Source: Oopsacas minuta (Eukaryota > Animalia > Porifera). Taken from it: a stretch of 64,000 nt of DNA. The position numbers and the translations under genes are program-made. Each line of letters starts with the position of its first letter. The stretch's first letter is position 1. The notes beneath the pieces were generated by a model. The model saw only the letters and a list, made by a program, of their open reading frames with translations. It was not told the DNA's origin and ran no database searches. Below are positions 1-64,000 of the stretch, piece after piece. The DNA lies in NCBI GenBank assembly GCA_024704765.1, contig JAKMXF010000155.1:706098-770097 (forward strand), read 5' to 3'.

Positions 1-799
1 AGAAAGTTGAAATATGGTTCTATATAATTGCACTGAGAAATACTAGCTTAGAACTGCTATTTCATTAAAAATATACAGTGATTAGTATATATTGAATGCC
101 CCTGTATTTAGCCATATAAAACCTGTTAAATTATTAACAAACATTGGCCAATCAAAAGTGGAGCGAAATGTCTGAAACGTTTTGTCGTTATCCTGCGGAA
201 ACTGCTCATATTTGTCCGAATAAATGTATTTCATGTACGTAGAACAAAAATTATTTATTCAACAGTATGTGCTAAATGATTTCAGGAATGTATCAAAATA
301 TGTATCTAGAAAACATTTGTTTGTTAAATATGTCACACATTTGTACCTTATCTACCGTCTTTAATTTACATGTGAGTATATGAAATGATCTACATCATAG
401 CCTACTAAATATTTTGCTTAATAGTAAAAGTACCAGGGATGCATTATTAGCTGAGATTGACGAATTCTGTTATTGTCTTAAATATTTAATCAAAATGTTT
501 TCTCAAGTATTATTAATAATCCCTCGCTGGTATTAAACTAAGATATTGAAATTCTATTTGAAGTACATTGAAACTAATGTTATTGGACAACAGCCCAATC
601 AACATATATAATAAATGTAAGTACATGCAATTACAATAATAATACATACACTTCACAAAATCATGAGAACTTTTTCAGTTTGCGTTTTTCTATACACCTA
701 GAAGTTACAAGTGAATTATAGTTCTTAGTCTTGTTGGCTAGAAAGCAATTAGCAGTAGTAAAAATAAGTTTACGTAAGATATCCAATCTGGTTACATTA

Positions 800-3700
800 C
801 AGATAGAATAGTTTGATTTTCAGATATCGATGCTTACATCATCTTCCATGTATATCATTGTGAGCTCAACTAATATTTTCCTACCTGGACCGTGTACAAT
901 AGATTCGCCAAATGCTCATTGTCCTCAATACCAAACAGAATCTTCCAGAAAGTAATGACAGAGCTAAGAACAGGCTCAGATGGATACTTGAGCCTCCTTG
1001 ATCTGCTAATTGCAAGAGCTTGATTTGAGAAATTGAATCACATTCAGGAAAATATTCTTTATCATAAGTTAGCGTGCACAATCTACACCTTGAAACCTTA
1101 TCAAGAATTTATAAACCGATTATCCTCAGATAAATCCTAACTACTGGAGTATCTTCTAAGTATGTTCAATTGATAATGAATCACCAATTCCTTCAAGATA
1201 GGGCCTCAAGAACAATTTGGTCATCACTAGGAGTGATAAAGGGTGAAGTAAAAGATTTAACAAAAGTATATAGAGATTGAGAAGAGTCCTGTTAGTCATA
1301 GAACATTTTTAGAATCTTGGAGAGCTTAAGACGACGCTCGATTTCAAGAATTTGATGTAAGAAATATGATAATTCGAACCAGCCATCATACAATAGAGTG
1401 GTGTTCCAATGTGTCAGTTTGCAGAAATGCAAAGAATACATAAGAAAAGTCACATAACCCAGTTAGATAGCTTGTTTTCTGTTCTAAATCAATACAAGCG
1501 TGTCTCAAACTAGTATACGTTAGCTTACTCAATTTACTCGATTTGCCAGATAAGGACTTTCAAGCATCTATCCAATACACTATATAAGCAAAATATATGA
1601 AACGCTCATCGTGTAAGATCAAGGGTGTTGAGAGATGGCCATTTAAACGGATGTCTTTGAAGTGTGTACTAACATTGGATATTTTCCACAGAGGAAAAAA
1701 GATTCTAACAAACTTAAAGGTATTATTACGATATTCTTCTCAACGTTTTTCATTTTGAATGCTCAAGAGTGGATAGTGTTGGGTTATTAAAAACCTTCAG
1801 AACCAATCTGACATTCTGTGTTTCTATACTAGAAGGAAAACAAGCTTTCGCTGTTAACTGAGGAGCCAGTTTCGATAAACCTCCCCTTTCAGACGAGTAT
1901 AGAAGGCGTACATATGGAAAAGATGCTGAATGGAGACAAAGGGGGTACTGGCATTTATCAATCTCAAAATCTTCCAACTTGGGGAATTACATTGTCTCAT
2001 CAAAATTCTTCTGATTCAATTAATTACAGGGTGTCCAGAAATTAGTGTCACCTTACATTATGTTAAGAATAAGAAAATACCAGTGTACTATTGAATTCAT
2101 TTATTCCTCAATATAACCACCCTCCAATTCTAAACATTTTCTAATTCTATTGGGCATCCCTCAACTAGATTGTCGAGACAAGATGGATCAATGTTGGACC
2201 AGGCCATTTTTGAAGATTTCTTAAGGTTTTCTAGGTTATTTGATTGAGACAACTCGTCAACACTCTGTTTGAGAATTGACCAAAGATTCTCAATTGGATT
2301 CAAGTCTGGAGAGTTACCTAGCCACTTCTCTTTAGCCCAGAAATTTGGTAAGTGGTTTTTACACCAATCTTAAGTAGTGTTGGCTCTGTGGGGTGGAGCA
2401 CCATCTTGCATCAATGTGGCCTCCAACGGGTCTGCTATCATTCTCTTTTCGAGTATTGTCCCTGTTTTTCGTTGCGGTTTAGTGCATCTTTGCAGGTTTT
2501 GGTCAGTATTTCAGACACATAATAAGAAGCATTCACAGTTCGTTTGGGTGGCACAAAATGTAATTCTGATAGTGCCTAATGTCTCATCATGCCCCACCCC
2601 ATGATTTTCTGCAGGAATTTAACCGTTTACTGAGGGAGAACATCTGAAGAATTATGACGCCAGACATGATCATCTTTGATAATTGGATGAATTGGAAAGT
2701 TCAAAGCGTGACTCATCTGTCCAGAGACTGCATTTCCAATCATCTACTGACCACATACAGTATTTTTGACAGAATTCCAGTCTGTTTGCCTTTTGCTTTC
2801 CGGCCAATTTTGGCTGTTTAGGTCGTTTGAAGGCCTTAACTCCAGGGATTTGGATAAATATGAGTGCACAGTGCTCTTGGATATAGAATATCCCTTAGAT
2901 TTCAGTTTAGCACTCAATCTTCTTGTGATTGGTGACGTTTTCCAAGAGATTTGCCAATAATCATCTTGGCTACCGGATTCAGCAAGGATGGGCCACCGGC
3001 ACCAGGTTTATGGTCGAGGCTCTGGTTGCTGGTAAATCTCTTCCACCACCGTTTGACCGTGCGAATATCCTTCCCTATCCTACTAGCAACTACTTTCTGA
3101 GTTAGTCCACCTTCCAGCATGCCTATTGCGTGTGTACGAACCTCAGTGCTCATAATAATAAGGCTAATCAGGTGAAAATGTATAGCAAAATGAAAATCGA
3201 AGCAAAAGTCGCAATAAAAGTGAATTTTGTAATGTATTTCAGTAAACAGAGGTACTGCATAAAATTTACGAAATAGTGTATTAAGGCATATACGTACTAG
3301 TGCTAATCAGTATATGGTCAGTTAAGAAAATTATTATAAGGTGACAATAATTTCCAGACACTCTGTATTACGTAAACTTTGAAAATATGAACAAAATCGA
3401 ATGTGACGAAGGGAAATCTAGTAGGATCAATGGGTGAGGCACCCTAGCTTCCAATTTGCCACTCAGAGAAAATACTTTGAAATGATTTATATTCAAAGGA
3501 TAATTGCCAGTTGAAGTTACCTATGCCATGTAAACCACAATTCTCAATATCAATGATGCACTCTTTGATGATGGGAAATATCTTTTCAGTGGAAATAGAA
3601 CCACATGGTAGTAAATGTGAAATACAAGACCATTTATTGTGTAAACTAGATACCATTAACGCGAACACAGTTTTGGTTGGGTCCTCCTGGTCCAAATTTG

Positions 3701-4845
3701 GAGCAACAATTTTCCTTCCTTTATAAGTAATATCAGATTTAACGTGTATTTCATCCATTTGGACTATAACATTTCTCTCCAATGAACTGAAGGAAGAAGT
3801 AGCTTGGGTGAGATAGGCTGAGAAATCGTTTGCAATGCTAAACGGAGAATACAATGTATTTAATGTCTGAACATGTGGTAGAGAACGACACTCTAAACCG
3901 TGGAGATATACATAGCATGCTGGAGAAATGAGATGAGTCTTAATTGATATGACTTGAGTAATTATATTGTACCTTCGTCTGTTCTTTGGAATATATATAT
4001 TGTCTAGTTGACAGAGGATAAATTGGAGCTTGGCTATAACTGAGGAAGAATAGTTTTACTATGCTCTATGCTAGCTAAATCAATAACCTTCTCTATGTGT
4101 TGTTTGTCACGAGGAATATTAAATGGATGTGATTTAGTTTGACGATCGTCAGATACAGATTTTTAGGAAATTTGATGTAATATTTATTCAATTTGTCGAA
4201 TTTCATTAATTAAATTATGAGAAGTAGGTATACTTTGTCTATAGAACCAGGCTGATACAGATAAAAATGAATTTATTTCTAGATATAAACCCACTGAAAT
4301 AATTTTTCAATAAGAAGAGGAAGAATAAACCGTGTGCTAGAAGTGTCAGTATGCCATATTAACTAATTGTCCGGTAACACAATATAATTCAACTTCGCTT
4401 TCAGATCCTGTAGATTTCTAACGATGAATTTGTGTTTGGACTCACTCTCAGATTTTAGGCTAAGCTGAATGGTTTGATCCATTTTTTCTTTCTCTTTTGA
4501 TTCATAAGACAAGGAAGAACATTTGCTTGTCGATAATGATGAATAATAAGAGGGGCAACCAGGAAGTAAACAAGGAATTGTCCCTTCATCCAGCTTAAGT
4601 TTATCACGAGGTACACTAGTGAAAGTACCGTCACCATTGGAAACCTTATGAAAATACTCAATGTCTTCTTCACTGAAATGCTTGATACATACATTTACAA
4701 CTTTGAGACGATCGATATCTTCACGGTGAAGAGTGCGTATCCAAGTCTGTTTAAGTGCAGGTGGATTCTCTGACATTCTGAATATATGCACACTGTCATC
4801 TGGATAATAATACTTATGCAACCCGGAGTCGAAAGCACTGGGCAT
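800..4845 (-). pseudogene. Decayed THAP-domain P-superfamily (THAP9-like) transposase, interrupted by a Tc1-like element
   Basis: Minus-strand fragments occur in P-transposase order: ATG 4845 MPS..STPGC, then THAP core (FRM..P..KQTWI...VNVCIKHF); IVQMDEIHVK (ORF 3444-3854); HIFK-SLRNN(W)LNQK across the Tc1 insertion; KLAPQLT...QNVRLVLKVF (1750-1977); QTDTLE...GSNYHIS..QILE (~1330-1420); C..C...DxGG..YPS (~970-1080). Many stops and frameshifts. Termini not found; left boundary approximate. Confidence 0.85.
2027..3365 (-). mobile_element. Tc1-like DD37E (TRT-type) element, full length, decayed transposase 3153->2101
   Basis: TA|CAGGGTGTCCAGAAATTAGTGTCACCTTA ... TAAGGTGACAATAATTTCCAGACACTCTG|TA: ~29-bp imperfect TIRs with a TA TSD. 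HTH ORF 2914-3153, WTDESRF, and QDGAPPH...SPDLNPIENLW with 37 codons between D and E by manual count. Confidence 0.92.
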
Positions 4846-7049
4846 CAGAAATACAATATGCAAGCTAATAGTGAACATAAGCGTAAATGGATCATAAAAT
4901 GACAAGAGGTATGTGATGGACTATCATCACTAGTAACAAGAGTATGTGAGTGAAAAAAATTTTTATTTGCACATATTGCTATTTTGCTGAATTAAACAAT
5001 ATGATTAATTAAAAATCCGATATTTGAAAATATAAAATGGTTGGTTAATATAGTCAGCTAATATCTTATCCCTGGTACAAAATATTGAAGTTACTGTTAA
5101 GGCTTATATTTAGTAGGCTACGTCTACATATATTCGTATATAAGTTTTGTGATAATCAAGTTGGTTCCTTCTTGAGTTACAGTTGATACCATAGATCACA
5201 CCTTGTTGTGAATATTCAATTGTTACTCCTTAATCAGGATTTTATTGACGAATCAGGATAGCCAATTTGTAGTACTTATAGACTCGATTTCCTATACACT
5301 TGTAATATATTTGGATATGATATCGCCTACAAATTTGGAGGAATTGTGAATATACCCGTATATGGTCATTCTCATCATGATGCAGTAAGATTCAGAGATA
5401 TCACATCAATATGTAAAACATGGATGTGGGATGTCGGGTATCAGTATAATTTGGCTACACCTTATTTAACAATATATTTTACGACTATCGAAGTTTAATT
5501 TGATATTAACCAATTCTGTCACCCCTGGTTTCTCCTGTAACTCAAGAACTAATAGACTTTAGTCTCAGAAATATTTGAAATTTGTTTGAGAGTACCTATA
5601 TATCGTTTCGTATATGGAGTTGCAATGAATAGAGTAATATTTAACCATTACAAGGTTTCTAATATTGGTATATTTACCAAATAGATGCTAACTATGGTCA
5701 TATTTTGGCACATTCCAGCCATTTAGCATTTTGTAGTTATAAATTATTGTTCTTCAAATATCCATTACATTTATCAGAATAGTTATATTGAGCTGAGTTA
5801 CCAGTAACTGATTTATTTGAACTTAGCGATTGCAGCAGAAAGAAAGAAAGGAGGGAATATGGCTCCTCAATATCAAACAAGACCTGCCACACAGACCGAA
5901 CAAATTAAATCAAATCAAGATCCGGCAACCACCCTGACCACACCGCTAAATCCATCTGGATGAGTGATGAATTCATAATGCAAGCCATAGTATAAGAATC
6001 GAAATTGTCCAAGTTAATGCAAATGTATGACATCATTATATTTCTTGGTATAATTTGTCATATATGTAGAATATTTGGGTTTGCGTAATGTATATCGAAA
6101 GCCTTAGATTTACGATATGGTTGGATATATTTCTACTTATAATTCCGGAAATTTATAACTTTCTAACACTATACCTACAGAAAACGAGGCAATATATAAC
6201 TATTCTCCATTCAGTGATGCAATTTTCCTATGACTTAAGGGTAAAGTCACCATAACTCAGAAAGTAAACAATCAATCTATTAGCTGTCTGTTTTTCAAAG
6301 AGGCCTAACTTAACTGTGGAAAGTGGTACAGTTTACTTTGGCTTAGACCAATTGTGAGTGTGAGGTTACCTGGCTGACAACTTGGAGTTTCGAATTGCTT
6401 GAATAGCATTAATCCAATCACTTTAGTAATAAAGCAAAATGTAGCGCATGATACATACCCGTTGAAAAAAATACATTGAGCACATATATATGTTGTGCAA
6501 ATACTGGATTCATAAAGCCATGGAAGAAATTTCTTCGTAAACACGATAAATTCATTTGTAAGCGACATGTCCAAATTGAGGATGAATTAAATTTTGCATG
6601 AAATACTTTTTAACAAACGAGGTATTTAGGATTTTAAATATTGACACAAAAGATAAAGTCGCTCATGCAATAGAATATATCACTTACGTCATTATTCAAT
6701 AACATGTAATATCTCATCCTCCAATCCTACGATCTTATACTGGTTCCTCTATAACAAAGCTAACGGACCGAATACATTATTAGGATAGCAATCACATTCA
6801 CCGATGTAGTGTGAATCGATAAAACCCATTCATGAATAATGAAAGCGATAATTTGCACCCCAAATACATCTAACAAGATTCAGAATTCAAATTCTATAGG
6901 TAGGCGTGGGAAAACATAGATTCTCCGATTCTGATATTCTGACTCTTTATATAATTAATTGCCCTCCAGTAACCATGATCCTAATATTAATACAAATTGA
7001 AGTGAAGCATTTCTCACTGAGGTGTATATATAAGCAAAATAACAGCTTT

Positions 7050-7330
7050 ATCTACCTCCCAATGGGATTTCTAATGAACACCATTTTTATTTAAATATGT
7101 TGAGCCTTCGGTATTAATTGTGGCGATTCTAGAGCATCAATCATTTTACCCCTCCACTCAGAATAATGTCCATTTGTTCCCCATATCTGCACTAATAACC
7201 CAAACATCAGTTTGGAGTAACAAAGTTACCAAAAACAATTCCACACCAGTTCCCCAAGTTGCGTTCCTTTTACTATAAGCTCAACTTTTCTGTAATTATA
7301 TACTGATCGTGTAAATTGCTTTCGATGAAT
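7050..7330 (-). pseudogene. OTU-like cysteine protease domain relic (possibly from a Helitron/Helentron ORF)
   Basis: Minus strand reads ATWGTGVELFLVTLLLQTDVWVISADMGNKWTLF and, after frameshifts, YLNKNGVH*. This resembles the OTU WGT.VE...HY pattern. Motif-level recognition only. Confidence 0.4.
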
Positions 7331-7509
7331 TTATCACAAGGCTGTGGTAGACCGAATTTGATGGGTTATTATCGGTATTCTCGGTCATCCAAAATGCCAT
7401 TAAACAAATATACAATTCCCATATCCAAAATATTTGATATTTTAGATGGATAGTATTCGCTAAAATTGTATTTATGCGGAGCGATATATCTATTTATCCT
7501 AGTCTTCAA

Positions 7510-7537
7510 CAGTGGTTGCGCGCTAGCGCAACCACTG
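7510..7537. other. GC-rich perfect hairpin (12-bp stem, 4-nt loop)
   Basis: CAGTGGTTGCGC-GCTA-GCGCAACCACTG. On the minus strand it is followed 7 nt later by CTAG, a Helitron-3'-end-like arrangement, although the next base is G rather than T. Confidence 0.8.
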
Positions 7538-7763
7538 ATGGCGCTAAATCAGGCTGGGATTTTCTTTATGGGGCTGTCATAGCTTGCTCTTCTTTGAGAA
7601 AATATTAATGTGTACTTAAATATCAAAATATTAATTGATTTAAGAAAGTTTCGTTTCTAGTAATATAATTAATAGAAGCAATAACATTGTTCACTATTAA
7701 TAATTCAATACTTATTAAAAGTATTTCCAAAATATTTTTAAGTGAAATGGATGAATGAATAAA

Positions 7764-10077
7764 TCAGCTCAATTGAATCCTCCGATCTCCAGTTTTATCG
7801 AATTTGTCCGCCATCTCGCCCATATCTATTTTGGATGCACGAGTCCTATTGATTGACAAAGTCAGAGGTCTCCCAGTCTATCACCATCCATAGTGCTACG
7901 AAGATACGTCTTAACACGTTTCATACAAGAGAATGATTAATCATTCTCAGCTGTTGTAACAAGGATGTTACATGCTATCTGGTAGGCCTTGTAGAGTTCT
8001 GTGTAGACCATTTTGTGTGGCTCGATGATGTTAATGACCTCTAATATAGTTTTCAACTGTGGATTAGCCTTTCTATATTGATTGGAGAACACAGTAAATT
8101 CGCTACTTTGTAATTCCTCATTCAGATGATAGTGCTCAATAAAGAACTTCGTTGCATGGATCTTAAGGAAATCATCAGATGTGGGAATCAATGATGACAT
8201 CGCCAAAAGGACAGAACACGTGTCCTTGCTGCAACGTCTATTAAGTTCAGCTATGAAGAGTCTAACAACTGGATCGAATAATCTCACTTTGTAGTCCGAT
8301 TTGATCCACACTCTAGAATTAACAGCATCTTCTTTACAAACTCGACGGCGTTTTACGATCGGCTGCGGTATCGCGTGTTCATCTAAGAGTGCCTTTGCGG
8401 TATCCCAGATTTCATCAAATAAGTCCTCGGCAGAGAGAGACATCTTGAGTGTATCAATGTGATTAACTGCAATGCCAATATCCAAGTGTTTGTCCTGCAT
8501 ATAGTTTGCCGAATATGAAGTTAGTGTCAGAACTTTTCTGAATAATTGAAGACAGACCACGAAGTGAGTATCAATAAAATTGATGATACCTTGCGCTGCA
8601 GCACTTCTATCGGTGTTGGTATCTTCTGCGAAATGCACAGTGGCAGCAATGATTCCCCCTAAAGTATGCGCCACAGCAGAGCAAGCCTCGGATTGACAGC
8701 ACCAACGAGTTTTGGATAACAATTTCAATTCACGATGTTGCGCCTCATGTGTACCCAGGACCTTCTGCGTTTTCTCGAAGAAATCAAGTGGAGCTAAATT
8801 TGAGAAGAATGTGTAGAGCTGTTCAATACTCGCATAAATGACACGCTTTGTCGATATTTTGGCGCAAGCAACCACTACTAAGTTGAGCCTGTGTGCCCAC
8901 CAATGCACATATAAGGCCATCGGGTATACTTTACTCCTCATAAGTGCTTGTAGACCATGTAGTCGTCCACTCATTGTTGAAGCACCATCATTACACTGGG
9001 CAGCCATATGATCACGAACGCAGACACCCACAACTGCCAGCACATGAGCCGGCTTTACCACGATGGAATTCGTGTCTAGCCCCTCTGCTCTGATGAAATT
9101 GAAGAAATAGTCGTGCAACTCACCCTCGTAGACATATCTTACACAAACGGATATTTGTTCAATTTCCCCACAATCTCTAGATTCGTCCGCCAATAAAGAA
9201 AAATATTTCTCCGTCATTAGTTCTTCTAGAATTTTCTGGCGTACAGAGTTGGCAAGAATAGACAATATCGAATCCTGGATAGAGTGATGAACATACTGAG
9301 CATTTCTAGGTCGTTGACTTTCTCTTTGATAACCTTACCGTGGACACCAAACGCAGTAACAATTTCGAGAAAATTCCCTCTCTTTCGAGATCCGCAGTTG
9401 AACTCTGGGCCAATGACTTCACCCATATCATCCACCAATCTTCCCTCACGGTCACCTCTGAGAAGAAGGCCTTGTACAGCACAGAGGGTGATTACCTGAC
9501 CTACTATTTTTACATAGTGCCGATTATCTTGAACAGCTTGCATGCTCAGTGCTCCAACTATTACCTCAATGCTTTCTGTACGAAGATTACCTTTGTATCC
9601 TGACCATTTGAGCATTGAATTAAGATGAGATAACGACTCCTCATGAAGTTTGATACCTTTTCTTCTCCATCGCAATTTTCCAATTGTCAAACCTAAAGAA
9701 GTCCACTTTAACTCATGACCAGCACCAGCTACCTGAAATAACCTACAAGGATAGCAAAAACATGGCATCGATTATTCGAGAATACTCAAGCCCATGTCTG
9801 CCAATGTACTATCCTTTATGAAAGCAACGCATCTGGCCGCCTAACATGGTTTGCTTATAAGTGATTAACTTCGGCTGTCTCAGGTCCTCAGACAGATTCT
9901 GTGCACTTTCTGGAACGTCCTCCGCAGAGACATCCATCGCCGTTTTGCACGTTTAGGATTGTGAGAGTAAGTATCTTCTGGATGTTCAATTATTACATCT
10001 TCCACTTCAAATTCCTGAGTTGCTTCTGGCTGGTCCACTTCAATCTCATCACGCTTTCTCTTCACAAAGGAACCCAT
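7764..10077 (-). pseudogene. Decayed hAT transposase (ZMYM1/DUF4371-like with C-terminal dimerisation domain)
   Basis: ORFs 9880-10077, 9226-9768 (CFCYPCRLF, LLLRGD, GNFLEIV) and 7937-9265 (FSLLADESRD, AQCNDGASTMSG, YVHWWAHRLNLVV, LSKTRW). A hand-read continuation gives SFSCMKRVKTYLRSTM up to a stop at 7764. Termini not found. Confidence 0.92.
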
Positions 10078-10359
10078 TTGAATTTGAAATGTAGCAAATA
10101 AGTATTTGTAACAAAGCTAAAATATTCATTAATAGTGTATAATGTTAATTCCCTTTTATACATCTATTGTGAATCAGCGTCTTAATTACAAATTGTTTAT
10201 TTATTACAGTAGCAATAATTGCCTCATTATTGGTTAGTTTCATCAACTTAGATCTTAGAAGAATTAACAATTTGCGACAAGAAATTCGTGACACAACAAT
10301 TCGTTATATTACAATGATTTGGTACCTTCTCCAACTTAGATCTTATCAATAATATATAA

Positions 10360-12930
10360 CACTGATATGCAGCATTTTTGATGATCTTCTTTCTCTATTA
10401 TTTTTGCATAGTGTGGATATATATTCGGAATTATTAAGTATTATTTTCATCCTCAAGGGTACTAAAAGCATGAAATTTCTATTTTAGTTATTTCGGTCTT
10501 TTAATTGACTACATGGTCAAAGTATTTCTGATTTCATTTCTACACATCACCCTTATCCAATTTATTTGGTTGCAATTGCTTATATGATGTAAATTGCCTC
10601 TAATTGTAGTTGTTATTTGATTGATTCCACTCGACATTTAGTTTATCTTGTTCATTTTATTGTTTATGGCTTCTTGGGTTTGTAAAAATTCTCCTGAAAA
10701 GTTTTGTTATATTTGTGGGAGGTATACTACAACTGACCAACGGCAAAATATCACCAAGGCTGTAGAACGCTGTTATTTCGCATATTTTGGATGCCATCTT
10801 GGGAATCAAGATAAGCCGTGGGCTCCACACAATGCATGTAAGACATGCGTTGGGAACTTACGCTTGTGGTATGCTGGGAAGAGAAAGAAAATGCCGTTTG
10901 CAGTTCCAATGATATGGAGAGAACCTTTGTGTCATCTTTCGGATTGTTATTTCTGTATACCAAAAATTGATGGTATCACAAAATGAATGAATCCAGTATT
11001 GCGTACCCAGACGTACCGTCCGCCATTAGGCCAGTTCCACATTCAGAGGACCTACCTGTACCAGTTCCATCAGAAATATTGGACATTAGCAGTGACAATG
11101 ATAGTAGTGGAGATTCTGACGAGTACATACTCCCACCAGACGATAATTCTCCTCAGCTTTTGATCAAGGTGATCTTGACGACCTAATAAGAGATCTTAAT
11201 TTACCAAAATCGTCTTCAGAAATTCTTGCTTCACATCTAAAAGAGAAGAATTTACTACTTCCGGGGGTGAATATTTCAAAATATCGAACTAGAGAACAAG
11301 ATTTCCTTAAATTTTTTCACGTACAGCCATCATTTGTATATTGTGGAAATATTCCTGGTCTGGTAGAAAAGCTTGGAGTGAAATATAATCCTGAAGAATG
11401 GCGATTATTTATTGATTCCTCTAAAAGAAGTTTAAAGGGAGTGTTACTCCATAATGGTAACAAGCTTGCGTGTTTTCCAGTTGCATATTCTTTTCAGCTT
11501 AAGGAGACTTACGACACCATGAAGGTTTTCCTAGATGCACTAAATTACACTATGCATCGATGGTTAATTTGGGGAGATCTTAAGGTCGTATCATTACTTC
11601 TCGGACAACAAGGTAGTTATACCAAATATCCATGTTTCCTGTGTTTGTGGGATAGCCGTGCAGACGCTCGACATTACGTCCAGAAAGTGTGGCCGAATCG
11701 AGACCATTTAGTTCCTGGTAGTCACAATCTTATCCAAGAACTACTTGTGGATTCTAACGATGTCTTGTTACCACCTCTTCACATTAAACTTGGTTTAATG
11801 AAAAGTTTTGTGAAGGCATGCCTAAGGAAAGTGGAGGTTTTTGTACCTCGTGGAAAGATTCCTTGCATTTTCTGATGCGAAGATTAAAGGTGGCATCTTT
11901 GTTGTACCACAAATAAGGGAGCTATTAAAAGATGATGAATTTCTTAAAAAATTAAATAGCCTAGAGAGGAAAGCTTGGCTGAGTTTTCGTGATGTAGTGG
12001 AAGGTTTCCTTGGAAATCACAAAGTTGACAACTATGCTGACATTGTCGAGAGATTAATAGAGAATTACAAAATGCTCGGTGCGAGAATGTCTATAAAAAT
12101 CCATTTCCTTCACTCACACCTGGATTATTTTCCAAAAAATCTTGGGGCATTAAGCGAAGATCAAGGCGAACGTTTCATCAAGATATTAGTGACATTGAAC
12201 ACAGATACCAAGGAAAATGGAATTCCAGTATGATGGCGGACTACTGTTGGTGTTTGAAACGCAACAAGCCGGACGTTCTATACAAAAGAAAGTCGAGGAA
12301 AAGACAATTTTTAGACGATTAAATTTGAATCTATATTATTAAATCTCAATTGTTGTCTATTTGTTTGTCTGTCTGTTCGTTTGTCTGTTGCTAAGGAAGC
12401 TGAAATAGAATGTGGAATTCATATTTGCAAAATGTTGGACCTTTATATCTATGGTGTTAATCAGGAAGATATACAAACGGGTGCATTGATTTCGAATATC
12501 GTATCGTCAGTAGCATGTGATAAATATTTGTTGTTGTTTAGTAGCATAAAGAAACAAATTCCAAAATTATCCTAGAAACGTGGTTTCAACGGTCATTGTG
12601 GGGTAATCGGGTACGCTGATTCTGAATATCACACAAACTAATAGTCAAAGCGAGGGCCAAAGGCCGAGTACGGACACGAAGTGTTAGAATCCGCGTAACA
12701 CGTTAGTGATAGTTAATGTTAGTATTATTTAGTAGGTAATAAACATAAATGTATGTTTAATTTCATATATTTAATCGCATATTGGTGCAATCTTCCAACC
12801 AGAAAATTATAAATTCTAGACCTGTTGTGAATATATACTTAACTCATTCATAAACAGTCCCTTCAAATTATTCAATTTCAGCTATTCTTGTTTAATCATC
12901 AAAAACATTTTATAATTTTGTACATCAGTG
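10360..12930 (+). mobile_element. Chapaev3-like (CMC superfamily) element, copy 1; frameshifted transposase ~10666-12322
   Basis: TAA|CACTGAT...ATCAGTG|TAA with a 3-bp TWA TSD. Motifs CKNSPEKFCYICG, QDKPWAPH..C..C, WREP..H..DCYFC, WRLFIDSSKRSLK, GDLK, CFLCLWDSRA, PPLHIKLGLMK, KIHFLHSHLD, SEDQGERF. The family name comes from my recall of Chapaev3 termini and motifs. Confidence 0.85.
12330..12706 (+). mobile_element. Non-autonomous Helitron-like element nested in the 3' UTR of Chapaev copy 1
   Basis: 5' A|TCTATATTATTAAA followed by (GTYT)n-like simple sequence. 3' GGACAC-GAA-GTGTTA hairpin remnant, then TTAG|T. No TSD, AT target. Confidence 0.6.
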
Positions 12931-13329
12931 TAATTTTCCATAATAATCGATTCACAATTGAGGTATCAATAATTTGCTAATTTAGTATTTGTAATGCTAC
13001 CAAAAAATATTCGTATGGTGCTAGTTAGATAATGTAATAGACCAGCTTAGCTAATGGGGCTATTTGAGGGCCGACGAAAATCTAGATAAGGCTAGAACCT
13101 ATCTAGTCCCATGCTAGCGCCGCCATTGCTTTTCAAATGAACCTATTTTTGATAAATTGATAAATGGGACAATTCAATTTTGAATCTATCCTATCAATGC
13201 TAACGTCTATCATCTTGAATACATGACAAATATCATTTTGATTCTACAGTCATACTGTATTCACAAAAGAATTGGAAAATTATGAATACTTTTTATACCT
13301 CAAAGTCCTGAAAAAGAACCAACGATCCC

Positions 13330-13690
13330 CTTTATTTTAAGGGAATTAAATTGTAGAATGTCAACGTAAGTACCTGTAAAAAGCAATGCGATTAGGTTGA
13401 TACATAACTTCAAAAATTCGTTTCAAACTTTGAGCCGATAGTCGCAAAAAGTGAGACAATTTTATATGGTCGATGCGGGAGATATTTTTGAGTGTTTCTT
13501 GAAACATTAGCCATTGTTGAACTATATCATTCTCTACACTAAGGCAATGGTAGTAACTGGAACATGGATTGATTGAATACCTCAATATTCGGAAAGAAAA
13601 TTCTATATTTCGTAAACAATTATTATGGTATATTTTGGCCAGAATGAATGTATTATAGATATTTGTCAATACACAATTCCTATATCTACA
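13330..13690 (-). pseudogene. Possible PIF/Harbinger transposase N-terminal fragment, site of the adjacent hAT insertion
   Basis: HFLRLSAQSLKRIFEVM...YRYLR resembles the Harbinger FLRMS...F..L...DT.LR region. Weak and degenerate. Confidence 0.3.
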
Positions 13691-13691
13691 C

Positions 13692-16059
13692 CAGGGGTTT
13701 TGAACCTTTTTCTGACCACGACCCACTTTCCAACTTTTCAAAGCGTTCGCGCCCCACCAGATGAAGGCATAACCAAAACGTAAATTTCAAAATGTATGTA
13801 CTTAACTCGTATATATTATTCTAATGTAAATTTACTATATCTACAATACTAATAATTATCACACATGATTATTTAATGTGATTTTTGATGTTGTTTTTCA
13901 TCAACTAGCTTTTGAATTCTAGGCTGTGCTATTGCTAAGCACAGCGTAGATCTGGTTCGACATCAAGTCTATTTCTTGCCTTAGTTTTGATTACTAGCAT
14001 GCTAGAAAACGCCGCTTCACACAAATAAGTTGATGGGAATGGTATGAGTAACTTCAGGGCAATCTGTGATACTATTAGATAGCTTCCAAGCACAGAACTC
14101 CAAAAAGATGGCAAATCAACTCTTGAATATAATGTTTCTGCTCCTGAATCGTTTACAAGTTTGATGAAATCCTCCTGTGCTGCATCGTGATTATCATGAA
14201 TGCAGTCATCTATTTTGGCCAGAAAAGGATTTCGAACAAGATTAAATTTGGATTTTGTTGTTTCTGGAAAGTATCTAGAGAATTCATCTTTAAGTGATTG
14301 CAAATGCGTTACAATGTCATTTTGCAAAGCTTCGCTGATACTAATTTCGCAATCTTCAACATAGCTACAGAGGTGAGAAAACATTGTAATCCTACCACTA
14401 TTTATCTTGTTTCTCCAGAGGTCAAGCATTGCTTGAAAGGCAGAAAGTTTGTCTACAAAATCCATAATATTACTATCTTTACCTTGAAATGAGAGGTTCA
14501 GAGTATTGAGTCTTTCAAAAATATCGCAAAGATAACAAAGTCTAGTAATCCATTCGTGATTTTCGAATAAATCATCCCAATGCGTCCGCTTTTGGAGTTT
14601 TAAAAATTCTGTTGTTTCCTCCTTGAGGTCTAGAACACGTTTCAAAACATTGCCCTTTGAAAGCCATCTAACTTCAGTGTGATATAACAGATTCATATGC
14701 GCAGCATCCATTTCTAAATAAAGATTTCTGAAGAGACGAGTGTTGAGTGGGCTACTTTTAGCGAAATTGACTATTTTAATTACCTCCTGCAAGATAACAT
14801 TTAGCGAGGCTGGCAAAGTCTTCGCTGCAAGGGCTTCTCGGTGAATCATACAGTGATTTGTTATCACATCTGGGACAAACTGTCTAACGCGTGTCTGGAA
14901 CCCGGAATGGCTTCTCAACATAGAGGGAGCGCCATCTGTGCAAATAGCCCCAACCTTTTCCAATCGAGACCTTCTTTTACAAAAAAGGTGTCTACTTTGT
15001 TGAAAACATCAATTCCACGTGTTTGAGATTCAAGTGGCTGACAAAACAGGAACTCTTCTTTGAAGTTAGAATCGTGGTATAACGTACATATATCATCAGC
15101 TGAGCACAAGAAGAAACATCAGTTGACTCATCTAATTGCAAAACAAAGATGGGTGACTGTTTGATTTGCTCCACAACTTGGTTCTTAATATCCTCTGACA
15201 TTTCTTGAATTCTGCGCTGAACAGTGTTATCTGAAATTGACAGCGAACTTAGTTTTTTTACTGCATCTGCTCCAATCATTATGCGCACAATGTCTTTCGT
15301 GCAGGACAAAACTAGCTCTTCACCAATAGTATGGGGTTTCTTAGATTAGAAATACGTAGTGACACAACATATGATGCTTCAACTGCGGCTCTTATAGTGA
15401 TAGCTGTCTGTCCTGTCGTATCAAGTCTAGATTTCTTGACAGATTGAGATTGTCTTTGGAAGGAAGAAACATCTCGGTCAGAATATGTTGGATGTTCTTT
15501 CTCAAAATGTATTTTAAGCTGAAACGGCTTCATAGACTCTGCAGATAATACTTTCAGACATATCACGCATTGTGGTTTTCAATACCTTCAATTACTATAC
15601 TTGTAAATCCAAATTTCAGATAATCATCTGAGTAAGCACGCTTCGGAACACGTTTAGTTGCCATTTAAGTAAAAATACGATTAGAAAGACTTGTTAAAGT
15701 TGAAAGGCCTAGAAATGTCTTTGTATACTTCTTTGTTGTCATACAAGCCTGGACTTCATAGGTTATTGAATAAAATATTACACTTCAATATTGGAATACA
15801 TACAATTCGTGACATTACAATTCGTACCATTACAATTGGTGACATGTCACGAATTGTATGTATTCCTTCAAGATTCTATTTCTTCTATGTTATTTCATAA
15901 TCAATACAATGATGTCATATAATGACAATAGGGTTTCTAATTACGCTATGCGACACTAACCACAAATTAATAGTAATAGAATCACTGAAATTCAGTAAAA
16001 ATTCCTACCTTCTACGATCCACTGAAAAGCTCTCGCGACCCACTGGTTGAAAACCCCTG
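13692..16059 (-). mobile_element. hAT Buster/Charlie-type element (ZBED5/SCAND3-like transposase, frameshifted)
   Basis: TIRs CAGGGGTTTT(G/C)AACC and a perfect 8-bp TSD ATCTACAC (nnnTAnnn). ORFs 15312-15566, 14992-15309 (FVLQLDESTD), 14915-15109 and 13935-14963 (CTDGAPSM, HCMIHREALA, HTEVRWLSKG, FPSTYLCEAAFS). Confidence 0.97.
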
Positions 16060-18394
16060 ATCTACACAGTATTTCGGAACCGAAATGACGTCATCTGCTT
16101 GTTTAGTTAGCCATTATGCCAAAGAAATGCTCAAATGTTGTACTCCTATAATGAGATATTTACTATAGTTATCGTTTTCAAAATTTATGCAATGAAGATC
16201 TGCAGGACAAATATCAATAATTTGTGCTGATAAAGTTAACGAGTTTCAGAGTTTTAGTAGTGACCATGGCTGGTACTTTGGCCCGATAATCATCCATAAC
16301 TTGACATCCTTCAATGTTTTACCAAGCCAATACACACACATACGATATATACCTGACTTCACATATCCTAATATTAGTTTGATACTATATCTCTAATAAT
16401 TATGGGGTAATCTTGAAAAAATTATACTATATTGTTGATGACTCCGCAATTTTCTCTCGCTCGTCAAACTATTTCAATAAAGGCCATTCATTCCACCACC
16501 GCCAATACAACTTTAAAATACACTTCGCAACAACCACATGGTGACTAAGAAGTCTGACGCCTAATAGACACTAACGAATTCCCGAATTACAAACAGCTAT
16601 CTAAATAAAGCCGTAAAATGAAGATATTCGATAATTATCGATAGTTCTTTCACTAAGTCGTTACCAATCTTTCGAACAAACGCACATTAGAAAATGGTGG
16701 GTCTATTGATGTTTTAGCTTGTAGACATTTGGGTTATAGACGTTTGTACCCGCGCCTAAGTATATGCGGAATATTTAAAATGTTCACTTTGAAATGAAAG
16801 ATGCATTATTTAACATATTTTCACAGATACTGCTTATTAGACACATTTTCCACATTCCTGATTTATTTTAGCACATAATGCTTGATACGTTACTGTTTTA
16901 CTAATATATATTACATATATTCCGAAAATATAGAAAATACATGCACATACTTCCGTCGAACACGTAAATCCCTAGTCCAAATCCTAAAGTGGGTAGGACA
17001 TTTGTATAATATGGTATTTATATATTAATTTTGTTCCCGTGGGGTACTTCTTATCAGAGTCCTGATGTATGTTTTGGAGGATCTGAGATCGAAGTATATT
17101 CCATTTGCATACGATGTTAGGAAACGAATTACGCTTTACGGACAAGGAATTGCCTATAGTCGTAGTTACAGCAGTGGCTGGGTTTGTACATGTCGTTTTT
17201 CAAAGGTTTAGTGACCAAAATTCCCTTACTTATGGCCTCCTTCCCTTCCTATTACTCTTTTTGACAGTTTTATAATTCATAAAGAATGCTCCCGTCAGAC
17301 TTTGCATATTTACCCCCTACCCTTGTTACCGATGCTCTAAGATTGAACGGCAATAGGTTGCGCGCCCTTGTACAGGGGCACGTGACCTAGTAGGCAAACA
17401 ACATAAATTTATGGATATTCTGCCATTTTGTACCCATATTTTGGTATTAACCCTTGATTCCCTCGCCATTTCGAGGATAGGGGGTATACAATAGTTTTAC
17501 AGTCTTAATCAAAAACATGGTCCGTAGGAGTGTCTCCGATTGTTCAGGTTCAACAGGACCCACAGTTGGTTTGCTAACACAAATGGTATTTGTAAATAGG
17601 ATTTTCTTTTTGTTGTTCTAAATAATTTTGTATACCTCAACCTCACCAATAGTAAACTGCTTGCTACATGCCTTGAAATAATTGTTCGTATAGGACTGGC
17701 ATCATGTGGATTCAATATCAAAATATTTCTACATCAATTGGCATAGTTGTACTTTTACTCCCGGAATTTGGGGGTACCGACTGTTTAAGCAAAAGTTGGG
17801 ATATTTACAATCTCACGCTATCCTTCTATCTCCAATATTTCGGTCATTCAACATGCATCTTTCTTTATATTATCTCTTATATCTACAGTCGCTTACTAAA
17901 AGTATTCGCACAACAGCCTACAATGTCGTTGAAACTAGTACTAAACTCAGACAAATATTTAGCAGCCAAGTATTGAATTTAACGAGATACTGCAATTTTT
18001 GATTTCACTTCCTATTTAACATAATTATCCATTGCAAAACTTTTAATCTCTAATAGCTACCTCACAAGGTGATATTTATACTTCATTGCTACCTTGTCCC
18101 ATTTGTTCCCATCTTATATCATAGTGGCAATTGAAAAAGTGGTTCACTGTGACACTCGACAATATTTCACAAGTAATTGATATCTAATTAAGTTGAAATG
18201 TTCTACAATAACAATAGTATAATCTAAAGCGTAGAATATGTCTCTCAATTCAAAATTGTAATATCTGCGTGCAATTCTGGTGCATTCCGGAAGATTATTG
18301 GTTCTGGTATTTTCAATGTGATCTTGTGGGCATACGCATACTTTTGGTAGGGAGTGTATACTATCAATACGCAGCTAATCTGTATCTATGTTGT

Positions 18395-18892
18395 ATGCAA
18401 ATATATGTTTGTAAGTCCAGAATTGATTTAAGAAACTAAGACCTCCAGGGGCTGATTTCTGGCATGCAGGTATATTTTGGACTGCCCCGGACAATTTCTA
18501 GTTTCGGACAAACTTTCGTACCTATAATGAAATTATGACGTAATTGTCACAGCTTTATCTTCAAAAATCATATTATTTTCCAATTCTCAGCCCCTATAAA
18601 TGATAGATGCTTTCGAAAATTTTGAATTTCCAAATGGCATCAGTTGCTTAATTACATTAACTCTAGCTACACACACCATCAGTGTCACTAGAAATGCCAT
18701 TCATTGATATCTGCATGAACCATGGATAGTCATTTCTTAAAATTTCCGCTAAATTCCAACTCGATTCACATAGTGCCATATATATTCGTGCACGTTGCAA
18801 CCCAAAGTACTGAGAAATTTAGCAGTTTCACACATTGTCTAAAACAAAGGGGCAAACCTGTCACGTAGCAACTTAGCAAGCGATGCGCGCTT
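18395..18892 (+). mobile_element. Helitron-like non-autonomous family B, copy 1 (boundaries approximate)
   Basis: Collinear similarity by eye to the reverse complement of 21816-22440, e.g. GGACAATTT..AGT.T.GGAC, GAAATTATGAC, CCATGGATA...TTCTTAAAATTTC.GCTA and TAGCAAG.GA.GCGC. Confidence 0.6.
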
Positions 18893-18960
18893 TGAATATA
18901 TGCATTTTGAACATTAATTGATTTTAAGTATAGAATTATTCTACAGTACAAGTTAACAAA

Positions 18961-19300
18961 TCTATATTATTTAATTGCCATTATTTTCTGTCTCTCTGTC
19001 AGCCTGTCTGCCTGTATGTACGTTGTTAGGGAACGGATTTAATGTACCCTATATTGCAAGGTTTTTTGACTTGTAGCCAGACACAATTCTACAGTTCTTA
19101 GAATTATGGACAGTTCTTAACTTAATTTTACTTATATAAGACAGAGCTGAAACTCAAAATAATGACGAAATAGACTATCCATTATTTCAGTTGGAACTCA
19201 AGAACCAGTCAATTTAACAAAAGTTTAGTATTTTATATAAGAATATACTTATTTAGATCATTTCAAATGTGGAATTTGTGATTCGGCATATCTTGTTTGT
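18961..19300 (+). mobile_element. 5' part of a Helitron-like element related to 12330-12706 (3' end not found)
   Basis: A|TCTATATTATTTAA + (CTGT)n-like repeats + GTTGTTAGGGAA, versus GTTGCTAAGGAA in the 12330 copy. Confidence 0.4.
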
Positions 19301-21270
19301 GAAAATTGATCATAGCTACCAGTAACTCCTATTATAATGAGTTATTAGTAAATCCAATTATCTACAATGTATCTCTTATTTATCCTTGATCCAGAAAATA
19401 ATTGTTGTTCATAAATTACGTCGTTCATGCATAAACGTATTTCGCCAGAATTTCTCCATGATTGAATATTCTTATATAATGAGATCAAACAAGATTTGGA
19501 AATGGATCCTGAGATATGTTGTCCAGTGGCATTCACAGGGAGGCATCAAGGCACAAACGTATAAAGTTTCCGTGGGTAGTATCTCTTAGAATTTCTTCTT
19601 TTTATCCCTAGAATCGCAGTTTATTGTATTCCTAGTATACAGGTCAAAATCTAAGCTTATGCAGCGCATCTACTTACACATAGTCATATATATTTATCCT
19701 CAATGATTATTTTGTCCGAACATAATTTTGGAGATGTTAAGAACTAGAATATTATTGCAGATTGCTACAAATTATGGACCATAACCAGACCGGACCGACC
19801 AAGGTGGGACCAAGCAAAGACTGAACTGGACTAGCATATGATAGTTTTTTGGTTCTTATCTGATTTATTTGTATTTCTAACACCAGTTGCGCTTTACTTT
19901 TATTTAATAACCCAATTTATAACAGTAACTACTATATTTGGTTTTATATAATCTCTTAAGCTTCCCATCATTATTTCATGCCGCTAGTAGAGACGCATCG
20001 TTCAGAACGGATCTGACCGTACAACCCTACTGGAATCTTAAAATTTGGAAATTAGAAATAATAAATCTAGTACCATTAACAAAGAACTAATGTATATCTC
20101 GACAAATCCTTATATCTTGTGATCATGTGACCTATCCGATTTGAGGTTAACAATTATTAGAATATAGCCATCAGGTTCTCAACCCTGGCCCGCGATTATG
20201 TTAAAATGGCGCGTAATGAACTCTGTGTTCAACAGACAATGGCAATATTTCCAATTAGTTTCACTCTTCTCAGCGTTGCATATTTGTTCTGGAGTTACCT
20301 AGTTCCATTCTTATCATTGGAAATCGGTTGACTGTTAAAACTATCACATGTATCCGTTTGGGGAAATCAACCGACTTCAAACTGTGTAGAATATCGTTTA
20401 TCCCATGAAAACGTGTAGTCAGTCATTATTCATCAAACTCATAAGATGTTGGTTATATCGACTGTTAAAAAGGTGGGTAAACAGGGTGGCACAATCTACT
20501 GTTTACTACAGGCAGGTTTGTTTACGGACATTTCACCTACCAAAAATTTAATTAATAAATATTATGCTATGTTTATATGTTATATTCTCTATACTACTAG
20601 GATACAACATTGATTAAATTGGTATGGAGGTAAAGTAGTATTTTACACACTTGAAATCATAGTAGTTAAAGGTTGCGACTCCTTGCACCACCACACTGCA
20701 TACCCCCTGCTTTTCAAATTTTCATATTTGAAATCGTGTTCAGATCATTTAAAGGGTCGAAATGTGTATAAACAAACTCAGCTGTCCTAGCGGCGTCGTA
20801 CAAGTCCCTTGATAGGGTTGAGGCAAATTTTGAGCAAGAAACTGTGCTACATTCTTGGGACATTCATGTATTGCTAGGGAAAATATATTCGAGTGATCAC
20901 GTGAATGATGTCAAATCTTTCACTGAATACGAGCATCCCTCAAAATTCGTTTCTATTAGAACTGGATGAATATATTCTTTTTACCCAACTACTAATTGTC
21001 AATAAATATTATTTTTCCAAATATTATATGTACAGACTTGCTTCAGCGGCTAGAATGGGGTAACAAAGTATGTTGAGTCCGAGTTTTGCATTGACAAGTT
21101 TCTTATTTGTGTCCTTTGTTTGATATTGTTTTAAATTTGATATCTAATACTTTTCATAAAATTGTGAAATTTCGAAATCATTATTCAATTATACAATGCT
21201 TAATTAGATGCACAAAGTGCCGGTCCCATGCTAATATAGTGTGTTCGCATGTCAGGCATCATAGTATTAG

Positions 21271-21641
<371 letters not shown>

Positions 21642-21815
21642 TACTTCCTTAACCACAGTAGGGCCCGCTACAGGATAGATGGTAAACCTGCTAAGAATTC
21701 TCCACGGTCCCCGAAATATATCATACTTTGTATTACAAATTGCCATAGTTCGCAATTGTTCTAAATTTATTTTGGTATCCTTCTCCACCTAAAGGCCTCG
21801 AGTGATAATATATAA

Positions 21816-22440
21816 CTAGGGCGCTTCACTTGCTAGGTCGCTGCATGACAGCTTAGGGCCTCAGGTTAGATTGATTATTCAACTGATAAATTTCTTAGTT
21901 CTTTCGGTCGCTACGCGAAAGGAAAATCTCGACACTTCGTGAATCGGCTTTATAATCTAGCAGAAATTTTAAGATTTTATTATCCATGGTCCATCAAATT
22001 ACATTAAATGGCCTAATGGGATGACACTCAGCTCTTACATGGCTTTAGGTTAGTAATCTGCCTACTTCGTGTCTCGAATATTATGAAATGGTCAATAATG
22101 TCAAAATTTGGAGAATTTGATTTCTGTACAGTCAAGATGACGTAATAATCCCACGAAGAATTCGTATTTGGCCTAGATCATGACTTCAGAACCTGTGGCA
22201 TGTTTAGCAGTACCTGTGATTCACATTTTAAACTCAAAACTTTTTGAGAAGTGGTTGATGATGTGATTTTTGGAAATCCAAAAGGGTGACAATGGAGTCA
22301 TAATTTCGTCATAGGTGCGAATTTTGGTCCAAGACTCAAAATTGTCCGAGCCCTGCTTAAAATACCCATTATACCAAAAATTGGCCCTGTGGGCCTTCCG
22401 ATTTCTCCAATCACTTTTGAACATACAAACATTTATATAT
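21816..22440 (-). mobile_element. Helitron-like non-autonomous family B, copy 2
   Basis: Minus-strand 3' end ...GCGACCTAGCAAGTGAAGCGCCCTAG|T (CTAG then T). Homologous to 18395-18892 and 29725-29925. 5' end approximate. Confidence 0.6.
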
Positions 22441-22480
22441 TCACTTACTTTGAGATTAATTGCGTTTTAATGGTATAGAT

Positions 22481-24735
22481 TAGGGGTTTCCAATCTTTCT
22501 AACATTGAGCCACATTCCAACTTTATTTCACATGAAGTTCCGATGAATACATGTGAACTGATTTTTTGCAATTTTAAATGAAACTTTATGTATACCTATA
22601 TATAACTATCCTCTTGCAATTTAATTACATTTTTCGCATTGTATATGCTTGCACAAGTGTTCAATGTCTGCCGGTACCCTTGATGTAGTAATATGAAGTA
22701 TTCCGGTAAATTTTCGCTTGTCAATTTAGATCTCGTATTTGTTTTAACGTTTTTCATTCTAGAAAAAACTGTTCCCAGCAGTATGTACTGCCTAGCAGTG
22801 CAATGATACGAAGCGCAGACTGTGAGATATTTGGGAGGATGCTGAGGTAACATATTTATGATAAAATGTTTGGAGATCATGTTCAGCGAAAGCCCTTTCA
22901 AATCACTGTCACTTTGAATGTCAATTAGTTGCAATTGGAATATGGCATGTGTATCATTTACACATCCTAAATGAAACTGAAAACAGTTTGAGTTCATCAC
23001 AGTGTTCCCAGAAATTCGCAAACCTTATTCAAATTCATTTCTTAGAAATGTGATGAGACCAGAATACATTTCATACCTCACTATCGTCCAATCACTGGTA
23101 GACAGAGTTGTGAAATGTACAACTTTCTTGTTAACCACTGTATATGAATCATTTCTGATTTTTGGATGACTGCTTGTACAAGTTTGTACAGTTTGTGGAC
23201 ACATTGCTCCATTCCTTTAAGCTTTGCATTAATTTCCGCAAGATACTTGGTGATATCAACTAGCAATGCAAAGTCATTCAACCATTGATAATATTCCATA
23301 AAGCTTGCCTCCTTTTGTTTGCCCTTCATAAATAATTTGATTTCTTCAGGTAGGGAAAAGAATCTGGCAAGAGTGGCCGCTGTGCTCAAACAACGAACAT
23401 GGCTGAATTGAATGACATCGTCGTGGCCAGATCCTACTTCTGTGATTAAGGCCTGAAGTTTTCTGTGATTGAGTGCCTCAGATCTAATGTTTTTGACGCT
23501 AGAAACCACTTTTTCCATCACATGTTTCAATTCCAGGGTTTTTGTACACAGGTGTTTTTGCCGAATGATGCAATGATGAGTAATGACTTCATGAGATAGA
23601 TATTTAAGCATTCGACTAGTGAATCCTTTATTCTTTTCTATCATCGCAGGGGCTCCCTCAGTTGTTATGCCACAAATTTTGTCCCGACTTAAATTGAAAT
23701 TCATCGTTACATGTTTTTCTTCCTCGAAAATGTCTTATCCTGTTGTTTGCCTTCATCGGACATTGGTTGAGCAATTCTTAAACGACTTCAAAACCTTTAG
23801 TCACTATTCTTATAAATATTACAAGTTGAGCTGTATCGCACACATCTGTGCATTCATCAATAGCTAGACTGTAAAATTTTACAGACACTTACTCTCTTGA
23901 TCAATGTATTTTTTGAATATTGCTTGCTAGGTTGTCCACTCTTCTATCAACGGTCTGAGATGAAAGGCTTGTTTTCTTTACCATAGACTTTTTGACAGAT
24001 GTAAATATGTCCAAACAGCCTCTCAAAAATTCTCTATCAGATAATGGTTCCCTTTCTTCGTTATTGCTTCTGTTATTGAAAACCTGACCGTGCTAGCTGC
24101 CTCAGGACTTCATCTTGCAGCTTTGCAAAGTGATTGCTGACTGATCATGTTCTGTTCAGCGAATTGACTCGGTCAATTCTCATCTGACCGTTGAGCATGT
24201 CTTGTAGAATTATGTCACCTGACATTGTATTCATTGAAAACAGCTATTTTCACTTGACATATCATGCACAATATGACCTCATTGTGCTCGATTACATAAT
24301 AATCATTAGTCCAAGATCTTTTTAAATGTCGACATTCTCCATCAATTTCTTTTCTTTTCGGAGTAGCCATCTTTGTTTTAGTTAGGGAATATATCACGGG
24401 TATGAAATATATATTATTATGTTGAGGTATTTATGCTAACATCAATATGTTTAAAATCATATAAATGAGTGTTGAATAAACAAACTTGCCGTTTTAAAGA
24501 TGGCAAATGTGTACAAAGATACCGCGATGTGTCTGGGCAAAATTCTGAGGTGAAACTGGGTAACATACAAATTGATCAACATTATGTATTTGACAAAAAA
24601 ATTGGATATTAACTAGCAAGGAAGTGATTCCTTTTAGTTTGTAGTCATTTTTGTAATGGCAGTAATGATCTACTTTCGTTATACAAGGCAGGCGAGCCTG
24701 ACTCTGGCCCAAAGGGTCGTGAATAGAAACTACTG
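22481..24735 (-). mobile_element. hAT Buster-type element (GTF2IRD2/EPM2AIP1-like transposase, decayed)
   Basis: Perfect 8-bp TSD GTATAGAT on both sides; degenerate TIRs TAGGGGTTTC / CAGTAGTTTC. ATG at 24370 MATPKRK..., LCMIC zinc finger, GITTEGAPAM, HHCIIRQKHLC, FSHVRCLS. Confidence 0.93.
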
Positions 24736-25379
24736 GTATAGATAATTGAGGTATACAAAGTACTATACACATATCCATTAGGTACTATGCGTTATCCATT
24801 ATGTTAGGTCAGGTGCCAGATGCGGCCAAGACGCCCCACTTTTATTATCATACTACCACTTTCTATTGGCTTCCGACGTTCCTGATTAGGTATAGTGTAG
24901 TCTAGTCCACATGTGTATTAATTAATTAATATATTTCATAATTCTTTATCATTAGCAACTCTTAATCCATAATTTCATATTTTTTTCATCATGATGTTTG
25001 TTGCCTGAGCTTATAATTCTATGTTTCTTACATCTGAGTAATCAATATATTTATTATTGAATATATGTAATGCTTGCATATGTTTGTCCCGAATTCGAGA
25101 ATATTCTTTTAGTAAGGATTCATGTGTCCATAGTAAGTGTGCATTTTACAGATTGAGTTATTAAACTACTTTTCCGATCCCAGTTATTCCACTGAAGTAT
25201 TATTCTAGCAGTCTAACTGAATAGTTTCTTGCTATAATTTGTACGAATTATCTTTAATGCTTCGTATTACCAAGGGCAATGCTAGGGAGCATTTAGCTAA
25301 TGCGATTGTAGCGTTTACGATGGTAATGGAAGAATCTGTAGAGGTTGTCTAGTCCTGGAGGGGACAATTATCAGTTTTG

Positions 25380-26110
25380 GGAAGCGATACTTACTTGTAG
25401 CATGTTGCTCAAACTAAAGAACAAATTTTGCGAAGCTTAACATTTGAACGCTCTGTGCTCGGAGACTTGTTCTGGATCATTATAAAGAAACTGAGATGAT
25501 GGACCTGATGAAACGAGATCCACCTACACACAATGATTATATCATGGGAAATTCAAATTATGAAAGTAAGTTTCCTATTTTCTTTACCCTTGGTTTTGTA
25601 AACCAATCTAAATTGCTTTTCTATGTGCACAAAGAATATACTGCTTGTTGAAACAAATTGGTGTGTAATACTTAAGTAAGTAGTACTTTGGTTATACATA
25701 TATCATGTATTTATTGTATGAATAACCATGTAATTTTTGGTGAGTGATCGACGTCCAATATTTTGGCCAAAGGAAACTCAATATCCCAATTGCTCAGGCC
25801 TTCAAAGAATATGAGCAGAACTACTTTGCTATCGGTCATCAAATCGATGCGCGAAACTTTTCTCCAGATCTATCTGATAGTTTTAGAGACATTCTACCTA
25901 TACATTTATCACCGGGAGATTCTTTAGATTCAGACTCTGGCAACGAAACTATATATGGTCCAACTTATGAATAATATCCTTCCTCTAGGAATTTTGATGC
26001 ACAAATATCGCGAAATACTTCTTCTAATGAATGACCATCGTCTCCACTATATCTTCGGAAATCGATCCATTCAACACCAATTCCCAAATCAGAACAGCAA
26101 CTCGATCACT
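25380..26110 (+). pseudogene. Decayed exon-like sequence of an unidentified gene, truncated by the Foldback/MULE insertion
   Basis: Protein-like stretch LVLDHYKETEMMDLMKRDPPTHNDYIMGNSNYE ends near a GTAAGT donor (~25566). ORF 25744-25974 reads through occasional stops up to the TIR. No family recognised. Confidence 0.25.
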
Positions 26111-27599
26111 CACGAGTGTGAAGTTAGCCTAGTATTCGACCACGTAAACTTCAATCACTAATTTTATTAACCTATACACCTCTAATTAAACGTAAGTGGT
26201 GTCATTCGATATAGAATTGTTGGACGTTTTAGGCAATATTAATAGTTTTCAAATATTTACTTTACTCACTAGTTTTTGTAATAGTGAGTATGTGTACTAC
26301 TTCATTCGAAATTTCGGTATAAATTTTGAATTTGATTCTGGAATTTGTTTCCAATATTTCGTACATATGGACGTTTATGTATATTAAAATTCATTCCAAA
26401 ATTCTTACAACTCGCTGGGCTATCAGATTTTAAAGTTGAAGTTGGAAGTGAGAATTGGGAGGGTTAGATTATATTATCCATGAAGTAGGGTCAGTTCAAA
26501 CTGTTGTTCCTTAACCTATACCAAATTGATTCTAAATATTTAATGCTTATCAATAGATGAGATGTGAACGTTTCCCGGATATACATATTATCGTGAAATA
26601 CCAAAAAATTAGCACCCTCAACAGCATTCTAATCATCATTAAATTCAGAGTTTTTTGTGTATTACGAACTCCAACTTTGAAGACAATTTTCTAAATTATC
26701 TACCGCCAGAATCGCCTTAAACTTTACAAGCAACCTCTATCGTATTCTATAATTGACTTTCTTAAAGAAAAACAGGGGTCACTATTCGTTTTATTCCTTT
26801 TTATCATTTTGAAGTTATCCATTATTTAACAATTTCTTTGGTCTTTACAATGCTCCATAGCTGCTGTACAGACCATCTGTGTTATCTTGTAAGTATGTAC
26901 ACAGTGGCTGTGATCATACGTGCAACAGGTGTGAATATTTCAAACTGATATTTCATATTCAAAATGAAACTGAATCTGTATTATTAGTACAATTGAAAGA
27001 AGAAATGGGACGGTTATTGCAATAGTGATATTCTCGCGTATTACTATATTTAACACTCACAACGGTGTTCTAAAAATCCTCGGTTTGTGGTGTATTCTGT
27101 TTCTTAAAATGAATTCCAATTTATAAATCCATGATAAGGATAATTATAGCCAGGATTTCTTAAAACCTTATATAGCAACCTTCTTTGGTGTACTGTAATT
27201 CGATCCTCGATAGAAGATTACGATGGCTAGTCATTTTATACCTCTATATTCTTAAATTTACTTACTTTACTACAAAAATTGTATTTGTAATCCATACTCT
27301 GCCAAACCAAACTATAATTCTTTCTCCCTAAATGATTTGTGACATCATTGCTATTTCCAATTTCAAGTGTTTGATGCTACATTGTTTATTTCCATTTTGC
27401 GTGGCATACGAAGTACGAAATATGCTTTAGACAATATCATTAACTGCTTCATCATTAATGAAATTATTTTGAACTTCAGCTTGTGTTTTTTCATCATTTG
27501 CTTTTTTGTATTTTGAAACTTCTTTCTCTTGCTTTGCACCTTCTTTTATTCGCGATCCTATTGTGAATATCATGATTGCTATTCTATTATGGTGTGCTC

Positions 27600-28900
27600 G
27601 CAATGGTATGCACTCTCTCTGCGAATCTCCCAATAATTCTGGATCATCCCTGATTATCCTGTTTCGGCTAAGTTCCGTATTTTGTATAAGATCCGTTTAT
27701 AATACTATGTACATTGCTAAACAAATCCAACTCTTTGAATTTTCCTGAACCATGCTGTAGTTTTAAATTTAGACGCTACTGGTTCCCTTATTAGCAAACA
27801 TCCTTCTTGTTCAAACTAAATATTTTATTACTCTCTGACAATGCAACATCCCCAGTATTCTGCCATTTCGATACCAGTTGTAGAGATGACTAGCAGTGAT
27901 CATAGCACTGCTGAAATCTTACATTTCTTAAACAAATGGTGTTTAAGTACAAAACTAGGTATTAATAGGAAATTACAAATTAATAATGTGGAAATGGATT
28001 ATAGCTGGACGATGACATAAAGTACTTGTTTAGCATTTAATTGTTACTATTCTGAATGCCTCCAAAATTGCGGAGATTTGTAATTAATAGTGAACATTTA
28101 AATATACCGGCTATGCTACATCTGTTCTGCTCATGTAATGCACTGGGTTAGTTATAATTAGACAAACATTTCAAATAGATAAAACATAAAATGAATAATT
28201 TTGTATGTATTTGATCACATCTTGAACATTAATAATATTCATGAAATTGACTATCTATTCGAATTATTTTTTATGTTTGTGTTCAGAAACACAATTTGTG
28301 TTCTTCGAAATATAGTAGTTGAATTTGGACAGTGTATTAAGAGTTAGAGTGTATTTAGTATTGAATCCCCGAAGATTTCCAGGACGGTGATTTTGCTAAA
28401 GAAAATGGCTTAACTTATAGATAGAAGTCACTATTCTGTAAGCATTTTGAACAAATTTATAATACTACTCTACTTATCATAATAAATAATGTAAGTGTGA
28501 TTAAATTAATATTTGTTATCATCCTCAAATAATAGAGTTTGTTTTAACATGTTACATGCCATTATAAGAAATTATATTCCATCTAAGATGCTGCATGTTC
28601 CCGGAGATTGAAACTCTTTATTTTCTTCTCTCTCATATTGTGTCACAGATAGTATTGACAATTTCATGAAATGCGTTCCTTAATTGTAGAAAATATGATT
28701 AGAAAATATGATTGGAAATTTGAACGAAGAGTGTAGTAGGTTTATTTGTAACAAATTTCGACGATCTGTAATTAATTATAGGAATGTTAACGGCTACATA
28801 ATTTAATCCAAAATACACAATTACTAAACATTGGGGACTGATGTTGAGTTATTCGCATCAACACATGTTACAAATGGATATTTGGGTAATATACGGATGG
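27600..28900 (+). pseudogene. NOF-like MULE transposase relic
   Basis: DATGS (first catalytic D, ~27772), MDYSW (second D) and CSAH (C2H motif), read by hand across stops. Extent approximate. Confidence 0.7.
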
Positions 28901-29724
28901 CATTTCTGGGAGTGGTAAATAATTGATCTATATTCTAGAATCAACACCTATTAACCCATATGAATCTATATATATAAATCACAGCGGAGTTCATTATGAG
29001 TCAATTGTAAGTATAGATTACTAATTTTAAGTAATGAATACTGTCTAACAATTAAATTATTATCTTTGTATACGTAGTCATAATTACTGGTGTCTGCAGT
29101 ATATTAACTAATTTATTTGTGGAACTAATTTCGGCAATTGGCTGTGGGATATACATTAATAATAGACAATTGAAACAAAAATATTTCGGATCTTTTCTCA
29201 GAAATTGTAATTGATTAAATACAGTATAACTCAGATAATACCGATCCCCTCGGAAAGCAAAAATTAGTACGACTACTGAAGTACGCTTTATTCGAATCTT
29301 TTTCCTACACGATAGTGCAAGAATAAAATTTACATACTGTAGAAGTCATACTAACGGAGTTTTACTGTATGTAAATCTTAATATTTGTTAGAACCAGTTA
29401 AATGTATAGAGTCAATCAGTAATGTATATTATTTCACAGGGGGGAGTTTGGAATTAGGAACCAGTCGTATAAGTTTAAACTACACCTTTGTATCCATAAA
29501 TTAGAATTATTCCTCAATTGTATGTTATGTACCCAAGTTACTTAAAGTCAATTAACTAAAATAATTGATATATATAAGGCCATATAAAATAATATACTTG
29601 TTTATCATCCCCGCTCACCCCATTTAATTTCCCTCCTCGGCAATTTTTTTAATTTTAAAACATATCTTTATTTAATAATTATATTCGCAGATGAGCATCT
29701 TCGAAACAAACTAATTATTTAACA

Positions 29725-29925
29725 CTAGCGCCCTTCGCTTGCTAGGTCGCTGAGCAGTGTGGCTACTCATGTGATTTTTCGAAAAATCAAAAAAGGTGGC
29801 AATGGCATCATAATTTCGTCCAAGACTCAAATCTGTCCGAGTCAGGCCCAATTTCCCCACCCTGTATGGCAAAAATCAGTCCTGGGGTGTGCACTAAATT
29901 CTTATCATTATTATTTAAATTGTAC
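29725..29925 (-). mobile_element. Helitron-like family B, copy 3 (internally deleted), nested in the MULE
   Basis: A|CTAGCGCCCTTCGCTTGCTAGGTCGCTG matches the end of copy 2 (A|CTAGGGCGCTTCACTTGCTAGGTCGCTG) and joins directly to CATAATTTCGTCCAAGACTCAAA..TGTCCGAG, shared with ~22280-22350. Confidence 0.65.
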
Positions 29926-32900
29926 AATAATTCAGATTATAGAGAGGAAGTGAATATTAGTTTCCCATATGCAGTGAAAGCTTATACGAGCACCAACGTA
30001 CCTTACGGTAAAAATTTATTCGCTTTTCCGGAGTTCATAGTCCGGAGTAATATCTATTGAAGTACGGTTGTAGGGACCTGATTATGTCGAATATTGTTCG
30101 TCTTATCAGAAATTGGTATTAACGAGATAGTATAAATAAATTTTAAAATACGCTAAGCATAAATAAAAATTAAATGCCACCCCCGCCCCCATTTCGCAGA
30201 AAAAATGGATGAGAAACAAGTAATTTATTTTATATCGCCTAACCTGAAAATCTCATGAAAACTTACTACATGAATATATATGTATTTAACTATTACTCGT
30301 TCGTTCCAATAGAGAATATCTTATGTCAGTTAATTTCCTCAATCAACTCTGTTGCATGTATTATTAATTAATCTTGTAAAAGTTGAGGACATACTCTGAA
30401 TAGGGAATCCAGAATCAAACCTAAGGAATTTGAAGTTGAGAATTTAACCCCACATATAAATTATATATCCGCATTGGTTTATTGGGTAGAATAATATTCT
30501 GTGCTATGCTTAAATTCTGAAGACAATATTTCTGATGATATCCAAAAATTGTTGAGAATTTCTTCATTATTATGAAACAAAAAATGGACTAAAAACATGC
30601 CATAAGATTGACATGAGACACAAAGCGATTTTGATATTATAAGTGAACATTGGGTTTATTTACCATTACCAGGATATAGCTAGTCAACACACTGTCGGTC
30701 GTAGACAAATTCATTGAAGAGCTCTTCTACTGATGTCCTTATTAGATTATTGTAAATAAGCGAATTTAATGTGTAATTCTATGCTGAATATTTTTTGTGC
30801 ATCCAAGATATAACGAATAGTATATGTGTAATTCCATATCGATTTTTGTATGTTCTGTTCAAATTGTCTATAAATACAAATGGATTTCGTTACAACTCCT
30901 AGCAGATTCTCATTATTCATTTCTATTTCAATAAGATTATAGTACTTTCCAGTATAATATCTATTGAGGTAATCATTTTTGGAGAAAAATCTTTAGAAAT
31001 ATTCATTTGGAAAATCTACTTGTTTGTGGTTCCTACATTTATAATTTGCTACATTATTGAATTTCTTAAAAAGTGTAAAGAATTTGTGAAGTGCAAAATA
31101 GAATGGTAACTAAAGTAAGTAGAATAATGTGACTTCCTATACCTAAGATTACAGTCACTGTGTATAGGCTTACAAGATAACAACGATGGTCTATACAGAA
31201 GCTATAGTATATTACAAAGACTAGAGAATTTGAGAAATAATAGATACTATAAAAGGATTAAAATGTAATAAAAACTACTAGCAACCCCCCTCTTGTATTT
31301 CTTTAAGAAATTGATTTATAGAATTCGATGGAAGTTATCTGTAAAATTTGATTCGATTCTGGTGGTAAATACTTTCGAGAGTTGATTCCAGAGTTGGAGT
31401 TCGTAATGCACAAAACCTCATATTTAAATAATTTTTAGAATGCTGGGAGGGTGCTAATTTTTTTGGTATTTCACGATAATACTGATATCGTTAGAAACGT
31501 TCACATCTCAACTATCGATTAACATTAAAATATTTTAAATTCAGTTTTGTATAGGCTAAGGAACAACAGTTTGAACTGACCCTACTTTATGTATAATATA
31601 ATCTATCCCCCCTCAAATCTCACTTCCAACTTCAACTTTGAAATCTGATAACTCAGCGAGTTGTAAGAATTTTGGAATGAAATTTAATTTATATACATAA
31701 ACGTTCATATCTCCTTAATATAGGATAGGGAATTTCAGAATCAATTTCAAAATTTATACCGAAATTTCGAACAAAGTTGTATACATACTCATTATTACGA
31801 TAACTAGTGAATAAAGTAAAAAAAAATGAAATTCTTTATTTTGCCTAAACGTCCGACAATCCTCTATCGAATGATACCAATTACGTTTAATCAGCTGTGC
31901 AAGTGAGTATAATTAGTGATTGAAGTTTACATGGTCGAATACGAGGCTAACTTCGCACTCGTCATCGCTCAAACTTCACCCCCCTATGTCTCTTTCGGAT
32001 AAATCTTGTGTTTAACTCACAGGATTATCAGCAGCAAAAGCTTTCATTCCATTAAATGTAACATTTGTGGGAATTTAAACGAAAAGTAATGAATGACTCA
32101 CTTATAGGGCTATCGAATGACTAAACCTTTCTTATTGATGTGACTATCAATGACTTTGTGGTACGTTCGCACCAAGATTTTGATTTGGCTTATTTGTTAC
32201 TTATATTCATATGAATAACTAATATATTTGCATCTAATGAAACCTGATTTGTACGAACTCCTGATTAGCGAACAAATGTTTTTGTCCTTCCTTTCGTGCT
32301 CGTATTAACGAAGTTCTAATTTATGATTGATTCAAAAGTGTGAAAATCGAAATCAGTAATTTTGGTACTTTTCTACAAATTTTTAAAATTATGTTTACTT
32401 TCTTGTTAAACATGATAAAGGTATATTTTCTAACATTTTGGGATTGAGAAATTCTAATTCAATATTGCATACCATATATCCCTTTTCTTAACAACGAACA
32501 AACAGACAAACAATCAGACAACTTTACTAGGTTAGTTATTAAATTATGTTAATGTTTTGATAAATAATAATTATCCAGACAATGAAGGATTCTAGGATAC
32601 TATTTATCTAAGGTAAATCATTATTCTGATTATTTAATTTCACTGAAAATATTTAGCATTTCAACTTGCATGTCTTTTATCTTATTGGAGTCGCCAATTC
32701 GTTGGAGCAGCACTAGATAGTTTTCAAATACATCACTAATGCGAATTGCATTCGAAAGTGTCTAGGATTGACGATGAAGGAAATATATCAATTGATGATT
32801 CGATATTTCCATAGGATATAAGTGAGGAGCTCGATATCCAACTTGCACAGCTTTATCGAAGCGAGACTGAAGATTTAGATGATACTGTTCATGAGCTACA

Positions 32901-33279
32901 ACAACAAAGAGGTATTTCAGGTTGTGGTGTCTTACAATTGTAGTTAGTGTCGCTTAGCGAATGTTTTATAACCAAGTATATTGAGAAGGAACCCGGGCAA
33001 TTTGAGACGTCACCTGCGTAATTTCATCATTTCTGGAAAATTATCACCCCTGCCTACAATTTCTGATATGTTCTATTCACGGACACATGTTAATTGGAAT
33101 ATATATTTGAACTTGTGGTTATTTGTAGTCTAGCTTCGCTTTCATGAATATGATGAATTTTCAAGTGTTTACTCAATGGTTTCATAAACCATGCGTTAGC
33201 CTACTGAATATTACACAAACATTTTCCTCGTTCATTTGTTAGAGGTGTATCACCAAAAAGAGTTTAGTAATGATGATTA

Positions 33280-36200
33280 CACAAGTCAACAAAGTTTCAC
33301 ATTTATTCTCATCAAGTAAAATGGGTATTTTCTAGACTACTTTTTTTGTGCTGATTTCGAATCTGCCAATCATTCCTCTCTAACACATAAATATTTTTAT
33401 TTTCTAGCTCGAAATCTTCGAATTCAATTTCGAAATATTGCATATTGTATTATGCTTAATTAATGCTAAAAGTTGTTCAGCTAATAAATGTTACTTGTTA
33501 TTAGAGTCTCCATGTGAATAATTCAATAATTAATTGAGTATCAAATTAGAACCTAACTATCATGCAATAGGAAATTGAAAAGTTTTCACATTTGTGAGAT
33601 ATACCTGGTGAGACACAAATGTAATGAGACTCTATTTCTACATCAATATTTAGGAGAGTTTAATAAGTTATCATTTTGGATTTATGAAATGTATTCCCCA
33701 TACATTCAACCACTGACTTACAATGCCTATAAATGTTTGAATTTCCAGTCGGAAACGTTCTGGTGGCAGCTGTCTCATGAATTGCAGCGTTTTCCCTTGG
33801 ATTTCTTCTGCACTAGAATATTCATCTTGCGTAGATGCTTTTTAAGGTCCTTGAAACCCACCTATCGCACTGATTCCGGTCTGGACTGGATGGCGATTGT
33901 TAAATTAACACCATATCCCTCCTTTTAAGGTATTCCATTGTCACTCTACTAGTATAGGGTCTAGCGTTGTCATGTTGCCATCATAATTCAATAATTTTTG
34001 TTGGACTGGAGTGGGTTTAAGCCATCGTTCTCCTGTGGATTGAATAAAGTCAATATATACCTTTGCATTTATTGTCCCTTTGGTGGCTGAGAGGACAACG
34101 CTAAATTTCCTATCCCCAGTGAATGCCCAAATGATTAATACCTTACGATTTGTCATTTGAAGTCGGACTACTCAAAGACGCTTCTGATCAGGGGGCCAGC
34201 CATGCTTTGTTCTCTGTTTTTGTTAGATGAGTGTCAAAGAACACCAAACTCTCGTCCTCAGTAGCCCAACACTTTAGAAATTTGGCCATTGGGTATTTAT
34301 CAATCATCCCGACGATTTCTTGAGCACAGACCACCCTAGAGTCCATGTTAGCCTTAGCAAGCAGGTGTGGGGGCCAGACAGAGCAGACCTTTCTCAATCC
34401 CAGTACCTCAACTAAGATGCGTCTAACCGATTTTCTACCAACCTCAGTTGCATCAGCTAGTATTCGTACTGACTGTTTAGGTTCAGCTTCAATTAATTGA
34501 CGAATTTGATGAATATGGATGTCGTCTGTCGAGGAAGGAGGGCAGTCCACTCTGGGATCGTCCTTTAACGAAGGTCTCTCCTCATTAAACCTTTAATACC
34601 ATCTAAACACAGTCGCTCTTGACGGGGATTCATAGAGTTTTGCTTCCAGAAGTTGATCATGAATTTCTCTCGGGATGCTACCCCTCCTAAGCTCGATTAT
34701 TATGTAAGCCCTGAAATGTTCTTTGTCTAAATTCTTCAACGCTGCAGGAGTATACTCTCTATGAGCAAATATAGTGAATTACCAGAAAAGAAATGTTATG
34801 AATTGTGCATAAACCGAATTTGGCACAATATATGGTGTAGTATTAACAGTTATGTGGAGATGACATGTATAATTTGTGATTATGCTCAAGTTACACATTG
34901 GGTCTTATTACCTTCGAGTCTCACCAAGTATAAGTTGAATATACAATAAGAAAAATATTTAAGACGTCAAAAACGTTGAGAATAAGAATTTCTTTGTAAA
35001 CTATAATGGGTACATCTCTGTATAACATCCAGCAACAGTCCGCCATCATACTGTCATTCCAGAAACCTTGATATTGATTTTCCATTCTGAGAATGTCTTG
35101 GTGAAATCCTTTGCCATATTCATCCATTACAGCACCAAGGTTTTCTGGAAAAACATAGAGATGGGAGTGCAAAAAGTGTAGTTTCAATGACAACGGCATC
35201 CCATGTTTTCATATGATTGAATTAAGTGTTTTATTCCCTCAATATACTTTGTTGACTTCATATTACCTAAAACGTTTTCACAAATCCATTTGGAAGATTT
35301 CCAAGCTGTGAATTCCTTAACCGAAAGTATGTTGTCAAACTCTTCATCCTTGAGAACTTCCCTAATTTGTAGTCCAATAAATACACCCTCTTTAAGCTCA
35401 GCATCACTTAATTTGGGAAAATTCTCAACAATATAGCGGAACCCTGTAGAATTTGTTTTACCCATTGGTTTGACAAAAGATTTCATCGATCCGGGTTTTA
35501 TATGAAGTAGTGGCAACAAGATATTATCAGGATATACCAATGGTATATATTCAATATTGAATTTTCCTACTCCAGAATTTGTTCTCCTGGGCCAATCACG
35601 CTTTTTGTGATGATATACCGTTGCACAGCTGCACAATAAATTAAGAAAGCAACAATATTTGGTGAATCCTTATTGCAACCCCATTAACAGACCAATGACC
35701 TTAAGATCCTCACATATATTCCACCTGTGTGTTATATATTTGATCGCAACCAAAACCTCTTCCAGGTTATATATGACTCTAAGATTTACAGAGTAGCAAT
35801 TGGAATTGCCCGATTTTTATTTCTGTTATGCAACAAAACGGCTTTCAAGCTATGTTTCAATGAATCAATATATAGGCGCCAAACAGAGGATGAATTTTCC
35901 TGTGACTAACAAGAAAACAGCCCGCCAATAGCATTAAAATAATAGAGAAGACCATCAACTGTGAAATATTGAGCCAAATCAGAATTTCGTTTATTGTAGT
36001 GGGACACTATAACATTCTTGTTGAGTAAATTCTTTTGTTGAAGCCTTGATGAAAGAAGTTCTGTCTTTTCCTTCGACAGATCAGGATCCCTGCCAAGTCA
36101 TTCAATTCACACTCTCTGAAGGTTTGGGGCGCTAAATTACTATCTTCAGGGACGTATTCTGAACCAATAGAAGATTCATCCATTGAATATGACAAAGTAT

Positions 36201-36903
36201 CTACATCATCAGAAAGTGAATTAAATCCATATAACGTAGGAGTAGGGACAGGCAAGGAGACATCATGAGGAACTGGTCTGCGAGCAGATTGCAAATCTGG
36301 GAAAATGATTTTATGTTTATTTTTCATTGAAAACCCAGTGGTATTTACGATGCAAAAATAGCAATCATCGTAGTGATTCTTTGGTTCCCTCCAAACCATT
36401 TGGTATTCCAAAAGCACTGAAGTTTTTCTTTTGTTCACCCAATCACGTAAGCCACTAGAACAAGCAGAACTAATCACATGAGGCGCCCACATCTTATCTT
36501 GACCACCTAAAGGACAATCAAAATACTGGCTATATGTTGTCTTGAGCTCATTTGTTATGGTAGGCGTTGTGATTTTAAACAAAAGGAGCCACGAACATAG
36601 CAAAAACTGTGTGGTGTATTGATACATCTGCGATGCATTATGAGATTAATTGACTCAAAAAAGAGAAATAGAGCTAGTAAATTGGGATATATTGCATTAA
36701 TTTACAAATTGTGTTACTTTGCTATTGTAATATTTTAGGAAATTTAGAATTATATTATTGAAAATAATGGAATAATATAGTTGGATTTTATGAAAAAGCT
36801 ACACGTGATAGATAAAGACGGAGAGCAGATTTGAAATCAGCACAAAAAATCACGTTAGAGAAGTTATATATGATCTATGATTAAAACACCTTGTTGACAT
36901 GTG
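33280..36903 (-). mobile_element. Chapaev3-like element, copy 2 (transposase relic 36638->34967) with a nested mariner
   Basis: TTA|CACAAGTCAACAA...TTGTTGACATGTG|TAA. Motifs MHRRCINTPHSFCYV, QDKMWAPHV, WREPKNHYDDCYFC, LHIKPG, LSLKLHFLHSHL, MMADCCW. Confidence 0.88.
33604..34928 (-). mobile_element. mariner-like DD34D element inserted in the 3' UTR of Chapaev copy 2
   Basis: TA|C(C/T)TGGTGAGAC.C.AA.GTAAT.AGAC TIRs, TA TSD, 1325 bp. Motifs VWPPHLL, WATEDES and WQHDNARP...SPDRNQCD with 34-residue spacing. Confidence 0.9.
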
Positions 36904-37149
36904 TAATATAATGTATTCTTGTTAATTTACAACAGCTTACTATTTTTTCATGAATTGTGTATTAGCTACTAGCACTTTAGTTTTTGTAGCTCTTGTTCAT
37001 TCAAATAGTGAATAAATATCTTACAATGTAGAATTTGTTTCGATTCGCATGGAAGATACTTGTGTGATTATTCTCTTTAGTGTAGAGAACGGCTGCCTGC
37101 AAATTTAAGAGTTTATTCTCATGAAATCTCGGCTCTTCATTGACTTCAA

Positions 37150-38880
37150 TGAATATGCTCGATTACTGCAATGATTCTTCCAGCGAAAGCAGCAAACCAA
37201 GAATGTTGTATCTTTGAAAATTTTGGTTTCCCGAATATTTATATAGAGTTGTTATTATTTAATGCAGCTATGTACTTACGTTTAGCATATTCAGAGCATT
37301 ACAGAGATTTAATTAAAAGTCTTAGAGATGTATGTGCGTCTGTACATATTTTGTGTATTAGTTCTAACTTGATTTTACATGTATTGTGTAGATTGCTAGC
37401 TTTGTCGTATATTATAATACGCGGGGGCTTTTTTGAACAATGACAGGACTAGGTTGAATACTGTAGTTATAGATCTTTACTATGAAGTATTTGAATCCTT
37501 GGCACACTATATGTCTACAGACAACAACTAACAGTCCTGGTGATAATCATCGATGTTTCAGATACATTTTTGTACATTCTTTATATTCCTCCTCGTTATC
37601 ATCTTCATATATCAGTGATCTATGGGTTGATTATATTTGAAAGTTTGCACTATAGACTTTTAGATTATATTTTCAGCATATGCATCATACTGAATGAATA
37701 GTTGAATATAATTATACTGGAAAGTAATTATATAGAGTATCATTTGATGGGAAAGTATCTACCTTCTTCCTTCCTTCTATATGGTTATTGAGTAATTCAA
37801 TCTTGGATAGAATAGCCATTGGAACACCTGCAAGAATAGGATGAAGTCTGAATCCTATACTATTAGTACATCAACTTCACCAAACGAGCTAAGGAATAGC
37901 ATTAGTGTATGCATTTTTTCGAAAATCTCATAAAGCAGACATGCATCAATTTGGTTACCACAAGAGATATTTTCAGTAGCTTCCTTCTCGCACTCGTTTG
38001 GCATAGATACAGGAGGATGCTAGGAATTAATTCTGATCTGGAGAATAGTTCCGTAATGGTTAGCATTAGGATAGTTCAGGCTAATTAGATGGACCTCATC
38101 AATTACACTGTCAGCGTAAATGATGTACTCTGTAATTTCTTCAAACTCCAAAGAGTTGACCATGTATGAAACTCGCTTTCACCTAATTCAAAGGAATAAC
38201 ACTATTTGATAAATTTTCTTAATGTAGATCAGTTACCAATAGCCTTTTTGATAATGGTACAAATGATAGCCTCAGATCCTCCAGGTATTCCTCGACTGTA
38301 TTCGGGAGTTCCTTAATTGTCCCCATTGTTATACCATCCATAATCAAGAATTCTGGAGCTTTTTGGCATAATCGGCAAATGTAGTTTGTCTTATAGTTGA
38401 TGTCGAACATAACTAAGCACCTATTCCATCCATGCTGTAGTATATGAGAACTAATGGTGAGTTCCAAACCTATCCTCTCAAATTTATTGTTTTTGCTCTA
38501 AAATAGAATAAAGAGTAACCACGTCAGCTTTCTAAAATGAATATGATATAATTGGTTATATAATTATGACTATCGACCGTAATAGATCACTTGCAATCAA
38601 TCTATATGTTTCCTTTGTTATTTTGGTATTCAATGGAATACATACGCAACCGACAAAATGAATGTATTCTAAAATACATACCTCGTGTATCCATGGAGTG
38701 TATTCCGTGACATCGTCATAAACTCGCTGTATTCAAATAAACTCCATAGCGGATGATGTGGAAATTGTTGACATTCAGCACTAAATAATTTTCTCCTTCA
38801 AACACAGAGGTGCATTTATAACTTCCTTTCCAAGTGGAATACCGACAAATCGCACCTAATGTGATTGGCCAATTGATTTG
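37150..38880 (-). pseudogene. KDZ (Kyakuja-Dileera-Zisupton)/HMGXB3-type transposase fossil
   Basis: Minus-strand motifs in order: C..VFEGENYLVLNVNN (CxC-like, ~38800); YICRLCQKAPEFLIMDGITMG (ORF 38219-38467); ECTKMYLKH..LSPGLLVVVCRHIVCQGF (~37500-37580); VFNLVLSLFKKAPRIIIYDKASNLH (~37390-37460). Termini not found. Confidence 0.7.
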
Positions 38881-40157
38881 ATAATTATTTCAATTTAGAT
38901 TATAGGGAAAATAATGAATCGATCACAAGTATTATCTGTTGCGTAACTAACTACTATTATAAACTACTAGTACCTGGAAGTCGCTTCCATTTCGTTAAAA
39001 CCTGAATTCAGTATAGCAGATAAGATAATATTTGCAGTTTGATGTTATATAGACTTGCTTCTGCTTAGGTCGAATTTCGTTATATAGCTGATATTCGATT
39101 TGGTTAAAACGAGAGTCCACGGTATTAGTGACCCGGCCCCCACCAAAGGTTCACCGAGCACCCGAGCATTGAGTTCGAGGGCAATTGATTACCAATCAAA
39201 TCGATGTTATAATCCTAGGGTTTCCTATGCCTCTATTGTAGGCTAACAACGCAAATAACCTCAGATCTCTCCCCACAACCAGGGCCGGATTAAGGCATAG
39301 GGCCCCGTACTTCGAGGGATAAATTTGACGATATGAATGGATTAAACCAATCCAGTATTTTTAATTTCCCTGTTTGACCATGTAAAATATATTACATGTT
39401 TTTAATCCCGAATTTCCTCGAAAACTAGGATTGCGGATGATGGTGTTATTGAGTTAATATGTAATATATTGTTTAAACCTTCGATTATTTCATCACTTTC
39501 TCTTTGGGTATATATTTAAACTCTATCATTTTTCCTCGTCCGAATTGATAGAAAAAGTGGTTTGAGATACAGACTTGAAATTAGATACGGGGGTTGGGAA
39601 TGACGTTTCTGGAAACATGTTTAAATATCTAATGACAATATTCACAACTTCTCACATAGTTCACATTTTTTTCTACTTACTTAGGGGTTAATAACACAAA
39701 AATTCAAAAGGTGTTGAAATTATACTCCTAAAGGCTATGATGGGGTAATCAAGTATGCCAATTATGATTTTAGCATCATGTGATCAATTACTTTTGTTGT
39801 TTATGTACATAAAGTAAACTAATTTCATAAAGTTCGTATACTTTTAACGGCTATAGAGGTAATCGAGTTTTCGAATGTGATGTTGTGAATGGTGCACTGT
39901 GAATACTCGATTTAACCACCCTGTTAGTCACAGTAAATCAACGCTTTTCGGTTTCTAATCGATAACAAGTCAGATGAATCAAGTAAAGTTATAAATCAGC
40001 TATTTTGAATGTCCAATATGTCTACAAAGTAATGGTATAACATTATGATAAATTATGATAATATGTCCAAAGAATATGAGAAAAGTGAGAGTGAGAAAGA
40101 TCAAGACAGGTACCGCATCATAGCCACTGTTCTTCTCCCATGTAGCTACATCTCAAT

Positions 40158-40240
40158 AGAAAGGATAGAAGGCTGGAATAGAGTGGAGTGGAGAGGAGAA
40201 GAGAGGGGGAGTTGAGTGGAGTGAGGAGAGAAAGGAGGTG
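40158..40240 (+). repeat. Polypurine GA/GGA-rich low-complexity tract abutting the palindrome
   Basis: AGAAAGGATAGAAGG...GAGTGGAGTGGAGAGGAGAAGAGAGGGGGAGTTGAGTGGAGTGAGGAGAGAAAGGAGG. Confidence 0.85.
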
Positions 40241-40245
40241 TGATT

Positions 40246-42168
40246 CATTGATTATGTGAGCAAAGAGTGGTTTGTAAAGCTAGAGTTCATACTAAAGGGA
40301 TGATGATAGTCAAGCGCACGAATGAGCAATCCCATGTTCCTGACGAGCAGGCAGCTGGCTGGTGTGAAGCGAAGGCAGGCATGAAGAGGAAAGCATGGAA
40401 TCCCAGGACAGTACACACCACATAGTGGGCGAAAGTTTGCAGACAACATCAGAGGGTACTGCTACTAAACTACCCAAGCTTGACAGCCTGAAGGGGACGA
40501 TACAATGCCAACGAGCTAGTGCGCTTGCTGCTCCAGCATAGCCTATCACTCTAGCAGAGCTAGCCCTACCAGTAGTCTATCAGCAGCCAGCCAAGGGAGA
40601 GCAGTTCTTACTCTACGACTCTGGTGAGGATGATGTACTCAGATTTCTCATCTTCGGGACACAACGCAACCCCAGGATGCTGCGGCAAAGCAAGATCTGG
40701 CTAGCTGATAGTACCTTCAAGGCAGCGCCTTCCCTCTTCGCCCAGGTGTATGTGGTGCATGGACTCCTTGGAGGAGATGACCCTATGAAGACCGGTCATC
40801 TGTTGCCGAACCTGTTCGTGCTACTTCCCAACAAGACAGAGGACACCATATAGCCGCGACGTTCCCCATTGACCTGTGGAACTACCACTTCAGCACGCCC
40901 TTCGGACTCCCCCGTACAACCAACACCGTAGAGGCATGGTACCACAGCTTCAATGCCACTGTCGGCTGCCATCACCCCACCATATGGAAGTTCATCCTCG
41001 CCCTCAAGCGGGGCCAGGGCCTAGTGGAGATGCGGCAGACTAACTACCTTGCTGGGAAGCCACTAACCAAGCGGAGGAGGTCTCAACAGTATGAGTGAGC
41101 GATGAAGACTCTAGTTGGAGAATATTATTCACCAAATCGTACTAAGATGGAGTTCTTGCTGGATGTAGCATATCTTAACCAGTTAATCTAAAGTATTATC
41201 TTTTCATCATTCACATTTGATTTTTGATAATACTGAAATGATGTGCTACATCCAGCAAGAACTCCATCTTAGTACGATTTGGTGAATAATATTCTCCAAC
41301 TAGAGTCTTCATCGCTCACTCATACTGTTGAGACCTCCTCCGCTTGGTTAGTGGCTTCCCAGCAAGGTAGTTAGTCTGCCGCATCTCCACTAGGCCCTGG
41401 CCCCGCTTGAGGGCGAGGATGAACTTCCATATGGTGGGGTGATGGCAGCCGACAGTGGCATTGAAGCTGTGGTACCATGCCTCTACGGTGTTGGTTGTAC
41501 GGGGGAGTCCGAAGGGCGTGCTGAAGTGGTAGTTCCACAGGTCAATGGGGAACGTCGCGGCTATATGGTGTCCTCTGTCTTGTTGGGAAGTAGCACGAAC
41601 AGGTTCGGCAACAGATGACCGGTCTTCATAGGGTCATCTCCTCCAAGGAGTCCATGCACCACATACACCTGGGCGAAGAGGGAAGGCGCTGCCTTGAAGG
41701 TACTATCAGCTAGCCAGATCTTGCTTTGCCGCAGCATCCTGGGGTTGCGTTGTGTCCCGAAGATGAGAAATCTGAGTACATCATCCTCACCAGAGTCGTA
41801 GAGTAAGAACTGCTCTCCCTTGGCTGGCTGCTGATAGACTACTGGTAGGGCTAGCTCTGCTAGAGTGATAGGCTATGCTGGAGCAGCAAGCGCACTAGCT
41901 CGTTGGCATTGTATCGTCCCCTTCAGGCTGTCAAGCTTGGGTAGTTTAGTAGCAGTACCCTCTGATGTTGTCTGCAAACTTTCGCCCACTATGTGGTGTG
42001 TACTGTCCTGGGATTCCATGCTTTCCTCTTCATGCCTGCCTTCGCTTCACACCAGCCAGCTGCCTGCTCGTCAGGAACATGGGATTGCTCATTCGTGCGC
42101 TTGACTATCATCATCCCTTTAGTATGAACTCTAGCTTTGCAAACCACTCTTTGCTCACATAATCAATG
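40246..42168. repeat. Near-perfect palindrome: arms 40246-41170 and 41244-42168 (925 bp each), 73-bp spacer
   Basis: Paired coordinates sum to 82414 throughout, including the mirrored ORFs 40310-40549/41865-42104 and 40252-40449/41965-42162. One mismatch found by manual comparison (40275 T vs 42139 G). Confidence 0.98.
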
Positions 42169-42285
42169 CGTCATATCTTCAACTCTCCTCTGTACTCCAA
42201 ATAATTATTCACTGTCGAACAGCCTGTCTCCTCCTCTTTGTGCCTTGGTCAGCTTAAACTTCGACTGATCAAGAGGTTCCGCCAT
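41211..42285 (-). pseudogene. Internally deleted FLYWCH-MULE (Mutator-like) transposase; original copy of the palindrome
   Basis: ATG 42285 MAEPLDQSKFKLTKAQRGGDRLF...(W)LCEQRVVCKARVHT (FLYWCH-like); WLADSTFKAAPSLFAQVYVVHG; LPNKTEDT-[deletion]-FPIDLWN...PRTTNTVEAWYHSFN...HPTIWKFI; ends DVAHHFSIIKNQM* at 41211. Confidence 0.9.
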
Positions 42286-42758
42286 TAAGGATTGTCAAAT
42301 TTAAAAATACACAAGTTATAAGTAATATTGTGAAAACGAATCTGAGTTTGAACAAGATCATTTTCCATTTATGTCCGAGGATTGCACTATCACAGGTGAT
42401 TACATCCTGTTTACTATATTCCTCTTTACCAAATATAGCCCCGAGAGTATTTACTTCGTATGTGTTTACTTACTTTAGCAATCTTTTGATTTCACATCAT
42501 TAAATGGATTCCAATGGAATGCATATCATCTAAAATTAGGATTATCTATCCTATTGAAAGACTTGTCTGTATGCAGAAATATTTATTAGACAATGGATTA
42601 ATTATGTATAATTTGATTACATTAATTCATTAATTAATATCGCACCAAATTGACCAATCAAATAAGTTGTGAATTGTTGGTATCCGTTCCAAGTGGATGT
42701 ATACACTAAAAATAGAGTAAATACACTAGCTTGAATATTTAAAGACAAATACAGTATA

Positions 42759-44063
42759 CGAAGGGCACTCGAAAAGTTTTGTCGTTTCTTATTAAACCAC
42801 AAGTATTTTCTGGTAAAATTATTTTATATATATTTAGACGCATATTATTTACCTGCACGACAAATTTCATCAGTTTATCTTTTGTACTTTTCGAATTGCT
42901 TGATTTCCTAAAGCTATGGCTTGTATGATTCCTCAACCAGAATCTGACCTCACAAAACGCGATTTTAGAGCGATGATTTTAATTTTGTTCAAACTTGAGG
43001 AGAGCCGTTTGGAAATACGCGAAACTTTGCTGAGCACTTCCGAAATATAGCTCCTTGTTGGAGAACAGTAGAGCGATGGTACTCAGAGTTTATTCATGGA
43101 AATTTTATTCTTGAAGATGGTCCCCGTCCTGGTAGGTCCAGTATTACACATACGGTCGAAAATGTAGAGCTGGTATTGGACGAAGTAACAAAAGACTCTC
43201 ATGTTACTTACGCTCAGTTAAAACATGAAACCAAATGGTCATCGGGGAGTACAAACGTCATCTTACATAAAGAGCTCGGTCTTAGAAAGTTATGTGCACG
43301 TTGGATCCCGCATTCTTTGTCGTCCGATCAGAAAAAGTGCCGAGTGGACTTTTGCAAAATTATGCTTAAAAGATTTGTTAATGAACTTCTAGAGCTGTTT
43401 CTGAAATACTCACAGGCGATGAGACATGGATATACCACTATGACCCAGAAACGAAGAGACAATCTAAGGAGTGGGTCGAAGAAGGTGGTTTACCTCCAAC
43501 AAAGGTCGGAGAATTAGATCAGTCGGAAAGCAGATGTGGGCGATTTTCTTTAGACGTAGTGAATTTGTTGAAGGAATTGCACTTGAGGATAGGAAGACAG
43601 TCACCGCTGATTGGTATACCACAATATGTCTTCTCAAAGTATTCAGTGTTATCGAAAGACAACGTGAGAAGTCAGGTGTCGAGGATTCCTGCTTCACCAC
43701 GATAATGCTTCATCATATACAGCACTAAGAACTCGTGAGTTTTTACAGAATCATAGGATCGGAACGCTACCCCACCCACCCTACAGTCCAGATCTAGCCC
43801 CTTGCGATTTTTGGTTATTCCCAAAGCTGAAAGATCAACTTCGTGGGAGGAGATTTTTCAGCAATGAAGAGTTAATCGGGGCACTTTTCTTAGCAATTGA
43901 GGAGATACCCAAAGAAGAATGGAAATGTGCTTTGATACCTGGTTTAAACGCATGAATAGGTGTATAGAGTGTTAGGGTGAGTATTTTGAAAAAATGTGAC
44001 CATATAGTATGTAATACCTATTATATAAGTATATAAACGACAAAACATTTCGAGTGCCCCTCG
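42759..44063 (+). mobile_element. mariner DD34D element, full length, decayed transposase 42916-43999
   Basis: TA|CGA(A/G)GGGCACTCGAAA(A/T)GTTTTGTCGTTT TIRs with TA TSD. Motifs LCARWIPHSL, HHDNAS...HPPYSPDLAPCDFWLFPKLK (34 spacing), EYFEKM*. Confidence 0.96.
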
Positions 44064-44753
44064 TATATCGTATATACTATGAGTATCTTTATCTTACCTG
44101 CATGTTCTTACAAATTGAGGACATCATTTTCTGTGTATATGATGGTATCTTTGTTTGCTATGACAAGATCTTTGACACTATGTTTGTGTCCTTGCTCACA
44201 ATGCGAAATATCTGTTTTTACGGTTCGGGTGTAGAAATAATCCTTCTCCTAACTGTTCATTATATATAATAGCCTGATTCTTACTAAGTTTAAAAAGAAG
44301 ATATTGTTTATATATAGTAGATTAATCAATAGGTTACTGAGGAACGGCTAACTGATCGTTATTTTCTGCCAAAATTGGCTGTAGAGTTAACATTTCTTCG
44401 CACATATTACTACAATTGTAGCAATGCGGCTTCATTTATTTCTTATATAGGCAATTATAGCCATTCTTTTTCAAAAGAAATGGTTTAAGGTTTGGAATTC
44501 TAAACACAATTCATATGCTTGGTAATGTAAGCAAGAATTCGTAGGATAAGATAATCATTTCATCAGATTAGTTTCTATCACTTTTTTCTTGGTCAATGTT
44601 CCTTCACCTGGAAAATTAAAACATGATTTCTGAGAATATTTATAATATTATTAGAACACATTAGCTATATGATGGTATAATGTTTACATTAGCTAAATGT
44701 CATGGTATAATGAAAACTTAAAATCTACAGTGTTGCATTATTGTACAAAGTCT

Positions 44754-44790
44754 ATCATACACGATGCAATTTTGTTGCACCGTGTATGAT
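44754..44790. other. Isolated 16-bp-stem hairpin (one mismatch)
   Basis: ATCATACACGATGCAA-TTTTG-TTGCACCGTGTATGAT. Confidence 0.75.
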
Positions 44791-46749
44791 GGTCTTGAGG
44801 CTCATTCGCTATGTTGCATACGAAATACAGAGCATCCTGCTAATCTGTACAGCAATGTTCCAATTCTAAAATAATTCTTTCGGATTAGCGAATTTGTCCG
44901 GAATTGAAGCGATATAGTATCTAGGAGTTTATTTTTTGAATTGTGTGTTCAAATGATTACAAGGCTGCCAAGCAGCGCTCGACAAAATTGAAATTATGTG
45001 GTGGCATAAAATTCTCGTGTCTATAGCCAAACCATAGGATTTATCGGGTATGCTGTTAAGATGTGTAATAAGGTATTATAGATTTGTCCAGAGTTGAATT
45101 AAAGATATAGGTATTTTTGAATATTTTCGAGCATTTTTTAAATGTTTTACCACCTTGGGCTCTGTTCTGATTGGCGAGGTTCCGATCACCGAGGTTCACA
45201 GTAGTTTCATATAAGTATCATACCACTGAATACTTCCAAATCTGACTTGATTACCATAGATCAATCTTCCAACCGCCAAGCCTTCTGTTTATCTGCAAGA
45301 AGATGTACATATTGGTCATATATTGCAGTAGTTAGCTCTTCTTGTGAAAAGATTTCAGCGGATACTTCTTTCTTGGGATGGTCTGAAAAGGTATATTTAG
45401 TAATGTAGTATTAAATAGCTTAGCATTCCATGGAAGTGTGCCTTTGGAATACTTGACTTACTTGATGCAATTTCAAAATGCTCTTCTGATATTTTGATGT
45501 ATAATGGCAGAACATTTGTCTTAGAAATTTCAATTCTTTCAATGTTGAGGGTTGTTGGAGTAATGTCTAAATTCTCCTCAGCTATTCTTCTTTTCCTCTG
45601 AGGTGTTTAATTTTAAAAGTTGAGTTAGGGATAGTTTCGGCCATGGTTAAACTGCTTTGCAGGATGAAACTGAGTAATTCTTATTTTATGACATTCAGAG
45701 ACTCAGATCAGAGTACCTATATTATATCAGAATACGTACAATCCCATATATTACTTTTCCTGACCTATTTTATTCTATAAAATTGCTCGTAACGATGGAT
45801 ATTACAGGCATAGAAAAAGGTTACCAAGGCTAAATAGTTCACTGCAATTATCGAGTAATTATATCCATGATTTTTCGACAGCATTACAAATATGTGGTCC
45901 ATAATAATAGGGACATATGGTGTGCCCCTTTATTACGCCCTAATTACAATACATAGGAGACAATCCATAGGCGCAACACTCACTCCCTTTATAGACTATA
46001 GATTAGCTACTAAGTACGCCATAGAAGGGTCACACAGCAATGTTCATTCTAAACTCATGTGATTCATGTCATGATTTGTTTGTACCACCTATAAAGTCAG
46101 GATTTTGGCCGCTTATTGTAGACCACCATGAGGCCGAAAATCTTGTAATGATTTTATTTGGGCTTCTGGCTTGGTTTGTGATAAGATTATGGTAACAATA
46201 AGCGACCCTGACTATATATCTTTTACCCGAAGTCAAAATGTATATGCATACATCATATTGAATCAATGTTGTTGCATTGTTCCTCTTCTGTTGTTGATAA
46301 ATTATACGACTCCCAATGATGAAAGAATTGTTCGTGTGTTTCTACCCAGATAGAAACCCACAATTACCTGTTTATTAGTTAACGGACATGCGCACTGTAC
46401 CTAATAGACATTTGCACAGTACTTTCAATGTGTGAGATAATTCCCGAATAATAATATAAATATGTCAATGAGTCAGTTAATACAAAGAAATTGTCTGAAA
46501 ATGATTTCATAATTTATTTAATACGTAATATAATATTACTTCTTCCAACTTAAGAGAAGCCTTTTTCGGGCTTTAATTGACGCAAAAGAATTTATTTCTT
46601 GCGTGAAATCCATTGTTCTGGAACAAGGGTTCTTATCCATCGGGAAATTCCCCATGGAGGGAAATGTTTAGTAAACTAAAGCATGAATGCTCTTGTGTAT
46701 TAAGGTTATCTATAGTAAAACCCTAATTTATGTCCTCGTTTCCTTCAAT

Positions 46750-47730
46750 ATCTTCGTTTAAGAACTTATTCGTTTTCTTTGTCGTTAAAGTTAGTTTGAT
46801 CTGTGGTTAGAACATCAGTGACTTTATTGACTTCCTCTAAAATGGAAAGGCTATTTTCTCTCAGGATGTTTATTTCCTCAAGGAGATCTTCCAAATTCCT
46901 TTCTTCAGTTTCAATTGTCGCATCTCGAGCCTTAATTACTCTATCCCATCTTTTTGTACTTTGTGAGAATATACTGAAAGCTGTTTAATTGTCCAGAAAG
47001 TGTTACTGCGTTCTTACAAAATATGGATGGCACCACACAAGCTTAAGGTATGGCTGGCATCCACAAGGTGGATAAGTGCAAAAGAGAATATTCTTGCTTT
47101 AAAACTTTGAACTCTATTATACCTTATCTACATATTCCGTGCATTATTATATCCCTAACTTCTGCAATCTTTGAATGGATTTCACTTTCACGTAGTTATG
47201 AAAATATTATGGTAGCGATCTATAAACAAGTTTTTCCGAAGTCATCAATAAAAGTATAAATCGTTCATGAATATTACATTTATCCTATTCTCGATATAAA
47301 TACCTTATGCTCAATCTGTGGAACATCTGGAATCGCATCTACCAATATACAGGTATTTAGCAATATTTCATTAATCTAGCATGCACCGAAGATTGTTAGG
47401 TCTTCTTTTAATATGCATAAAGAATGGAAAACTTGACCTGTCATGTCTGGAAGAATGTATAATGGTATGGAATGCAGACCACCATTCACCATCTCCTCAA
47501 TTTCTTTCTTAGATATATAAATATATTTGATGCTCAAATATTGATTATCAAATATATTAAGGAATATCGATATCTTTTGATCTGTATTCTGAAAATTTTT
47601 TGTTCTCAGCAATGACCATCGCATCAACAATAATACTCTGCAACGTTTTTTCAAAATTGCAATTTCTTCTTCGATGTATTCAAACTTTTCTTGACCAATT
47701 TTTATTCTTGATTTCAATTTTACCATTCAT
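46750..47730 (-). pseudogene. hAT transposase fragment
   Basis: PCGC-HTLSLCG (CxxH motif, ~47030-47070) and IKARDATIETEERNLEDLLEEINILRENSLSILEEVNKV (~46800-46950). Heavily decayed. Confidence 0.55.
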
Positions 47731-47739
47731 TTCTTACCT

Positions 47740-50493
47740 ACACGTCCAGATTTTTCGAAAACAATTTTCAAATTTCTTTGACTTCAAGGAAAATATTTAT
47801 TTAAATATTGTACCATAATGTTTTCAAACCAAAAAAACAATCTAACAGTACATTATTCAATCCCATATAACAACAATACGAGTTCCCATTAATCGCTTCT
47901 TGACGTTCGATTGTGAGCTGTATTGCAGTCCCTTTTTGAACCCCAACAATAGTTTCCATCATGTTGTGTTCTATTTGCCTTGGAATATTGTCTCCATTTT
48001 CACAAATGTCCTGATGAAACCGCTTATGTTCTCACTTAAAGCACCGAGATTTTGAGGAAAATAATCTAAATGCGAAAGTAGAAAGTGAATCTTTATGTTC
48101 ATTCTACTGCCAAGAGATTCATTGCTAGCAAGCATTGTGTGAACATGTTCTTGGTAGTTTTCCGCTTTCTTAATTCCTAAAAAATTTTCTAAGACATTCT
48201 TGAAAGCTGTCCAAGCATTTCTTTCTACGGTATTCTGTACTGCCTCAAACTGAGGATCCCAGAATAATTGACGTTTTTATGTTCCCACCAAAGTACCTGC
48301 TTTTAACTTGCCCGAACTTATACTGGAAATTTCATTCAAAGATACCTAAATGCATCACCTTCCCTAATTAGAGCTTCTTTTTTTTACTAAACTCTTCATT
48401 AAACCAAGTTTCATATGGAGCGGGGGTAATATGACAGTCTGGGGATCGACAAGAGGAATATATCTCACATTTTCCCTTCCTGGGACATATTCGGTTCTAG
48501 TTGGTCATTCTTGTCTTGAATAATGTTGAGAGTCCGTTTGGAAATCCCATAAGCAAAGAAAGTAAGGATTCTTTGTATAATCACCTTGCTGACTAAGTAG
48601 GAAAGTAATAAATTTTTAGATCACCACAAATTTACCACTTTTGTTCTTTTTCCTTGAGTATATCAAGGGGTAACTTCATGATTTCATAATTTTCTCGACT
48701 GGCAACCGAATACGCGATAGGGATTGAAGACACAGTATTTCCGTTGTAAAGGAGGACCGCTTTGAGGCTTCTCTTAGAAGAATCAATGAAATATCTCCAA
48801 TCATTGTGATCATAGTTCATTCCCAGGGATAAAATCAACTCTTGAATATTATTGCAATAAACCAAGTCATTGTCCATTGAAAAGAAAGGGTCAAATTCCT
48901 GCTCTCTATTCATATACCAGTAAAACGTAGTTCTTGCTTCTAGAAGATTTCTTTCTTTAAGTCTCGAACCTAAAAGCATGGATGATTACTTCGTAAGGTC
49001 AAGAGCCCTGACTAAATCATCCAAGTCCTCTTGTGAAATTAGCTTTGGAGCATCACATTGCAACTCAAAAAGATGTATCAAACTGATCTTCTGGTTCACT
49101 ATCAACACATTCCTGGACTTTAGATGCAACAAGAGCTTTAGGCACAGGAATTCCCAAGCCATGTGCTACAGGGCGTAAAGCTGAAGGCATATTTGAGTAT
49201 GTTATCCTAGATTTAGTCTTTTTAGAATGCTCTTGAACTTTACAGAACAAAAAGTACCATTCATGTGAATGGTTTCTTTGTTCCCTCCAGGCCAATGGGA
49301 CACCAAATGGCATAGCTTGTAAATTAGCCTTGGACCATTTAACTAAGTTATCACAACAAGTGTGACAACATAGTCAGGGGCTCATGGTTTGTCTTGGTCT
49401 CCGACTTTACAACCGAAATACAGATAGTATTGTTCCATAATTAACGGGGTCATTTTCTTCAACATACTATCCAACATGTAGATACCACAAATATAACAAA
49501 AACAGTCAGGATCATTCTCACATTTGCGATCCATTGATTGTAGAAAGAATAGGGAACAAAAATATCATAAATGTACATGAATGTAGACCAATATATTAAG
49601 TTATTTAGAGTTAATGCAGACCTATGAGGTTACATCGCATATACTATATTAGTTAATGGTATTATAAACGTCTTGTGAAAGATGACTCAAAGTACTAAAA
49701 ATAGTTTCCATGAAATAATAAGTATGGTTAATTTAGCACCAAATATCCATGGAAATGCAATAAATCAAAATTATAAACAAAGAAAACACCAGGGGCCTTA
49801 TTAACTAAAATTCTAAGAATTATTCTTAACTTAATTCTAAGTGTATTTCTAAGAATAATTTTAAGAATTCATGAAATATTCTTAGTTTTCGTTAAGAATT
49901 CTTAACTTGGCTATACTTAACGGATTCTAAGAATAATTTTTAGAATTACACAATTCTAAGAAAAATTCTTAGAATTGGGTAATTCTACTTGATTGATTCT
50001 TGCTATTGGTTAATAAAATTTATGCCAATTCATTCGACTTCAATCGCTTTTTGAGAAGATATGCGCATAGTAGAAAATAATATCCTTCTACTTGTATACT
50101 TCATTTATCATTAATGAGATAATCGCCCCACCCAATAGCGGGTATTACAACATGTGGATATGATAATCAAACATATTGTCTTAAGCGATGAACAATCTTC
50201 TTTGTAAATAAATGCGTATTGATTATGATTTCATAGAAAAGTAAAATAAATTATAAGTTAAGTGTCCTCTTTACTTCACTAAATATTTTTCTTAGAATTA
50301 TTCTAAGAATTGAGTCGTATTCTAAGAATTTGACTTAAAGTTAAGCAAAATTCTAAGAATTTGACTTAAGAATTTTAGTTAATAAGGCCCCTGACGTATA
50401 GGTGAAAAACTGATGGCATATTTGGAATCATCGCAGTTTTTGTTTCTAGAAAATATCAAAATCATTCAGAAGAAATTTCGTAGTTGACCAGTG
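47740..50493 (-). mobile_element. Chapaev3-like element, copy 3 (transposase relic 49534->47889); left terminus not found
   Basis: Right end GTTGACCAGTG|TAA. Motifs MDRKCENDPDCFCYICG, WREQRNH, WRYFIDSSKRSLKAVLL, LHMKLGLMK, KIHFLLSHLD. Left boundary approximate. Confidence 0.82.
49790..50393. mobile_element. 604-bp MITE/foldback-like element with modular TTCTWAGAA repeats, nested in Chapaev copy 3
   Basis: Perfect 25-bp TIRs CAGGGGCCTTATTAACTAAAATTCT, flanked by AC on both sides. About nine exact TTCTAAGAA/TTCTTAGAA units in the two subterminal blocks. Confidence 0.9.
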
Positions 50494-50562
50494 TAATCTA
50501 TTCCCAAAGTTCTTTATATACATCAATGGATATTCAGTTCCCTTATTACCTAATTGAATATA

Positions 50563-53500
50563 CAAGGGTTGTTCAATAAATAATGAGACTAATGTATCGA
50601 ATTCATGTTCTAGTTAATACAGCTCTAAGCTTAATATCAGATTACAGGCCTAACTTGATTGTCTAACTTCGCTACAATATACTCTCTACTCTACTAGCAT
50701 ATTCTTCAGTATAAGTTTCATTTGTATAGGCTCTTCCAAAAGAACAAAAAATGCGAAAGGGACAGAGTTAGCAAAGAATTACTTACAAGATACAAGGCAG
50801 AGGAAGACTTTTCGGATCGTATAGTAGCGGGGGAGAAACTTGGTTTCATTATTATGAACCAGAGAGCAAAACTCAATCGAAGCAGGGAAAGAGATGTGAT
50901 GAACCTGTACCCATAAAGGTAATGGCCGCAAAATCAGCAGGGAAGAGAAGGGCAACAGTATTTTTGGGATAGGGGAGGAATTATATAATTATATACCTCG
51001 ACTGGTGCCTGTAAAGATCACCATAAACAGTATTATTACGTTGACGAATTGAAAGAATTGCGTCAAGCGATTAAAGTGAGAGGCGAGGAATGCTGACACG
51101 TGGCGTATTGCTGTAACATAACAACGCAAGGCCCATGTAAGCTCCAAAACAATGGCTGCAATTGACGACTTAGGATTCGAATGCCTCCCTCATCCCCCAT
51201 ATAGTCCAGACCTGGCTCCCAGCGACTAGCTGTTTGGAAGGATGAAGAGACCTCTTCGAGGGAAGAGTTTTGAGGGTTTCAAACGGCTGGAGTATGAAAT
51301 AGAACAGTGGGAAGAAGAGACTCTAAAGAACTCTATGTCACTGGGCTGGAAAATTAACAGAACGATGGAATGGTGTATAAAGTTAAAGGGGAATTTATCA
51401 TACATTTGATAATCAATTATGATATGTCTAGGTTTACTATATGAATTATGAAAAGTCTCATTACACAACTCAACAAGATTTCTCATCAGAGATCATATAC
51501 ATTTATCTTAGCATACTTTTGAATGCTGAACTTGAATCTGCAATCAGAATTTCTCTTGCACGTCTAGTTATTCCGAAATCCAATATCCATTTTTTCAATA
51601 GTATAGTATTACCTAGTTACTAAATTGCTTTCACATGGTGACCAAGGCAAGTCGTGGGCACCACATGTTATATGCACTTCTTGTTCAAGTGGACTACGTG
51701 ATTGGTTGAACAAAAGGAAAGTTTCAATGCCATTTGCAATACCCATGGTCTGGAGGGAACAGTAAAATCACCTTGATGATTGTTACTGTTGCCTTATCGA
51801 CATTAGAGGATTCTCAGCCAAGAATAAGCACGCTCTTGTTTACCCAGACTTGGATTCTGCTCGCAGGCCAATTCCACACGACATCTCATTACCAATCCCA
51901 ATTCCCAAGCCACAGCAAATTAAAATCGAGTTTGATATGGTGGAAGATGTTCATGCGGATTCTACAGATGCTAATTATGTCCCGGAAGATGAATTACTAG
52001 AGCCACAAACATTAACACAGGGAGAATTGACTGACTTGGTCAGGGATCTAGACTTATCTAAAGACAAAGCTGAACTCCTTGCATCCAGGCTCAAACAGAA
52101 AAACCTACTCGACAAAGATGTCCTAGTATCCCACTATCGCATGCGAAATTTCGATCTCGCTCATTACTACACCACTGATGGTCCACTGTGCTATTGTAAT
52201 GATATCGAAGGACTCTATGCAAACCTATTACAAGAGCATTCTTCCTCTGATTGGCGCCTTTTCATCGACTCGTCAAAACGCAGTTTGAAAGCTGTTCTGT
52301 TGCATAACGGAAATCTAAAGCCTGGCGTTCCAATTGCTCACTCCGTCTATCTCAAAGAAACCTTCATCAATTTGTAGGAAGTTTTGGAGGCAATACAGTA
52401 TAGAACACATATATGGAATATTTGCGGTGATCTTAAGATAATCGGGCTCTTGATGGGCTGGCAACAAGGTTTTACAAAGTATTGTTGTTTCCTATGTCTA
52501 TGGGACAGCCGAGCAACTGGTGAACATTATAAAAAATGTGATTGGCCGAAGAGAACCTATGAAGTGGGGAAGACCAATTTACAGCATTCGCCATTGGTAG
52601 ATCCAAACAAATTTTTCTTACCCCCACTTCATATAAACTTGGATTAATGAAAACATTCTTTAAAACAATGGGCAAAACAAATTCAGCAGGATTTCTGCAT
52701 TTGGTAGGCAAATTTCCGAAACTAAGCGAGGCAAAGTTAAAAGAGGGAGTATTTGTAGGACCACAAATCAGACAAGTATTCAGAGATCCAGATTTCGAGA
52801 AGACATTATCCAAATTAGAAATGAGTGCTTGGAATTCTTTCAAATGGGTTTGTGAAAACTTTTGGGCAACAAGAAGTCGTCCAACTACAGGGAAGGAGTG
52901 GAAACCTTGCTTAACGCATGCGAGCAGATGGGCTGTCGCATGTCGCTAAAACTTCACTTCTTGCACTCTCACCTTGATTTTTTCCCTGAGAACCTTGGTC
53001 CTGTAAGTGATGAACAGGGTGAGAGATTCCACCAAGACATACAGGAGAAGAAACCCGATACCAAGGTTTCTAGTATGAGGGCATGATGTCCGATTACTGT
53101 TGGAGGCTCTTCAGAGATAATCGCAACAAGATATATAAAAGGAAGTCGTACTCTCAACTCTTTTAATTTAGTTAGCTACCTTTATACTTCTAGATGGATA
53201 TGTATTTCTCCTTAGTTTGTGAGTAGTTGATACATGTATGGATGTGAATAATTTTATGTATGAGCTAGGATAATAACTGATATTATCTTGGCATTAATCT
53301 CAAACATCGAAACGTTGATTTATTTCAGATGGCTATCATGTAAGAAGACAAAAAGTCAGCCACTGCCATAAAATAACAGGAAAAATTTAGGAAATACATA
53401 AAAATCGTTGACTTGTAGATGGAAAAAAAACTGGACGTGCTGGAAAGAATCTGAAAACAGATTTGAATTCAGCGTAAAAAACTTGCTTAGAAAATGTCAA

Positions 53501-53566
53501 TCTAATACTTGATGACAAAATGAAGTTAAATTTTGTTGACCTGTGTTATATATTGGACAGCCCTTG
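50563..53566 (+). mobile_element. Internally deleted mariner whose right TIR is split by Chapaev copy 4
   Basis: Left TA|CAAGGGTTGTTCAATAAATAATGAGACT. The right TIR reconstitutes as AGTCTCA-TTA-TATATTGGACAGCCCTTG|TA (3 mismatches). Motif NNARPH...HPPYSPDLAPSD. Confidence 0.9.
51464..53545 (+). mobile_element. Chapaev3-like element, copy 4 (N-terminus of transposase deleted; relic ~51625-53166)
   Basis: TTA|CACAACTCAACAA...TTGTTGACCTGTG|TTA with a perfect 3-bp TSD. Motifs WAPHVIC, WRLFIDSSKRSLKAVLLHNGN, ICGDLK, CCFLCLWDSRA, MSLKLHFLHSHLDFFPENLG.VSDEQGERFHQDI. Confidence 0.92.
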
Positions 53567-55139
53567 TAGTTTGCTAACCATTCGTCTACTTTCCATCTCT
53601 TCACCGCTTCACTCTACCTTTCTGTGTATCTGATTTATGAATGTATCATATATATTACAGATGATCTGAATATTGAATGTATGAATTACATATTGAGAAA
53701 TTTCCATTTTGATAACCAATGCATCGTGAACACAAATTCCCTATGTGTTTTCAAACAATGAAGTATTAATAGTTGAACTTGAAGTCAATAGTTTTCGCTC
53801 TATATTTATAGAAAATCTGGTGGAATATTCCAATTAAAAAATCAATAATCTCCTATATTTTTTCCAATGCAAAAATGCGCTTTTAAAGAACATTTATTGG
53901 TTGGATACGTCTTGAGCTGCAAATTTATAGTGCTCAAGTATTTATACAATCCACAAGGAATGTAAGGTTGCTAATCCATTCCGAGTCACTCATTTCACAT
54001 TGGACAACATCTTTCTCCTTCAGAAATATATCGATTTTTGATCTCTAATGGTAAAATCGCTCAAGTTCGGATTCTCTGCCTACCCAACGCAGTAAATACT
54101 GAATATCATTTCATCTTCGAAAAGACTGGTCTCGCCTCCATTTTTAGATGAAACTTCAGCAGTTTTACCAACTAAATGTATTTATGTTGTCCAGTTAACT
54201 AAAGTGTCAGATAGTCGAGGGTCTACTGTTGTTATGTTATGTTGTTTGTTTCATTTATTACTCTTATTCAATTGATATTTGTAATTGTATGAACAATCAA
54301 ACTAGAGTTGGAATCTAGTATTAATCGCTCTAGTAATGAATTCGTTTGATAGCATGTAACCTTTGTTCCTATTAAATATATGTGAGAATGACAATATCCT
54401 CTGATAGCTCGTTGAGAACTGAGTTAGGCATGTAAATATGATCCAAATCCTAATAAGTAGAAAAAATATCGTATACAGTTATAAGCTAAATTGTAAAATA
54501 TATTCAATAACATCCATCTTACAAAAAATAAGAGTTCATAGCAAGCCTGCCCAGTCTTATAAGCGGAAACGAGCAATCAAAAGTTTTCTTGAGTACTTTA
54601 GTTAGTAGAATTTCATACCAATGAGAGAATAAATATCCACTGTATACACCATATAAAAATACACTTTTTTGGAATATACACTATACAAGAATATATTTTC
54701 AGATATTTTCGGTTTGGTACAACAGTCTCAAGAATTATTACATGAGAATATATTGTAACATATTATGGATACGTTTTCACAGCCTCACGAGGTGGTAGAG
54801 ACAATCTATTAGTTCCATAAAGGGAGATGATTGAATGTGTAACGTATAAGGACAAGTAAAACCCGCAAATACATAGAATAATTATTCATGGATAATATTG
54901 GATATCTATACTCAGTGAATACATAGAGTTAGTTATGGATTCCTATTGAAGCAATTAAAATGATAATTAATAGGATTATAATGAGAAAAAGTATACCATA
55001 TAATATTGCATTAGGTTTCATACCGTTAGATCTATATTCATCATTAAAAGGCAATAAATATTTACCAGGTGTAAGGATCTAAAGATCTAAAAACGGTATA
55101 AAAATACTGATTTCAGATTTCAGGATCTCATGGGCAAAT

Positions 55140-55796
55140 TACCCAGGGGACGAAATTTCAAGAGATTCCACGAAGTCTGTTACGAACGTAAAGTCCGGCA
55201 GTATTCGGTTAAGGCGGCCTTGCTGTGATCGTCTTCAGTGGTATCCTATCCATCTTTAAATCTCTCTATCCACCTATGTGGTTTGTCGGAAGGGCAATCA
55301 TCCCCATACACAACGCTCATCTCTTCTAAGACCTCTACGCGAGTTATCCTCATGTGGCAAAACATTTCTATTTCAGAAAACTGTGGCCATTCTCTTGCCG
55401 GCTGAAGAAGCACACTTTACCTTTATAGGGACAGCTTCATACTTTCTTTTCTACTAATACTTTGAAATTATTTTCTGTTTCGTAGTAATCGAACCATGTT
55501 GCATCTATTGTCACTATACTATCCAATAAGTCATTCTCGCTAAGCCACGATTTGAGTAAATCACTGCTAGCTCTAACCCTAGCTTTCTTATGATTTGCGG
55601 GCAGATTTCAGAATTATTGTTGAGAACCTACTTTAGTAAATCGAATGCTGTACGATAACTACCTGTGTTATGAAAAATGTTCCTATATATAAGAAGCTAT
55701 ATAGTATAAGATTCGAATTGGAATATGATACCGTTATTTAACTGCACTAGGTAAATGATACATCAATTCGGTGAATAACCTTTTGGAGAGCCCTTG
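55140..55796 (-). mobile_element. Truncated mariner (5' TIR plus N-terminal HTH relic)
   Basis: Minus strand starts TA|CAAGGGCTCTCCAAAAGG, similar to the TIR at 50563. Relic reads EEMSVVYGDDCPS...RWIERFKDG..TEDD. Left boundary approximate. Confidence 0.55.
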
Positions 55797-57419
55797 TACT
55801 AAAGCAAGTAAGTTGGTTGAGACTGATGGTAAGTGTTTGTCAATATCACTTGTTACTTGTCTGGCAATTTGGGTACATCACGAAGACAGCACTAGTTGAT
55901 CGACATGACTTACATTTAATTGGATTGAGTCATAGGTTGACAAGTGATTCCATGTTAGTAATAACCTCTCCAGTATTGCTACCCATGGAAGGTGTCTCAA
56001 AGAATTGTTGCATTCTTGGAAGTTGAAGATAGTGAATTAGTAGTTGTCAGACACTTCTTCTGATCATAAATATTTGGCGATATCACCCTCTCATCCAACC
56101 ATATCGTAAGACAGTCAATGACGTATCCAGGGGGATAGGGGATATAACACCACCCCCCACACATGTATAAATTACATGATATGAAATCATATTTGAATTA
56201 GAAAAATTATGCCAATATCTACATTATTCGTTCGATTGGAAAACTTAAATTTTTGGCTCGCTTCGCTCGGATAGTATTCTATATATTATATTATTATACC
56301 TTAATGTATTTACATTGTATTAATCTTCGGACGAATGTAACGGTTGGTCTTTCCAAGTGTTAAGAGTAATGCAACACAAAATATTCTTGAAGTTTCTCAG
56401 ATTCACTATTGGCTCCAATCTCAATATGTTGTAGTGGCATTTAGCTTTAATATGTAAAATGTTAATTAAGGAGAAGAAATATTTGGGATGTCTACTTCCC
56501 CTGCACACTCGATAAATCCGTCCCTGATCTTGAGCCTAGTATTTTGCTGCCTAGGCGGCATTTAATTCAGGCGAGTTAGGTGTAGTTTCACTGTCTATCA
56601 ATAACTTTGTCCCTCGTATTTTAAGCTATTTTTGCGGGATAGTGAAACAAAAAGCTGTAGTTTTTAATAAGGCAGCATGGAGAAATAGTGAGGTTGGCAT
56701 ACATCCCAACTGACCAACTTAATGTTGGTTTGGCCACCATTTTGGCACAAATAGCAGATCGGCCATTATTACGAGCATTTACCAAATCTAGAATCATTGT
56801 GCTAAACCTGAATTTTTGTAGCTTTGATACCTTAATGAATATGTCTTAAATTTTTAAGATAGGTATGAAGTGCGCATGTTCACTATCGAGCACAGTGAGT
56901 GTATTATACACACATCGTCACATATTTACAACATCATTTCACGTGTCACCAGTTTCTAAGATTCTACCTCGTATTCTCCCATCTAATAATTATCTAGTGA
57001 TATTTTACACAAAATGGCTGGCATATTTAATTAAGTTCTTTATAACTGAAAAGGTTTAATGTTTTACCCAAGTAGGTCTGCCCAATACCTAGTATATGCC
57101 TGACTCCCCATACCCTACTACATTTTGATATCATATCTCTCTCCATAGTTCAGTTAGTAGCCTCTCGCGGGTATATTTTCGTAGTAAATGCAATCCTGAG
57201 CAAATTGTCCAACGATTGCTAAGGGTCAACTAGAAGTTCTTCAAACGAATATCCCTGAGAAGATTTCCGAATTGAGTATAGTGTTTGGACTCAACCCCAA
57301 TGTTTCTCTAAGAAACATGCAGCGGCATATCCTCACTCCAATAATAGAGGAACTGCAACACGGATGGAAGTGATAGTTTTGATGGTGAGAACTAAGAACG
57401 GTGTCCAATTGAACATATA

Positions 57420-57653
57420 CAGGGTGTACCATAATTATTGCCCTATGGTATAAATGACTATAACATTCAAAGATGATTAATTAAATATGCTACTTTGACT
57501 AGTGCATAAGGGAACTCGTTGTATCAAGTTAATCCACTAAATAAGGTTGGTCAATAAATTTATGAAAGAAATCTAACCAATTTGTACGACATTTTAGAAA
57601 TATTGATGAAATGAAACTAAATGCTGATAGGGCAATAATTATGGGTTACCCTA
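57420..57653. mobile_element. Tc1-type MITE, 234 bp
   Basis: TA|CAGGGTGTACCATAATTATTGCCCTAT ... ATAGGGCAATAATTATGGGTTACCCTA|TA. The TIR start resembles the two DD37E-type elements. Confidence 0.85.
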
Positions 57654-58257
57654 TATTCCTACATTGATTACACCTCCATTCACATCCATCACAAAATGTG
57701 TAAATTTGGGTCGATACATCTTTGTTCCACATGTGCATAACACTCTACGTCATGACAATCTAAACGCATCCAGGTGATAAGATCATCGCAATATACTGCC
57801 AGTATAATTATAACATATAAAATTATATCTGGGATGGTTTGGAAAATAATAGGGGAAATGTTAGCTTATAATCCATTTAGCTCTGAACTTACTTATTAGT
57901 AAGTACTTTTATACAAGCTTATTTTAATGATAGACTCACTAATTTGTCTAGTTTTATTTATGCATTTTAGGAATTTATTGATTGCTCAGGGTCGTTGTGT
58001 GGTTATTCTTGTGATTTATATTGGAATGCATAATTATGTGGTTAATATACAACCAGCAGTTTATCATGCCTGCAAAGAGTAACATTGGTTTTTTAGGCAT
58101 GGTGGGAGTGTTAGCTTTTGGGTATTTCTCCCACGCTCACGCCTAGCCATCACATCTCTCCAATTTCAGTGAGTTCACGAAAACCAGTAGTTTATATATA
58201 TAATTGCAACATTTATTCACAACCGAGTCCCTCTTCGAGTTATCGCCCGTGCTATTA

Positions 58258-59580
58258 CAGGGTGTCTCAAAAGTTTTTCACCTTATCCATCAAGCCAGTA
58301 AATTGTATTTAATGTATAGAATCATTAGACTATTTGCCAATGTATTTACCGTTAAGTTCGATACAAGAATTAATGCGGTTTGGCATTGCATCGATTTAAT
58401 TCTGGAGAATCGATGGGCTAATACCGCTCCAGATATTTTCCAAGATCTTCGCGAGTTGTTTTAGATTAGTAACAGGCTTCCTTTTGTCCAGCCCTTCCTG
58501 CATAATGGTCCACAGATTCAAATCTGGCGAGTCACTAGGCCAGATAACTTTCGCCCAGAATCCTGGTAATCGATCAGAAAGCCACTTCTGTATCTTTATA
58601 GCAGTGTGAGCAGGGGCTCCATCATGTATAAAATAAGTGTCGGACATCTTCGATACAATTTCCTCTGAGCCAGGGGCCCCTCATCTTTTTACGTTTATAG
58701 GTAGGGAGACAGCACTTTTCCAGGGTTTCATTGATATAATAGTCCGCATTTACAGATTGTCTTGGAGAGATTAGATGGAGTTCTGATAGTCCCTGATGAC
58801 TCATTATTCCCCAAACCATTAATCTTGGAGGATTTTTAACCGTTTCAACTGGAGTGATATCAGGCGAACTGACGTCCCAAATCCGATCATTCTGTGAATT
58901 TGTAGGTTGAAAAAGCTCAAAGGGGCTTTCATCACTGAAGAAAATTCCCACCCAATCAAGTGAAGTCCAAGATTTATTCTCAAGACAGAACTTGATCCTT
59001 TTAGACTTTGTACTTCCGTCAATATAGGGTTGATGGCCGTTTATACGCTTTTGCCCCAATAGAATTATGTTAATGACGGTGAACAGTATCTTTACTAATA
59101 GCAACATATTTACTTGAAATATATTTCGCCATTTCTGAGTTGATTGCCATCGTTTGCCTATCGATTTCGAATTATTATTTTCGGGACCCGACAACTTTCG
59201 GCGGACGTCCAGAACGAGGCTTGTCATTGAACATTTCTTCAGCTTTTTGCTTTTTGTTCCAATTCTTTATGGTTCGAATTGTGACTCCAAGTATGTCAGC
59301 AACTGTTCTTTGAGTGGAACCAGCTAGTAGCATACCTATCGCTCTCTTGCGGATGGCTAATCTTGTCATTTTGACATCCATAATATTGAAATTTGATAAT
59401 TATACAAAGTTTCGCAAAATGAATCACAAAATTAAATATTTGATACTACTCATGATTGAGAACATTAGCCAACTATAAATTGACAATGCTAAAATAAATG
59501 GGTAGATAGTAAATGAAGTAGGCTGATTTCTGTTCAAATATATTAAATACTAATGGTGAAAAAACTTTTGAGACACCCTG
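58258..59580 (-). mobile_element. Tc1-like element (DD37E-type), full length, decayed transposase 59381->58330
   Basis: TA|CAGGGTGTCTCAAAAGTTTTT(T)CACC TIRs with TA TSD. HTH ORF 59175-59381, FFSDESPF, and HDGAPAH...FWAKVIWPSDSPDLN-LW with the PIEN motif absent. Confidence 0.95.
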
Positions 59581-60617
59581 TATTCAGATTAATGCTGGAT
59601 ACCTTACTAGCATAATTACCAACTGTTTACTTCAATGAAGTAAGCAGTGTGTTCAAGAACTACAAATATGATCATAGTTCATGCTCTTATGACGTGTATA
59701 TATGCATTTCTGTATATTTTGTAATCGGATATCATGTAAGCTGGCGGAGCACATCCGTTCTAAAAGTGGTACAGCGAGATATTGAGTATTCTTATGTGGT
59801 ACGGAGACACCATACACTCCAAGTGACAGCATTTATAGCAATATCTTGTATTACTGAAATTTTATAATATCGAAGTATTCTCGTATTATCCACTCAATGT
59901 TACCCTAATGTTTTCTTAGAAATTAATATCATTACTTGTCATTCCTTGTCAATATTTCGAAGTTTATAGCCACAGTACGCTCATTAAATAGATAATTAGC
60001 TAATTACACATTCAATTCGATATTGTACAAAGCTCAAATGAGATGGAACAATTCTGATGTCATATTTGAATTCTACGGGTATGTATTACCACTCTATGGG
60101 TATGTGAATTTTTTAGAGCGTACTTATTGATTTAGTATCATTTTCAGTTTTGTGTAACATGTGGCAGAAATGGCACATCACTAGAATATCTGCACCATAA
60201 TCGATATTGTATGAAAATCATATGAGATTCTCTAAACTGAATTACAAATGTTTGTATAGTTGTAAATAAGTCGATTAGTGCAAAATTTTCATTCACATAG
60301 AAAGTAGCGCACGCGTATTTGATATGTGCTACTTGTGCAATTCAATCTCATTTGAATTTTGTTGAATGTGAAATTGAGGATTGAATTACCTTATTATCTA
60401 TTTAATGAGCAAGGTCTGGCTACAAAATATCTAATTATACAAGTTTTGGGGACTTTGGGAATGTTAAGTAATACCATCGTTTGGTTTTTTCAAGGATATT
60501 GTCGTATCCATATTCAAACATTCGCTGTATAATCAGGATATATATTTGTATATTTGGACAGTGTATGTATGTATAAAATAATGAAATAATTAACGAATTG
60601 TATATTGTCGAAGAGAT

Positions 60618-60707
60618 AATGGTGGAATAGCAGAACTTGCAAATCCAAATAATGGTACGGCTCTCGCCGCACCAGTAGTGTCGGGTATGCTGCCCCTGGT
60701 AAGATAA
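60618..60707 (+). pseudogene. Possible subtilase (S8) active-site exon relic
   Basis: NGTALAAPVVSGMLPL resembles the S8 GTS(M/L)AAP.VSG motif, with Ser->Ala (GCT, one base from TCT). Followed by GTAAG. No Asp or His motifs found. Confidence 0.3.
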
Positions 60708-63700
60708 CAATCAAATGGAACTAGTTCACATTCCATTTACCTTCCAGGATATGGTTAAATTTTGGAAGATATATACTACAATTATGTAAATAATCAACGA
60801 CATAAACCTTAACTCCAGACAATTCAAATGCTATCCACCCCAAACATTTGTGTGGATACTTGGAAATATCAAAGTTAGAGATATAATTGAACGTTGACTA
60901 CTTAATCAGACAACACTAAAATATTAACGGTGTAAAGTTACATCAAATATTTGAGATTTCATGAATAGATTTCCCCAATTTATTAATGAGTACCCTATTT
61001 ATGAATTGTCATTGATTATAATTGATTATGAATTCTGAAGTCTTATCTATAATATTAATCGTCCTATGGTTTTTCTAAGATGGGCATATTTACCCCCATA
61101 ATTTACAAATTTTCACACACTTCGACAAAATTTTGCATTTTGGGATTGATGAAATATATTTCTAACTATATGTGGTACATTTATTCAGAGAAATAGGTTG
61201 GAACTTTGAAAAGTAGTACTCATAATTTAACCTAATTAACCCAAGATTCAAAAGCATGAGTTCGAGCGCCTACAGTCCTTATTTAATGAGTTATATGTAT
61301 ACCAGATATGATGTCGCATTGCTTCATTTTGTTTGGCGATAGTTGTATTAATATGCTCATGTTTCCTGGAAATCGAACTTAAGATAACTTTATTGCTAGG
61401 CACAATTTTCCAGAAAGTTGTCACTTAATTAACAATTTTTGCATTGTGTACGACTATGGTTGAGATATTGCAGTGGCTTCTTATCTAACTGTCGGATAAT
61501 TCGTTCAATAAACGTAACAATCATGTGTTAGTAAATTTCGAACAGAAATACAATATATGAGGGGTAAATTTATTGATGTCAAATCCAGATTACTGGGGGA
61601 TTGGCATATCTTTGATAATGGGATTATTGTAGGTTTATCCATGAGTATCCTGGAATATTCTTAAACCTAATATTCACAATATTGAGCTGGAAGATTCATG
61701 TCTATGTGGTATTTTTTGATTTTCTAGCATAGTATGTACTGAAACATATATTTTCTATAGCATTTGACACGAAATTATCCGATTCAGCCAAATAATTATC
61801 CCAAAAGTAAGAATCCCTTCTTGGAGAAATGCTCCCAATATTGTGGCATTGCTGATCAGGTGTTGGGCCAACCAACATAGGTTGGTGATTTGTGGTGTAT
61901 GCAAACCTCCCTCTTTTTTCCTGTTGCTTCATTATAACTCAAGCTTTTTGGTTCAATCTCCAGCCAAAAAATTGGTTTGAATATGAGGTACAAAGTTATT
62001 GACTGATTGTGAAACTCCGGAAATCCATTTAATTTCTTGCCACCTGATCAACTTAATGAATCTACTCAACTCTACTATCTACTCTATTTTAAACTAGATG
62101 GAACAGTTTGATTTTCATGATAGATCGGTTTTTATCATGTAAAGAGCCTCTATCTAATGCAATGATTGTTATTGGCATTGGTTTTGATTTATGTCAAAGT
62201 GATTGACTTGTTCACGAAAATTAGCATCTACTTAAACTAATTGAAATGGTGATACTAGCTTTGTGTAAACGTGAGTCTACTCTACTTTAAGCGGAAAGAA
62301 TTTTCGAATTTATGTTCAAACAGCTTCGTAATGATGGATCTCAGGCAATTGAATTTAAGGAGAACCCTGAGAATGATTTCATGGCTGGCGGAAGAGTGAT
62401 GTTGTAAATGTAATTAAATATCTACTATATCCGGATTATATGGCAATTTAATATTCATTTAATCCGGTTGTATGCTTGGCGAACCTTTATTCATCAAAGA
62501 ATGTGTAGAAAGCAATCACAAACTTCTTTGTCAGTATATCCATATGTTGGAAATATTGACTGTATGGATTATCAGAAACTCTGCAAATAACTTGAAGTGA
62601 TTGTAGCAATACCCTCAGATTCGATACAGGTACAGAGATTTAGAACAGTAGAAACATACCTCTCAAACTACCAAGCAAATGCAAGATTATGGATTCGTTT
62701 CGATTCTTTTACCGAATGAGACTATTTGTTGCTACTCGAACTGTACATCAACACTTTCCTCAATTAATGTGACAAGTGTTGAGTTCTAATGAAATTCTGT
62801 TGACAATCTTTTGGCATTAGAGGCGTTTTTCAAATCTGATAGCAATTAATATTAATTACCAGTTTACTACTATATACTACAAAGTACATTTCTATGTAGT
62901 TGTACTTCATTTATTTACATTTAGTACAAGTGCATGTCAACTTTCATTAACATAGATATTTACCAATTGTACCCGGTTATTAAACTCAAGGTATTCATTC
63001 AATGACCTTAGTAGTAGTCTATGGTTAATCACAGTATAGAAAGCTGAGCGTGTGGGTATAATATGCACATTTAAGCCACAAATAGCAAATATAGTATAAT
63101 TTGGCTTTAATCGTGTTTACAAAATGTCACTATATGCCCTTTGGCTTTAATTACAGGGCCACGTAAATTCTTTGTGATTATGTGTTTCAGAGTTCTATCT
63201 TCATTATCCAAATAAGCCCTAGCGTTAATTCGAATACACCTTTCGTGCCCATGTTATGGTTGTACCCGGACCATTTAAATATATAATTATATAGTAATTA
63301 ATAATAATTATACTTTAAAATGAGAATACAACACAGTCACCTGATAAAATCTGGATAAGTTATGGACAGCTCAACTTCTAACTTGTAAATCAGTTTTATA
63401 GCAATTGAAATTAACATGAAATAATTTTGATAATGAAATCTATTCTTAGGTTTACCAATATGTGTCTTTTGAAGAATGCATTTATTGAAGAAAGGGGGCA
63501 TTAGATAAGTATTTGTATCTAGAAAATTAAGTCTCCTTAAGTTTTGTACTAAATTTATCTAATTATTCTTATAATTCTTTATATAATAACGATCAACAAT
63601 TTGGGTATAATTGTGTATTTTGACTGGTTAATCTAATGGAAGTAGATTTATAAAATATCTCTAGAAATCATAATTCAATTTCAAGGAATACACTTGTTCA

Positions 63701-64000
63701 ATATTGCAAATCTTTTGTAGATTCTAAACCCATAATGGATTTTCTTTCTCATTTGAACCCGAAAAATCTTGAAAATGAATGATTTTTAATATCCTTCTAA
63801 TTTAGATAAGAAATTCAAATCGCTTGGTCAAAGAGGATAATTTCTTTAGTAGTCATAGGATTTTCTCTTAGAATTTCTTTAGCACATAGGCTTATTATTA
63901 TTTGTCCTAAGTGTAGCAGCTAGTGCCGTCCTAAGTAGGTATGATATTCCCTATTCCAAATACATCATCTATTAAATTATATTTCTATTTTAGGCTGAAA

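Follow-up and report, generated by a model that had tools for sequence, protein, structure and literature searches.

In maize, Mu killer consists of part of MuDR duplicated in inverted orientation (Slotkin et al. 2003, 2005, as described in PMC3440606). It is a single derivative locus with TIR-A on both sides, transcribed from or into a flanking gene, for which dominant silencing has been demonstrated (PMC3440606). Within the Mutator superfamily, which is recognised by a target-site duplication of 8-11 bp adjoining terminal inverted repeats (PMC6446971), the Phantom subclass goes back to Marquez and Pritham (2010), whose work is summarised in PMC6446971 and PMC3169594. The transposase of Tm1, an element of root-knot nematodes, is Phantom-like; the element has 9-bp duplications, and its composite terminal repeats are made of subrepeats (PMC3169594). 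The text of the 2019 Mutator survey does not mention sponges (PMC6446971), and our literature search found no description of a published Phantom element or MULE with a mirrored transposase gene.

Analysis of a window of Oopsacas minuta DNA, that is, the whole stretch of 64,000 nucleotides under study, placed a palindromic locus in this context. The focal element (38837-42686) is a dead, non-autonomous 3.85-kb copy of a Phantom-type (FLYWCH plus MULE) Mutator family, and no further copy of it was found within the window. Taken alone, the locus is one dead transposon copy and changes little. What is unusual is a Phantom-type MULE family which appears to move with a tail-to-tail mirror copy of its transposase, the two halves apparently undergoing concerted evolution.

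Ends, parts and identity of the element

The palindrome is enclosed by a complete transposon with terminal inverted repeats of about 45 bp and a 9-bp target-site duplication, TTCCAAGTG, showing that the palindromic element inserted as a unit. The duplication occupies 38828-38836 on the left and 42687-42695 on the right, the direct repeat being identical over 11 nt (38828-38838 and 42687-42697). The left terminal inverted repeat (38837-38880, plus strand, about 45 nt) is about 76% like the right one with which it pairs (42643-42686, minus strand) and 93% like the corresponding end of the relative L003. Terminal repeats with 9-bp duplications of their own are also present in L003 (GAAATTTTC) and L007 (TTGGAAAAG), two of the nine related O. 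minuta loci (L001-L009) that were fetched from the assembly as a family sample rather than a genome-wide set. The terminal motif GGGATACCGAC is common to the focal element and the intact single-gene elements L010 and L011. Single-gene relatives that are intact occur in the ENA assemblies ERZ25071281 and ERZ25069837.

Inward of the left terminal repeat lies a variable subterminal segment of about 876 nt (38879-39754), which is present in L006 and missing from L003, L007 and L009; a read-contig joint jumps over 38919-39795. The left internal flank that follows (39755-40245, with a GA-rich tract at its end) is common to relatives: positions 39755-39890 match the subterminal region of L003, L007 and L009, 39911-39982 match positions 8671-8602 of L007, and 40107-40199 match the left flank of L002 and L008. 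The left arm (40246-41170, plus strand) is an N-terminally truncated transposase copy beginning within the FLYWCH finger. The centre (41171-41243), where the 3' inverted repeat and loop native to the family survive in degenerate form, separates it from the right arm (41244-42168, minus strand), a second transposase copy delimited by repeat scan and translation. As stated in the initial annotation, the minus-strand right copy alone retains the native N-terminus and the 5' region. The N-terminal coding remainder, with the first half of the FLYWCH finger, extends over 42169-42285 (minus strand, ATG at 42285), and its native status is confirmed by homology to both L003 and L007 and to the right-hand copy of L002 and of L004. 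The 5' non-coding region of the element (42286-42642, minus strand) is about 86% like L003 up to 42555.

An exact axis scan returned the 925-bp inverted duplication exactly as first described, the arms being free of indels and 73 bp apart; a repeat search of the window reports it as 939 nt at 99%. The single mismatch attributed to the arms is present in the assembly (40275 T versus 42139 G, TGT/TGC) and is possibly absent from two of the three read sets: the junction unitigs of X2 and X3 extend exactly to 40275, that final letter being unaligned, and an arm unitig covers 42031-42168 without a branch. The arms have a G+C content of 0.52, compared with about 0.33-0.36 for the flanks. Translation revealed identical stops and frame changes in both arms, and the palindrome is, as first described, an inverted duplication of a Mutator-type transposase with an internal deletion.

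The internal deletion itself is real, measures 374 bp (relative to L007 6542-6916) and is carried by both arms. Its joint, previously placed next to FPIDLWN, lies at GGACACC (40841-40847, plus strand, in the left arm; 41567-41573, minus strand, in the right arm), a 7-nt microhomology situated six codons upstream of FPIDLWN, the intervening HIAAT being native. The deletion removes the second catalytic Asp (DFEKGA) and the CxxH motif, and subfamily affinity switches at the joint, where two subfamilies are linked. The stop at 41211, which had been taken for a native C-terminus, proved not to be one: the family ends in HHFSLGAD followed by a stop, and a deletion of about 31 nt in the centre took that end. 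The focal centre is collinear with the centre of the L007 palindrome on both sides, with a 19-nt loss on one side and the loss of about 31 nt on the other. A flip of the loop relative to L007 by recombination between the arms is not claimed, the loop being partly palindromic itself and the score difference small.

Pieces of the focal copy are 64-81% identical to O. minuta MULE-domain proteins, which are their best matches. A Pfam search with six stop-free pieces gave a weak FLYWCH match only (41992-42162; 14.7 bits, E = 0.036, under the cut-off of 23.6) and no MULE match, so that the family was assigned via relatives. The homologous ORF of L007 scores 25.1 bits against FLYWCH, over the same cut-off, the colinear ORF of L001 scores 35 bits against PF10551 (MULE; cut-off 27.6), and intact relatives have both PF10551 and PF04500. 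A MULE domain and an N-terminal FLYWCH finger (both known via relatives) are combined with a target-site duplication in the 8-11 bp range. Proteins from crustaceans, one springtail and one parasitoid wasp are among the relatives. One O. minuta relative bears an ichnovirus-derived name. An intact catalytic triad is absent from the focal copy, which has the deletion and several stops and frame changes; with its triad broken, the copy is non-autonomous.

Layout of the related loci and origin of the palindrome

The tail-to-tail layout recurs in four of the nine related loci (L002, L004, L007 and L008), and L001 retains a remnant of it. The palindrome of L007 has 1279-nt arms with 5 mismatches and a 26-nt centre; those of L002 and L004 measure 971 nt at 100% and 1281 nt at 98.1%, and that of L008 comprises 928 nt at 99% and 295 nt at 100%. 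In all four, the N-terminally truncated copy lies where it does in the focal element, the centre is the same, and the outer boundary falls within about 70 nt of the focal one, with homologous flank beyond. Arms are 98-100% alike within each copy while the copies differ mutually by 6-21%. In the tree the two arms of each copy are sisters, the private branch of the focal copy (0.097) being common to both its arms, and L007 likewise has one frameshift common to both arms. In L002, left-right homology runs past the 100% tract at about 75% identity, a step which marks the putative end of a conversion tract.

The focal left flank aligns with those of L002 (z = 4.5) and L007 (z = 27); against the left flanks of L001, L004 and L008 it is not significant on its own. 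Just outside the focal arms (22-30 nt), local alignment of the left with the right flank was no better than shuffles. Because the focal flanks are not alike on their own, an older and wider duplication is argued from the family alignment and not from the focal copy alone. By sensitive self-BLAST, no diverged remnants of a mirror copy were detected in L003, L006 or L009, single-copy relatives which look like deletion derivatives.

Since four relatives have the layout in common, the comparison of sequences indicates that it is inherited and travels with the element, and that the locus is not a one-off silencer. We consider it probable that the palindrome belongs to the family and has a single origin, that its arms have been homogenised by conversion, and that the focal copy is a dead, deleted representative. 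In this family a complete transposase gene and a mirror copy truncated at the N-terminus are arranged tail to tail, centred on a short inverted repeat just past the stop codon. This layout would go back to one event, probably a repair in which copying folded back at the native 3' hairpin, and repeated arm-to-arm copying (gene conversion) would account for the near-identity of the arms within each copy. The focal copy lost its 374 bp at the microhomology, the joint linking two subfamilies now being present in both arms. Copying from one arm to the other most likely preserves their similarity, in which case the initial conclusion that duplication post-dates decay does not follow: shared lesions are as well explained by such copying as by a late duplication. 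The idea of a private, recent, locus-specific duplication was likewise abandoned in view of the same layout, boundary zone, centre and flanks in the four relatives. The native hairpin at the centre could seed fold-back repeatedly, and some palindromes might be independent. The modest homology of the focal left flank and the sample of only nine loci count against a single origin.

Palindromes are a known class of artefact, and a fold-back chimera formed during assembly or library construction had to be considered. The read contigs are too short to cover the whole palindrome, and the centre junctions are not among the contig pieces listed. However, in two or three runs both outer junctions are contained in read unitigs whose depth is that of a single copy. 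The read sets X1-X3 are three runs from one sample, of unstated type and DNA-like behaviour; unitigs cross the left junction in X2 and X3, at depths of 35.8 and 37.5 respectively, and the right junction in every run, and the arm unitig has a depth of 76, about twice that of the junctions. This read support argues against an artefact, as do the unique flanks on either side, the centre, which the family alignment identifies as family sequence and not adapter, and the same architecture in several diverged copies with target-site duplications of their own. The O. minuta assembly combines PacBio and Illumina reads, and the genome paper mentions no genome amplification in the portion of its text searched (PMC10280926). 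An artefact is, on balance, hardly credible. Expression as a source of the uneven depth in X1 was rejected, since depth tracks G+C.

Two other origins compete with an inherited, conversion-maintained palindrome. A single decayed and deleted MULE may have been duplicated recently in inverted orientation by fold-back repair, giving a unique allele similar to Mu killer. All lesions are indeed common to the arms, with none or one differing site in 925, the native 3' hairpin at the centre could prime fold-back, and the roughly twofold depth of the arm unitig means that the genome has no further identical copy of the arm. This origin is already disfavoured, and in our judgement very improbable: four other copies have the same orientation and centre, boundaries within the same short zone and homologous flanks, terminal repeats and a target-site duplication delimit the element as a whole, as they do in the palindromic L007, and the focal centre retains sequence from either side of the ancestral one, with two small deletions that differ from each other, in place of a clean fold-back joint. 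Alternatively, each transposition might generate the mirror copy anew, for example if synthesis folds back from the 3' hairpin in a single-stranded or broken intermediate, without conversion in place. The position of the native hairpin at the centre would suit such a process, and L004 and L008, which have the largest inter-arm inserts, have the least similar arms (98-99%), as if divergence began at insertion. A conserved outer boundary with diverged flank homology is nevertheless unexpected from a variable end point, as is the abrupt change from about 75% to 100% within the duplicated region of L002. The hAT and Transib elements and V(D)J recombination employ cut-and-paste mechanisms. MULE transposition is likened to all three in the abstract of the Muta1 paper (PMC5499845), and transposition of this type leaves re-synthesis of the mirror no role. 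Taken together, this second origin is improbable as well.

Predicted hairpin RNA and possible silencing

The expectation that a read-through transcript would form a very long perfect duplex was borne out by folding prediction, the inner 673 nt reaching -674 kcal/mol (z = -71). Any RNA transcribed through the element must form a duplex of about 925 bp. Such a transcript, started from the element's own 5' region or by read-through, could be cut into Dicer-type small RNAs and repress the family in trans in the manner of Mu killer. In addition to the predicted duplex, the reads hold many family contigs at least 95% identical to the arms, some of which are non-deleted and diverge exactly at the deletion joint, and a study that included O. 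minuta reports Argonaute and Piwi genes from each of the four classes of sponges (PMC5381599). Against a candidate silencer, the hairpin is a many-copy family trait and not a dedicated locus, and Pfam searches of the long ORFs scanned in the window gave hAT, mariner and other transposon fragments only, with no host-gene domain. No intact O. minuta family protein of at least 378 aa was found that might be an active target, and all O. minuta copies fetched are broken. We regard a silencing role of this locus as a tentative and rather doubtful possibility.

A broader and still more speculative proposal, which we consider unlikely, is that each copy carries a heritable, self-homogenising transposase hairpin, a distributed and built-in Mu killer which limits the family or is exploited by the host, conversion keeping the arms perfect because perfection matters. 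Each copy that is transcribed would then supply dsRNA against the family. If the hairpins are transcribed, they would offer a test of whether hairpin-RNA silencing of DNA transposons, as in maize, also works in sponges. The family moreover provides many natural replicates, with varied centres and inserts, for studies of short palindromes in an animal genome: their formation at a native hairpin, their persistence and their homogenisation. As a caution, arm identity is unsafe for dating such inverted duplications.

Comparison with described elements and palindromes

The focal locus resembles Mu killer in that part of a Mutator-superfamily transposase gene is duplicated tail to tail in inverted orientation, the arms measuring about 1 kb, and in that read-through transcription could give a long hairpin, as predicted here. 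Mu killer is a single derivative locus unlike ordinary members of its family; the focal locus, in contrast, has the layout of four of the nine loci sampled and, as a remnant, of L001. Its palindrome appears to be a heritable trait of a many-copy mobile family. Moreover, whereas Mu killer has TIR-A on either side, the two ends of the focal palindrome differ from each other, and it lies wholly within the terminal repeats of its own element.

With Phantom elements the family shares a transposase in which an N-terminal FLYWCH finger precedes a MULE domain, as well as a 9-bp target-site duplication and terminal repeats. In L010 and L011, which are intact relatives, the terminal repeats are about 220 nt long and built of 15-16-nt units, exactly the subrepeat construction of Foldback-like MULEs such as Tm1. 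In the Foldback type the inverted repeats are terminal and non-coding and, as long arrays of subrepeats, make up most of the element; the focal element has short termini, and its long inverted repeat is internal and consists of the transposase gene.

Arm-to-arm gene conversion operates in the ampliconic palindromes of the human Y chromosome. As in the focal family, their arms are near-identical while the whole diverges from its relatives, and sharp steps in identity occur at the arm boundaries. The human palindromes extend over tens to hundreds of kb, whereas the one described here measures about 1 kb and resides in a many-copy mobile element.

Structure and affiliation of the palindromic element

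Examination of the window position by position about the symmetry axis revealed that 40246-41170 (plus strand) and 41244-42168 (minus strand), separated by 73 bp, are perfect reverse complements save for one site (40275 T, 42139 G), with no indels. A repeat search of the window recovered the same pair of arms, which bears out the near-perfect inverted duplication described in the initial annotation. The arms have a G+C content of 52%, against 33-36% in their surroundings. Translation of the right, minus-strand copy is spread over three frames with several stops, and follows the order FLYWCH finger, linker, first part of the MULE core to ...LPNKTEDT, ...HIAATFPIDLWN... and C-terminal region. 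Only this copy extends outward into MAEPLDQSKF... (ATG at 42285). The N-terminus is native, as had been proposed, because it is also present in L003, L007 and the right copies of L002 and L004, which belong to nine related Oopsacas minuta loci (L001-L009) fetched for comparison.

The best protein matches of a 103-aa core piece are O. minuta proteins (64-81% identity), some of them named as MULE- or FLYWCH-domain proteins and one as GfV-C17-ORF1, an ichnovirus-derived name; the loci fetched for these matches belong to assembly GCA_024704765.1. Pfam detected FLYWCH (25.1 bits) and MULE (35 bits) on the colinear ORFs of the relatives, but only a weak FLYWCH match on the decayed pieces of the focal copy itself. 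FLYWCH plus MULE characterises the Phantom subclass according to the Tm1 paper (PMC3169594). The words "sponge" and "Porifera" are absent from the text of the 2019 survey of MULE diversity (PMC6446971). Among the long ORFs scanned by Pfam, no host-gene domain was found, only transposon fragments.

Homology to L003, L007 and L009 reaches far past the arms, to 42681 on the right and over 39911-39982, 39755-39890 and 38828-38895 on the left. At the limits of this family homology lie terminal inverted repeats of about 45 nt (38837-38880 and 42643-42686), and immediately outside them a direct repeat, TTCCAAGTG, identical over 11 nt. The same terminal repeats are found in L003 and L007 with their own 9-bp duplications, GAAATTTTC and TTGGAAAAG respectively; MULE target-site duplications measure 8-11 bp (PMC6446971). 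These boundaries indicate that the palindrome sits within a complete transposon. The terminal motif GGGATACCGAC also caps two compact, intact elements found in other assemblies, L010 (4527-6757, 2231 bp, 477-aa ORF; ENA assembly ERZ25071281) and L011 (4614-6684, 2071 bp, 442-aa ORF; ENA assembly ERZ25069837), whose terminal repeats of about 220 nt each are Foldback-like, being built from 15-16-nt subrepeats. Both elements carry one transposase gene without internal palindrome while sharing the terminal motif, which makes mirroring of the gene a derived condition.

Several further features were noted. A left subterminal segment of about 877 bp (38879-39795) is absent in L003, L007 and L009 and present in L006 (80.6%). 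The mariner/Tc1-like element at 42749-44073, which has 39-nt terminal repeats and starts 53 nt right of the right MULE duplication, shares 93.7% identity with another copy, L001 1-655. At 26256-31820 lies an element of some 5.5 kb whose terminal inverted repeats, imperfect and roughly 600-680 nt long, are about 65% like the 1557-nt inverted arms of L001 (7750-9306 and 11352-12908); the latter are 100% identical and surround a single decayed transposase copy with a left-type upstream flank and a mirror remnant. A 70-nt piece at 105-175 is 93-95% like L001 8760-8830 and L002 12817-12882, which are family subterminal sequence, and 21231-21650 holds a tandem array with a 9-nt period and at least 32 overlapping register copies.

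Read support for the palindrome

Three read runs of one sample (X1, X2 and X3) contain the locus, and contigs assembled from them at k=31 were examined for the possibility of an assembly artefact. The left junction is crossed by contigs of X2 (40051-40274, depth 35.8) and X3 (39967-40274, depth 37.5), at the depths of neighbouring unique contigs, and the right junction by a contig at 42139-42302 in all three runs. Depth rises to about 76, double the single-copy value, in an arm contig (42031-42168) whose end falls exactly on the arm boundary; the contig stops coincide with the de Bruijn branch points that arms at 40246-42168 require. This support covers the outer junctions, the contigs being shorter than the palindrome and the listed pieces without centre junctions. 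The published O. minuta assembly combined PacBio and Illumina data, and genome amplification is unmentioned in the searched portion of the genome paper (PMC10280926). The palindrome is real DNA and no artefact. In the X2 and X3 junction contigs the last letter (40275) is left unaligned and the arm contig has no branch, which makes the single mismatch doubtful in those reads; it is probably absent from them.

Summed depths of contigs at least 95% identical to the arms run from hundreds into thousands, chiefly over the C-terminal part; throughout the family, this transposase region is either much better conserved or more abundant. At 40893-41053 and 41376-41536, within it, summed depth at this identity is some 100-fold the single-copy value and greatly exceeds that of the N-terminal part. 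Loose contig ends at 40845 and 41559 lead into the native middle segment, showing that there are close relatives without the deletion. Two positions of the GA-rich left flank, 40180 (A>G) and 40204 (extra G), distinguish the X2 and X3 contigs from the window, with which X1 agrees; the cause is either an allele or a difference in polishing. A joint from 38918 to 39796 in contigs of X1 and X3 skips the 877-bp segment; these contigs may derive from other copies or from an allele that lacks the segment.

A mirrored layout probably maintained by copying between arms

The initial annotation had described a Mu killer-like locus. A tail-to-tail transposase palindrome is found in four of the nine related loci: L007 (arms 1279 nt, 5 mismatches, centre 26 nt), L002 (971 nt, 100% identity, centre 172 nt), L004 (1281 nt, 98.1% identity, another transposon inserted at the centre) and L008 (928 nt plus 295 nt, 99% and 100% identity, hAT-like insert at the centre). 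In L001 the mirror copy is reduced to a remnant of about 50 nt, and L003, L006 and L009 have the appearance of deletion derivatives. In every palindromic copy it is the mirror copy that lacks the N-terminus, and the high-identity arms all start within about 70 nt of one point in the FLYWCH finger. Past that start, L001, L002, L004 and L008 show clear homology among their left flanks. The focal flank at 40107-40199 aligns to L002 with a score exceeding 200 of 200 dinucleotide shuffles (z = 4.5), in a register repeated with L008, and 39911-39982 matches sequence directly past the L007 arm (z = 27). The shared layout and flanks argue that mirroring is a family trait.

The initial annotation also held that duplication post-dated decay. 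In a tree of the N-terminal 530 nt, each palindromic copy has its two arms as sister branches with little or no difference between them, while copies diverge from one another by 6-21% and palindromic copies occur in both deep clades. The focal private branch (0.097 substitutions per site) is carried by both arms, as is the one frameshift of L007. Sister arms, this common frameshift and the common layout point to copying between arms in the family; such copying would explain lesions present in both arms, which do not date the duplication. Outside the 100% tract of L002, left-right homology persists for a further 60-80 nt or so at roughly 75% identity, the step expected where a conversion tract would end; the 22-30 nt of the focal copy that correspond to that stretch, too short and too GA-rich, are not significant alone. 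The least similar arms belong to copies with kilobase inserts between them, a hint only (n=5 copies).

The spacer (41171-41243) corresponds to the centre of the family palindrome. The relatives' protein ends in ...HHFSLGAD*, so that the stop at 41211, taken for a plausible native C-terminus, is an accident of deletion. A short inverted repeat (20-nt stem, loop of about 22 nt) follows the native stop, imperfect but conserved in L001, L004, L006 and L008; in L007 perfect arms extend right up to this loop. The focal 73 bp align to the L007 centre on both sides, with losses of 19 nt left and about 31 nt right, and 41170/41171 is therefore not a fold-back joint; it is the inner end of the homogenised tract, adjoining a small deletion. 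The original fold-back may have occurred at the native post-stop hairpin, the obvious site.

The internal deletion reported for both arms stands, with its joint placed anew by comparison with relatives: it lies inside GGACACC (41567-41573 and 40841-40847), relatives carrying GGATACC or GGGTACC on both sides. Compared with L007 (6542-6916), and likewise with L001, L002, L004 and L006, the focal copy lacks 374 nt, a loss that takes in the CxxH motif and the catalytic Asp that is second in order (DFEKGA). Upstream of the joint it is nearest L003, L007 and L009 (87-88%, against 79-80% to L001, L002 and L008); downstream it clusters with the latter three (90-93%; clade support 98/98). As affinity unexpectedly switches at the deletion site, the "deletion" is also the joint of two subfamilies. 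The switch is symmetric in the two arms and could have arisen in a single event at a broken centre, or else in one of the arms, with conversion then carrying it to the other.

Putative hairpin RNA and comparison with Mu killer

Folded as RNA, the inner 673 nt are predicted to form an uninterrupted duplex (-674 kcal/mol, z = -71), and any read-through transcription would yield a long hairpin RNA. Conservation of Argonaute and Piwi genes across the four classes of sponges has been reported from a sampling that included O. minuta (PMC5381599). A search for intact family proteins spanning 378-1204 aa returned them from other assemblies only, with none from O. minuta. The original observation is confirmed and its structural interpretation revised, silencing being a candidate function. 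Added for the focal copy are its element ends and target-site duplication, the identity of its centre, a more precise placing of the deletion joint together with its chimeric character, read support and intact single-gene relatives.

Maize Mu killer, which has the TIR-A end on each of its two sides, exists as a single derivative locus, and its dominant effect is proven (PMC3440606). The proposed likeness holds for the geometry, which the focal locus has in common with it; in contrast to Mu killer, the focal locus is not a single derivative locus, since four of the nine related loci have the same layout.
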